In this document: positions 1 through 64,000 of the stretch, piece by piece
How positions within the stretch are numbered: position 1 is the stretch's first letter
Layout of the letters: the number at the start of each line of letters is the position of its first letter
Assembly: GCA_000165425.1 (NCBI GenBank)
Contig: CT868019.1
Coordinates: 434,001 to 498,000, forward strand
Source of the DNA: Paramecium tetraurelia
Lineage: Eukaryota
DNA length: 64,000 nt
Direction of reading: 5' to 3'
Translations under genes and position numbers: made by a program
The notes under the pieces: generated by a model
Seen by the model: the letters and a program-made list of their open reading frames with translations, nothing else
The model's database searches: none
Told to the model about the DNA's origin: nothing

Positions 1-137
1 TTTTCTATATCAGAATCTCTTTGATGTAAAATTTCTTATTTAAAAGATGTGGGGAATGGTAGTTTTGAATCCTCCTGCTTTCCTTATTCTTGAAGCACTA
101 AATTGATTTTTCTTTTATTTGAACAAGCCAGACCCAT
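1..137 (-). CDS. 5' part of a hypothetical protein with an N-terminal MG..C acylation-type motif (runs off window start)
   Basis: Code-6 translation from ATG 137: MGLACSNKRKINLVLQEQGKQEDSKLPFPTSFKQEILHQRDSDIE, open to position 1. Confidence 0.55.
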
Positions 138-1114
138 CAATCTTTTGATTTTTAAATTGATAAATTAAACAATGAACTTCGTAATAAGTTCTTTATTTAC
201 ATTTTACGTATTCAATTCAGTTTATTATGATTTTTTATATATGATATATTTTCATTTTTGAATTAGTCACAAATATGACAATCACATATGTTTACTTATA
301 CAAGGATAACATATGAATTTTATTTGTATGAAATTCTTGATTCAATTCTAATTTTACTTTTTTAGTGAAATGTAATAATTTCAATAGGTTTAATAAATAA
401 TTACAAGTTTGCATTATTGGCAATCTCACTCTTAAACTTGTCTTGAATCAGCCTTAAAAAGATTATAAATAAGGTTAATGTGAAAATAAACAAATTGTTA
501 ACATAATCTCGAACTATTTAGATTTAGAATAATATAACTAAGAATAAGAGCAAATTATACTTTTAATTTCTTATTTAATAGTTTATAGGAGAGAGGAAAA
601 ACTTAATCATCGAAATGAAGATTTTAATAAATTTCATATAGCATTAAAAAATTTAATATCATTTACATGATTATTCCTGAAATAATTTCTACAAACAATC
701 TAAATGAATGATCAAAGCAAGGGTAACATACAATAAAAAAAAACTAGCAATTGTAATGTATGTAAATTGGGACATTCTAATATTTTATCTTTTTAATTTA
801 AAAATTATTGATTCTATATATGATAGTTTAAATAATCTATTTTTATTAAATTATAGCTTAGAATTCGTACAAAATATACAACCAATATTGAATAAGACCT
901 AGAGCAGAATACGATTATAAATGCATTTCCTTAGTATCAATCACTATGAGATAACAAATTAAATTCAGCCTTATGATCTAAATGATAAATAGTCGAATCC
1001 TATTGTTTTCGATAAGAAATATAAAAAAAAATAATTATGATATGTTTTGTAATTAGAGTATTTCCTTAACATTCAAATAAATATTCTTATAGATTTATTA
1101 CTAATTTATAATTA

Positions 1115-2521
1115 TCATAATTTTTTTGTTGGTGATGTATACTTCTTTAATAATAAAATATTATTGAATTACTCTTCTGAATATTTACGAGTCATCTAAT
1201 AGATTTTAGCTATATTGATTTACTTTAATAACTGTTTCAAATGGTAGATTGAAATTCTTAAATTTGGTTACTATGAAATGCAATGTTTCTCTGCATGCTT
1301 GAATATCTGAATACAATTCTAAGATTGAGGTTGAGAATTGATCATTTTCTCTAATATTCTAAAAGAGAGTTTCTTCGTTTAACCTAAGATGCATACAATT
1401 TATACTCTAATACGTCATTTTTATCAACAAACTCACTCAATTTTTTATTTTCGTTTTCTAATTACTATATAGATTATTCGATTTAATTTTCTAGATTTTA
1501 TAAGTACATTTTTTTGGTTTCCTATTTTGTGACTTCATCGATTAATCTATCATGATGTTAATGCAAAATTTTGAAATCATTTTAAATTTAATTTAAATCA
1601 TCGCTTAATACTAAATGAATGAACTAAAATTTTACTTTAATTACATTTCTCCTTTAGTTTGTATTCAACTTGAGTTTATATGTTACTCTATTAATAATAT
1701 CCTGGAGCCTACGGCTATTATTATTGAGGAGCATACGGTTATTGTTATTGAGTAGCATATGGGTTATAAGGTTGTGTTTGATTATTATAATAATTAGGAG
1801 GGTTGTTTTAATATTAATAATTGTAGCCTTGGGTTTAATTTTAGTAGTATTATTGCGGCTGATTTTAGTATTAATATGGGGCTTAAGCATTTGGCGGTTA
1901 TTGAACAGCCCTAATAGATTGCATGTATAATTACATTGAATTTTATTATGCTCGGTTGAAGAAAGGGAAATGGCCTTCTAATTCTCTAACTAAAGCGACC
2001 ATCACTCTTGCCTTATTATAAAGAGTTATATTTACAATTGACCTATGTTGATACCAACTTTGTAATTCGGTGTTGTGGATATTTACAACAGATTGATCTT
2101 AGGAAGCACCTTAGATGAAATATTGATTGACAGAAAATTTGGATATGTCAGGATTATAAATTCTGATTACAGCTGGAGCATCTGAATAGATAAAAGGAAA
2201 TTAGATGGATGTAATAATAGAGTAAGTTGATCCTTTATATTTAATGGGCACTAATGATGAAATGAATTTATACACTCTCCTTTAAGTTCCAATAATTGTT
2301 TGATTACGCCGTTTTCACCTTTATTTTAAATAATTATGTACTTGTCTATGTGATTAGGGGATTGAATAATTTTGGGTAATTGTATAAAATATTAGCAGCA
2401 TCAGTAGCAACCTAAGAACTAGATTATTGATTATAAATTAATTCTACTGATTTCTGTACGCGCATTATGAGATTACTCTATATAATTCCTATTCTTTGGG
2501 AAACTTTTCTGCCATAGCCAT
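1115..2521 (-). CDS. VPS23: ESCRT-I subunit Vps23/TSG101-like (UEV domain, P/Q/Y-rich linker, coiled coil, steadiness box); several tiny introns
   Basis: UEV-like QLLELKG..VPIKYKGSTYSI; PQY-rich linker (QQPYAPQQQQPQAPGYYQ); C-terminal LELYSDIQACRETLHF..PFETVIKMTRKYSEEQF matches the Vps23 core pattern. Confidence 0.75.
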
Positions 2522-2650
2522 TTTGAAATATATAAATATATTATATATACACACAAAATTTAATAATATAGTTTATAATTTCTAAGTTCTGAAATACTCA
2601 TTCACCATCTTAATAATCCTGAAAATACTCAATTATTATTAATTAAAGGA

Positions 2651-3268
2651 ATGAGAATTCAAGAACATTAAACAATTAATTACTCTAAGAATGAAATCTA
2701 ATTTGATTAGGTAATCGATGAAAGAATTCAATTAGTTCTAAATATTCAAAGGATTTCAAGAGTCTTGAATAGCAAATTAAATCAAGATTTATGTATTAAA
2801 AACAATCTAAAGATGGAAGACTAAATCTCACTTGTTAGATATTTTGCAGATGTAAGTAAGTTGGTTACAATTTGTTATAAATTGTCATTGGAGAAATAAG
2901 AATTATTAAAATAAGTCAAATGCCATTCAGAGTCTCAATCACCAAGCCAAATAAAATCACCTTTTAAGGTAGATTCTCCTAAATCAATCCTAAACAAATC
3001 TGAAAGTAATGTGAAGCAATAACTGGAAATACAAATTTCTAATTAAGATCAAAAGAAAGAAAAACAAAACTGTTTAAGTTAAACCAGAAAAGGAACAAAT
3101 TACTTCAAACCATAAATGTATTCTAATAAAGTTGTTAAAGTGTCAAAAGATGATAATATATTTAATTGTCAATAGTGCGATAAAAAGTATCACCATATGA
3201 AATCCTTAAAACGTCATATAAAATGGAATCATCAAATTGTTAAATTAACAAATTAGATAGAAGAATGA
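2651..3268 (+). CDS. Protein with a single C-terminal C2H2 zinc finger (205 aa)
   Basis: Uninterrupted code-6 ORF ending FNCQQCDKKYHHMKSLKRHIKWNH..*. Confidence 0.8.
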
Positions 3269-3317
3269 GAATATTATCAAATATTAAAAGATCTGAAATT
3301 AATTATCTTAATAATAT

Positions 3318-4824
3318 TCATTATTCAAAATATTTTAATCTCTCTTTTTCCTCTTCTGTAATATCATCGACTACTTACTCCTCTACTTAAACTTAAGCTG
3401 GCCATGATCTAACCATTATTGGTCTTCCGGTTCTTTTATGAACAATTTATTCTTTTTATTGCTCCTTTTACTTTTTCTATTGATCTAACAGGTCTTGCTC
3501 TTATTTCATTTACTTAACGATATCTTTTCTAGCTTTTATGCAATTCTTTTCTTTTTCTAATACCAACTCAGGAGCTATCTATCTAAACATCTTCAAATCA
3601 TTTATTCTCTATTCTAATAGTTTTTCAGTCTCCTTAAGCATTTCAATTCCTGTAATATCTTTTCTTGGTTCAACATTAACATCACTCCTATATATCTTAG
3701 CTATTTAGTTTTCTAGATTCTTTAATGGTTCAAACACTTCACTATCGCTTCTAATTGCTTTTAGTACTTTGATTTAGTCATTAACTTAATCAATTTATTT
3801 AAGAAAGTCATTTTTTGTTTGTAAAGCAGTTTTTAATTTGTCTTCTAAGGTTTTAATCTTTATTTAATATTTGTTTCTGAGATCTTCTACCATTTATTCT
3901 CTTTCTTTTGTATTCCCAATAAGGAACAAGTTCTTTTCTTCTAATTATTAGAATATTTCTTCCAATTATTTTGGTTAAGTGAAATATGTCACTTATTCAT
4001 CATCTGAATCATTCAATAATTATTGTAATTCATTATTGATTTAATTATTTTAATTATTTCTGGATAACAAAACTTATTATTACTATTATTATTATTTCGG
4101 TTGTTTTTACTTCATTTGAAATTCCTTAGGAGTAATCTTATCTAAAAACTTTTTGTATTTTAAGAGGTCTTCTAAATTATCTATTTTCTATTGGATTTTA
4201 GTCATTAAATCTGTTCTATGTTCTTATAAAGATTTGATTTCGTTGTTTTTTTCTTGTTTCGATTTTGTCTCTTTTTCTGCTTCCTTTATAGCTTCTCTTG
4301 AACTCATCTTATTTTGCTCCAAAAATTTATTAAATAATTCGACATCTTCTTCTATGAGTGACTCACTTTTTTCCAAACCTAATCTATGTAACTTGGTCAA
4401 TTTCTCAAATTCATCAATCATACCTCTTTTATGATCTATCAACATCTAAAATAACAACATTTCTCTTTTCTTATCTATGAATTGATACATAGGTTCTTTC
4501 TATCGAACTCTATTCTTAACAGCATTGTCAGCAGCATCAATAATGTTTCTTAAATCAATCATATCAATACATCTTTGCATTGTATTCCTTGTCATTCTTA
4601 TCTTCTTCTTTGCCAATATCATTAATTTCCCTGATACTCAATTTTCCAATAGATTTTATGCCTTTTTCATGAACTCTGAGATTTTGAAACTTGATCCTTT
4701 CTTCCATTTTGATTTATTTTTCTTTTTCTTTCATCTTGAAGATTTCGTATTCATCGGGAACATAAAATGGATTTTCAATTGTTTAATTTAATCTTTCCTA
4801 TATTTTTGGCAGCTATTATGCCAT
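3318..4824 (-). CDS. CFAP100: Ciliary coiled-coil protein, CFAP100/CCDC37-38 (DUF4200) family
   Basis: Family-like segments ENPFYVPDEYEIF, FIDKKREMLLFQMLIDHKR, LLKYKKFLDKITPKEF, YFTQPKQLEEIFQQLEEKNLFLI and KRTGRPIMVRS. Confidence 0.7.
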
Positions 4825-4860
4825 TTTTAATTAATTATTAATAAAAAAGAATATAAACAC

Positions 4861-6313
4861 ATGTAATAACATGAACAATTAATGGGAAATTTTTCTAATA
4901 TTACAGGATGTTAGGATCAGGAGAAATGCTTAAATTATTTACAAATGGCTAATTTTGAGTTAGAAGTAAAAATGTGGTTTTATTTATTTATAAGAGTGCA
5001 ATTTAATTATTTTTTGAGATAGAAATACAATCATAATAATTTGTAGCTCCCACTCAAAAGGTAAGTTAATAAGAGTCACAACCTCCACAGAGATAAAGAA
5101 GATAAATCCAAGAGAACTTTGAGCTAGAATAGTCTTAAACAACTTAAGAATTAGTTTAAAAATATAAGAATTATAAAGAGAGTAAAATTGATGAAGATCC
5201 TGGATTGGTCACCGGAGTTTGGAAAATAGCTAAGGCTCTGTGTATTAATGATTTCTTATTTTGATAGTTACTAAAAATTAAAATTACGGAGAAGATTTCT
5301 AGAAACACATACAATCAAAAAAGGTAAAGATAGAAATCAAATTCGATTTGGGTTCATTTCAAGATAACATTAAAATAGCTTAAGACAGAATGCTTCCACT
5401 TTTTGTATATGTCCATGATGTTTCATGCTTGAAAATCTTACAAGCAATGTTTTAATGCAAATCTCTCGTATCAATAGTGAATAGATACTTCCTCAGCTAC
5501 GCTTTTATAGCTAATAAGGATACCTTAGCTTAGTTACCTACCTAAAATATTGAAATTCCATCTATTCTAATATATAGAATAAATTTTATCGATGAAGTTT
5601 GTTTAGTCAAATAAATCAAGTTATTTCCTTAAACTAATTTCGAGGAACTGGCCGTTGAAATAAAAACAATAAGATCTAATATTAGTAAGATTAGTGCATA
5701 GGAGAAATTAGCCAAAAGATTGGTTGATAGTCCTGAATAAATTCATTAAAATTAAATTGATAGATTTAGATAAAAACAATTGGACATGGAAGTAAGAAGA
5801 TAATAAGAAATTGAATAAAGGGAAAGGGAGGAATTATTATAAAAGTAGGATCTTGAATATATGATGGCCCTGCAACAAGCAGATGAAAAAAAGAAGAAGA
5901 TTAATGATGAAAAATTAAGATAGGAATAACTTATACATGAACAATAAGAAGAAGAAGTATTACTTAAATCGTATATTTAGGAATAACGCTAATTTTTAAA
6001 GGCTAAATTACTCTCAGATTTACCTTAAGAACCAAAAGAAAATTGTATAACCATTTAATTAAGATTTTTTGATAAGGTTATTACCAGAAACTTTAATTTC
6101 ACTGATAAGATATAGGTAATTACAATTCTAACTTAGTTTATTTTTGATTTTGTAATGTGCCAAGATGATTAGCTCTTTCTTAATCCCAAAGCAGATGTTG
6201 ATTTAATCTAAAATTTTCCTAAGCTCTCTTTATTCGATAAAAAAGACATGTTAATTTAGGAGATCTTCAATGATTCAACTGGAGAGTAGTTAATTATTTT
6301 AGAAAAGGAATGA
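4861..6313 (+). CDS. UBA-like/UBX domain p97 cofactor (FAF1/FAF2-like)
   Basis: N-terminal UBA-like FSNITGCQDQEKCLNYLQMANFELE; coiled coil; C-terminal UBX LPQEPKENCITIQLRF..ITRNFNFTDKI..QNFPK. Confidence 0.75.
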
Positions 6314-6471
6314 TTATGTAATAATATAGAAATACTAAATATGCTCAACAATTAATTATTCATAATAAAAGACTAATTTAATATACAACAATTTTCTATA
6401 TTTCTTAATATCTATTCAAGAAATAGCGAATTATGATTACAATAATATTATTATTTATTATTATTTTCTAA

Positions 6472-7729
6472 ATGTCAGCTAAGGATCTGTTGATTTAATT
6501 ATTTGGATTGCCCAAAGGAGAAATAATATTCTAAGATTACTCTTGCGCTTTAAAAGGATTAATTTCAAAATATGGAAGAATCTTTATAGCTGAAAATCAC
6601 ATTTGTTTTTATGCCAATCTTGCAGGAAGCAAAACGAATTTGGTGATTAAATTGGATGATATTGCTAAGTTGGATAGTAAAAATAAGAATGATATTGATA
6701 TAAGTTTGAAGGATGGCAAAGCTTTCTGCTTCAATGGTTTTCATGACAAAGAATAAGTATATAATCTAATGAATGCATTAATATCTGGTTAGCCATTGTC
6801 AAATTAATAGACATTCTAATCTACTACAGATAGTGCTAGAGAAGATGAATCTTAAATTGAAAATGCGGAAGTAGAAATCCAATTCCTCTAATCTGGAGCA
6901 TCTATGGATTAAGAGATGTGCAAATTCACATTTTCCTTTAGTCAGGACAAATTTTTTGAATTCTTTCTTGCAGATGACGCACTTGTCTATTCAATTGCAG
7001 ATCATAGACAATCAGAAAAGGATACTGATATTTAATTAACTAAATGGACACCTGTGGAAGATAATCCATAAATGTTTTAGAGAGAAATGAAAAATGTTAT
7101 TAAGTTAACTGGAGTTCCTTTTAAAGATAAAAGTAGAATGCATAAACTTTTTACCTATAAGAAAGAGGCTGATAAATTAATTTATACTTGTACTACTCAT
7201 ACTTTAGATGTTCCTTATGGAAATTGTTTTTAAGCAGAAGAGAAGTGGGAAGTCTCATAGTTGGAAGATAATAAATGTTTATTGAAGATATTTGCTTCAG
7301 TTGTATTTACAAAATCCACAATGATGAAAGGCACGATTATGAGTAAAACAATGTCTGGGTTAAAGGATGATTATGAAAAATGGATAAACAATGTGAAAAT
7401 TAAATTAGAAGCCATGGCGAAATCTTAAAAGTCATAAACATCCAACATCAATCATGAATATGAAGAGTACTTATTCTATTTTATTTTTTAGTTCTAAAAA
7501 GTTAGATGATAATATTTTAAGCAAAATAATGTAAACTAGTCAAACTCAATAATCGAAGTAAACTACTTCTCAAACTTAATTTTATTAAGGCAGAAAGTCA
7601 GAATTACTTTATTTATTATCCATATTTCTTTTAATAATAATAATGCTGATTTAGATTGGAATATTAAATAAATAATCTTAAAAGCTTGAAAACTTAGAAT
7701 AGTTGGTATTACAATTATAAAAACGATGA
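6472..7729 (+). CDS. GRAM + VASt/StARkin sterol-transfer protein (GRAMD1/LAM-like) with C-terminal TM
   Basis: GRAM segment LFGLPKGEIIFQDYSCAL..GRIFIAENHICFYAN; VASt segment HTLDVPYGNCFQAEEKW; hydrophobic C-terminal helix. Confidence 0.85.
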
Positions 7730-7760
7730 TATATATTATTTTAATATTTTGATTACTTAA

Positions 7761-8857
7761 TCAATCTGTAACTTCTGGTTGTTCTATAACTTCTGTTGTC
7801 TCTTCTGTTACCTCCTCTGTAAACTCTTCTGTAGTTTCTTCTCCTGTTTCAGTTGTTTCTTCACCTGTTTCAACGGTTTCTTAACCTGTTTCAGTGGTTT
7901 CTTAACTTGCTTCAGTGGTTTCTTCACCTGTTTCAGTTGTTTCTTCTGTCACTTCTTCTCCTTCCTCTGTAGTTTAAGTTTATTCATTTGCAGATGAGTC
8001 TGAACTTGATGAACTTTCATGTGATTCTGCCTATGATTCTGCTCCTGAAGCAGCTGAACTGCTTTCTGATCCTGAATGGCTTGAGCTTGCATCTGAACCA
8101 CTTTCTGCTGCTGTATGACTTTCGCCAGCATCTGAAGTACTTTCTGATTTTGACTTGCTTGCACCTGCAGCTGAAGTAGTTTCAGTTGTTGTTTTACCTT
8201 TATGATGATGATGAATGGTGATTTCATGAGTTTCATCATCTTAAGATGTTACCTTAACACCTGTTTCAGATCCATTACTTGTACATCCTCCTCTTATGAT
8301 TTCGAGATCTTTAATTTATCCTTTGATCTTGATGACTGTAATGGGAGTGCTTCTGCATTATTATTTGCAATTATTAAGACTGCTAATGTATTCTCTCAAT
8401 AATTTGCATAATTCTTTTTTAGCAGCTGTTCTATCTTCATGATCTATTATAACTATTTTATTTAAATACTTTCAGAATCTAAGGCATGGCATTATTCTCT
8501 TAAGGCCTTGACTTGGCTTAGACCAATTTTGCTTTTTGTAAGTGGCAATTCTAATTTGTGTAATTTCTTTAGCAATTTCTTTCCTGAGACGGAGACTTAT
8601 GCTTCTAAGAAAGAATGATGCTTTGTTGATAGCATTTTTTCCATTTATTCAAGGATCTTGATATCATGAGAAATGGCTTTTTGATGGATTAACAAATCTT
8701 CCCATTGCTTCATTTATTTTTCAATAAATGAGAATTGATCAGATCGTTAGCAATCCATTGTTTTAACGTTAAAATTTGCTAATTCTTCCAAAGACATCAT
8801 TTACTCAGTGAATGCAAAGGCACCCAAAGCCAAAACTAATAAAATCACAGCTTTCAT
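7761..8857 (-). CDS. Secreted protein with signal peptide, helical Cys-containing domain and acidic S/T/E-rich repetitive tail
   Basis: MKAVILLVLALGAFA signal peptide; one 26-nt intron gives 357 codons; tail contains HHHHK, an S/A/E stretch and (TTETGEE)-like repeats. Confidence 0.8.
7790..7970 (-). repeat. Coding tandem repeat, ~21-nt unit encoding ETTETGE
   Basis: Recurrent tttcttcacctgtttcagttg-like units on the plus strand. Confidence 0.75.
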
Positions 8858-9816
8858 TTAAAATAATATTCACAAAAACGAATTCACAATATTCATCTAA
8901 AATTATTTATTTAACATACATTATCATTTATACAAATTTATATAGAATTTTTTGAGAAACTGAAATAAAGAACTCGCCACTCATTTTCAAAAAGTCTTAT
9001 CATATATTGATATAAACGATTAGATCATATATGAGAGTTAAATAAATAAATAATAAATAATAGCTAATTGTTAAAATAAAAATTGAAGTATTTATGAATC
9101 ACACTAAATATTCCTAAATTATTAAGAATTATAGTTCATTTGACCAATTAGTTTCAGTGTTCTCCACCCTTAAAATGATCAGCTCTTTCGATGGCATAAT
9201 ATTTTCTAAAAATAATTAATCTCTCAAAGTAGTAATCAATTATGTTTGATTTCACATTTTAGAAATGAAACTAAACAGAATAGTACAAAATTCTTGATAA
9301 AGTTGATTTCACTCATTTTTTTTTAACATTTATTAATGGTACTTTTACCAACTGGATTAGAGGGTCAAAAACTGATTTATCCAATTAAATCACCATCAGT
9401 ATTGTGAATATAATCAAGAAGAGTTGATTATGTTTGTATTTTTATTTGAGATTATAAATGCTACTACTTAACTTTTTAGATGATGTAATTCACTTTTATA
9501 TAAAAAAATAGGTGTCTAATTTTGAACAATTAATTTTCAAGGGCTCCTACCATAATGACAACTTGATTTTGGATAGATGATGAGAACCACGATCGTTTCT
9601 TCTGTTGGTTTAATGTAATTATTTTTAATTTGTGACTATAATTTTGAAAATAGAAATACAGATACACATTCAAGGTTATGTAAAATAAATTAATTTTCTA
9701 TATGGATTAAGCAAAAATAATATTCAATAACTCTATATACAACAGATATATGGATTTAAAGTGATATATAAGTGCTCATGTGAATATAGTTATATATATT
9801 GAATTTTAAATCTAAA

Positions 9817-12800
9817 ATGATTTACATTACATTATTGAGTTGTATTCTTCAGAGCATAGCCAAAGATTGCTCTTTATTTCCAAGTGATTACACCAAGATA
9901 GTGGGAAAGGAGAACGAAATAATTGTTTAGGATATATGGGAGTATTTTAGTTAAGTTAAATACGACGACATCCTCATATTAACAGATCAAAATAACAAGC
10001 TTACTTTGCTACCACCGATTGATCTAAAAACTAATAGCGAATCGGTTCCCAATGGTATTATATTAACTAAAATATATTTTAGTCGATAAAGTGTTATCAT
10101 ACTCTGTGTTGACTACTCAAAGTTAATGGATGAATAAATTTCAACTCCTAGCTATTAGAAATCAAGATGAATAAATTATATCATGGACAGAAAAAATTGT
10201 TGCAGGTACGTAATAGAGATACCCAACCTTTGATAAAACAATTTTACTTGGAAAGACTGACCAAGTTATTTGCCAATCTTCAACTATTTTAGATATAACT
10301 CATCTACTAATAGATTGCTATTAAGTTAATGAATAAGAGCCATAAAATTATTTTTATATGATTAGCGAAAATGATGCTTAATAATAATTAAAAATCGAAA
10401 ATGCGTATCCTTATGAAAAAAATTAATAAAGATACATTGTAAGCACTTAGAACTATATATATAGAGTTACTTTGAAAACTAATAATAATCCAGCAATTAT
10501 TGAATTGTTTACTTATGATTTAGAGAAAAAAGACATAAAACTTTAAAAAACCATTAACTAAGAGTTAATTCAATAAAATGTGAATATTACCGAATATTCC
10601 TTTGATATGGTTGATGCCAAAATTAGTCCATCTGATTAAATTGCTATTTTAGACAAGACTGGAAATGTATTTTTACTCAAATACTACTCCTCAAATGATA
10701 CAATCGAACTTAATCAATAGGGATATCTCTTAGGAGAATCTATTTCGTTTGATTATTAATTCAATAATAACGAATTTGCAATCGTATAAAAACAATCTAT
10801 CATACAAAACCATAGAAGTTATGATTCATTAGAAGACATATCAAATTCGAAACTTCATTTCAGCAATAATTTTATATTTTTAACTTCCCCCACTCAAATA
10901 ATAGCATTTGATAAATATTTATATGTAAATTAAATTGCATTAGGCGATTTCAGCAATGTATTGACAGATTAGAATTAAAATGACTTCTTAGTCTTCACCA
11001 ATAAAAATATCAAACATTATATAAGTAACCCTCACTATAGAATTTAGTATCATAATAATGAGCAAGGCATAACTGGAAATGCAAAACTAATTCTCAATGG
11101 CTGTTAAGTCACTATAGATTATTAGACAGTCCCAGCAAAATCTGTCGATTTGGTACTAGTATCAAAGGGAAATATTTAAGATTCTCCATTTTTCTCATAA
11201 AAAATATTCTAAAATAATTACAATATCCGTCCCAGATAATTAGTATCTGGTCCAAAACAACATATTAGTTTTTAATAGAATACTAAAAATGATCAAAAAA
11301 GTGGTGGAAATATGACTTATATTGGAGTTTAGGGAGATACATTTGATAAGTATACAAATAAAAACTTGAGTTTAACCGACTTAATCTTCCTTTAAACTGT
11401 TTCTATGGCTTAATCTTTTGATTAGCCTTTTGCAATAATCACCTAGAATAAACAAAAAGAATTGGCTATATATAGTTGCTTAACTTTTACAGCTGAAATT
11501 TGTTAATTGTCCTATTAGGCTAAGTTGGACTTTGAAATTACTAAGGAAAACACTCTTATCCAATACTATTATTATTAATTTACATTCATCACACTATTAA
11601 ATGAGAAAACATTGTTCTTTTATAAATATTAGTCAAACTCATATTTCAACCGAACTATTACACTTAAGGATGAGGACTAAATCAAAAGCATAGATAGCAT
11701 TTACTTGAGTTATTGGTATTTACTCTTATTTTCTAAAGCAGCCAAAACTATTAGTGTGTATAATTTTCAGTACGTTGATTTCCTTTACGTTATAAACTCT
11801 GAAAAATTAAGCAATTTAGGATTTGCTGATTGGGATCCATAAAGATTATTTTCAAATGACTTCGACCAACAATTATTTGTTGTTAATGGATAAGCATAGA
11901 ATCAACTTCTGATCTTGAATTTAACTAAAACAGATTTCTCTTTTGGTTATCAAATGCCTATTTCACAATCTTAGGACATCAGGGTTATTAGTTTTTATAA
12001 TCGATTTGGCATCCTTTAATAGCAGAGCTTAAGGGGAAATTTACATTCCAAATATACAATAGATAAGATCCTACAAATATCTATCTTGAGAAAACTCCAT
12101 CTTTTTATGACTATTAGATTGAAAGTTTTGACTCATTCTTTTGGGTTGCTTATAATAATTTGTTGCATGTCAAAGCAAAATCAGAATTCAAATCTGTTAT
12201 CTTATCATATATTGTTGATTTGACTGATCACAATTCATTATATTGTGTATAAGATTGGGATCCAGCCAATCAATTTGTGACAGCAACTTAGAATACAATA
12301 TTATAATTTAGTAAGGACAATGTTTGGGTATATTATATCTAAAGATATCCTTACGTGTCCTATTCAGTTAGTTTTGATGACAGCAATTTCATTTCTGATC
12401 AAGAATATACTATAGTATACTCAAATGAATAACTGTTATTGGTTAATAGAAATTTCAGATTGGTTAACATCTATATTGATTTGAAGATTAGTTAGGATAA
12501 ATTAAACATAACAACTAATTTAACTTCCAATCAAGAACACAATTATATATAAGATATGGGTAATGATTGGTTTTCAGGAGAGGTCACCTAATTTGAATTG
12601 TATTTACCTCAATTTAAAGATCAAAAAGCAGAAATAATAAATCCTATTGAAGTTGTAAAACCATATTATCTAAATAATTCTATGAATGCAATTGATTTCA
12701 GTACAAACTATATTTTTGTTCTGAAAAATGATTCCTATGTTCTTATTAGTAAAAAGACAAATGAAGTTGTAGTCACTGAGAAAATAACTGCAGATTATTT

Positions 12801-14004
12801 ATGCGAAGATGTCATAGCAAGTTTTGATTCCTAGGTCTTGATTTAATGTGTTAAAGATAAATTATAGTATATTGGTGGAATACAATGTGAAAATACCAAA
12901 TGTAAAATAGGTAGTTCTTGGCTATAAATTAATGGTGACATCATATCAGGATACATAGATACTGAAAATATCTTTATTATTTAAAGACAGGAGATCTTGG
13001 CGTACTCCAAAGATATTCTAGACTTATCCAAAGCTTAAAATTACGGTAAAGTAAGTGTTACAGATTTGGATAATTACTAGTATGGATTAACTATTTAAAA
13101 AATTAAGAAGAATCACTATCACGTATATTGCACTGATCATAATTATGCATTTATTACACTTGAATATAGCATAAAACAGAATCAAATTTAGAGAACCAAC
13201 AAAATTACTTTCAATTTATACGATTTTATCAATGAAAACTTCTATTAACTTAGTGGAACCATTTACTCTTGCATCAAAACAATTAATGTTGTGACTACTG
13301 ATACATCATACAAAGCAGACTTTATTCTATTTGCCACTGTTGGTCCTCATTATGGAGTACACGTTGAGTTTGCTTGTACTGCTGACCAATGCAATTTGCA
13401 ATCAAAGAAGATTGTTTTTGTTTTACAAGGCTATGGATCATTCGAACTCTTGGAGTACATATTCGCAAAAGTTAGAATTGTTAACAATTTCATTTAAATT
13501 TCCTATACAGACTCTGGCAGAGTGAAATTGGTTTAGACAATCTATTAACTACCTAAGGTCTAGGCTACCCATACAGCAGTAATCTTTTTTGCCGCTTTAA
13601 GACCTGCATACTATTATTCAAGAAATTACATTTAAGAGGAATTGTACTCATACGAAAACTAAGTATTATTATATATTTATAATTAGTTGTATTACATTAC
13701 CAATTCAGAGCATATTGACTAATTAGCATTGTATAAGATTAATTCATCTCCACAACTATTGCTTGACGGAAAATTTGATAAATCCTCTGGGTATATTAGA
13801 GTTAAAAACGATTTTTCATTTGATTAAATACCCATAACTATTCAAGGACCTGGTGGTAATGATGATGACGATCACGATAATACTACTACTAGTGGCCATA
13901 CAGGAGTTTGGGTAGCCTTGGGTATATTCGGAGGCTGTCTAATCTTGGGAACAGGATATTACTGTTACAAGAAGAAGAAAACTAAGGTCGACACTTTAAT
14001 TTGA
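9817..14004 (+). CDS. Large (~1350 aa) type I membrane/surface protein; frame discontinuity near 12.0 kb
   Basis: Signal peptide MIYITLLSCILQSIA; long ectodomain; single TM GVWVALGIFGGCLILGTGYYCY followed by a basic tail KKKKTKVDTLI*. A paralog lies at the window end. Confidence 0.8.
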
Positions 14005-14131
14005 TAAATATTTTAGGTTATTAATAAATTAATTATGAACTCAAATTTATACTCTTTTTCTAAAATTGTGAAAATAACATTAAATTGAAATGGAATTTAA
14101 TAAATTTTAATTTACACATGTATTAAACATA

Positions 14132-14710
14132 TCATTTCTTGGTACTGTTTTTCAATTTTTAATCAATATTTTTGAAATAAGTGTTCTGGATTCTTTGGGA
14201 TAAAGTTCTTTATTTCTTGTTTTCTGGAGATTTGTATCTACTAGTAAGAGGGGCAGCAAATTTCAATGACAGCTTCTTATCAAAGATATCCTGAAAATTC
14301 AAAGGATTTGAAACTCCCAATCTAGTAATATTAGATACTCGAGGATAGTAGAAGGTCTTTCTTTTGATTCCAAGTTGTTAATGTCCAAGGACTGGTTCAG
14401 TTTTAATCCGCTAGCCAAATAGTTGATTATCCAGTCCCTTTTGATCTATATCGTTTTCATTCTTCACTAATAGTTTCTTACGAATATTGCCACCGCATTC
14501 ATGACAATGGCAACTGAGATTCATCGATCTTTCTTCAAATAAGACTTATTTTAATTGCTGAAACGAATGACTCGGCTTTAGAGTTTTATAGGTTTTCGAT
14601 AAACAATAGACTTTGTATTTGCTCTCTTGTTTGTATGTTCTTTTCCTATACTTTGGCTTGCAAAAGACTTCGAGATTCTGCTGGGAGGATTTATTATCAA
14701 ATATATTCAT
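14132..14710 (-). CDS. Hypothetical basic protein (192 aa) with CHCHEC motif
   Basis: Open 193-codon code-6 ORF MNIFDNKSS...KNSTKK*; its 3' part is conserved in the duplicated block at ~63250. Confidence 0.6.
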
Positions 14711-15912
14711 AATTATTGTAAAATGTTTTTAAATGCATCTAGATCAGATAATTAATATTTCAATTCCTCTGCTGTAAATTTACATAGAATCTTTTTTACT
14801 GTGATTTTAAAGCCCATTTTTTATTGTTTCGCCTCCTTTGTAGTAAGTAGGTTATAATCTTTTAATAAATTAATTTCCTCCTCTACATCCACACTCAAGG
14901 GCAAACTCAGTTTATACTTAATTTCGTTAACCTTTCTTATGAGATCGGGTAAATCTATTTCAAGTTGAATAGAGTCCTTTTTTAATAAGGCAATGATCCC
15001 TAATAGTATTAATTACTAATGTAAAGTCAGAGTGGTGACAACACCCTTCATTTTGTTATCAAACACACTCATTCCTATTTCTTAGTTGACAGCATCTGTT
15101 GTAAATTCTTCTTTGTCTCTTAAGGTCCTTTTCACAATGTCTATTATATTTCTCATGTCTCCTCCCTTGTCATTATAGGCTCTGGTTGTTAGTATTTTGA
15201 TGGCTTTTTCATCGTATTTTCTATATAGATACACATATTTACTATATTTCTATTTATTTTAGGATGTCTAAAACCAGTTCTTGTAACTATTGGATGGTGT
15301 AAGGCTTCAAAATTAAATTTTTAAATTAAGGGAGCTAAAATTTATATCTCACTGATTAGGTTTAAAGGAACTCTATGTCATTACTAATGCCAATAATGAT
15401 GGCATGTTTGGACAGGGAAAATAAATCAAAGGCTTCTTTTTCACTCACTTTAAATAAATTGTCAAACTCATCAATTGTGATGATCCTATTGTTTATTAAA
15501 TATAATACGTATTCAACTCTTTGAGTCTATCCATAATGACTTTGCGTGTTTATTATTTGGCAGTGGAGCTTTTAACATTCAATTGCTTTTTACAAATGTT
15601 TAAAAACTCTGTATAATTTTTACATTGCATAGCATTTATATAGATAGTAGTGTAGTTATTCTGCCATTGCTTGAGACATTTAGTTAGGAGCATAGTTTTG
15701 CCGCATCCAGGTTGACCAGTAATCATCAGAAACTTTTATTCGTCATGAGAAGCGATAAACTATTGGATCTCAAATTCCTCCAGCTCTCTGAATTTCATTT
15801 TTTTAATGAGTTCAGACACATTGCTTTGAGTGTTTTCTAAATCTTCATAAGCGTTGGGCTGTTTCTTGTTATTTTATAAATCATCTTGAGGTATTTGTCT
15901 TTTCTTTTTCAT
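14707..15912 (-). CDS. CDC6: Cdc6/Orc1-family AAA+ ATPase with winged-helix C-terminus
   Basis: Walker A ITGQPGCGKT, YINAMQC, Walker B ITIDEFD, IIIGISN, LKPYT and GGDMRN. Confidence 0.85.
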
Positions 15913-15970
15913 TAATTTATATATTATGGCGCTTAAATTAGCGTACCATTTCGATATATAATATAAATTA

Positions 15971-16874
15971 TCAAGTTTCTTTTTTCTTTTGACTTTTTTA
16001 TCTGGCCATTAATCTATCCTAGATAGACTTTGATTGATTTTGCAATTGTGATTCCACCACATTCTATTTGACTTGATGTTCCTCTTTCAGCAACAATTTC
16101 GGAATGGGTGTTTCATTATTCTCATTTCTGAATTCTATTTTTGGTGATCTCTTCTTAGTAGATGATTCATCTATTTTTTATGCTTATTTGGTATCATTAA
16201 ATTAAGATTATGGAGATTCGTGATTCTTCATGATGATATCTGGATTCTCTTTATTCTTTTTGCCTTCTTCTATCAAATTTTGAAGTTGAATGACAAGTTT
16301 CTTATTGTCGATTTCTTTATACTGATCTTCGTTCTTCGGAGTAGCATACTCAGTGGGCTTATCAATCCTATCGTTAAAATCCTCGAAATCCTTGAAGTAA
16401 CTAACTTCACTACTCATTATTTAAGTAGGTTATTGACTATTGATTATTATTCATAGTTTACATTTTCCTTTCCGAAGATTATAACGATCTAGGTTCTCTT
16501 TAAGTAAACTTGTCAGCCTGTTAAACTATATTCTTAATTTTGTCTAAGAAATAATATTTAATGGGATCCATAAGAGTATCATATTATTGAACACATTCCT
16601 AATACATTCCAACCAATTAATCCACCATATTTATTTGTTTGATTGGAGACAAATTGAATTTGCTCTCCATCGTAGACATAGTTAAAAAAAATTGTTTCGT
16701 TAAATTTATTTTCTTTTATTGTCCTAATTGCACCTCTTTGTTGTTCTGTTTGTACAGAAACTCTGGTGTCATGAATTGTTCATCTACATAAAAGGCTCCT
16801 TTTGAACCAGATTTGTTCTCCTCTTCCCCTTTCTTCCCTTGAATACTCTCGAATGCCTATTTAAATATTCTCAT
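15971..16874 (-). CDS. Hypothetical protein
   Basis: Code-6 ORF MRIFKQAFESIQGKK...; a 25-nt GTA..TAG intron joins it to the MSSEVSYFKDFED segment; ends KKKET*. Confidence 0.6.
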
Positions 16875-16899
16875 TAAATTTATTAAATATATTATAAAT

Positions 16900-17856
16900 T
16901 CACTTCTTTCTTATCTCCACATCCTTGGTAGCAGCATACTCACTCCAACTTCCATCGTACAATGAGATATTCTTCAACCCTATCCTTTCCAATGCAACAT
17001 AAATCACTGAAGCTGTAACACCCGATCCACACGAACACACTATGTTTCTATTCACATCAACATTGAGACTATTGAGAATCTCTTTGATTTCCTCAGGCTA
17101 ACACTTTAATCAAATATGATACTGTCTTCATCAATCCTGTTTTTTAATCAATTAATTGACTGAAAGGTAACGAAGTTGAATAAGGCATATGACCACTCGA
17201 CAATCCTGGTCTGGGTTCAGGCACCTCTCCATTAAATCTAGGAGCAGGTCTAGCATCCAAAACTTGATCTCCTCTCTTCCCTTTATTTTGATTCTCTATA
17301 TTTTTTAATATGAAATCCAACTCTCTCAACATATGAACTTAAGGAGTGGCTTTATACTTGGCTTCCTTTATCAAGGGTGGAGCATCAGAAACTGCACAAT
17401 TCTCTCGAACCCAAGCAGGAAATCCGCCATCTAAGACTGCTATATCTTTGTGTCCAAAGTATCTGAATTACCAATATGCTCTTGCAGCCGAAAAGATATT
17501 CATTCCATCATAAACTACTATCTGATCTTTATTACTAATTCCCATGTCAGATACAGACCTTTCTTAGTTGTATCATATACCTTTCAAAATCTTCTGTTTT
17601 TGGAAGCATGTGAGGTAAACTAGTTTCTTAGAGGCTGTTTGCATCGATATCAAAACGGATTGCTCCAGGAATGTGTGATTTTTTGTATTCTAACTCTGCA
17701 TTGCGATTCATTTGAGGAAGGTACCATGAACAATCTATTTTCAGCCTTTGCTTTACCTAAGACTTTGACTTTATTGAGATTTTATTTCAAATATTGCACT
17801 GAGACTAAAGGTGAAGGGAAAGTCGAAAAGGCATATCTTGCAGATCTGACAAACAT
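16900..17856 (-). CDS. MPST: 3-mercaptopyruvate/thiosulfate sulfurtransferase (tandem rhodanese), probably mitochondrial
   Basis: HIPGAIRFD, LPHMLP, VLDGGFPAW, LDARPAPRF..GHMP, active-site loop CGSGVT and LYDGSWSEY; Arg/Ser-rich N-terminal presequence. Confidence 0.93.
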
Positions 17857-17943
17857 TATATATTATGATAATATGTAATTTTTACAATTTCTAATTTTGA
17901 TTTTTATATTGAAATATTCTATATTCAAATCAAATATGAATAA

Positions 17944-20250
17944 ATGTAATTATCAGAAAACTTGATTGCTAGAGTATTTGTGATTATTTTATGCCTTTTG
18001 TCAATGACAGGCTGTTCTCTAATTTTGTGGACATTCTTCAGAACACCCAGATTAAACAAAAACCCAGGGAGTATTATTTAAAGAATGACCATAGCTTAGA
18101 TTGTATTGAACAGTATTTTATTAGATTATTACTTTTCTGATGCTGTTTGCACAATTTTATATTAGTTTTGATGATCATCCGACTGGAGGTGCCTTTGTAA
18201 TATCCTAATAATTTTGCTCATTCCTAGGCTTCATTGAGATATTTTTTTCCTCCTAATACTCCCTCTATAACATCTATTTCCCCATAAATCTATACTGCTC
18301 ACTCAAAACACAGGACTATAACTTTAATAAGTACTTTAAGTTCATGGAGATTTCCTCATTAATATTCTCATTTCTATTCACTTTGACTATGTTCTTTGTT
18401 TAGGATGTCAAAATAAAGTATCAATAAGATATAATTAGTGTTGTCGGTGTTTGCGGTCTAATGATGGTTAATTTTTCCACCTCTTTCAGTGCTATCTTGG
18501 TAATCATAACATTAAGCATTTTAATATTGCTTGTTTTCATAATCAACGAAAAATCATCATTCAAAACCACTCTTTATAATAAGGATTCAGAAAAATTCCA
18601 TTAGAAATATCATAAAGAGTTCATTATAGTTAATACACTCTACACATCAGTATTTCTAGGCACTTATATGATTCCCTCATGTCTGATATTTTGGGGTTAA
18701 TTAATTTTTAATGATGATACTCACTTCTATTCTTTTCCAATCATCTACCCCTTGGGAGGTATACTACTTTTCTTCATAAGAATAAATGATCCGATTGTCA
18801 AAAAGTACATCTATACTATGATTATGGGAAAGAAAAAGAAAAATCAAAATTGTAAATTAAAGGATAAGCTATTACAAAAGGAAGATGTAACAAAAAGCAT
18901 ATTATAATATAGTACAATGGTATAGAATAGATGAGTATGGATTCTGGACTAGAAATTAGTGTGTGCAATAACAAGAAGCTCAGATACACAGTAAGAGCTG
19001 TGCCTAATGACAAATAAGTATAACCAGACATCACGGTCTCCTCAGTTTTCGGAAGCCAAATCAAACTGATTAAGAATAACTAAGAATTATTCATTGTATT
19101 ACTTTCCATTAAAAATGCTATTAATCATTGTATTGAAGAGAAGTAAGCGTTACTGAAATCTTTAAAGCCATTTAACTTTACTCATATCACAAAATACTCG
19201 CTATATTTGCAAGATGACTTTAAAGATTTGGATTAGAAATACAAAAATTATAATGTATTATTATTTGATTATCTATAGAATCTCTGTTTAAAGGATTATG
19301 TCAATAACATTTGCTATAAGAGAGTTATAAACTGTTACAGTTATGCAAGCAAGACTCTGATCCACCTCTTTAGCTAAGTGTTAAATATTGATTTAAATCA
19401 ACTCAAATCTAGTTTAAGAATCGAATAGAATACAAAAAAAATAGTCAATTCCAAATTACCTTAGTCTTATGGACCCATTTTCTTAACTTATGACAATTAC
19501 TTTTCTATTGAAATCATTTCTAAATAACACAAACTCCTTTTAACAAAAGGGGGAGGATTGATGAATATTTGTAAACGCTATCAAACCGAATATAGTAGGC
19601 AAAAAAATGGCAATACTTTGTTGCCTGCGATATTGGGATTGTATACAATCTAAATTGACGAAGATAGATATATTAACATCGTATTAAAGTTAAATTAAAT
19701 AAAAATAAACTATCCCTTATAAGTTAATCATTTCAATATTCAAGTGGAATAAGATTAATTAATTCAACAGGACGTATTTGGCTGGATATAATTAAGTTTA
19801 GAAAAAGGATAATTTAAATTATTCATTGCTGAAAAGCTATTTGATGATAAATTCCAAATCAAAATTGAAGATAATGACTTTAAGCTATCTCAAAATGCTG
19901 CCAAAGATTTAGTAAGTATTCTCAGCAAGGATATTGAAGAGTTTTGTTTTTGTAGAAATGTTACTATTTCTTTGGTTTACTTCAAATTACCCACCAATAG
20001 ACTAGATTCTATGTGTAAACATGAGAACTCATTGTCCTATCATTATTAAATTTATAAGAATAGTCAGTAAATTACTCCATTACAGATGAATGAATATTTT
20101 AAAGATTTGGGATAATTTGAATTAGATAGTAAAATAGGGTTTGTTAGAATTTATTTTGATAACTTTTGGTAGGAATGGGAATATATCAATGAGAATGAAA
20201 GATGCTTGTATTTTGATAAACTAGTGGAATAGTTGTCAGAAGTAATTTGA
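17944..20250 (+). CDS. 7TM GPCR-like receptor fused to a degenerate PIP-kinase (PIP5K-fold) domain
   Basis: Seven hydrophobic segments in 17960-18790, with a TM3 Cys. Continuous frame across tiny introns into YSYASKTL..LNIDLNQLKSSL..IFLTYDNYFSIEII..NTLLPAILGLYTI, which follows the PIPK N-lobe pattern. Confidence 0.7.
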
Positions 20251-20293
20251 TTTCTTTTTGATAACAATAAATTAAAAATTAATACAAATTTAC

Positions 20294-22598
20294 TCAATTC
20301 GCTAATTCCATTGATTGTCTTCTTGTAAAGATCTCCACCTTCTTATTTTTATTATCACCTTAATCTTTAAATTCTTTTTTCCTTGACTTTTTCTTTTTAT
20401 CGCTATCAACTATATCCTTATTATTTAATATTTACTTCTTTCTATTTAAATCTCTTAGAAAATCTCAAATATTCTTATGTAAGGGAATATCTATGTATTA
20501 TTGGAATAAGAGAATAATCTCAAAAATAAGAAATCATATTAATCATGAGTTAAATCGATACCCATATATTCAAAAGTTTCAACTATTTGCTTTCTTTCTA
20601 ATAACCCTTCATACTTACTTGTTAATTAATCAAAATATTATTTCAAGCTATTTTTATACTTACTAATAACCTAATGATCAATTTCAAAAATATACTTGTG
20701 TTATCTCCTTTGTTTTTTATATTTCAATTTCAATTGTTAAAATTTCGTAATTGCCAATTAATTTTTACAATATACTTCTTACAATAGTAGTAGATTAATT
20801 CAACTAATCGTTATAAACTACGAATTCCTAAGAATTATCCTCTGTAAGATATCTGGCTACCAATAAAGCTGAATCTTCATCAATTAATAAGAAAGGTTCC
20901 TTCTGCATTCTTTCTGATATCTCCTTTAATTTTATTTCTCCAGTCTTCTTGTTTTTATTGTCAAATAAATATTTCTCAATTGCATCTGCCAAAGTTATTT
21001 TTTTAGTTCTCAATCTATAATTTAATTCAAATCCTAAATGATCTACATCATCTTTTTTGATAACCTTAAATTTTTATTACTGTTAATTTTTATCTTAATT
21101 GATACTGTCCGGAGTATTATTTTAATTTAATGGTCTCTAAGTCTTTAAATTAACAGTTGCTGCTGTTTGAGCTTACTTCTATTATATAGATGGAGCTGTC
21201 TCTTTTAACTTAGATTAAGCATTTATTAATAGCAAGTGTTTATACTTTTCATCTAGTTCCTCATATGCAATTTTAAGCTTTTTCAATTCATCCTATAATT
21301 GATCCTTGATTTTAGCTTCAATTGAAGATTTCTCATTTAATTTTTATTTCAACTCAGTTGTTGTTTTATCTAAATATTCTATATCTCTTGTTTTCTATTA
21401 CAACTCTTTTCTTAATTCTTATTCAACTTTTATCAATCCTATTATTCTTAATTGATTATTGTCCAATTTATTCGCTTTTGAGATTAGATTTTAATTTATA
21501 TCTTTATATGAATTTAATTCCTGCTAAAGTCCATCAATGTAAGTTGATTTATCTTTGAGAGTTTATTGAAGATCATCAATCACTTAGTTTTATTTGTTTA
21601 GAAGTTTTTAATTAGTTTCCATATGATTTTGGAGTTTAAACTTCTCTTCCTATTCAATTGTGATTTGGCCTTAATAAAATGAGTTTTCTTGTTTTAAGGA
21701 ATTTATGATTTGCATTTAAAGGTAGAATTTGTGCTCAAATTAATTAAAATCATGAGTCATTTAAATGATCTATTCATTTCTTTAAGACTATTCTAACAGA
21801 GTCTTCAATCTGAGGGTTTCTTCTTAAAATACATTAATTTCTTTTTCCAATTCTTAAATTTTAGTATATTTGATATCGTGCTTCAAATTTGATATTTCTT
21901 CATTCTATTATTTTATCAAAGTTCTTAACTCCTTGATTTGTTTCTTTAAAGTTATTGTCAATAAATTCTAAATGAAATAATTTTAAGATTAATACTTCAC
22001 TTATACCCAATTTAGTCATCAAAGCTAAATCCTACTTATCAGCAACGTATTTCTGCTGCAAATACCCACCCACATTTTGCACAACAGTTTACATTCGCTC
22101 TGTATTTTTATTCAAAAATCTCATTTTTGCTTTAAGATCATAGTTTTCTGAAGTTAACTTGTTTATCATATCTTTCAAATAAACAGTTTCTGCGTATAAG
22201 TCATCCTAGTCTAAAAAAATAAAGTAATTACTTTATCCTTGGTCATGTTAACAGGTATTTTCTTAGTTAAGTCTTGCACAACAGGTGAATTTCTAAATGA
22301 TTAGTTTGAAATAAGTACTTTAAAATTTCTGTATGAGTGGATCTACTTTATGTGACAGAACTATCATTGATGACATTTGTTTTTCTAGTAGATAGTGTTC
22401 TAAACTTATTAGGGGATGGTTTCAATACAAATTTGTCTAAATCATTTTATTCACCTGCTCCAAGAATAACCACCTTTAAACCCTTTGGAGACACCTTATC
22501 AAGTTTTTTAGTATCATAGATGATGCCTGATTAAGGCCTACTTCTTATTTGACTGAAAGTCTTAGACGCAATCCTTTTGTTATTTTATTTCTTTACAT
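20294..22598 (-). CDS. Long coiled-coil protein, IQCE/lebercilin-like N-terminal region
   Basis: DDLYAETVYLKDMIN and LKKQIKELR..ISNLKHDIKYTKIQELEKEINVFQEETLRLKTLL resemble the IQCE conserved block; ends RRQSMELAN*. Confidence 0.6.
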
Positions 22599-23460
22599 TT
22601 ATAAAGTTTTCGGAAGTAATATGTTTTATAAATAAAATTCAATTCTAATGACAGAAATATATTTTGGCTTAAAATAAATAAAATTTTTATTTTATTAGCC
22701 TATTTCTCACTTTTTTAAGAAGGCCTACATTAAATTTTATTTGTTTCTTATATTTAATAGTTGCAATTTACTATTTTAATATTAAAATACTGCTCTTCTT
22801 TCATCATTAAAGTAATTTAAAAATTAATAATCCCATATAACTTGAATGAAATTTATGCTTGTAATTGGAACATAGAAAAATTTCTATAGACATCATCTTA
22901 ATTTTACCTCCTGACTTTTATTTATAAGTTTGGATAATAATGTTTTCACTAAGAATTCACCTTTTCCACTAACTTTACATTTTTTAATTATAAATACTAA
23001 CTGTAATCATATTTTAAGTTTATTTGGATTAGCAATTATTAAAAATTAGTTTATTTGGTTTTTAATCGTAATAAAGACAGAATTCTATGAACCTTGAATC
23101 AGAAACAGTTTTGAACTGATTAGCAAAAGAAGAATCCTATTTTTTAATTAATTTCGCATAAGCAGAATATAAGTATCCAATTTATAAGATGAGAAAATAT
23201 AAAGAATTTTTAATATTTTATTAATTCATTGTAAGTATATAGAAATGCTGTTATAATTTATTGGAGATGATGAAAGAAAAGGGATTGATGAAATGCATAG
23301 AAATTATGAAAGAAATAAATCAAAATTAAAATTCAAGGGAAAATGGGACTCTATAAATTTTGAGTTTTTTCACTCAAAGAATTAAATTGATATCAGTAAT
23401 ATTAATTTTTCAAAATCTTCCAATAAATTAGAATCCATCTTTAAACCTGAAAGTTAGTTG

Positions 23461-23610
23461 NNNNNNNNNNNNNNNNNNNNNNNNNNNNNNNNNNNNNNNN
23501 NNNNNNNNNNNNNNNNNNNNNNNNNNNNNNNNNNNNNNNNNNNNNNNNNNNNNNNNNNNNNNNNNNNNNNNNNNNNNNNNNNNNNNNNNNNNNNNNNNNN
23601 NNNNNNNNNN
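23461..23610. other. Assembly gap (150 N)
   Basis: Run of n characters. Confidence 1.
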
Positions 23611-24749
23611 TTAAAAGTTAAAATCCATTAGAATCACTAAAAGTTATGGGTTTAATTATATTAAATATATCTAAGAAAACGAAGTATTTAAGTATGTTTA
23701 TAAAATATATTTTAGGTGCTATTTTTATTTTAAATGATAGGAAATTATATGAAGCTAGTTATAAGTAGTTCAAGGTTAGAATAGTTAATGAAATTCAAAG
23801 GGAAACATGACATAAGTTGTTAAGGTATTGAATAATGTTGATAGAGAAAGTTCAAATAGTTGATTTTATATACAAGACAGCAATTCCCATTATTAAATGG
23901 GGAACAATTAAATTGTGATGTGGATATAATGAAGCAGGCCTAATTAGTGGATGATGTCAGCTCCGATTATTCAGCATTTCTAAATACTTCCTATAATCTG
24001 CTGTACTAATTATACTCCTCAGAGATTTAGTACAGTAATGAAAATACAATAACACTTGAGTTATAAGAAGATTTAAAAATCAACATTATTTAAAACAAAA
24101 ATCAAATACTAATAGCATACTCTTTGAACAAAATCTTTAAAAAATTTACTTTACTATTTTTTATTTATTTTAATGAAAAAGTAAAAATAAATAAATTAAT
24201 AATTATTGGAAATTGATAAGAATCCAAATTGTTCTCAATAAAAAAGAAATTTTGAATAAAGGGAAATGAATATAATAAAACTTTATGATTTTATTGAGAA
24301 TGCAGTTTTTAGGAAAAACCGCACTCTAATTAGAATGAAAATTTTTTTTCAAAAATAATTCTTTAAGTAAAACTTTAATCCATCATCCATATAAAAAGAA
24401 AACTATTTTGTAAATAATTGATTTTATATATGGTAAAAAAAATAATATCTTATTTTAAATTATTACGACATATAAAAAATAAATATTGAAATTAAAAGTT
24501 TATATCTCTAGAACTCGTGGTAGAATTGATGTTGATTGATTCAAAATGGTAGAGTAAGTCTAATTAGCAATGCATAGAGTTATATATACAGGATTTTCTG
24601 TATATTAATTATGCTGTTTGAATTAATACGCATCAATTATATTAAAATAGTTCAAAATCAAGATTTAATAATTAATCAACTCAAGTCATCATAAAGGCGA
24701 TTTTGAATATCTTTCAATTAATAATTTAGATATTTTATAAAATCTCTCA

Positions 24750-25211
24750 ATGGATATCAGCCCATTCTTATATGACAACTTACCTTAACCTTAAGAGAAC
24801 AATTATTTGATACAAGAAGAATGCCATCAATACCTTTCTAAATTGAATTTCAATAAGACTTTATTTAGAATGCAGAGTCCTGAACCTTCTATTCAGGATG
24901 ATTGCTTCGAGAATGAAAATGAAAAATCTTATGATGTCGATTTTGCTGATTTCAACCATCTCAATCACCAAAGAAATCTTACTTCTGATGATGAGGAAGA
25001 AATCTAATGTTCTAAGAAGAATCAAAAGGCCAGAAAGTTAAGGAAAAAGAGCAAAAACCGAGAGGGACCCCTTTCGGAGAAAGAATTTATAGAAATAATG
25101 AAAAAACTGGACTAGTGCCATTAAATTATGAGTATGATTGACAACATGTCGAAAATTGTAAATACATTTAAGCTGTAGTTACAGAAACAAAGTAGTTTAA
25201 ATCTTAAGTGA
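24750..25211 (+). CDS. Hypothetical protein (153 aa), acidic patch then basic NLS-like patch
   Basis: Intronless code-6 ORF MDISPFLYDNLPQ...SDDEEEI..KKNQKARKLRKKSK...LNLK*. Confidence 0.7.
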
Positions 25212-25335
25212 CATAAGTGGATTATTTTGTTTCAATATTTTTTTATATATTTTTTGCTGTTGAACTGACAGTTTATTCGCTCATGAAATTAAAATGAGAA
25301 TGAATTTAAAATTATAAATGATAAACAAATATATG

Positions 25336-27568
25336 TCAAAAGAGCATAAAGACTAAAGTTATCACGATGTATGTAAGAATTGACACGATTAAAAGATTCA
25401 CAGGCGAAGCAAATTTTCTTGGCCACTGAATTTAAGGAAATTCATCTATCTGCTAACTCGAAGCTTGTCTAAACAGTAGCTCAAATACCACATCAAGACA
25501 AAGAGGAAATAAAACTCATAATCCCTCAAAGGTGCTTTCCATTAATTAATTTAACTATATCTAATTAATAAATTTACATTTTAGCTCTTGACAACCTTCC
25601 AGTACTTTTGGAAGGACTTAAATTCCTCATGGGCACTACTTTTATAGTCGACATTTGAATGTTAAATTATTCTCCTAAATATTTTACAATTTTATCATTT
25701 TTTATATTCTTCTGCTATTGGTATTGCATAAGCCAGATAATTATTTGTTATATCCATTTTTAAATGTTTTCATTTTATTTTATCAAAAAGTCTTCCTCTT
25801 TGCTGTCTTTGATATAGATGTCACAGAAATTTTTTACTTCAAAATATGCAGGATTTTAGTATGGTTAGTTTTATTAACACTTCAATAGATCACAAAACAA
25901 TGCATTTTGATCCTAAGAATATAAAAATGTAAGTAAATGCATTATTCCTTAATATTCTGTATCGCTTAAATAGCTTAGATTATTAATGCACTTAAAGATT
26001 GTAATTAATAATTTAGTGTAAAATGGATAATGAACTCTTAATAGATTTTTCATTTGATTTCGATATTAATCCAATTCTCTATAATGGAAATTAACTTCAT
26101 ATTCGTGTGAATTAAATTTAGACTCTATACATTATAATAAATTTGAAGGTCTAAATTCCTTAAACAATATTGCTTGAGGGCAATATCCGAATTTATTTTT
26201 GCATAATTAATAAATAGGTTACAACTCACTTAAGATAAATCGAGCAATTGGATTGTTACTTTTGTATTAGAAATTTTATTGTTTGGAAAGCTAATTTAAT
26301 ATTGTATTTTGTGATATTAAACAAGACAATAGTGCTTAATCAAATATCAACACTTAATTATATATAGAAATCTCATAGACAGCAAATTACTATCTCAAAA
26401 ATAAGACATAAGTTGATAGATGGGAAAGCAATGAAATTTAATTGCATTATCTTTCGTTGTGATAGGATTCAAATGAGTTCTATAAAAATTTATATAATCC
26501 TTATTAGTAAGTAACTTGCTATTTTTGTCTTCCACATTCAAAAAAGAACCCTCTGTTTTAATAATAGATTTGACTTTGTTTGCTGAGGATATCTGTACTC
26601 TTAATAAAATGTTTAAATTATGAGTATGTAGCTTCTAAGTCTTATCCATACCTATTATTAAAGAAGATAGTTAAAAATATTAACATCATTTGAGTATCTA
26701 ATATGACACTGCTGGGTTTGATTTTATAGAATAACTTTTATTATTCATTTGTTAAATTTAAATCAAGCAATTTTGATACATATAAATGTTCATACATAGA
26801 ATATTCTTATAATAGTATTATCATCTATTGAAATGTGAAAATAGTAACTTGCTTATTTTAATTATGTTAAATTGGATTGCCAGGCTTGATCTACAAAACC
26901 ATATATTCAATTATTCTTCTTATCAAAATTAAATATGGATTGAAAGTAAGCTATTTTAATAAAAAGTCTTTGGTGTTAAATTTCTTTTTGCATTTGCTAA
27001 ATGCACAATCAAGTATTTTTTAACTATTTTCAGTGGCATGTAAGGCACTTTCTTTAAAATTTACAGCACCATTTAGTAAATAAATCCAAAACATCATTTT
27101 AGCGCTAACACAAAATTTTAGTTGTGTTTTTTCAACCAAAATATTTTCTTGGAAAATTTCTTAAAATGTTTAAAATGATGAATTCATGTTAACGATGGAT
27201 GGATCCTTCAAAAACAACTACAAATGAGCAGGCAATATATCACTTTGAACTGGGTTTAAAGGATATTCAGAAGGCAATGATTGATAAAATGATTATTCAT
27301 TTGGTGAGAGGACATTAAGAATTTTGATAAAAAACAGAGTATCCTCTATAGATCCAAATCGCATTTGAGTTGTTCGAAAACTACTATTTAATATCCCATC
27401 TTATTTGAATATTAGTTCATAAACTTGATGCTAAAATTTCAAGAACTCTTGACCATAGGAATATTCTTTTTATGTTACGAGTTCAAAGCTGAGATTTTAA
27501 AGCCAGTTTAAAAACTCATTTCCATTGGCTTTTTGAGCATATTTCAAATCGTCTTCAAATTTATTCAT
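25336..27568 (-). CDS. Tail-anchored protein, possibly SMPD4/NET13-like
   Basis: Long ORF from MNKFEDDLKYAQK. The C-terminus WKAPLRDYEFYFLFVLMWYLSYCLD..WPRKFASPVNLLIVSILTYIVITLVFMLF* resembles the SMPD4 PIRSYE..LRFL-TM ending. Internal exons are not fully resolved. Confidence 0.5.
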
Positions 27569-27846
27569 AATTATTTTATGCAATAAGTATATTTTTTTAA
27601 ATTGATTCAAATTTAAAAGCCTTCATAAATAGAATCTTATTTATTATTAACAAAATTACATGAGTACGATAGGTCTCAAGACAATAGATGAAACAATAAA
27701 GAGAGAAGTACTTAGTTAAATTTTAAGGTCAGAATATAGTCATTTGAGACAGATTATTAGAATAAAGCAGGAATATTTGCAATATGAAAAATATACTTAA
27801 ATATTGATATTAATATATAATTAATAAAAAATAATAAAAAAATATA

Positions 27847-29403
27847 ATGAAAAGATCTAAATTATAAACATCAGACATCTTAGATTGGTATAAAAAGAGG
27901 TAAATTTTAATCTCTAATATAGATTTCCTCAAAAAGTAAAACGAAATTATTTGTATTTACCAGAGGAAATCAAACAGTAAGAGAGAGCATAAGTTATATT
28001 TGAGAATTTGGATAAGAAGAAAGAAAGTAATACAAATTAGAAATATTAATAGATAAATTAGCAATTGATAAATTATATGATATTTGTGTGAAGAGTGGAA
28101 TGAGCATAAATCGAAACTAAGTAAGAATGCTGTTTGAAAAGATTGATGAAGATAAGAGCAGTATAAATGTATTATTTAAATAGAATGGATTGATTTGGAA
28201 GAGTTTTAAAAATCGGTTCTTGATTAGGAAGTAGGAGAATGTAAATCTGTATTGAATTTTAGAATTTACCTAAGTTGCAATGAAAGTGAGGAAGAACTTA
28301 GAAGAAGGATATCTACCAATATATTATAAGAGTTTAATATCGCATTTAAGCTTTGTTTCAAATCGAGAAGAGCTCATTTAATAAATTAATGATTAAAGCA
28401 AAAGTAAGATAGAAAGGTTTGATAAAATAAAAGAAATAATGAAATTACCCTATGATGACATAGAGTAATAGGACAATAACTTATAAGTTTAACAAGCAAG
28501 GAGAAAGTTGAGTGAATTAAAGTAGGATTATGAAGGAGTTTAAAAGATGGACCCAGAAACATAGGAGTTTATTACTTAAATGAATTAGAAATTAGAAGAT
28601 ACAAAGAACAAAGGGGATGAGGATTCTCTGTTGTTGAAAAAGAGAGTCAAAAGGAAATCTTTACCTCATTATAGTTCGATTATGAGTTTACCTAAGATAG
28701 AGCAAAATCATATGAAATGGCACAAGAACTTGAGTTTGATCGACAATTAAGTCAGATAAAAAATATTTAGTGAAATATAAACTAAGAGTAATTAAATAAA
28801 TTAATTAATTTCCCCAAGAACGAAAAAGTAAAAAGATTTAGTATATTTGAAAAATCAATAATCGAAATACATAAAAAAAGCAAAAAAATAATTTGATATT
28901 CAATTTGATTTTATTGATGAGAATCAATAATCGATAGATTATACAGGTGGCAGAAGTTTTGAAGAAGGAATATTAAGTTTATTCTAATAATAACAATAAT
29001 AAGGTAGTTTGTGCAACTTCACTAATATATCAACAATAAAAAATGATAAGAATGACAGGGATGAAATATTAGATTACTCAGGAGATCATTTGCCAAAATC
29101 TATCTTAAGAAAACTTCAGCAATATAAAAATGTTACCAGAGACTCTACTCAAATTTTGTTGGACAAGTCAATACTTTCCAGTCAATAATCCAAATAATCT
29201 GGGAAGTTGACCCCAATCTATTATCAAAGAATGATCCACCAAACTCATACTAATACAGATTCTCTAAACTCTAATGATATGCCTACGCAACCTAAAAGGA
29301 GAACATATTCATAACAAGATATCAAATATTAAACTGTAAATCTCATTTATTATTTAATTAGCCTCATTTTAAGCAATCAGAATTCTAACTTCCATATTTA
29401 TGA
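27847..29403 (+). CDS. EF-hand protein with long coiled/low-complexity C-terminus (start may be 27660)
   Basis: IFENLDKKKENKLAIDKL and LFEKIDEDKSNGLDLEEF EF-hand pair; several tiny introns. Confidence 0.7.
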
Positions 29404-29495
29404 ATTATTTTATGATATTGATTCATTTAATTATTTTTTGATTGTTGAATCCTTCAACCAGTGATATATTTTTTTAGTAAATTAAAATAATTTTT

Positions 29496-30461
29496 ATGGG
29501 TCTCCAGTGTTCTAAATGCCAAATCAATGATGAAAAAGAATTTATTCTAGCTAATATAGTTCCAGAACACAAACACAACATGTAATTGGAAAATCTAGAA
29601 GATAGTTTTGAAAGTGATCCAAGTATAATAGAATCACTATAAAATTATTTATAGATTATCCACCTTCGACAGCAATAAGTAAGACTATGGAAGAAAAAAG
29701 TATTCAATTTTCAAAGATGCAAAAAGAAAGTTAACATACAATACCATCTGACTACCAAAAACTAGAAGAATTATAAATGGATGATGATTCCAAGTTTTTT
29801 GGCTAAACTAAAGATGGTTAAGCTAATGGAAATGGAAAATTATGGTTAAGAAATGGAGACTATTATGAAGGTGATTTCTAAGATAATCTAATGCATGGCA
29901 AAGGAATTTATAACTATTAAAATGGGCCTATTTTTGAAGGTTAATTTTTATATAACAAACCTGATGGATTCGGTGTTGAATCTTGGCCAGATGGTTCTGT
30001 ATATGAAGGAAATTTTAAAGAAGGTAAAAAATGTGGAAAAGGATGTTACAAGTGGTATTAAGGTTGTGTTTATGCTGGAGAATGGAAGAATAACAAAATT
30101 CATGGAATTGGCAGATATGATTGGCCTGATGGAAGGGTATGTTGATAGATAATAATTCCAGTCTTACTCCGGTAGTTGGGCCTATAATCAAATGCATGGG
30201 AGGGGAAAGTACATTTGGAAGGACGGTAAATGCTATGACGGTGAATATTAGAATGATAAAAAATAAGGTTTCGGAATATTCTATTGGCCAGATTATAAAC
30301 AATATTAAGGCCCATGGTAAGATGGAAAACAACATGGGAAAGGAATAATGATATACCCAGATGGAAAAAAAAAAGTCGGAATTTGGTAATATGGAAAATT
30401 GATAAATTATACTGAAGATGATAATTTTCAAATAATTCCAGAAAATTGGTAGCAATAATGA
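29496..30461 (+). CDS. MORN-repeat protein with MG..C N-terminus
   Basis: Repeated YEGxFxxxxxHGxG units (YEGDFQDNLMHGKG, YAGEWKNNKIHGIG); starts MGLQCSKC. Confidence 0.9.
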
Positions 30462-30597
30462 AAATAACAACTATCTTTAAATATTTTTATACAAATTTAT
30501 AATTAATCGAAAAACCTATTAGAAATTTAGGATAATTATTAATTTTGTAATAAAATTATTAAGATTAAAGTATTATAATTTATATATGTTTAATAAA

Positions 30598-32768
30598 TCA
30601 TTAGTTAATCTTTTATCCACCAAATTGAGGCAAGTTTTAAGAAATGCCTGTTGATATAGGTTATTAAATAAAAGTTGGAACTGTCTATTGCACTTCTGAA
30701 GGAATAACATGGTGTTTAATGACGACTCCTTTTCTAGCCTCAATGATTTTGCTTTCATATTTTGATTTTAATTCCTTCAAATAATGTCTAAATTGTTCTT
30801 ATTATTAATTGTTGAATGCTCTGCCATCCTCTACCATATATTCTAGTTCTTCGATATCAAATCTTAATTTGTCAGATATTCTCCTTTCTTTGATAACTTC
30901 ATTTTCTAATTTGTTGGCTCTATCTTCCCAAATACCAATGATTCTTTGTAATTCCCTATTTTCGATATTCAACATTTCTAATTCTGATTCATCCCTCACA
31001 TATCTATCTACATATCTGTCAACAGGAACTTCCACGATTTTTTCAACAGGCACTTCAACAATCTTCTCTACAGGCACGTGAACAATCTTTTCAACTGGCA
31101 CTTCAACAATCTTCTCATATGGAACTTCCACTCTCTTTTCAACTGGTACTTCCACATATCTATCTACAGGTCTGTCAATGTATCTGTCCATATATCTATC
31201 GACATATCTATCAACATATCTATCTCTGGGAACTTCCACTATTTTTTCATATGGAACTTCCACTATTCGCTCATATGGGACTTCAACAACTCTCTCATAA
31301 GGATATGGAATTTCATATGGCACAGGTACCTCTACAACTCTATCAACAGGAACTTCAACTATTCTTTCGACAGGCACCTCAACTCTCTTTTCCACTATTC
31401 TATCCACTGGCACTTCGATATAAACAGGAACTTCCTTAATCACCTCATAGGGCACTTCCTTGATGACTTGTTTAATCACTTCATATGGCACTTCTTTGAT
31501 CACTTCTTTAATAACTTCATATGGAACTTCCTTGATCACTTCATATGGAACATCTCTATAATAAGGGACCTCATAAGGAACTTCGATTCTTTAAACTACA
31601 GGAACTTCAACAGTTTGCACTTTTGGAACTTCAATGTACTAAGGAACTTGTTGATACACATATTCAATTTTTGGTATTTCAACTATCCTTTCCACAATTT
31701 TAGGTTCAGAAGGAACTTCTTTAATGACTTCCTTGATGATCTCAACTGGTTTAACATCATGTACTTGTTGAGGTTGATTAACATGCACTGTTTTAATTAC
31801 CTCAACTGGTTTCTCCACTATCTTTTCAACAACTCTTTCTTGAATCTCAATTTGCTTCTTTTTCTTTTTCTTTCTCAACCTCTCTACTTCATCCTCTAAT
31901 TACTTAACGTAACCATTTTATCTTTCTAATTATACTGTTAAGTCAAAGACTCTTAAATTAATAATAAAAATTACTTTTTATCAGCCACCTTGAGTAATGA
32001 TTCTAATTCCCCTATCCTATCAAACATTTCTTGGTTTTCTCTCTCCAACTATTGCTTTATTATTAAGGCTTCATCCCTTTATCGACCTACTTCGTAAAGT
32101 TCCTTTTCGAGTGATTTAATCTTTTTGCACATCTTTTTCAGACATTTCTTATTGTCCTCTATATACAACTCTATCTCTGAATTGCTCTATTGTTTTGGCT
32201 ATTACTCCATCTATCTTATTATTCTCTCCATCTCTTGAATTTCTCTTTTGATTGTATCTATTTCAGGATCTTACACATGTTATTATGGTCTATGTTTTTT
32301 TGGAGTCTCAGCTATGGTAGACACTATTATTTCTTCCTTGCTTTGTTTCAACTTCTTATTCTATTTTTTCAATTTCTTGATCTCTTTCTCTAAATGTCTT
32401 TAGTCATTCCCTCCCTAAACTACATATGCTTATGGGGGACAAACAGGTTGCTGTTAACAAATAAATTATGGTTAACAGACAGATGAGTACATTGGTTGGC
32501 ACATTGGTTAGCATGGTTAACATATGCTTGGAGCACATGAGTGGCCAGGACTTCTTGTTACTGTAGCCACTGATTCATTTAATTGATCTGACACTCTTGA
32601 AGATGTAAGCTTTTGTGCTTAATTATTAAAAGATGTTCTCAACTCTTGAATGGCTGAAGTCACTTTAGACGATTTGCTTGATCCTGAACTTGTGGTATTA
32701 GTATTGACAGGTTGTAATACTTTATGACCTTCATTGAATCGTACAGATTTTGAAGACTAATTATTCAT
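30598..32768 (-). CDS. Alveolin/articulin-like cortical cytoskeletal protein (VPV/EVP repeats)
   Basis: Many EVPV/EVPY and KEVPYEVI repeats, plus DRYV repeats, flanked by coiled coils. Confidence 0.85.
31000..31780 (-). repeat. Coding repeat array (KEVPYEVI, EKIVEVPV, DRYV units)
   Basis: Recurrent ggaacttc/ggcacttc motifs on the plus strand. Confidence 0.8.
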
Positions 32769-33192
32769 TATTTAAATTAATAACTGATAATATAAATGTT
32801 TTATAAATAAAAATTATTTATTTCATCAATTTACGTACAAAATTCAAATATTTTTCTATCTATTTAAATCAGCAAATTTATAATTAGAAGAACATCTATT
32901 TCCAATCAGAAATTTATAATTATTTGGGGGGACATTCAAATTTATTCTAATACTCAAATATCCAAAAATACATTTAATTGATTCTTCAAATTAATCGTAT
33001 ATATATTTATTAAATTTTTATTTTATATAATGTTATTGTGGAATATGTTAATTTATTTTTCAACAAAGACTTTTAAATCTGTAAAACTTAAATAGGATAT
33101 TAATTGCATTCTTACAAAATTTAAATCTAAAATCAAGATCAACACTGCTCTTTAAAAATTAATTCGAATAATTTTAATATAAAAATAATATC

Positions 33193-33701
33193 ATGGGCAA
33201 TACCTGTGCAGTTAAATAAGAAATCTCAAACGAAGAAAAAGCAGAAATATAAAATGAAGAATAATCACATAAAACTCGGGCAGTGAAAATTCCAGTGTTT
33301 ACAAAAAAATTAGGACTGAATTTTAAATTAGATGAAGGAATACAGAAGATAAGACCGAAGCACGACAACGAATCAGTTTAGGACATCTCAACTGAAAGGA
33401 ACTTGCAAGACTCTAATGCCCCACAGTTTTATATAATTATTTAGATAGCTTTTTCGTATAGTATAAATAAAATGAAGATTCATGTAAAGGATATTGGAAA
33501 CAAAAGCACACCGAAGATTTTCTTAAAGAAATATGTTCAAAAGAGGTAGTTTCTGAAAAAGCAGTGATTTAAAAAAAGGAAGATGAATATGATGATTACT
33601 ATGATTAAATAAGGGAAAATGATTTGGATTAATTTAAATTTTAAACGATATTTATAATGAAGTTGGTGGACAGGAATCAATCATAATTTTAAAGAAAATG
33701 A
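33193..33701 (+). CDS. Small hypothetical protein with MGNTC N-terminus
   Basis: MGNTCAVKQEISNEEKAEIQ... open frame with one probable intron; 3' end uncertain. Confidence 0.5.
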
Positions 33702-34492
33702 AAAGACTGATGAAATGTAAAACATTGAAATATTTATAATTTTTGATATTAATGATATTTTAATCACAATCCTCTAATTGCTACTTTTCTTGGGAAATCA
33801 GATTATCCCTTCTCATCACTCAAAAATAAGTCAAAATGACTATTGAGTTAGAAAGAAATTCTGACTCTAGATACTAGATCTGGATTATTATACATAGTTG
33901 TCCAATAGACGTCATGCTTGATATCCTGATTTGCTCTCCAAAGAAAAATAGAATATATTATAATAAGAATTCCTTTGTAATTTGTCTAAAACTCAATGTT
34001 TTCATATTTTTTCGACTTTTGTCTTCAAGTCAGATTGAGTTTCATGATTGTTGTTATAGATATTTATACAATTGAAGTGCTAGTTTAATACTAACTCTTC
34101 CTAATAGATAATATTCAATTTAATCATATCAAATGAAAATTTTACATTTATTTATACCTTTCCTTCTCTTTAATCATGTCAATTTTCAGGAAGTTGTGTA
34201 GGAATTAAGTTCATTCACACCTAAAACTTTATATTGCTGTTTTGTTCCTCTTTTCTTGCATTCTTACCTATGATTCACTACTTTTGTCAAGAAGTATTTC
34301 GTTCTTTTAATGAAACATAATTTATTGTCAGAATAAGTCTTCATATGCAAATGTATTTATATTTCCATTCTTCTTATTTATTTTGATTAGTATCATTCTA
34401 AATTCCTTGATATGAATCGAAATTGCTTTATTATTTTTTCAAAATTTCTTAAAATATTATTTAAATTTATTATAACAAAATAATTGTCCAAA

Positions 34493-35725
34493 TCAATTAC
34501 AAAAGAATTTGTGATCTAATGCTTGGAAGCAACTAATTCTTTTATTAGGATCTATTTCTAGCATCTTTTATAACAAATCTCTTAGTAATGGATCAAGAAT
34601 CATTTCTCTTAGAGTTTTTTGATTCTGGACCTTGAGTATGCTATCCTTTGTAGTCGTTCCTTACGGCCATTAATAGTACTTTCCATTGGTGACATTCTTT
34701 GTGTTGAAACAATACTTTAGACTACCTTTCACATTACTTGCCATCCAATAAGGAAAGTTCTATTCTGTTATCTTCTCCACCAAAGCCATATGTTCGTATT
34801 CATTTTTTCTCGTTTAAAATAGTAAATGACCTAATATTTTAAATCTCATTCCTACCTGTGTATAGTTCAAAGATAATGCAAGCTATTCCCCAAACATCAC
34901 TTTTGTAATCCCATTTACAACACTACAACTGAACCTCAGGAGCTCTATATTGACGTGTATTAATTATACAATTATGGTCTTCATCATCGAACTCCGCTCC
35001 ACCGAGGTCAATAATCTTGATCTTGTGATCTGCTGGTAAATACCTAGTAAAATTTAAATGTAGTTCTTACAAATCATTTTGCCCTTTTTTTAATTCACGT
35101 ATCCTACTAAAAAGAATATTCTCTGGTTTTAAGTCTGTGTGAGTCAATCTTATATCATGCAAATACCCTATGCATTTTAATAATTATCTGCTTATGCATC
35201 TAACCAAATTCATTGGGATTCCACGATCTTAATTCATTCTTAGCATATCATATAAACTTGGTCCAAGCTAAAAAATCAATATTTATCAAACAATACTCTT
35301 TCAAAGACCATACAATAATATCCTCTATGATAAAAACTATCAATTATTTCAACAAAGTATCTATTTAAATCTTTTTTTTTCAAATAAAATAGTATGTCTG
35401 CCTCTTACTAAGCACTTTCTGCATGATTACTTCTCACTATTTTCATTGCATAGGATTTTGAACTTTTTCTTCTCACTTTCAAGACTCTTCCAAAAGTTCC
35501 ATCAGAAATATGTCTTCTTACTTTATAATCTTTAATGTATTCGCCCTTTCGAAATCTGTAATGCTTATAATCATCAGTTGAAGAACTTCCATTTGATCCT
35601 TCATCCGTGATACTTGATGTACTTGTAGAACTATGGTTGAATTATCAGGAATACCATTTGGGTTTTTTATGGGATCTTCTGTTCGACCTTTTACGAGATT
35701 CTTTTGAAGACATGGTTTTCAGCAT
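34493..35725 (-). CDS. CLK/LAMMER-family dual-specificity protein kinase
   Basis: DGTFGRV, YAMK, LTHTDLKPENIL, IIDLG, INTRQYRAPEV and EHMALVE (LAMMER-like motif). Confidence 0.92.
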
Positions 35726-35744
35726 ATAAATTTTTTAATTATTA

Positions 35745-36616
35745 ATGTCATATTAATTTGGGATCAATCAATTATAGAGCACAACAGTTCCAAATGCAAA
35801 GTATAAAACTATCCTCTGTAGACACTATTAAGGTATGAACACTCAATCTATAAAAATAGCAACCAAATAATGTGCCATTGGTTCGAAATGCTAATTTGCT
35901 CATGGGATAGAAGAATAAAGGCAAATGAATGGTAATAGATATTGAAATAATCTAAAGATCCCTTGCCTGCTTCAGCACTTTCATCAATCACTACTGCACC
36001 CTAATCAACAACAATTGAACAACAATAAAAAAATTAATCACCTCTGTTTAAAAGTATGAATAAGAAATAAAAAAGTACCTTGTAAATATCATCAAACTCA
36101 ACTTTTGTAAGAATGGGGCAGGTTGCCAATACGTGCATGGTATGCATTTATTAATTATACTAAATAGATTCTGATGTACAAATCTAAACAACGTAGTAAT
36201 AACAGCAACAGTAATAATAATAATAAATCTAATTATTATAACAATAACAATAATAATAACAATAATAACAACAATAACAATAATAATAACAATAACAATA
36301 ATAGCAATAATAACAATAGCAATAACTACTTTAAACCTAATAGTCCATGGATCCTATGGCTATCACCTTAACATATATCTTAATGGAAATGTAGTCAATT
36401 TTCACTTAGGAAGTATGCTAATAACATAATATTTAGGATTTACTATAAAAGATAAGGTATGCTATTGAATTAGTGAGATAAGGAAATTTGGTATCAGCCT
36501 GTGATTAGATTAGAGCCATAATTAACTCATAAGACAGAACTGCAGATGAAATTCAATAATATACATTGTTATATAATTAATCAGTAGCATATTACAAATA
36601 ACTATAATAACAATGA
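35745..36616 (+). CDS. Tandem CCCH zinc-finger RNA-binding protein with long poly-Gln tract
   Basis: KYKTILCRHYQATKQCAIGSKCQFAHG and PCKYHQTQLFCKNGAGCQYVH; polyQ encoded by TAA/CAA/TAG/CAG. Confidence 0.88.
36194..36325 (+). repeat. (TAA/CAA)n trinucleotide repeat encoding poly-Gln
   Basis: About 40 Gln codons in frame within the CCCH gene. Confidence 0.85.
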
Positions 36617-36656
36617 TAATTTATATATATGTATTTCTATAAACATTTTTATCTAT

Positions 36657-37531
36657 TCATTGTCTTAAACCAGCTTATAATTATTATTCATAGCAGTCTC
36701 TGTAAATTGCCCTAATGAGTGCTAAAGAGAAGAATGCCCCAAAGAAAGGCAAAACCGAGTAAATCCATAAGTTCCAAAACCTTACCCAGTGTCCATCCTT
36801 ACAACATTCAAATAACACTAAACTAGTCATCTACAAAATATCACTTACCCGAATGCGATAGCTGGGATTCAAACTACTCTTAGCTACATAACTAAGTGTT
36901 CTGCCAACACAGTATAAAGCACTGATTATTATGCTATGTTCTAATCTATCTGATGATAAACCCATTAAATCATCATATTAAAATATGAATCCTGCACAAA
37001 GAATTAAAGACCCGAATATTTCCCCAAAGATCACTGCAAAATAAGCCTCAATATTTGTTTACGCTAAATATGGAACATCATTCAAACTATTGTTCGTAGT
37101 CTATAAATATTTTACTAATTCTTAAAACAGAGAAATCCAAACAAACTTGCCAAAAATGCTCCTCCAAATTAACTACTAATTGCCACTGACACCCATAATC
37201 CGTTATCTTGTCCTGATAACACTGTTGTGATTGCAGGATTGAATGTACATTTTTAATTTTAAGCAACCAAAATTAACATTCCATAGGCACAAGCAAAAAC
37301 AAAGGGGTTATTACTTAGCTTATTAGAAAGACATATATACTTGCTAGCATAAATACTGAAAGTCAACATGAAAGTTCCAATGAATTCAAACCAAAAGATA
37401 TATAATGCTTCCTTTTTCATTATACCTACCTTAGTCTGAGGCATGTTATCTGCATCCCATTTTATGGGTTTATTTTATTGTATTTCTTAATTTACTAAAT
37501 CGCTATAATTTTATCGTTATTATTCTTCCAT
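36657..37531 (-). CDS. Aquaporin / MIP channel
   Basis: FEFIGTFML, two NPA motifs (TFNPAIT, SLNPAIAF) and WIYSVLPFFGA. Confidence 0.9.
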
Positions 37532-37556
37532 TTTATAATTATTATTATTAATATTA

Positions 37557-38704
37557 ATGTTGGCAATATTCTTATGTACGTAAGTTTACTATCTTAAATT
37601 GTAGTTATTATTTTAGTGACCTCTAACCATGCTATGAATCTTAGCAAGAGGGAAACTCAAAAATATTAATAATATTTGAATCGCATTGAAAAACGATAAA
37701 TTGGATCTTTGATTATTTCTATGATATAACTAGATTAGCCATAGATAAATTAATTGATTGAATAATCCATAGAAGATTTTGAATCAGAATATTCAACTTT
37801 GCAAGATTTTCATATTAGTAGGAAGACATAAATATATTAATCTATGTAGTAATTGAAAGCACAACTCTTAGATTTAGATTTGTTATAATCATCCTTTATT
37901 GATGGGCCTTAAGAGAAAGAAAGGGAGTTCCATGAATAAAAAATAACAAGACTTAATCAACTGATCAATCAAAATTATAAAACGATTGATTAAAAAGAGG
38001 TTCAATTGATAAAAATGCAGAACAGGTATTGCATATACATTAATAATTTTAGTTTAAGTTCATTGATTGATGAATATGATTTGAATATCAACTAAATAGA
38101 TCAAATGCTTCAGACAATTGATTCTATTTTATATGATGAAGAGAAGGTAGGCATTAAATTCTTCTAAAAGAGAGGAAAGGTGAATGAGATAATTGAGCAT
38201 TTTGGAAAATCTACAATTAAACATATCAAATTAGATTTACCTATGCTAAAACAAATAGCACAGATTGGTATAAAAAGCAATTTTGCGGACAAATAAACTT
38301 ATAAATAAGTAATTATAGTCAATAATAATTAGGTGCAAGAACTCTTGATTTCTTTAAGAAAAAAGTTAGTTGGAGAACTTAATAGTCTAAATACTGACAA
38401 GATTGATCAGCTTGAAATAAGTATTAATGAATTAAAGAATGACACTCTCAAATTGAAAAGTCAATTGCTAGAATCTACATAGAAGTTGCAAATAGAGAAT
38501 AGGGACATTAGTTCAATCACAGAGTCTAAGAAGCGTATTGAGTAGGAACTTGTTATTCTTGATGAAGACTTGAGATTGGAGAATGAGTTATTCAATTAGA
38601 AGGAAACATTTTTAATAGAAGAAGTCAATGAATTGATGGAGATTGAACAGTTGTTGAAAAATAGAGAATTGATTTAATACATTCAAGAATAAGAATAATA
38701 ATGA
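37557..38704 (+). CDS. Secreted coiled-coil protein, trichocyst matrix/granule lattice protein-like
   Basis: Signal peptide MLAIFLFIILVTSNHA; IGSLIISMIQL motif; all-helical heptad pattern; size typical of TMP precursors. Confidence 0.55.
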
Positions 38705-38728
38705 TAATATAAATAAATATAAAATTCG

Positions 38729-40516
38729 ATGGATTATCAAATACAAATTAAGGAACTCTTGAAAAGGCTCCATTTGTAGTTGAAGTTTGCTGTCACTCTC
38801 TAACCTAAAATTCAATTGCTGAATAATTTGATTTTACAAACAAATGATTTTTTAGATCTGTATTCCTTTTTATTAATTTGAGGTTTGCATAATCTAATTC
38901 AATGAAAATAATTACACAGTACTTAAAGGATGCCTTGAAATCTATCTAACCTAATGAAGAATTGATATATAAAATTTTGACTTTAATATTGAGGATGAAT
39001 TTAAGTGAAGAAATAGTTCGAGAATCTGAAATTGCTAAGCCTTTATTAAAAATCAAAGATAAAAAACTTTTTGATAACATTCGATCTAATATGATTGAAC
39101 AATTATAATAGTAATGGTCAAGGTGCTATATTAAATTCAAGCCATTGCTTGAAGAATGGAAAAGAAACAATAATTAGAAGGATAAATAAGAAGATCGTAA
39201 GAAAAAAGGAAAAAGAAATTAATCATCAAGTTCAAGTGAATCATCTAATAAAAAAAAGAAGAACAAGAAGAAATTTGTTAGGTAATGTTGTTGAGTGCAT
39301 AATTGAATAGATTTCAAAGGGATGAACTTCTACTTAATTTTAAATATTTTAAACGAGATGACGAACCTAATCAAAGAGGAATGACCTTGGAAGAAGTTGC
39401 ATAATTCCAGAAACAATATGCTGGAGAATTAAGGAGATTTAATCAAATAAATGGAGCTTATAATATCAAGCATCGAGAATCATTAATGGAAGGATAAGAA
39501 CATAAATTGCAATAAGATAATATTCAATAGATGTTAGAATAGATACCATTTATTAAACCTGCAAGTTATATATTACTTCTAATCTTTAGAACTGTTTTTG
39601 TAATCATAAATAAACTATGACACCAACTACATTGAGACTGCAGTCTAATAGAAAAGAACGGAATCTAAAATGTCTGCATTCTATAATAGAGATGTATCTC
39701 AATATTCATCAACCATTAGAGTATTCCAGATCAACCAGGGTATAACGAGATTTCTAATACTCAATCAGGCATGCAACCAAAATCAATCCATTTAGATCCA
39801 CCAAAAAGAGAAGATCTCATCTATATGGTCTCAATTATTTGTAGCAGAGGGCTCAAAGAAATAGAAGAAAAGAACAAAAATGCTAATAAGAAATAAGTTA
39901 AGGGAATTCTTAAAAAGCCTCCTGATGAATAAATGAAACAGAAGGATGTTCTCAATCAAGCTAAGTAAGATTTACAACCGAAAATGCAATAATTGGTTTA
40001 AATGGTTGAGTAGAAGCATTAACATAGCCAGGAAACCATTTGTATTTATATTTCATTATTTAAGTAACTTTATTACATGATATTATATAAAAATTAAAGG
40101 ATATTGGTGAGGAAAAATATATAAAAAATTTTAAATCTATCCTTGAAGTAAAATTGAATGATAAATAAACAATAATGAGTGAAGTTGACCGTGTAAAAGC
40201 TTAACAGGATTAACAGAGACTTAGACTTGAGTAGCTATAGACTATCAATCCTGTTTAGGCTCTTCGATTAAGAGCTTACAAAACCAAGCATTGTCACAAT
40301 TTTCATTCTTCTTTAGGTTGTACAAGAGGAGATAATTGTAACTTCATTCATGACTCTCGTTATCCTGGAAGAACAGCCCCAACTCTTTAATATCCAAATT
40401 TTCTAAATAAAACTTTATATCCTTAATCCAGTATGGCTATAATAGTTCCGCCTTTGCTTCAATAACTTAATCCTGAAATTTTGCTTGGTCGACAGAAAAA
40501 ATATGAAAGTCTATGA
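38729..40516 (+). CDS. PNUTS/PPP1R10-like PP1 regulatory subunit (TFIIS N-terminal domain, RVxF, C-terminal CCCH finger)
   Basis: TND-like ILTLILRMNLSEEIVRESEIAKPLLKI..QWS; KKKFVRFQRDELLLNFKYF; YKTKHCHNFHSSLGCTRGDNCNFIHD. The frame is continuous through 23-29 nt introns. Confidence 0.65.
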
Positions 40517-41063
40517 GTCAAAATTATTTTAAATTATAAAATTATCATAATATAGGACCAAAGAGCTTGAGGTGATTCGTCTTCATATCTACATTTTTTT
40601 TATAAAAATAATAGATCTTTATTTTTTATTGAATATAAATAAACGACGTTTCTTAAAATGTGTTTTATCAAGAAAAGATTTCATTTTTCATTTTCTCTTT
40701 TTCTAGATTTCCAAAAAATACTTACTTTTTCATCTTTATTTCAGCTAAAATTTAATTTTTTGATTATATTTAAAATTTAAAGGTTAATATCATGAATAAA
40801 ATAACTTAGGCTTTCACTGTATTTTCGACTCAATTAAATCACATGAATTCTAAATTTTCATATCTTTTACTAATTATATATTTATAGTGGTTGATCCTAA
40901 GTTGAAAATTCTTTTGTTTTATAGCTTTTTTATTAATGATAATTTCTGATATATACATTCTTTCAGTATTATCTATCTATAAATTGTTAGTTTTATAATA
41001 AATGATCCTTCTCATTTAATATATTCTTGCATTGTTTATAAATAATATTATTAATCAATATAA

Positions 41064-41505
41064 TCACATCATATAAATTATTGCTCCAACTATACTCATA
41101 AATAAAACAAATGTGATGGACATTAGAATCAAATACCAAAAGATGACATATCTCAATAAATTGCAAGGTTCATTTTTAAAATATTCAATAATTAAAAATA
41201 TATTGCTAATGACAAATCCAATTAGCAAAATTCCATATATGTAGAGCTTAATCTTGGAATCAGGTTGGGGTTTCCATTAGATCAATATGCTAGTTTTACA
41301 TTCAATAAGAAACGTACCAAATTAAAATGACATATACTATGTATAGCCAAACCAAATAATATGCACATTCTCTTAATGCAACACACCCATCCCCACCATA
41401 GAGTTCTGGTTTTGATGTGAATTAGTAGAATAAAAAGCTTACTAATGATAGGGAAACAACTGCAAATAGGGTGACTTTATCAAAAGCTGATTAATCCTAA
41501 TTCAT
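41064..41505 (-). CDS. Small four-TM membrane protein (137 aa)
   Basis: One 28-nt intron gives 138 codons with four hydrophobic segments. Confidence 0.7.
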
Positions 41506-41592
41506 GTATGTATGTTGTATGTAATAATTATAAAAAGTTTATTTATATATAATTGAACTTAAATTGGAAATAAATAATTTTATTTTTATATT

Positions 41593-43271
<1,679 letters not shown>

Positions 43272-43420
43272 TTTAAATAATTTAATAGGATTTGAAAAAA
43301 GTATTTGATTTGTTTTGATAGTAAAAAACATAATGACATAGGTTTTATAAAGAATTATTTTATATAATAATTATGCATACAAATATATTATTACATGTAA
43401 GTTTCAAAGAATGAATAAGA

Positions 43421-45121
<1,701 letters not shown>

Positions 45122-45329
45122 TATTTATTTATTATATTGTAAATCTAAGATTTTAGATTTGCTTAAATTTCAAAAAGCATTATGTAATAAATCATTCATA
45201 AATAATCAGAAAAATTAATTGATTTTGAAGCATATATTTAGTTATACATAGATAAGTTGAAAAAGATACTATTATTACAAGGATAATAAACTTGATTAAT
45301 GAGATGCTAATAATATATGATTTATATAA

Positions 45330-47018
<1,689 letters not shown>

Positions 47019-47053
47019 GTTTTATGAAAATTAATGAGTAATTAATTGAATAT

Positions 47054-48064
47054 TCATGCATAAAACTTTTAAATCTAATCCTTAGAGATTTCGTAAGCAT
47101 AGAATCCAATTGCATTAGCATAAAAGGCTCTTAGCATACATGCTGAGAACCCTCTCCACAAAGAAGGAACTCCATCACTTTTTATCCTATATTTGAGACA
47201 CTCAATAAATCCTCCATCAAGAAATTTAGGCTTGAATCTTCTTTATGTAGTACCCATCTCACATTACAGTATAGTCTTAATCGTCTATTTTAATACAAAT
47301 CAAACTTACATCCTAAGGATATCCAACAACCCAACATGCCATTCCAGCTAACCCTCCAGAAATCAGCAAATCATGAGATGATGGTTCCCCTTTGTCTTAT
47401 AACCACATCAATTAATCTCTAACGAATTCATATGTGGCGAATTGAGCACTATATCCCAAAATTTCTCTTTGCTATGTTGCATTCATTCCCCTAAATATAT
47501 ATCTAAAGCCTTCTTATTTAGCAATCTAACCCCTCATTCATATCAAATACCTTCCATAAGCAATCAAAAGGATTCTTATATATTTTATGTGCATTGTCTA
47601 TTTGCATCTATAATCTACATTTAGTCAAATCAATGGAGCATGCCAACGTTGCTGCACAACTCCCAGATATCCCTCCACATATTGCACTATAATAAATCAT
47701 ATTTACTGTTTACGTCTAGAAGTAAGTCATGGGTTTTCCGTTTTCATTATAACCTGTAAACTACCGTCGTGAATATTCATAAACAGCAAATACTATAGCA
47801 TTCAAAAAAGGAACTGATAACAAGGGAAAAGTCATCCCTTTGTAAAATGCTAGTATCCCCTCGTGTTTAATTATTTTTATTATTGACCTCCAAAAGTTTT
47901 CTTTTGACATTTGCATTCTCACTTTCAAAGTATCCATTGGGTGTCCAAATAAACAATTAAAGCTTAGTCCATATATAAAGATACATTCCACTAACTGTTC
48001 CAGCAGCCAAGTCTATTGATATCTATCTGCGATTTTCCTGGAGCCAAAGTGAAAATTCTGCCAT
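47054..48064 (-). CDS. Mitochondrial carrier (SLC25; carnitine/basic amino acid carrier-like)
   Basis: Px[DE]xx[KR] signatures (HPMDTLKVRMQ, PIDL..CR, YPQD..K) and EGILAFYKG. Confidence 0.9.
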
Positions 48065-48451
48065 CGAGCAAAAATTTAATGATTAAATTATTTGACGTGT
48101 TTTTTGATAGTTATTTCCTTAACTAAAGATTAAAGACCATGTGTATTTATACATTTATATTAGACATGATCATTAAATATACAATTCCTTTAGAATAAGC
48201 AAAGGACAATAATTATTAAATAAATTATAATAAAATTTTATCTCTTTGGTAACATAAATATCTATCATCGTATATGATAATTAATAGCAAGATTTCCTAC
48301 TCTAGATGGAACTAAATGATGGAAATTCCATCTTTCTAATTAGACTTGAGCAACTAAAATATGGTTAAGAGAAGGTTCTATATAAATGAAAATTTAAGTA
48401 TCAATAGTAGCTTTAATTATTATTATTATATAAATATTATATTTATATATA

Positions 48452-48933
48452 ATGGATAACAATTTTTTTGGAGACACTTTTGTAAATAAAAATGGGCCAT
48501 GCAAAATCAAATTGTCTGATATGAAGGTGATTGTACTCTACTTTTGTGCCAGTAAATGCAGTTGATAATTTAAGGTTGGTGTCCTCCTTGTGTAAATTTT
48601 ACACCAACTCTCGTTGAGTTTTATAATGATGTTAATTTGGAAACTAAATAGCTCGAAATTATATGGGTATCATAAGAGGAATCAGAAAGTTAATTCAAAA
48701 AATACTTAGAAGAGGTGTATGCATTCAATATTTTAAAGATGCCTTGGCCAGCCATTCCACATAATGATAAGAGAATCTAGTAACTGGTTGATAAATATGA
48801 AATTAAAGGAATTCCCACAGTGACTGTATTGAGGAAAAATGGTGATGTAGCGAAGAAGAATGGGAAATAGGATATTTTAAAAGAAGGAGAAGGAGCTTAT
48901 AATTTATGGGAATAATTAGTGAATAGTGAATGA
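48452..48933 (+). CDS. Nucleoredoxin/tryparedoxin-like thioredoxin
   Basis: LYFCASWCPPCVNFTP, MPWPAIP and IKGIPT; two tiny introns. Confidence 0.92.
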
Positions 48934-48977
48934 ACTCAAGTTTTTATTATAATTATTTATAAAATATTAATAATAAA

Positions 48978-49238
48978 ATGTCTGCTGGAATCTTTATTGG
49001 CACAATCATATTTATCGGTATTGGAATTGGAGTTACAGTATGGCTCAAAGGAGTTGTTACTAAAGCAACCAAAAATTTAAGCGATCTGAACGATAATTTA
49101 TTGTAATACATCAATCTTAAAGATAGGCTAATGTATGTTTCAGTTGTTTCCGGTACTATTTAATTTTGGCTCTTATGGTTTTGTATGTATATGCACCAAC
49201 TCAATCCTATAATAACGCCGTTTAGAGGACATGAATGA
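48978..49238 (+). CDS. ATP6V0E: V-type H+-ATPase V0 subunit e (Vma9/ATP6V0E)
   Basis: About 78 aa, two TMs, C-terminal FWLLWFCMYMHQLNPII signature. Confidence 0.85.
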
Positions 49239-49274
49239 GTTATTAATATATCGAATTAAAATTTAATTTATAGA

Positions 49275-51132
49275 TCATTCATCAGATATTTCCTATTATC
49301 AAAATTACAAAAGAGTCAAATATCTTATGGACTTAATCATATTTGTTTTGTAATAAGGAAGATCTTCTGATTGGACTATTAATTGTTAGTGATGAAATCC
49401 TTAGATAATGAATCTATTTGTGAAAAGTTTGAAGAAAATGACTCCCCTTATTAAGAAACAGGGAGTGTAAGAAAAATATTATACAAATCACTTTCTATAA
49501 TAAAAATATAGTGATATTCAAATTCAGTTCGAAGTTTATTATAAAAGTTGAGAAAATTCTTAAAATGAAATTTTTCCATTTTAATTCAAATCTCCTTAAT
49601 TAAATATCAGTTCCCATTCTTTATCAGTTAATCTGGCTTCGATGAATAAGGATTTTAATTCTTTGATGGTTATTTATTAGCTTTAATTTTTATCGATAAA
49701 TTTAAATAGTAATTCGAGGTTTTCTTGATTAACAAGTTTGTCAGTATTGCATGAAGCTAGTAAAAACTCATTAAACTCTATATATCCATTTTAATTGGAA
49801 TCTAAAATTTAGAATATTTTATTAGTGAGTGACTTCTATTTCTCTGACGCTAAGAACTTTTTGAGTTCACTTTTTGTGATCTTTCCATCTTTATTATCAT
49901 CTATTGCTTCGAATGCAACCATTAGTTTCTCCTTCTCCTTTTCATCCATCAATTTATTAATCATAATTGACAACAATAATTTTTGAAATTCAGATTTTGA
50001 CTGATATTGTTAAATTCTCTAAAATACATCTTCAACAAAAGTTTTATCAGTATAGCTTACAATATTTTTGAGATATTCATTCTATAAGCATTGAGCAGCA
50101 GTTAGTCGTTTAGCTAACAATAGATGATATATTTACATGGATCAATTTTCAACATTGAATTAATCAACTTTTAAGCTTAAATTGGAATTTGATTCCAATT
50201 TTCATCTTTGGTAATTCTGCATTTTAAGATATTCTCCTTCTTCTCCTTATAGTTATCCCCTTTGAATGGTTAGAATTTTGTCCATATTTCATAGAGTAAT
50301 ACACCACATGACCAGATATCGGAGGCTTGAGAGAATTCCTAATTTTAAATGACCTCAGGCGCTAGATAAGTAAGATCAAGGATGTCATCATCCTTTTTAT
50401 TCACTCTTGTATTACTATAATCAACTAATTTAATCAATTAACTTTGTTAGCTTTAAAATAAAATGTTTTCAGGTTTGAGATTTCTATATAGAAAATATTT
50501 TATACTTGTGATTTATCCCATTACTATGCAAGTATTGTAAACCTGCTAAAATTTACTAGAAGTAAATTTAAATCAACTAGTTTTTCCTTGTTGATTCTTC
50601 CTTGTTCTCAAATTTTAGTCTTGACAATAGAGTTCCACCATCATAATTTTCAGTAACTATATACAATTACTTGGAATCAACAAAAAATTCATAAATAGAC
50701 ATGATATTTGGATGATCCTAATATTATTATATTTAATACTAATTTTTTAAGCTATTGTATTTTGTTTTGAACCTTTATTAAATCAGCTTGTTTATAATGG
50801 TGGGTTTATATAATTCCAATTTTCGTAACTCCAGTTTAATTATGTTATACAGTACAAACTTGTCGTATTTGTTCGTTGGGACTTTTTAAGTTGTTCAACA
50901 AAGTGTAGGTGTTAAAAAACTTCCCTTTGTTTGCAGTGTTTAATCTATCTGGAGTCATTAGTTCCTGACTTCTAATAAAGAAGTCTTATTGAGAGAATGC
51001 TAGTTGAGAACCTGCTGCAACATTATTGGGACTATTCTCTCTAACGATATCAGCAGTATTCGCTGTTTTCACATTTTAGTTTCTCAAAATTGGAGGTGAG
51101 TGGTTTTGTTTTTTAGATTTACAAATTCCCAT
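49275..51132 (-). CDS. CDPK-like pseudokinase with EF hands
   Basis: MGICKS start; DHPNI, HKNLKPEN, DYS, APE and DIWSCG; EF hands DDNKDGKITKSE and DSNQNGYIEFNE. 3' end approximate. Confidence 0.8.
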
Positions 51133-51408
51133 AGTAAAATAATTTATTTATTTTTTAGTTTCATCTATACAATATTAATATCAAATTTTTATAAAGATTT
51201 ACTAATATAATCCTTTCAGAATATTTCAGAATACCTTTAATTTTTTATAGTTTTGAGTAATTCAGATTAGCTAATAGATTCAGTAAAAAAACTCAATTAA
51301 ATTATACTATGATGATTAAAGGATGTATAGAGTTTATAATGAGAGTTAATGAAGTATGAGATTAAATATATATTTTATGAAAGAGAATATATGATGCAAT
51401 CAAGTTTA

Positions 51409-52452
51409 TCATACTTGTTTTTTTATAATAAATGATCTGCCTTTGCTTTGGGCAGTCCGAGGAGGAGCATACATGGTTTTATTAAAATACAATGTATATT
51501 CTCTGGATACCCAGTTAATGAGTTTGTCAGTTTCTTCAAATCGCCTTTTTTAATCCTTTGCTCCTATCAAGACTACTATTATAGATCCCAACAAACTCTC
51601 ATAAGAGACAGCAAGACAAGCACCAGCATTAGGTGTTATTCCTGTTTTAATTCCTGAATAATTTTCAAAATGCAACAATTAATTAGTATTAAACCACTCA
51701 TAATTTCTACAAGAATAGGATTTGCTATTGCAAATTTGTTTTAAAATGGGAATCTTCATATAAGCTGAACTCATTCTACACATGTCTAATGCTGTTGATT
51801 TATTAGCCTATATTTAACCTAGTATTAAATATGTACTTTTGAACTGAGACCATGTGGATTTGAAAATTAAGAATCTCTCATGCCTAATTTCATTGCATTC
51901 TCGTTCATTTATCTTACAAATCTATTCATGTTACTCATTTGAGTATCATCATAGAACCCTTAGATAGTGTCACATGTGATGTAACTGGCAATCTTTTATC
52001 TTCGATGAGTATTTAGTATCGATCCAAAATGCAGTGCAATAGATATCGCAGCATCATTTCCTGAGGGTAACATGAGTGCATATAACAATTCTTCTAAAGA
52101 CAATGTGTCATCCCTTCTTAAAAAGGCCGATGTCCCTCCTATCTATGTGGCAATTCTAGGAATACGAATAAAGGTTTCATTCTAAAATTAGATTATATCG
52201 GCTTGAATTACATAATCAAGATTTAATTCTTCACATAATTGTATCGCCGTATAAGCTGTCATTATCTTGGTAAGACTTGCAACCTCTAACTTCAAGGAAG
52301 GAGATTTGCTAGCTAGTTCATCTCCAATTGAAGTAACAATGCACCAAGACAAAGCAGTAGTTTATGGAGGATTCACTACATATTATATAAATATTCTTAC
52401 ATAATGATAATGCTGACTATCTTTTGGCATGTAAAGATTTATTCTCATTCAT
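51409..52452 (-). CDS. Serine-type D-Ala-D-Ala carboxypeptidase (peptidase S11, PBP5/DacA-like)
   Basis: VASLTKIMT (SxxK), LMLPSGNDAA (SxN), FSNPHGL, STALDM and GIKTGITPNAGACL (KTG); three tiny spliceosomal introns. Confidence 0.92.
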
Positions 52453-52494
52453 TTTAAATAAATAATAAAATAAGAAATAAATAGCTTATTATAT

Positions 52495-52818
52495 TCATGA
52501 GCACTAATGATAATATTCTATTATTTTTTATAGTTCAGCTCTTTTCGACATAACCTACTGTTTTAATAGTTAATTTTCTTCAATCAATGCCTTCATAAAT
52601 TGCGAATCATCGCTAATCATATTCTTCGGTAATTGCTATCCTCTTTGACTAAAATCATCCCTCTAAGTAAAAGAAACCGTATAAGCATTTGGTTTATGCA
52701 ACACTGGAGTGATTGATCTCTGTTATTGTACCCTTGGAATCTATTATTGACCAATATATTATGTTTGAACCAAATTTGGTTACCGCTAAAATGCTTATGT
52801 AATTGATTATTAGTACAT
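52495..52818 (-). CDS. Small Gln-rich hypothetical protein (107 aa) with C-terminal coiled coil
   Basis: Intronless code-6 ORF MYQQSITQAFQRQ...LIEENQLLKQQVMSK...*. Confidence 0.6.
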
Positions 52819-53774
52819 AATTATTTTAATAATTAAAATTTACATGGAGAAATACTTCATTGAATATCTGTAAAATATTGTTTAATATACCCTTAAATTA
52901 GATAATTATTTTATGAATATTAAACTTAGACTAATATTATTGACACATTGTTAGAATTTCAATTAGATATAATCTTTATTTTTATCACTAATTTATTTGC
53001 TTCTAAATCTGTAGATGGTTAATATGTGTTCTTATAAATATGTATAAACAAAAGTAAAGACATATCATTAAAATCTTTAAAAAGTATTTATAAGATATTA
53101 TATAAATTTCAAGTGATCTGCATATTCAATATATTTCTCTATAAATATTGACAAGAATAATATCTACCTAATTTATTTTATCTAATATTATAATGTATAG
53201 TGAATTAAATCTTGCTTAAATTTAATCATATCTAATTTTTAAAACATGAAAACCAAGTAATCATCGATTGAAATATGTTAATCAACATTGCCTTCAAATC
53301 CAATTCAGAATTTTTTCATATATCTTAATATATAATAAATGGTCGCATTTTATTAACAAATTATAGTATTACATTACAAGTGGAACTAGTCATAAGTATT
53401 TAGAATCAATTATACTTAGTTTTGCTATGGTTTGAGAGAGTGTTATATATTTGTAGAAATTACCTCTTATGATATAACGATGAGTTTAAGATACTTAATA
53501 TTTTTAATGTTTAAATTAACCAGATCTATAAGGAATTAGGATTTCATTTATGTTCATAAAATTATTGTATTTAATAATATTGATGTTTAAAAATAATCAA
53601 TTATTAATATCGCTGAAGTATTTGTCAAAAGTATCATAAAATAATTCGAACAAGAAAATTAATCGAATTTTTATCATTAATTATTGCGTAAGATTTAAAT
53701 ATATATTGTATGAAGATTGAAAATATTTTAAATATGTAATTGATAGTTATGAAGGAAGAATGAACATGTTATGA

Positions 53775-54026
53775 TCATTATTTAGTTTCACATACGAAAT
53801 GTTTGTTATTTCTCTTAAAAAACTTGTTTCTCACCAACCCCAGATCTTTATTATCTTCCATATTATCCATTTTGGAATAGTAATCTTCCTCTTTTTTGCG
53901 AGGGTCTGTACAGAATTTTAGATTTTTAGATCTTAGAAAGTTTAGGATTGCTTTGATTTAGGGATTAGGTCTATGGTATAGATCCAATTCCAAAGAGTCT
54001 AAGCTGGAATTTAAGTCCTCCTACAT
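53775..54026 (-). CDS. Small hypothetical protein (83 aa)
   Basis: ORF MQEDLNSSLDSLELDLYHRPNP...CETKQ* with elevated GC relative to its flanks. Confidence 0.55.
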
Positions 54027-54072
54027 TTTAATATATAAATTTTCAATTCACGAAATCAAATATATTTTTAAT

Positions 54073-55700
54073 ATGAAAAAAATACATAGTTGTTAATTAC
54101 GGACCTTGGGTTTCGTGAAAAACTATTAATCGGATTCGATTTCAAACAATATCATTAACCACACTCTTTATCATAAATATGCCTCCTCTTAAAACTATTA
54201 TTACACAAGAGAAATTAACGAGATTTTAAGTAAGCAACGAACTTCATCTGTAATATTGTTCTAAGTATCAAAGCGATCTAATAATAGGATTATCTGCATT
54301 TTGATGATGAGGATGAATATCTTAAAAGATTTTATATTAATGAGGTATATGATAATAAAATGAAATTGCTCAAAGAGTTTTATAAATTTCACAAAGATCT
54401 CCCAAGGTTTGCATTGACTAAACAAATACTCTAAACTCTAAACTACTATTATGATAAGCGTAGAAAATTAGATTATTATAGAATCTAGAGATAAATAGAG
54501 TTTGAAAATAAATAAAATCCCCAATTACCCTAAAAAGGAATAGTTGGAGACAAGCCAATCGAAACTCAAAGCACTCCCAATTCAGAAAGCAGTTCAACCT
54601 CAAATCTGAACACTAACATTGAAAATATCCTCAAAGACATAACTCGATAGGAATCAAAGCAATAAATTGAGATCAGTAAAATAACTTAGGTCTAAGAGGA
54701 ATAGCAGAGTGAGATCCTTAAAATAATCAATATGATTAGCACACCCCTTATCAAGAATTATTAGGTATTCAAGAAGTCTAAAGGCAATTTCAAGAAGCAG
54801 TTGAAACTTGACGAGTTGGGTCTATCATTATCATCCAGAATTCAATAGAACCCACAAGAAGCCAAAATGCCTCTCTCAGCTCGCTATCCTTCATATTCAT
54901 TAAGCAGACTCAACCACAAACATTAATCACTCTCAAAAGAGAAGACGGCAGATACTCATTTAATAAAGGATAATCTATTGTAGCTATTTAACAAATGTCC
55001 TACGACCAAGAAAATCAAAGTAGAAAATAAAAGCAGTTCACGAAATATACAACTTGATTAAAAAAAACAAATCCCTGAAATAAAGCAATTAGAATTGAAA
55101 ATCATTAAGTCCCTCTAGGAAATCGAGAAAAATAAAAATACACAAAAGATAGTCTCGTTAGATAGCAAAGCTCTTCATTAAATACTTAGCAAATTCAATT
55201 AACCTCTATCTTAAAGGCATATCCAATAAGTGGACTCCTTCAAGAGCACTTCTAATCAATCTATTAAGATTGCTCATAATAAAATTGCAATGTAGAAGGT
55301 TTATACTCCAAGAAATAAATTTGTGAGTTCAAAAACTAATGAGATCCATCCTCAACACACAAAAAAATCACTTGAAAAATAGTAATAATTAGTTAAAGCC
55401 CTTGATCTTAAGAAATTAATGGTCTATAAATCTGAGAAGTCTGCGAAGACAGAAAGAGTGAAGAAGAATGTGCCTGTTCTGAATCTAAATGCAGTCTAAA
55501 ATAATAATTAATCTTCTCTGACTTCCAGGAATTAAAGTGGCAATCCCAGCTTTAATCAATTGTTGACTCCGAAACCATAGACTAGCAGATATAAAGTTAA
55601 TAATCTGATTCATTGGTAAGTCAAGGCAATTCAAGCTGCTTAGAGAGAATATAAGTTATAATTAAAACCTTCATAAATGAAAATAGAACAATTAATTTGA
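54073..55700 (+). CDS. Ciliate-type hypothetical protein with conserved N-terminal Tyr-rich block and basic low-complexity tail
   Basis: KYASSQNYYYTREINEIL..EYLKRFY..FYKFHKDLPR..YYDKRRKLDYYRI; long open code-6 frame. Confidence 0.7.
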
Positions 55701-55765
55701 TATTATATGAACTAATTTTAAATAGAAATTATAATAATTAATAATCATTAAAAAAATTAACTTCA

Positions 55766-56657
55766 ATGTCAATCATAAATTTAGAGCTCTTACAAAAAGT
55801 CATTGAACTAATAAACAGTCAACCCTCCATTTATCAGCAATTGAACTCATCAGAACTTGATAAAGGAATAGATCTCATTGATATCTATTCTGTTTATGGA
55901 GATGTAGATTAAAATATATATGAAGAACCAGGCGAAATTCAATTCAATTTTGTCATGGAACAAGAGCAGCCATTCGAAGAAGTCAAAGAAAGCATCCCGA
56001 TATAGAATACCAAAAAATAAACAATCACTTTGGATTACATTAAAAATTATGATAAATGCGATCAAATATTTAGAACAATAGCTGAAACCTAGGGAGAACT
56101 GGAAGTATTCTTGGATAGGAATCAAGAAATATACAGATAGTTTAAAATTTGGAATGATTAATTAAACTATGGAGAACTTTACTCAAAAGACCCTAAGTAC
56201 ATAGAGAAGATCAAATTCACATTGATTCTTGTAATAATGAATATCTAATAGTTAGTTGTCTGAATGGTTGATTGCTGTATGTTATAAATCACAAGTGAAA
56301 AAAAGGATCTTAATACAAACTTAAACTTAACCTAGAGTGTAATACAAGGCAAATATATTTTTGGAATATATATATGAACCCAAGAAAATAAATGAAAGCA
56401 GAAGAACAAGTGAAGTGAAACGACAAGCAATTCATGAAATCCTATTAGCTGCAACTCCAGATATGGCGTATGTTCTGTCTGAAGGGTTTATTATCTCAAA
56501 ATTAACTAATTAATTAATTGCTCCTATTTAGGGAAGCTATTGCAAAATAAAAGATTGGCTGATTGCTGTTCGTGGAGTGACAAACTTAAATGTGAAGGAA
56601 TTTTAGGAATTGCTTAAAATCAGCAGAGAATATTTTTCTGAGCAGAGTACTATTTGA
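55766..56657 (+). CDS. Hypothetical protein
   Basis: MSIINLELLQKV...; one 25-nt intron restores the frame to ...SEQSTI*. Confidence 0.6.
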
Positions 56658-56693
56658 TTTTTATATGAATTAATTACAAATATAAAATAGGTA

Positions 56694-59257
56694 TCAATCA
56701 ATTGATGAAACTAATGAATATATTTAATAGTAGACAGATTCCATTTGGTCTTGCGATTCATGTGTTTAATATTGTGCATCATATAAGATGTCGATTTATT
56801 CGATTAAGTCCTCATAAAGAGTGTTACATATTTGGTATTGTCCAATAAGGTTGATCTTGATCAATCTATTCGACAATTCTTAGATTTTATTTTATTTTTA
56901 TTTTAACTACTGCTTCTCTTCTTTTCTTTCCTTCAAGATTTCCTCATAATAAGGATAAGGAGTGATAAGCATAGGAGCAGAATCTTTTTAACTAAAATGA
57001 TTTAAGATGTCTTTCACTTTAACTCTTTATTGATCTTTCCCATTCTTTTTGTTTTTATAGATTTAATTTTAAATTTTCAATTCCTGTTATTTAACTTGAG
57101 CAAAGTTTTGCAACATTTGTTTGCCGATAACACCGTTTGTCTTTTTCTAAGTTTTGCTTTATTTAAGATGATCTATGATCTTCCTCACAGCCATTTTGAA
57201 CATTGCTCTATGTTTCCATTTCTTTTCTTATTAATGGCCAAAGATACTTCGCAATAGCCTTTTATGAATTTGCTAATAACTTTCTTTAATGACATTAGCT
57301 TTGAATTATTTTTCCAGCAAATACTTCTTATAAACATATTGAGTCATTGGATCTCCTTCAATTACATTGATTCTTTTCAGTTATTTTGCATTTTCTATAT
57401 AAATAAACTAAAATACTTTTAATCCTAGAAAGGTTCTCTTAGAGTAAAAGTTTCCTTCTTAACCCTAATTACTCAATTTCAAACAGCAGAGATTCATCAT
57501 CTTGAATTAATTATAAGAATTGTGAAATAGGACAGATTATTACCAAAGAATCTCTACAGGCAACTGCTGACTGTTTTCTATAACAATCTTCTAATATTTC
57601 GATTTCTCCAAATATGTAACCTTCTTATATATTTAATAATGTGTTCCCTTGTTCATCACATAGTCTTACTTCTCCTGAGACTAAGAAGTAGACATCCAAA
57701 CTTGGAGATCCATTGTAGTAGATAGTATCAAATTGTTTGAAATTGTACATTGTAAAGTAGGGTAGTATGGCTGCAGCGAAATTAATGTTGAAAGCAAACA
57801 TATTGACATTTTCAATCAATTGCTTTTGACAAAAGGCTATGGCAAAGATCTTTAATTAAGATGGCAATGTTTCTATTATCCTATGATTCTTATTTATAAA
57901 TACAATTTACTTTCTGTAATTCCAAAAAGGATTATTCTCAATGTTATATTAAAAGTAAGAAAATAACTGATTACTCAACTCTTCTGGAATTATGATTTTC
58001 TACACTAACGTTTCCAAGGCCTCCAAATCCTCTTCATAGCCATCTGTCGAAGATTGTTAGTCTAAGATATCTGCTAAATTCCCTATTGTTAATGAATAGA
58101 ATCCAACTCCTATGAATATCCAGATGATAGTTAAATTGTATTGCATTGAGGTCGTCAAAGGTATGTCTCCATAGCCAATGACGGTTACTGTTTAAATAGC
58201 CCAGTACAATCCTTAGATGTAGATGGAATAATTATTTTCTTTCTGTGCCAGTCCTTCATAAAGCAAAACTGAATGAAAGAGACACCCAAATAAACTAATG
58301 AAAATGAGCATGTTTTTGAATATTTTCAAAATACTTAAAATTTTGCCATCCAACTGAAAAAGTTTTTCAAAATATTCAGACTTTTCCAAAGAATTATGAG
58401 ATTCCTAATAAATTTATCTTTCGTTATAGCAGAAGTATTTTATGAATCTCAACAATTTGAGCAGATTTAATCCCATTAAATCAAAGAAAGTAGGGGCAAA
58501 TAATTTGTAGGGGATGATACTAATGATGTCGAAGATGAGCCATCTTTGCAGGTTGAATAGGAAGATGTCAAAAAAGTTGTTGATTAAATTGTAATTATTA
58601 TCTATTTGGCAAGTTATTTATTTTAAGATTATATCAATTAAATAGAGTGCATCCAACAAAAATGTAATTATTGTTAATGAATCCTAAATGAATATAAGAT
58701 TTATCTATACAAATTCGTTGAAATCAGAGAGACTTATGTAGATTGGGTAAAGCATTAGTGTGACTGCTGTTTAAAGCAACATGAATTGTTTCCACAAATA
58801 TAACTGGTCTGGGTAAAAGGGTAACTTTTACCGTTTTCTTTGGATCTATTTTGATTGAAATACATTTTCTTGTTTTTTTTGTTTGCTCAAATATCTGAAG
58901 AATTATTGGAGTATTGTTAATTTTCTAACAGCACTCCCAAATTTCATTTTGATTGGTTTTTCTTAAAAGCTATTAATGACATCGTCTTGATTGGTCTAAT
59001 CCTAAAACATAAATAAGCTGTGTTTTGGACTCAAGAATTGTCGATTGCTATTGGCACTAAAATTTAAATGAATGTGAACTTTTTTGGAGATTGAATGATG
59101 AGAGAAGTTTCTTTGGAGGTCTGCTTACTTTACCGTATTGAGTAAAATAGTTTTAGTGAACTACAATATTAAAAATGGTCTATTACTCTATTTCTGTTTT
59201 GTATTCTTTGAGGTCAATAGGAATTGAGCTACTTGGATGAACTTATCCAATACTCAT
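56694..59257 (-). CDS. Voltage-gated K+ channel with cyclic-nucleotide-binding domain (EAG/KCNH-like)
   Basis: S1-S6 helices, S4 LLKLLRFIK, pore YWAIQTVTVIGYGDIP, CNBD DVYFLVSGEV..IFGEIE..R. Confidence 0.9.
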
Positions 59258-59261
59258 TAAT

Positions 59262-61401
59262 ATGTTAATTATACTAATATATACAATAGCTCATTGCTTT
59301 TAAGCTGACAACACATATGTCACTCATGTATTTGACAAAGCCATCGAAAACAATTACACAAGGTACCCTGAACTCTTTGCAGTTCAAAATATTTATGATT
59401 CAGTCTCTAAATAAATAACTCTAAAAAGTAAACTATTATTCTAATTCTCAGACGGCAGAAAAGTCCTCTGTTAAATCCCCATACCCCAGATAACTTAGCC
59501 ATTTCAGCTCGACAAATTGACAATCGTAAGAAACCTCACCGATGAGGAAGTCAACCATATACTTTTTCCATTAGAAGATTAATGTGTGCAACATTATACC
59601 AAAGAATTCGTCTATGAGTATTGCTTCAAAAAATACATCCGTCAATTTGACGATCTGAATACCATGCTCAACATGAGAAAACAAGTACTTCATTTTTTTA
59701 CTAAAATAGTATAAAGAGGACTTCAGTCTTGGTATTTCCAAATCCTACCTTAGAGCTACTGATGAAACTAATGGTATTCATTAACCTGATCATGCCCTTT
59801 ACACACTTGATACTCATTACCATCAAATTATCAATTAAGTTGATTAATTGATCATCATTTCTGAATGCATTGCTAAATTGAGAAATTACACCAAAATTTT
59901 GTTAAAAAACTATGGATACAACCTAACTGTTAACACAATCACAGCAACTTATCATTTTGAAATTGCTCTTGTTATTCACAGTCAATTATTGTTGCTAAAA
60001 CAGTGTGCAGATCAAACCATAATTTCTGATTCCTTTGAATTTTAACCATTCGATGAAATTCAAGAGAGGATCCTACCCAATCAATATTACTAATATAAAA
60101 ACATCATATTTGGCATGAATCTCAGAGCCTAAGAAATGTTCCATCCCCAACAAAGTCTAGGTGTTGTCTTTACTGAGCATGTCCATATAGTTCAAGTTGA
60201 AAAAATTATAGATTTCTGTGCCATTCTTGTGTCTGGCAATTCCTTTAGAAAAAAACCAAAACCCATCTTCCAAATTAAGAACTTGATTTTGATGGATACC
60301 AATGCTGTCTATGTGGAAATGAAGAGACCTGTTTAGATTATTGAGAACATACTATTTTTCGAATGGGTAGATTAAATGGATATCAATGATTATGTAACTA
60401 TTTTTGAGAACTCAACTTCAGTTTTCAGTTATGTCGAAACCTTTAAAATAGTAGGGTATCAAAATGGCATGGCTACTTTGGATAAGTAACTAACAAAAGG
60501 TCTCAAGTATTCGGGCAAAGCCTTCATTAAAAGGAATGGCCAATTCAACTATGCTGAAAACATCACTCTCTTTTAATAGAACAACTCTGAGAGTACAGAC
60601 GAAGAATACTTGGATTTCTATAAAATTGAACATGATCAAATCCAACTCTACTTGTTTAATAACTCTTAATAAGGGATAAAGATCAAATAGGAATATCAAA
60701 ATTTCAATGGGATCACTTTTCATGTCAGTCCTTTAAAATCAGCTCAGGCTCCATCTTTATTTATTGACATCATAAGTCAAATGTATGAAGAGACACATAT
60801 ATCCTTTCTTACAGTTCCTTAACACACCATTTTTATCAAAAGCAAAAGCAGACCTTATAAATAAATGGAACCGAGATACATGAACAGTTCTATCATGAAC
60901 GAACAATATTGGATTATCATTGATACTCATACTGATAAATTATATATTGGAAATGAATATGAAATTGATCTGGTCAATAGAATGGTCGAATTTCAATTAC
61001 TGAGAATCAGAAACACAACTTCGCCAATCATTTTCGATTTCACCAAAAAATCAAATGAAGTTAAGGTACTGGATATTATGCTTTTACCTTTAAAAAACTT
61101 TCAGATTTTTCAAAGCAATTTCTTGAATGGCACCTACCATCCTCTAAATTACACTGGATAAGGATAAGGCCAATATTTTGAAAGCTATGATCAGGGAAGT
61201 TATTGCAAACCAATCAACTCGACTCGAAAGAGCATTGTGTAATTACGGTGTTACCCAGGAGACTTAATGAGGTTTCTATCGATATATGAGGAGGAAATTT
61301 GCCAGTATAAAATTAATATAGGCACATATCTCCTATGCGAGAATAATTAAGACATCGTAGAGCCTTCTGAATAACATATTATGTGTATATTAAATTAATG
61401 A
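59262..61401 (+). CDS. OS-9/Yos9-like ER lectin (MRH/PRKCSH domain) with large internal insertion
   Basis: Signal peptide; NGRKVLCQIP; LFPLEDQCVQHYTKEFVYEYCFKKYIRQF; distal YDQGSYCKPINSTRKSIVQLRC..SIYEEEICQYKINIGTYLLC. Confidence 0.7.
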
Positions 61402-61495
61402 TTTATAAATTGAAATTTAAAGAATATCGGAAATTCTAACTCAATTTAAAAAGGAATTTAGGATTAATTCTAAAATTAATAATATTTTACCCAAA

Positions 61496-63062
61496 ATGAT
61501 TGAAATCCCCAGAGATTACGAACAATTAAATTCATAATAGAGACTAGAGATATTGCAATTTTATGTACCTCCATTTTTGTATAAAACTAGTTCGAAACTA
61601 TTGTTTCAGAATATACATCGTTTAACCACTCTTAATTTATATATCCTCTTTATCAAACGTTTTAAGTCTAATTAAACCAACAAATGAGATCATTATCAAA
61701 TTAAGATGAAGTACTTTCTCTATCTATTTAGGTTTATGAATCATTTAAAAATCTTTAGAAAAAAGCCACGGAAGATTCCACAATCCAAGAGATGTTATTC
61801 GAATATGATGAATGTATTCCCTAAATTAAACTATCTTAGTCATTCATCCCATTAAAATCCAAGCTCTACCTAAATTAATAAAATAAAAATAAACAAAACC
61901 AAAAAGTGACAAAAAAGCAGCCAGTTGCATCCTAGACGAATAACCAATCAAGCATGAATTCATAATGACCGGCTCCTAATCCATGATGGTTAATTAAAAT
62001 AGGGACAGAGTCCGTAGTATATCCGAATTAGATGATGACTTAAAATTAAATGTGATTAGAGAGTTCGATGAGAAGAGTTACATTTCTTAAATTAATTTTG
62101 AAAGAAGTCCTCAAAGTGATTTGAAATCTGTCATTGAACAAAGAATGGAACAGTCCCAAAACCATTATTTCAATGAGGCTCAATTGGATGACGTAACTAT
62201 ACTCCTTAATTTTAGGCATACTATGTAATTCAATAGGCTAAGGCTGAGATTTAGAACAATCAACAATTAGAAGTTTGGTTCTAAGAAGTCTATGGAGATT
62301 TCATTGATATGATACAAGACAAATATGTCACCATGTAGCATAATCTCAATGAGTTAGATTCAGATGGATGGGTCATTGAAAAAAACACTAAATAATTAGT
62401 AATCAAATATAAAATTGACTCCAAAAATTCAACAGTAACTCTTTTTATGGATTCAGTCTTCGAAGCCAACATCACTAAATTAATGGCTTTAATCAATGAA
62501 ATTGAACTCTATCAAAATTATGTACCTTTTTGTGTCAGATCATCCATGCCTAAAAGGATCGGAAAATGTTGCAAGATTTGTGATATTCAAGTCTACTTTC
62601 CCTTGATCTCAGATAGGAAAGCTGTCTTTGTTGGAGAAGGCATCGATAGACTCAACATTAACGGAACCATTGTTTTTTTATGTAAATCTGTTGATAATAA
62701 TCCTGAATTTCTTAAATTACATAATGTAGATTTATCAAAGGATAAAGGAAAGTTTGTAAACTTGATACTTAATTATTATGTTTTTGAACTCACACCACTT
62801 AGTGATAATAAATGTAGAGTAAGGGCTGTTACTAATTCAGATCCTTAATGTAGATACGTTCCAAAAGCCTTGGTAGCACTTGTAGCTAGAAAAGTAATTA
62901 TAATGTATATCTTAGATGGCAAGCACCTTGTTTGAAAAAATGTAAAAGATTACCTAGAATTTCGCCAAAAGCCCCTGGTATCCAAAATATCTTGAAAATT
63001 AAGAATTTTATAATTGGATTGACAATAAAGTAACCAACCACTTTTCTAAACAATAAAATTGA
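61496..63062 (+). CDS. START/SRPBCC lipid-binding domain protein
   Basis: Frame joined by 23-26 nt introns; START-like GWVIEK..LINEIELYQNYVPFC..FPLISDR..ELTPLSDNKCRVRAVTNSDPQCRYVPKALV. Confidence 0.8.
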
Positions 63063-63234
63063 TTAATTCTCTTTATTTATATAATAATTATTAATTATTT
63101 TGTAATTTTATTAAGATTGTGATTTGGTAATTCATCTATTCCTTAAGGATCTAAGAATTGATATTATTATTATTAAAAAATAATCAAAATATGATATGAT
63201 ATGATGAAACTCTTTTATTCAACATAAATTATCA

Positions 63235-63350
63235 AAGCTAGATATTAAAATATTAACTGCCCCTCTTAGAAACGGATACAAATCTCCAGAAAACAAGAAA
63301 TAAAGACCATTGTCCTAAAGAATTCAGAACATTTATTTAAAAAATATAAG
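63235..63350 (+). pseudogene. Truncated remnant of the 3' end of the 14132-14710 gene
   Basis: ctgcccctctt..gatacaaatctccagaaaacaagaaataaaga..agaac matches the reverse complement of ~14165-14260; the 5' part is absent. Confidence 0.75.
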
Positions 63351-63459
63351 TGAAAATTAAATTTATTTAATTCAATTTCAATTTAATGTTGTTCTAAAAT
63401 TTTAGAAAAAAGTAGGAATTTGAGATCATAATTAATTTTTGAATAACTTAAAATATTTA

Positions 63460-64000
63460 TCAAATTAAAGTGTCTACTTTAGTTTTATTTCTTTTGTAAC
63501 AGTAGTATCCTGTTCCCAATATTAGACAGCCTCCCAATATACCCAAAGTAACCCAAACTCCTGTATGGCCACTAGTAGTAGTATTATCGTGATCGTCATC
63601 ATTACCACCAGGGCCTCTAATAGTTATGGGTATTGAATCCATTGAGAAATCGTTTCTAACTACAATATTGCCCATTGATATATCAAATTTTCCGTCAAGC
63701 AATAGTTTTGGAGATGGATTAATCTTATACAAAGATAATTATTCAATATGTTCTGAATTGGTAATGTAATACAACTAATTATAAATATATAATAGTACTT
63801 AGTTTTCGTATGAGTACAATTCCTGTTAAACCTAATACGATCCAAAATAGAATGTTGGTTTTAAGGCTGCAAAAAAGGTTACTGCTGAATTGGTAGATTA
63901 AACCTTAGGTAATTAATAGATTGCCTAGACCAATCTCATTTAGGCAGAATCTGTGTATGAAACTTATATGAAATTATTAACAATTCTAACTGTTGAGAAT
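63460..64000 (-). CDS. 3' end of a paralog of the 9817-14004 type I membrane protein (runs off window end)
   Basis: YKINPSPKLLLDGKFD..GPGGNDDDHDNTTTSGHTGVWVTLGILGGCLILGTGYYCYKRNKTKVDTLI*, nearly identical to 13730-14004. Confidence 0.9.

What the first reader, a model, noticed from the sequence alone, without database searches (positions are those of the whole stretch)
51409..52452. Bacterial-type penicillin-binding DD-carboxypeptidase domesticated in a ciliate genome
Seen: all three S11 motifs are intact (SLTK, SGN, KTG), the gene uses TAA/TAG as Gln and carries three tiny introns, so it is a host gene and not a contaminant. It has no evident signal peptide, no PBP5 C-terminal domain and no membrane anchor. 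Known: S11 enzymes trim peptidoglycan pentapeptides, and ciliates have no peptidoglycan. Inference: horizontal acquisition with a new role, such as processing prey or symbiont muropeptides in the cytosol, beta-lactam binding, or an unknown peptidase substrate.
Basis: partly seen in the sequence, partly recalled or inferred. Interest (0 to 1): 0.7.

Follow-up and report, generated by a model that had tools for sequence, protein, structure and literature searches.

The report
Ciliate-wide bacterial-type DD-peptidase gene family
This is a real, expressed Paramecium gene for a bacterial-type cell-wall peptidase with an intact active site, one member of an old gene family found across ciliates whose job in a cell without a bacterial wall is unstudied.

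Summary
Window 51409-52452 (minus strand) is a four-exon Paramecium tetraurelia gene (public id GSPATT00005739001). It has three tiny GTA...TAG introns, nine in-frame TAA/TAG codons and a TGA stop, and encodes a 319-aa single-domain S11 peptidase. SLTK, SGN and KTG are intact. The predicted fold matches PBP5, PBP6 and DacB. There is no PBP5 C-terminal domain and no signal-peptide-like N-terminus. Poly-A RNA-seq covers the gene, and one RNA contig shows intron 1 removed.

It is not a one-off domestication. Databases already label it "Peptidase S11", and named homologues occur in Tetrahymena, Pseudocohnilembus, Stylonychia, Halteria, Moneuplotes, Nyctotherus, Protocruzia and Furgasonia, in several old paralogue lines. 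All 181 sequences of the ciliate clade keep the three catalytic motifs.

The closest named bacteria are Planctomycetota. A starred branch (98/94) groups them with the ciliate-like sequences, but the root, and so the donor, is unresolved (AU p 0.546).

The best reading is an ancient bacterial-to-ciliate transfer of an active acyl-serine DD-peptidase that now works inside the cell. Its substrate is unknown. Nine literature searches found no paper on it. Interest is moderate.

The parts
51409..52452 (-). Whole gene, ATG to TGA. Equals public GSPATT00005739001 / CAK62493.1 / UniProt A0BVC6. Encodes a 319-aa single-domain S11 peptidase.
   Evidence: model; identity to P0004 and its accessions; PF00768, 139.3 bits; RNA coverage.
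52401..52452 (-). Exon 1 (52 nt). A 17-residue basic N-terminus with no hydrophobic core.
   Evidence: Nine of its bases (52401-52409) are joined to 52375 in an RNA contig (tables 7 and 8).
52376..52400 (-). Intron 1, 25 nt, GTA...TAG.
   Evidence: Its removal is shown directly by X13 record 5: 52212-52375 plus a loose end equal to 52401-52409.
52212..52375 (-). Exon 2 (164 nt). Holds the SLTK nucleophile motif at 52266-52277.
   Evidence: RNA contig X13 record 5 covers exactly 52212-52375.
52182..52211 (-). Intron 2, 30 nt, in frame, GTA...TAG. It differs from the intron used in the public model P0004.
   Evidence: Seven of 9 aurelia-complex relatives checked match the pattern holding CE[ED]LNLDY at 52235-52212, the stretch my model keeps as exon. 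RNA contigs end at 52212 and 52181, and depth dips in all 3 raw-read runs. This is indirect evidence only.
51837..52181 (-). Exon 3 (345 nt). Holds SGN at 52056-52064 and the poorly conserved insert after it (about 51930-52028).
   Evidence: The insert has pLDDT of 50-57 and is variable or absent in relatives.
51808..51836 (-). Intron 3, 29 nt, GTA...TAG. It shifts the frame.
   Evidence: The S11 profile continues in the other frame. The same junction is used in P0004 and P0005. The depth dip is weak and there is no direct junction read.
51409..51807 (-). Exon 4 (399 nt including TGA). Holds KTG at 51640-51648, the last helix and a basic C-terminal tail.

Best explanation
The locus is a genuine, spliced and transcribed nuclear gene of Paramecium tetraurelia. 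It encodes a single-domain member of peptidase family S11, the low-molecular-weight penicillin-binding DD-peptidases.

Mechanism, inferred from the conserved apparatus. Ser51 of SLTK attacks a peptide carbonyl with Lys54 as base. SGN and KTG line the site. An acyl-enzyme forms and is hydrolysed.

Family. The gene is one of several old paralogue lines present in many ciliate classes. Every member examined keeps the catalytic motifs, so catalysis appears to be under selection.

Origin. The family most likely entered the ciliate stem lineage once, by transfer from a bacterium. The nearest named bacterial proteins are the C-terminal S11 domains of Planctomycetota Beta-lactamase2 + PG_binding_1 + S11 proteins. 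After transfer it lost the signal peptide and gained introns, the ciliate code and low-complexity extensions.

Location and substrate, inferred only. With no signal-peptide-like N-terminus, the enzyme acts inside the cell, in the cytosol or possibly an organelle. The most likely substrate is D-Ala-D-Ala-ended stem peptides of ingested or resident bacteria.

My odds for each step:
- real expressed gene: 0.97
- active S11-type enzyme: 0.85
- ancient ciliate-wide family: 0.9
- bacterial origin: 0.75
- Planctomycete-like donor: 0.45
- peptidoglycan-peptide substrate: 0.4
For: Gene and expression.
- Exon model, 9 in-frame TAA/TAG and a TGA stop.
- Coverage in 3 of 3 poly-A RNA-seq runs, all reads in one orientation; intron 1 removed in an RNA contig.

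Family membership.
- PF00768 at 139.3 bits against a 27.6 cut-off.
- AlphaFold model with pLDDT 89.7 and pTM 0.86.
- Foldseek best hits: P. aeruginosa PBP5 4k91 (E 1.1e-20, rmsd 1.7 over 271 columns), B. subtilis DacB 3mfd, E. coli PBP6 and PBP5, Streptomyces K15.

Catalytic conservation.
- SxxK, SxN and K[TS]G are present in 40 of 40 named ciliate sequences and in 181 of 181 tips of the ciliate clade.
- S51, K54, S111, N113, K240 and G242 are invariant in a 55-sequence alignment.

Spread.
- Named homologues occur in Paramecium (6 species), Tetrahymena (3 species), Pseudocohnilembus, Stylonychia, Halteria, Moneuplotes, Nyctotherus (7 transcripts), Protocruzia and Furgasonia.
- The window protein groups with T. 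thermophila XP_001010482 at 100/96.

Bacterial link.
- Of the 37 best GTDB loci, 35 are named Planctomycetota lineages. The other 2 are unnamed and fall in that clade.
- A starred split (98/94) puts Planctomycetota with the ciliate-like sequences, apart from 17 other bacterial rows.
- S11 is vast in the protein library: 23,509 representatives at E <= 0.001. Named eukaryotic hits are ciliates plus one Gefionella transcript.
- The Planctomycete proteins also lack PBP5_C.

No signal peptide.
Against: Rooting and donor.
- The tree is unrooted. A topology with all 30 labelled bacteria on one side of a branch is not rejected and is even 2.07 log-likelihood units better (AU p 0.546). Neither the direction of transfer nor a Planctomycete donor is demonstrated.
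- The ciliate-containing clade has 89/99 support and is not starred. The bootstrap had not fully settled.

Sampling.
- The GTDB scan was pre-filtered with two peptide patterns taken from the ciliate alignment, which biases which bacteria are seen.
- 140 of the 181 tips in the 'ciliate clade' are unlabelled environmental proteins whose organisms I could not name.
- A non-ciliate eukaryote transcript (Gefionella okellyi) and GC-rich environmental sequences sit unresolved near the same node.

Function.
- A digestive role would normally need a signal peptide, which is absent.
- Several old paralogues with long low-complexity tails are more than simple muropeptide salvage seems to need.
- No activity, localisation or phenotype data exist.

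Splicing: only intron 1 has direct RNA junction evidence.
Confidence: 0.6

Rival explanations
1. Same enzyme chemistry but a new, endogenous substrate. The ciliate S11 family has been re-used for a ciliate cell-biological task, such as trimming a C-terminal or branched small-residue (Gly or D-Ala-like) peptide on a cytoskeletal or organellar protein, and no longer sees peptidoglycan.
For: No signal-peptide-like N-terminus in 43 of 44 named ciliate sequences. Several anciently diverged paralogue lines are each kept across ciliate classes. Long low-complexity extensions reach 883-972 aa in Tetrahymena and Stylonychia. The family is retained in the gut commensal Nyctotherus with at least 7 transcripts. 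Catalytic motifs are universally kept.
Against: The residues conserved in ciliates (W-x-NTN, AG-x-C, the R after the last strand) are also present in the Planctomycete relatives. I saw no sign of a remodelled site. No candidate substrate is supported by any data here.
Confidence: 0.2
2. Not a transfer into ciliates. The gene is an ancient eukaryotic gene, from the last eukaryotic common ancestor or from the mitochondrial ancestor, lost almost everywhere and retained in ciliates and a few other lineages.
For: A tree with all labelled bacteria on one side and all 45 eukaryote-like or unlabelled rows on the other is not rejected (AU p 0.546). A malawimonad transcript (Gefionella) and GC-rich environmental genes sit near the same node. 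Those genes lie on a contig of low ORF density, next to a CysRS gene split into two ORFs.
Against: Among the named hits in three searches of a 5.8-billion-protein collection, the only eukaryotes are ciliates and Gefionella. The Gefionella protein is far closer to Planctomycetota (E about 1e-65, 45-58% local identity) than to ciliates (E 6e-36). That suggests a separate acquisition. No alphaproteobacterial affinity was seen: the one proteobacterial row is with the distant group.
Confidence: 0.12
3. A catalytically silent binding protein or pseudoenzyme, for example a muropeptide or beta-lactam sensor, rather than a hydrolase.
For: None specific. Activity was not measured. NCBIfam equivalogs for DacA, DacC, DacD and PbpG are far below their cut-offs: at most 44.4 bits against 294-765, tested on two gene fragments.
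Against: All three catalytic motifs are kept in 181 of 181 clade members over a very long divergence. The model superposes on active DD-carboxypeptidases at rmsd 1.6-2.1.
Confidence: 0.05
4. Bacterial contamination or an unexpressed relic in the assembly.
For: None beyond the bacterial type of the domain.
Against: There are 9 in-frame TAA/TAG codons and three 25-30-nt GTA...TAG introns. The window has 23-33% GC. Strand-consistent poly-A RNA coverage is seen in 3 of 3 runs, and a spliced contig exists. There is a 94%-identical paralogue plus 319-320-aa orthologues in four sister species.
Confidence: 0.01

Closest known systems
Planctomycetota 'serine hydrolase' proteins of about 660-700 aa (Beta-lactamase2 + PG_binding_1 + C-terminal Peptidase_S11), e.g. 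loci L001 and L037 (Aeoliella straminimaris) and protein P0074 (Lacipirellulaceae); also short forms of about 290 aa in Gemmataceae and Planctomycetaceae (L033, L061)
   Same: They are the closest named bacterial sequences: 30-35% identity over nearly the whole domain, tblastn E 5e-49 to 1e-36. They group with the ciliate-like sequences at 98/94. The S11 domain ends the protein with no PBP5 C-terminal domain. The same conserved residues surround the three motifs.
   Different: The bacterial proteins have hydrophobic N-termini. Most also carry a class-A-like beta-lactamase domain and a peptidoglycan-binding domain. The ciliate protein has none of these. It has introns, the ciliate code and a variable insert after SGN.
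Class C low-molecular-weight PBPs with solved structures: P. aeruginosa PBP5 (4k91), B. subtilis DacB (3mfd), E. coli PBP6 (3it9) and PBP5 (1nzo, 1z6f)
   Same: Same fold: TM 0.68-0.72 on the query, rmsd 1.6-2.5 over 271-278 columns, 26-28% identity. Same SxxK, SxN and KTG motifs. Sequence matches down to E 3.2e-13.
   Different: Pfam finds only PF00768 in the ciliate protein, so the PBP5_C beta-sandwich domain PF07943 is not detected. That these bacterial enzymes are exported, carry that C-domain and, for E. coli PBP5, a C-terminal membrane-anchoring helix is recalled, not tested here. NCBIfam equivalog scores are far below cut-off (on fragments).
Streptomyces K15 DD-transpeptidase (1skf), a single-domain S11 enzyme of 262 residues
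   Same: A single-domain S11 enzyme of similar size. TM 0.86 normalised on the target. Sequence E 1.2e-06.
   Different: rmsd is higher at 3.6 and identity is 24%. That K15 is secreted and acts as a transpeptidase is recalled, not tested here.
LACTB, the metazoan mitochondrial serine beta-lactamase-like protein (family S12). Recalled from knowledge; not searched or aligned here.
   Same: The concept only: a penicillin-binding-type serine peptidase kept by a eukaryote that has no peptidoglycan and re-used inside the cell.
   Different: It belongs to a different family (S12, PF00144). The window protein matches only PF00768. No homology beyond the superfamily is claimed, and no localisation data exist for the ciliate protein.

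Membership tests
Peptidase family S11 (Pfam PF00768, D-Ala-D-Ala carboxypeptidase A-type penicillin-binding domain) | Profile match above the curated gathering score | tested here: met
   P0004 scores 139.3 bits (E 1.9e-40) against a 27.6 cut-off. Two fragments translated straight from the window score 79.4 and 36.5 bits.
Peptidase family S11 | Catalytic motifs SxxK (nucleophile Ser and Lys), SxN and KTG in order | tested here: met
   SLTK at aa 51-54, SGN at 112-114 and KTG at 241-243. These columns are invariant in 55 aligned sequences. They are kept in 181 of 181 clade members.
Peptidase family S11 | Penicillin-binding / beta-lactamase-like alpha-beta fold | tested here: met
   AlphaFold2 model has pLDDT 89.7 and pTM 0.86. 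The top Foldseek hits are all S11 structures, E down to 1.1e-20 and rmsd 1.6-2.1.
Peptidase family S11 | Acyl-enzyme formation with beta-lactams and DD-peptidase activity | not testable with these tools
   Needs Bocillin-FL labelling and a D-Ala release assay.
PBP5/PBP6 (DacA/DacC/DacD) subgroup | C-terminal beta-sandwich domain (PF07943) | tested here: not met
   Pfam reports only PF00768. The model ends in one helix (272-298) and a disordered tail.
PBP5/PBP6 (DacA/DacC/DacD) subgroup | NCBIfam equivalog score above cut-off | tested here: not met
   Best scores are 26-44 bits against cut-offs of 294-765. Caveat: this was run on two fragments of the protein, not the whole.
Bacterial exported DD-peptidases in general | N-terminal signal peptide, acting outside the cytoplasm | tested here: not met
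   By a crude Kyte-Doolittle scan, the maximum 11-aa hydropathy in the first 45 aa is 1.61 for the window protein, and that peak is the first beta-strand. One of 44 named ciliate sequences reaches 2.0, against 58 of 86 labelled bacterial ones. No dedicated predictor was available.

The most novel reading that the evidence does not exclude
Ciliates have kept, for the whole history of the phylum, a set of catalytically intact DD-peptidase paralogues that act on an endogenous, non-peptidoglycan substrate inside the cell. One example would be removal of small-residue (Gly or D-Ala-like) peptide ends or branches from cytoskeletal or organellar proteins. Another would be a LACTB-like role in mitochondria. 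Either would be a second, independent re-use of penicillin-binding chemistry by eukaryotes. My evidence does not exclude this: there is no signal-peptide-like N-terminus, the N-terminal extensions are basic and Ser/Thr-rich, and several old paralogues carry long tails. My evidence does not specifically support it either.
Probability: 0.15. Interest if true: 0.85.

Novelty: new member of a known kind. Interest (0 to 1): 0.45.

Why it matters
S11 enzymes are defined by their action on bacterial peptidoglycan, and ciliates have none. Yet in every sequence examined, the ciliate family keeps the full catalytic apparatus, has no export signal, and has split into several old paralogue lines. That implies a selected enzymatic function that nobody has described.

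If the substrate is bacterial stem peptides, this would be an intracellular muropeptide-processing step in a bacterivore. It would be comparable to the bacterial-origin cell-wall genes that some insects use on their symbionts (recalled, not checked here). If the substrate is endogenous, it would be a new eukaryotic use of penicillin-binding chemistry.

Both readings are directly testable in Paramecium (RNAi, GFP injection) and in Tetrahymena (knock-out, axenic growth). The practical by-products are a corrected intron 2 for GSPATT00005739001 and a named candidate donor group, Planctomycetota, for a proper rooted phylogeny.

Tried and rejected
Whole-genome search of the window's own assembly: no genome is held. 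Paralogues in P. tetraurelia could be counted only through protein databases.

Literature: nine searches saw listings and abstract starts only, and no paper was opened.
- combined 'D-alanyl-D-alanine carboxypeptidase' with ciliate, Tetrahymena, Paramecium and other genera.
- penicillin-binding + ciliates + HGT.
- 'Peptidase S11' + eukaryot.
- accession numbers of the Tetrahymena and Paramecium proteins; 0 papers each.
- ciliate + HGT + peptidoglycan + Planctomycetes.
None of the listed papers concerns this family. Supplements and subscription journals were not searched, so proteome tables may still list these proteins.

Earlier notes of this scan: nothing by place, sequence or words.

Protein Atlas on P0072, to name the GC-rich environmental group: it returned only generic S11 clusters (Verrucomicrobiota, Bacillota, Ciliophora, Kiritimatiellota, Pseudomonadota) at a score of 0.94, with no taxon assignment.

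Cluster look-ups for the unlabelled basal sequences gave no organism names, except that P0224 is Furgasonia.

Metagenome scan with P0365: two contigs carry the 540-aa gene uninterrupted. Contig L081 has 53-60% GC, sparse ORFs and a CysRS gene split into two ORFs. This hints at a eukaryote, but the organism was not identified.

Raw-read joints: the lay listed none (58-nt reads at low depth). Introns 2 and 3 therefore lack direct junction reads.

Another intron inside the insert after SGN: I looked for one and rejected it. No GTA...TAG pair is there, and the ohnologue keeps the insert.

The S11 gene as part of the upstream gene, which ends only 42 nt before the ATG: rejected. Coverage falls to about 0-1 between the two, there is an in-frame TGA at 52495-52497, and there is no canonical intron across it.
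Full report
1. WHAT IS AT THE COORDINATES

The window is AT-rich, 23-33% GC in 2-kb steps. On the minus strand an ATG at 52452-52450 opens a gene that ends with TGA at 51411-51409.

Read with the ciliate code, it has four exons: 52452-52401, 52375-52212, 52181-51837 and 51807-51409. Three introns of 25, 30 and 29 nt separate them, each starting GTA and ending TAG. The spliced CDS is 960 nt (319 aa). It has 7 TAA and 2 TAG codons in frame, and a single TGA, which is the stop.

Tiny GTA...TAG introns, and TAA/TAG read as Gln with TGA as the only stop, are the known hallmarks of Paramecium nuclear genes (established knowledge).

The protein equals the public Paramecium tetraurelia entry GSPATT00005739001 (CAK62493.1, XP_001429891.1, UniProt A0BVC6; P0004 here), except around intron 2.

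2. INTRON 2 AND RNA EVIDENCE

The public model uses a different, non-canonical intron and gives 318 aa. My model keeps 52235-52212 as exon; this stretch encodes CEELNLDY.

Evidence for my intron 2:
- Seven of 9 aurelia-complex relatives checked (the P. tetraurelia ohnologue and 6 of 8 sister-species proteins) match a pattern holding CE[ED]LNLDY there. The two P. sonneborni sequences did not match the search pattern.
- The ohnologue GSPATT00007865001 (P0005) aligns to my model with 19 substitutions and no gap.

I laid three poly-A RNA-seq raw-read runs and one RNA-seq contig set on 51200-52700.
- All 3 raw-read runs cover the gene at about 1-13x.
- Every read pair has the same orientation.
- Depth dips in the bin holding intron 2 in all three runs (2.3, 1.6 and 0.8, against 9.6, 4.3 and 5.9 in one neighbouring bin and 8.4, 3.3 and 2.9 in the other).
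- The dip at intron 3 is weaker.
- One contig covers exactly 52212-52375 and then continues with nine letters equal to 52401-52409 (checked). This shows intron 1 removed.
- Another contig ends exactly at 52181.
- The lay listed no read joints (58-nt reads). Introns 2 and 3 therefore rest on these indirect signs, on the reading frame and on homology.

3. WHAT THE PROTEIN IS

Sequence:
- Pfam reports only PF00768 (Peptidase_S11), at 139.3 bits against a cut-off of 27.6.
- Fragments translated directly from the window also pass.
- Sequence search of the PDB gives 20 distinct S11 chains at E <= 0.001. The best is B. subtilis DacB 3mfd at 3.2e-13.

Structure:
- An AlphaFold2 model of P0004, built on a 55-sequence alignment, is confident: pLDDT 89.7 and pTM 0.86. 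Only the insert after SGN and the two ends are weak.
- Foldseek places it on P. aeruginosa PBP5, B. subtilis DacB, E. coli PBP6 and PBP5 and Streptomyces K15. E values run from 1e-20 to 1e-18, and rmsd is 1.6-2.5 on the carboxypeptidases.

Motifs:
- The catalytic motifs are SLTK (aa 51-54), SGN (112-114) and KTG (241-243).

What is missing:
- There is no PBP5 C-terminal domain.
- The N-terminus has no hydrophobic core.
- The only hydrophobic 19-mer is a core strand of the domain.
- NCBIfam equivalogs for DacA, DacC, DacD, PbpG, PBP4 and VanY-D are far below cut-off. These were tested only on fragments.

So it is a member of S11, but not of the PBP5/6 subgroup.

4. IT IS A FAMILY, NOT A SINGLE GENE

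Word-indexed searches of 5.8 billion proteins returned named homologues from these taxa:
- P. tetraurelia, primaurelia, pentaurelia, octaurelia, sonneborni and bursaria
- Tetrahymena thermophila (three proteins named 'D-alanyl-D-alanine carboxypeptidase family protein'), T. malaccensis and T. utriculariae
- Pseudocohnilembus, Stylonychia, Halteria and Moneuplotes
- Nyctotherus (7 transcripts), Protocruzia and Furgasonia

An exhaustive HMMER search of 1.84 billion representatives found 23,509 proteins at E <= 0.001 and 123 at E <= 1e-30.

I cut the S11 core from 452 sequences that had a domain hit. I kept the 394 that span the core. A FastTree of these gave the following:
- The smallest clade holding all 40 named ciliate rows has 181 tips.
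- None of those 181 tips is a labelled bacterium.
- 140 of them are unlabelled environmental proteins.

All 181 keep SxxK, SxN and K[TS]G, as do 390 of all 394.

Ciliate members lack a signal-peptide-like N-terminus: 1 of 44 reaches the threshold, against 58 of 86 bacterial rows. Many carry long low-complexity extensions.

5. ORIGIN

A scan of one genome per GTDB species found 589 confirmed relatives among 598 pattern matches and kept the best 80. The scan was pre-filtered by two peptide patterns from the ciliate alignment, which is a bias.

Of the top 37 loci, 35 are named Planctomycetota lineages, with 30-35% identity and E from 5e-49 to 1e-36. There the S11 domain is the C-terminal part of proteins of about 660-750 aa. 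These have a class-A-like beta-lactamase domain and a PG_binding_1 domain and, as in ciliates, no PBP5_C.

I hand-picked 79 rows from the 394. Four were not in the core alignment, so 75 were used. They were analysed with IQ-TREE under LG+C20+F+G4 PMSF on 263 columns. The result:
- A starred split (98/94) separates 17 rows of other bacteria from 58 rows. The 17 are Bacillota, Actinomycetota, Chloroflexota, one Noviherbaspirillum and one stray Planctomycete. The 58 hold all ciliates, the main Planctomycete clade (13 rows, 100/97), Gefionella and the GC-rich unlabelled sequences.
- Inside the 58 the order is unresolved.
- The ciliate-containing clade has 38 rows and 89/99 support, which is not starred.
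- The window protein pairs with its ohnologue (100/99) and then with T. thermophila XP_001010482 (100/96).
- Other paralogue lines also join different ciliate classes: T. thermophila with Pseudocohnilembus at 98/92, starred, and Halteria with Protocruzia at 89/96, not starred. On these branches, duplication predates much of the ciliate radiation.

An AU test did not reject holding all 30 labelled bacteria on one side. That tree is 2.07 log-likelihood units better, with p 0.546. This is compatible with the starred split, but it shows that root and direction are not settled by these data.

I favour transfer from bacteria for two reasons. S11 is huge and diverse in the protein library, where nearly all named hits are bacterial. 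Among eukaryotes the named hits are ciliates plus a single Gefionella transcript.

That Gefionella transcript is much closer to Planctomycetota (E about 1e-65) than to ciliates. No other named eukaryote appears among its best 120 hits. It may be a separate acquisition.

6. HOW IT PROBABLY WORKS

Shown: the fold, the intact Ser/Lys, SxN and KTG apparatus, its strict conservation, and transcription.

Inferred:
- It forms and hydrolyses an acyl-enzyme on a peptide with a small D-configured or achiral C-terminal residue, as S11 enzymes do.
- It works inside the cell, because no export signal is present.
- The residues conserved around the site are shared with the Planctomycete relatives. The simplest substrate is therefore still a D-Ala-D-Ala stem peptide from ingested or resident bacteria. 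I put this at about 0.4.

Against that reading, digestive enzymes normally carry signal peptides. Several old paralogues with long tails suggest more specialised cellular roles. I put an endogenous substrate at about 0.2, with organellar targeting possible. None of this could be tested here.

7. WHAT IS KNOWN, AND THE VERDICT

Public databases already label the protein as an S11 domain protein.

Nine full-text searches of open PMC and bioRxiv found no paper on ciliate S11 proteins or on their accession numbers. I saw only listings and abstract starts and opened no paper. Supplements and subscription journals were not covered.

So the gene is a new member of a known enzyme kind, in an unexpected host and cell compartment. 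It is known to annotation pipelines and, as far as these searches reach, unknown to the literature.

- Bacterial origin is likely.
- It is ancient and family-wide rather than a single domestication.
- The donor and the direction of transfer are not proven.
- The function is open.

Interest is moderate.

Noticed in passing
window 52182-52235 (-): The public model of GSPATT00005739001 (P0004, 318 aa) seems to use a wrong intron 2. It skips the stretch that encodes CEELNLDY and instead translates part of a canonical 30-nt GTA...TAG intron. Seven of 9 aurelia-complex relatives checked, and the RNA contig ends at 52212 and 52181, favour the 319-aa model.
   Followed up: partly
window 52495-53064 (-): The upstream gene on the same strand ends with TGA at 52495-52497, only 42 nt before the S11 start codon. 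It is covered more deeply (6-16x at 52577-52700) than the S11 gene, and depth falls to about 0-1 between them. Its product was not identified.
   Followed up: no
window about 50689-51180 (-): The next ORF downstream on the same strand contains a Met followed by GICKSKK, a Met-Gly start of the kind that can be N-myristoylated. It lies about 270 nt after the S11 stop. It was not analysed.
   Followed up: no
window 51957 and 51966: Some RNA reads in two runs carry C>T at 51957 (2 of 3 reads and 3 of 7) and A>G at 51966 (2 of 5 and 3 of 7). The third run and the RNA contigs show none. The likely cause is cross-mapping from the 94%-identical ohnologue or a strain difference. This was not resolved.
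   Followed up: no
L081:4798-6420 (+), also L082: Environmental contigs encode an uninterrupted 540-aa S11 protein (94% identical to P0365) with a long N-terminal extension that does not look like a signal peptide. Contig L081 has 53-60% GC and sparse ORFs. It carries a cysteinyl-tRNA synthetase gene split into two abutting ORFs, a LON substrate-binding-domain ORF and ankyrin repeats. It looks eukaryotic, but the organism is unknown. In the tree this group sits unresolved beside the ciliate and Planctomycete clades.
   Followed up: partly
protein P0015 (EukProt, Gefionella okellyi transcript, 511 aa): A malawimonad transcriptome holds an S11 protein that starts right at the domain, has an internal insert, and is closest to Planctomycetota proteins (E about 1e-65, 45-58% local identity). 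It may be an independent transfer or a contaminant. This is not settled.
   Followed up: partly
L001:1828-3816, L037:1777-3861 and similar loci: Planctomycetota commonly fuse a class-A-like Beta-lactamase2 domain, a PG_binding_1 domain and a C-terminal S11 domain in one protein of about 660-700 aa. Short S11-only forms of about 290 aa occur in Gemmataceae and Planctomycetaceae (L033, L061).
   Followed up: partly
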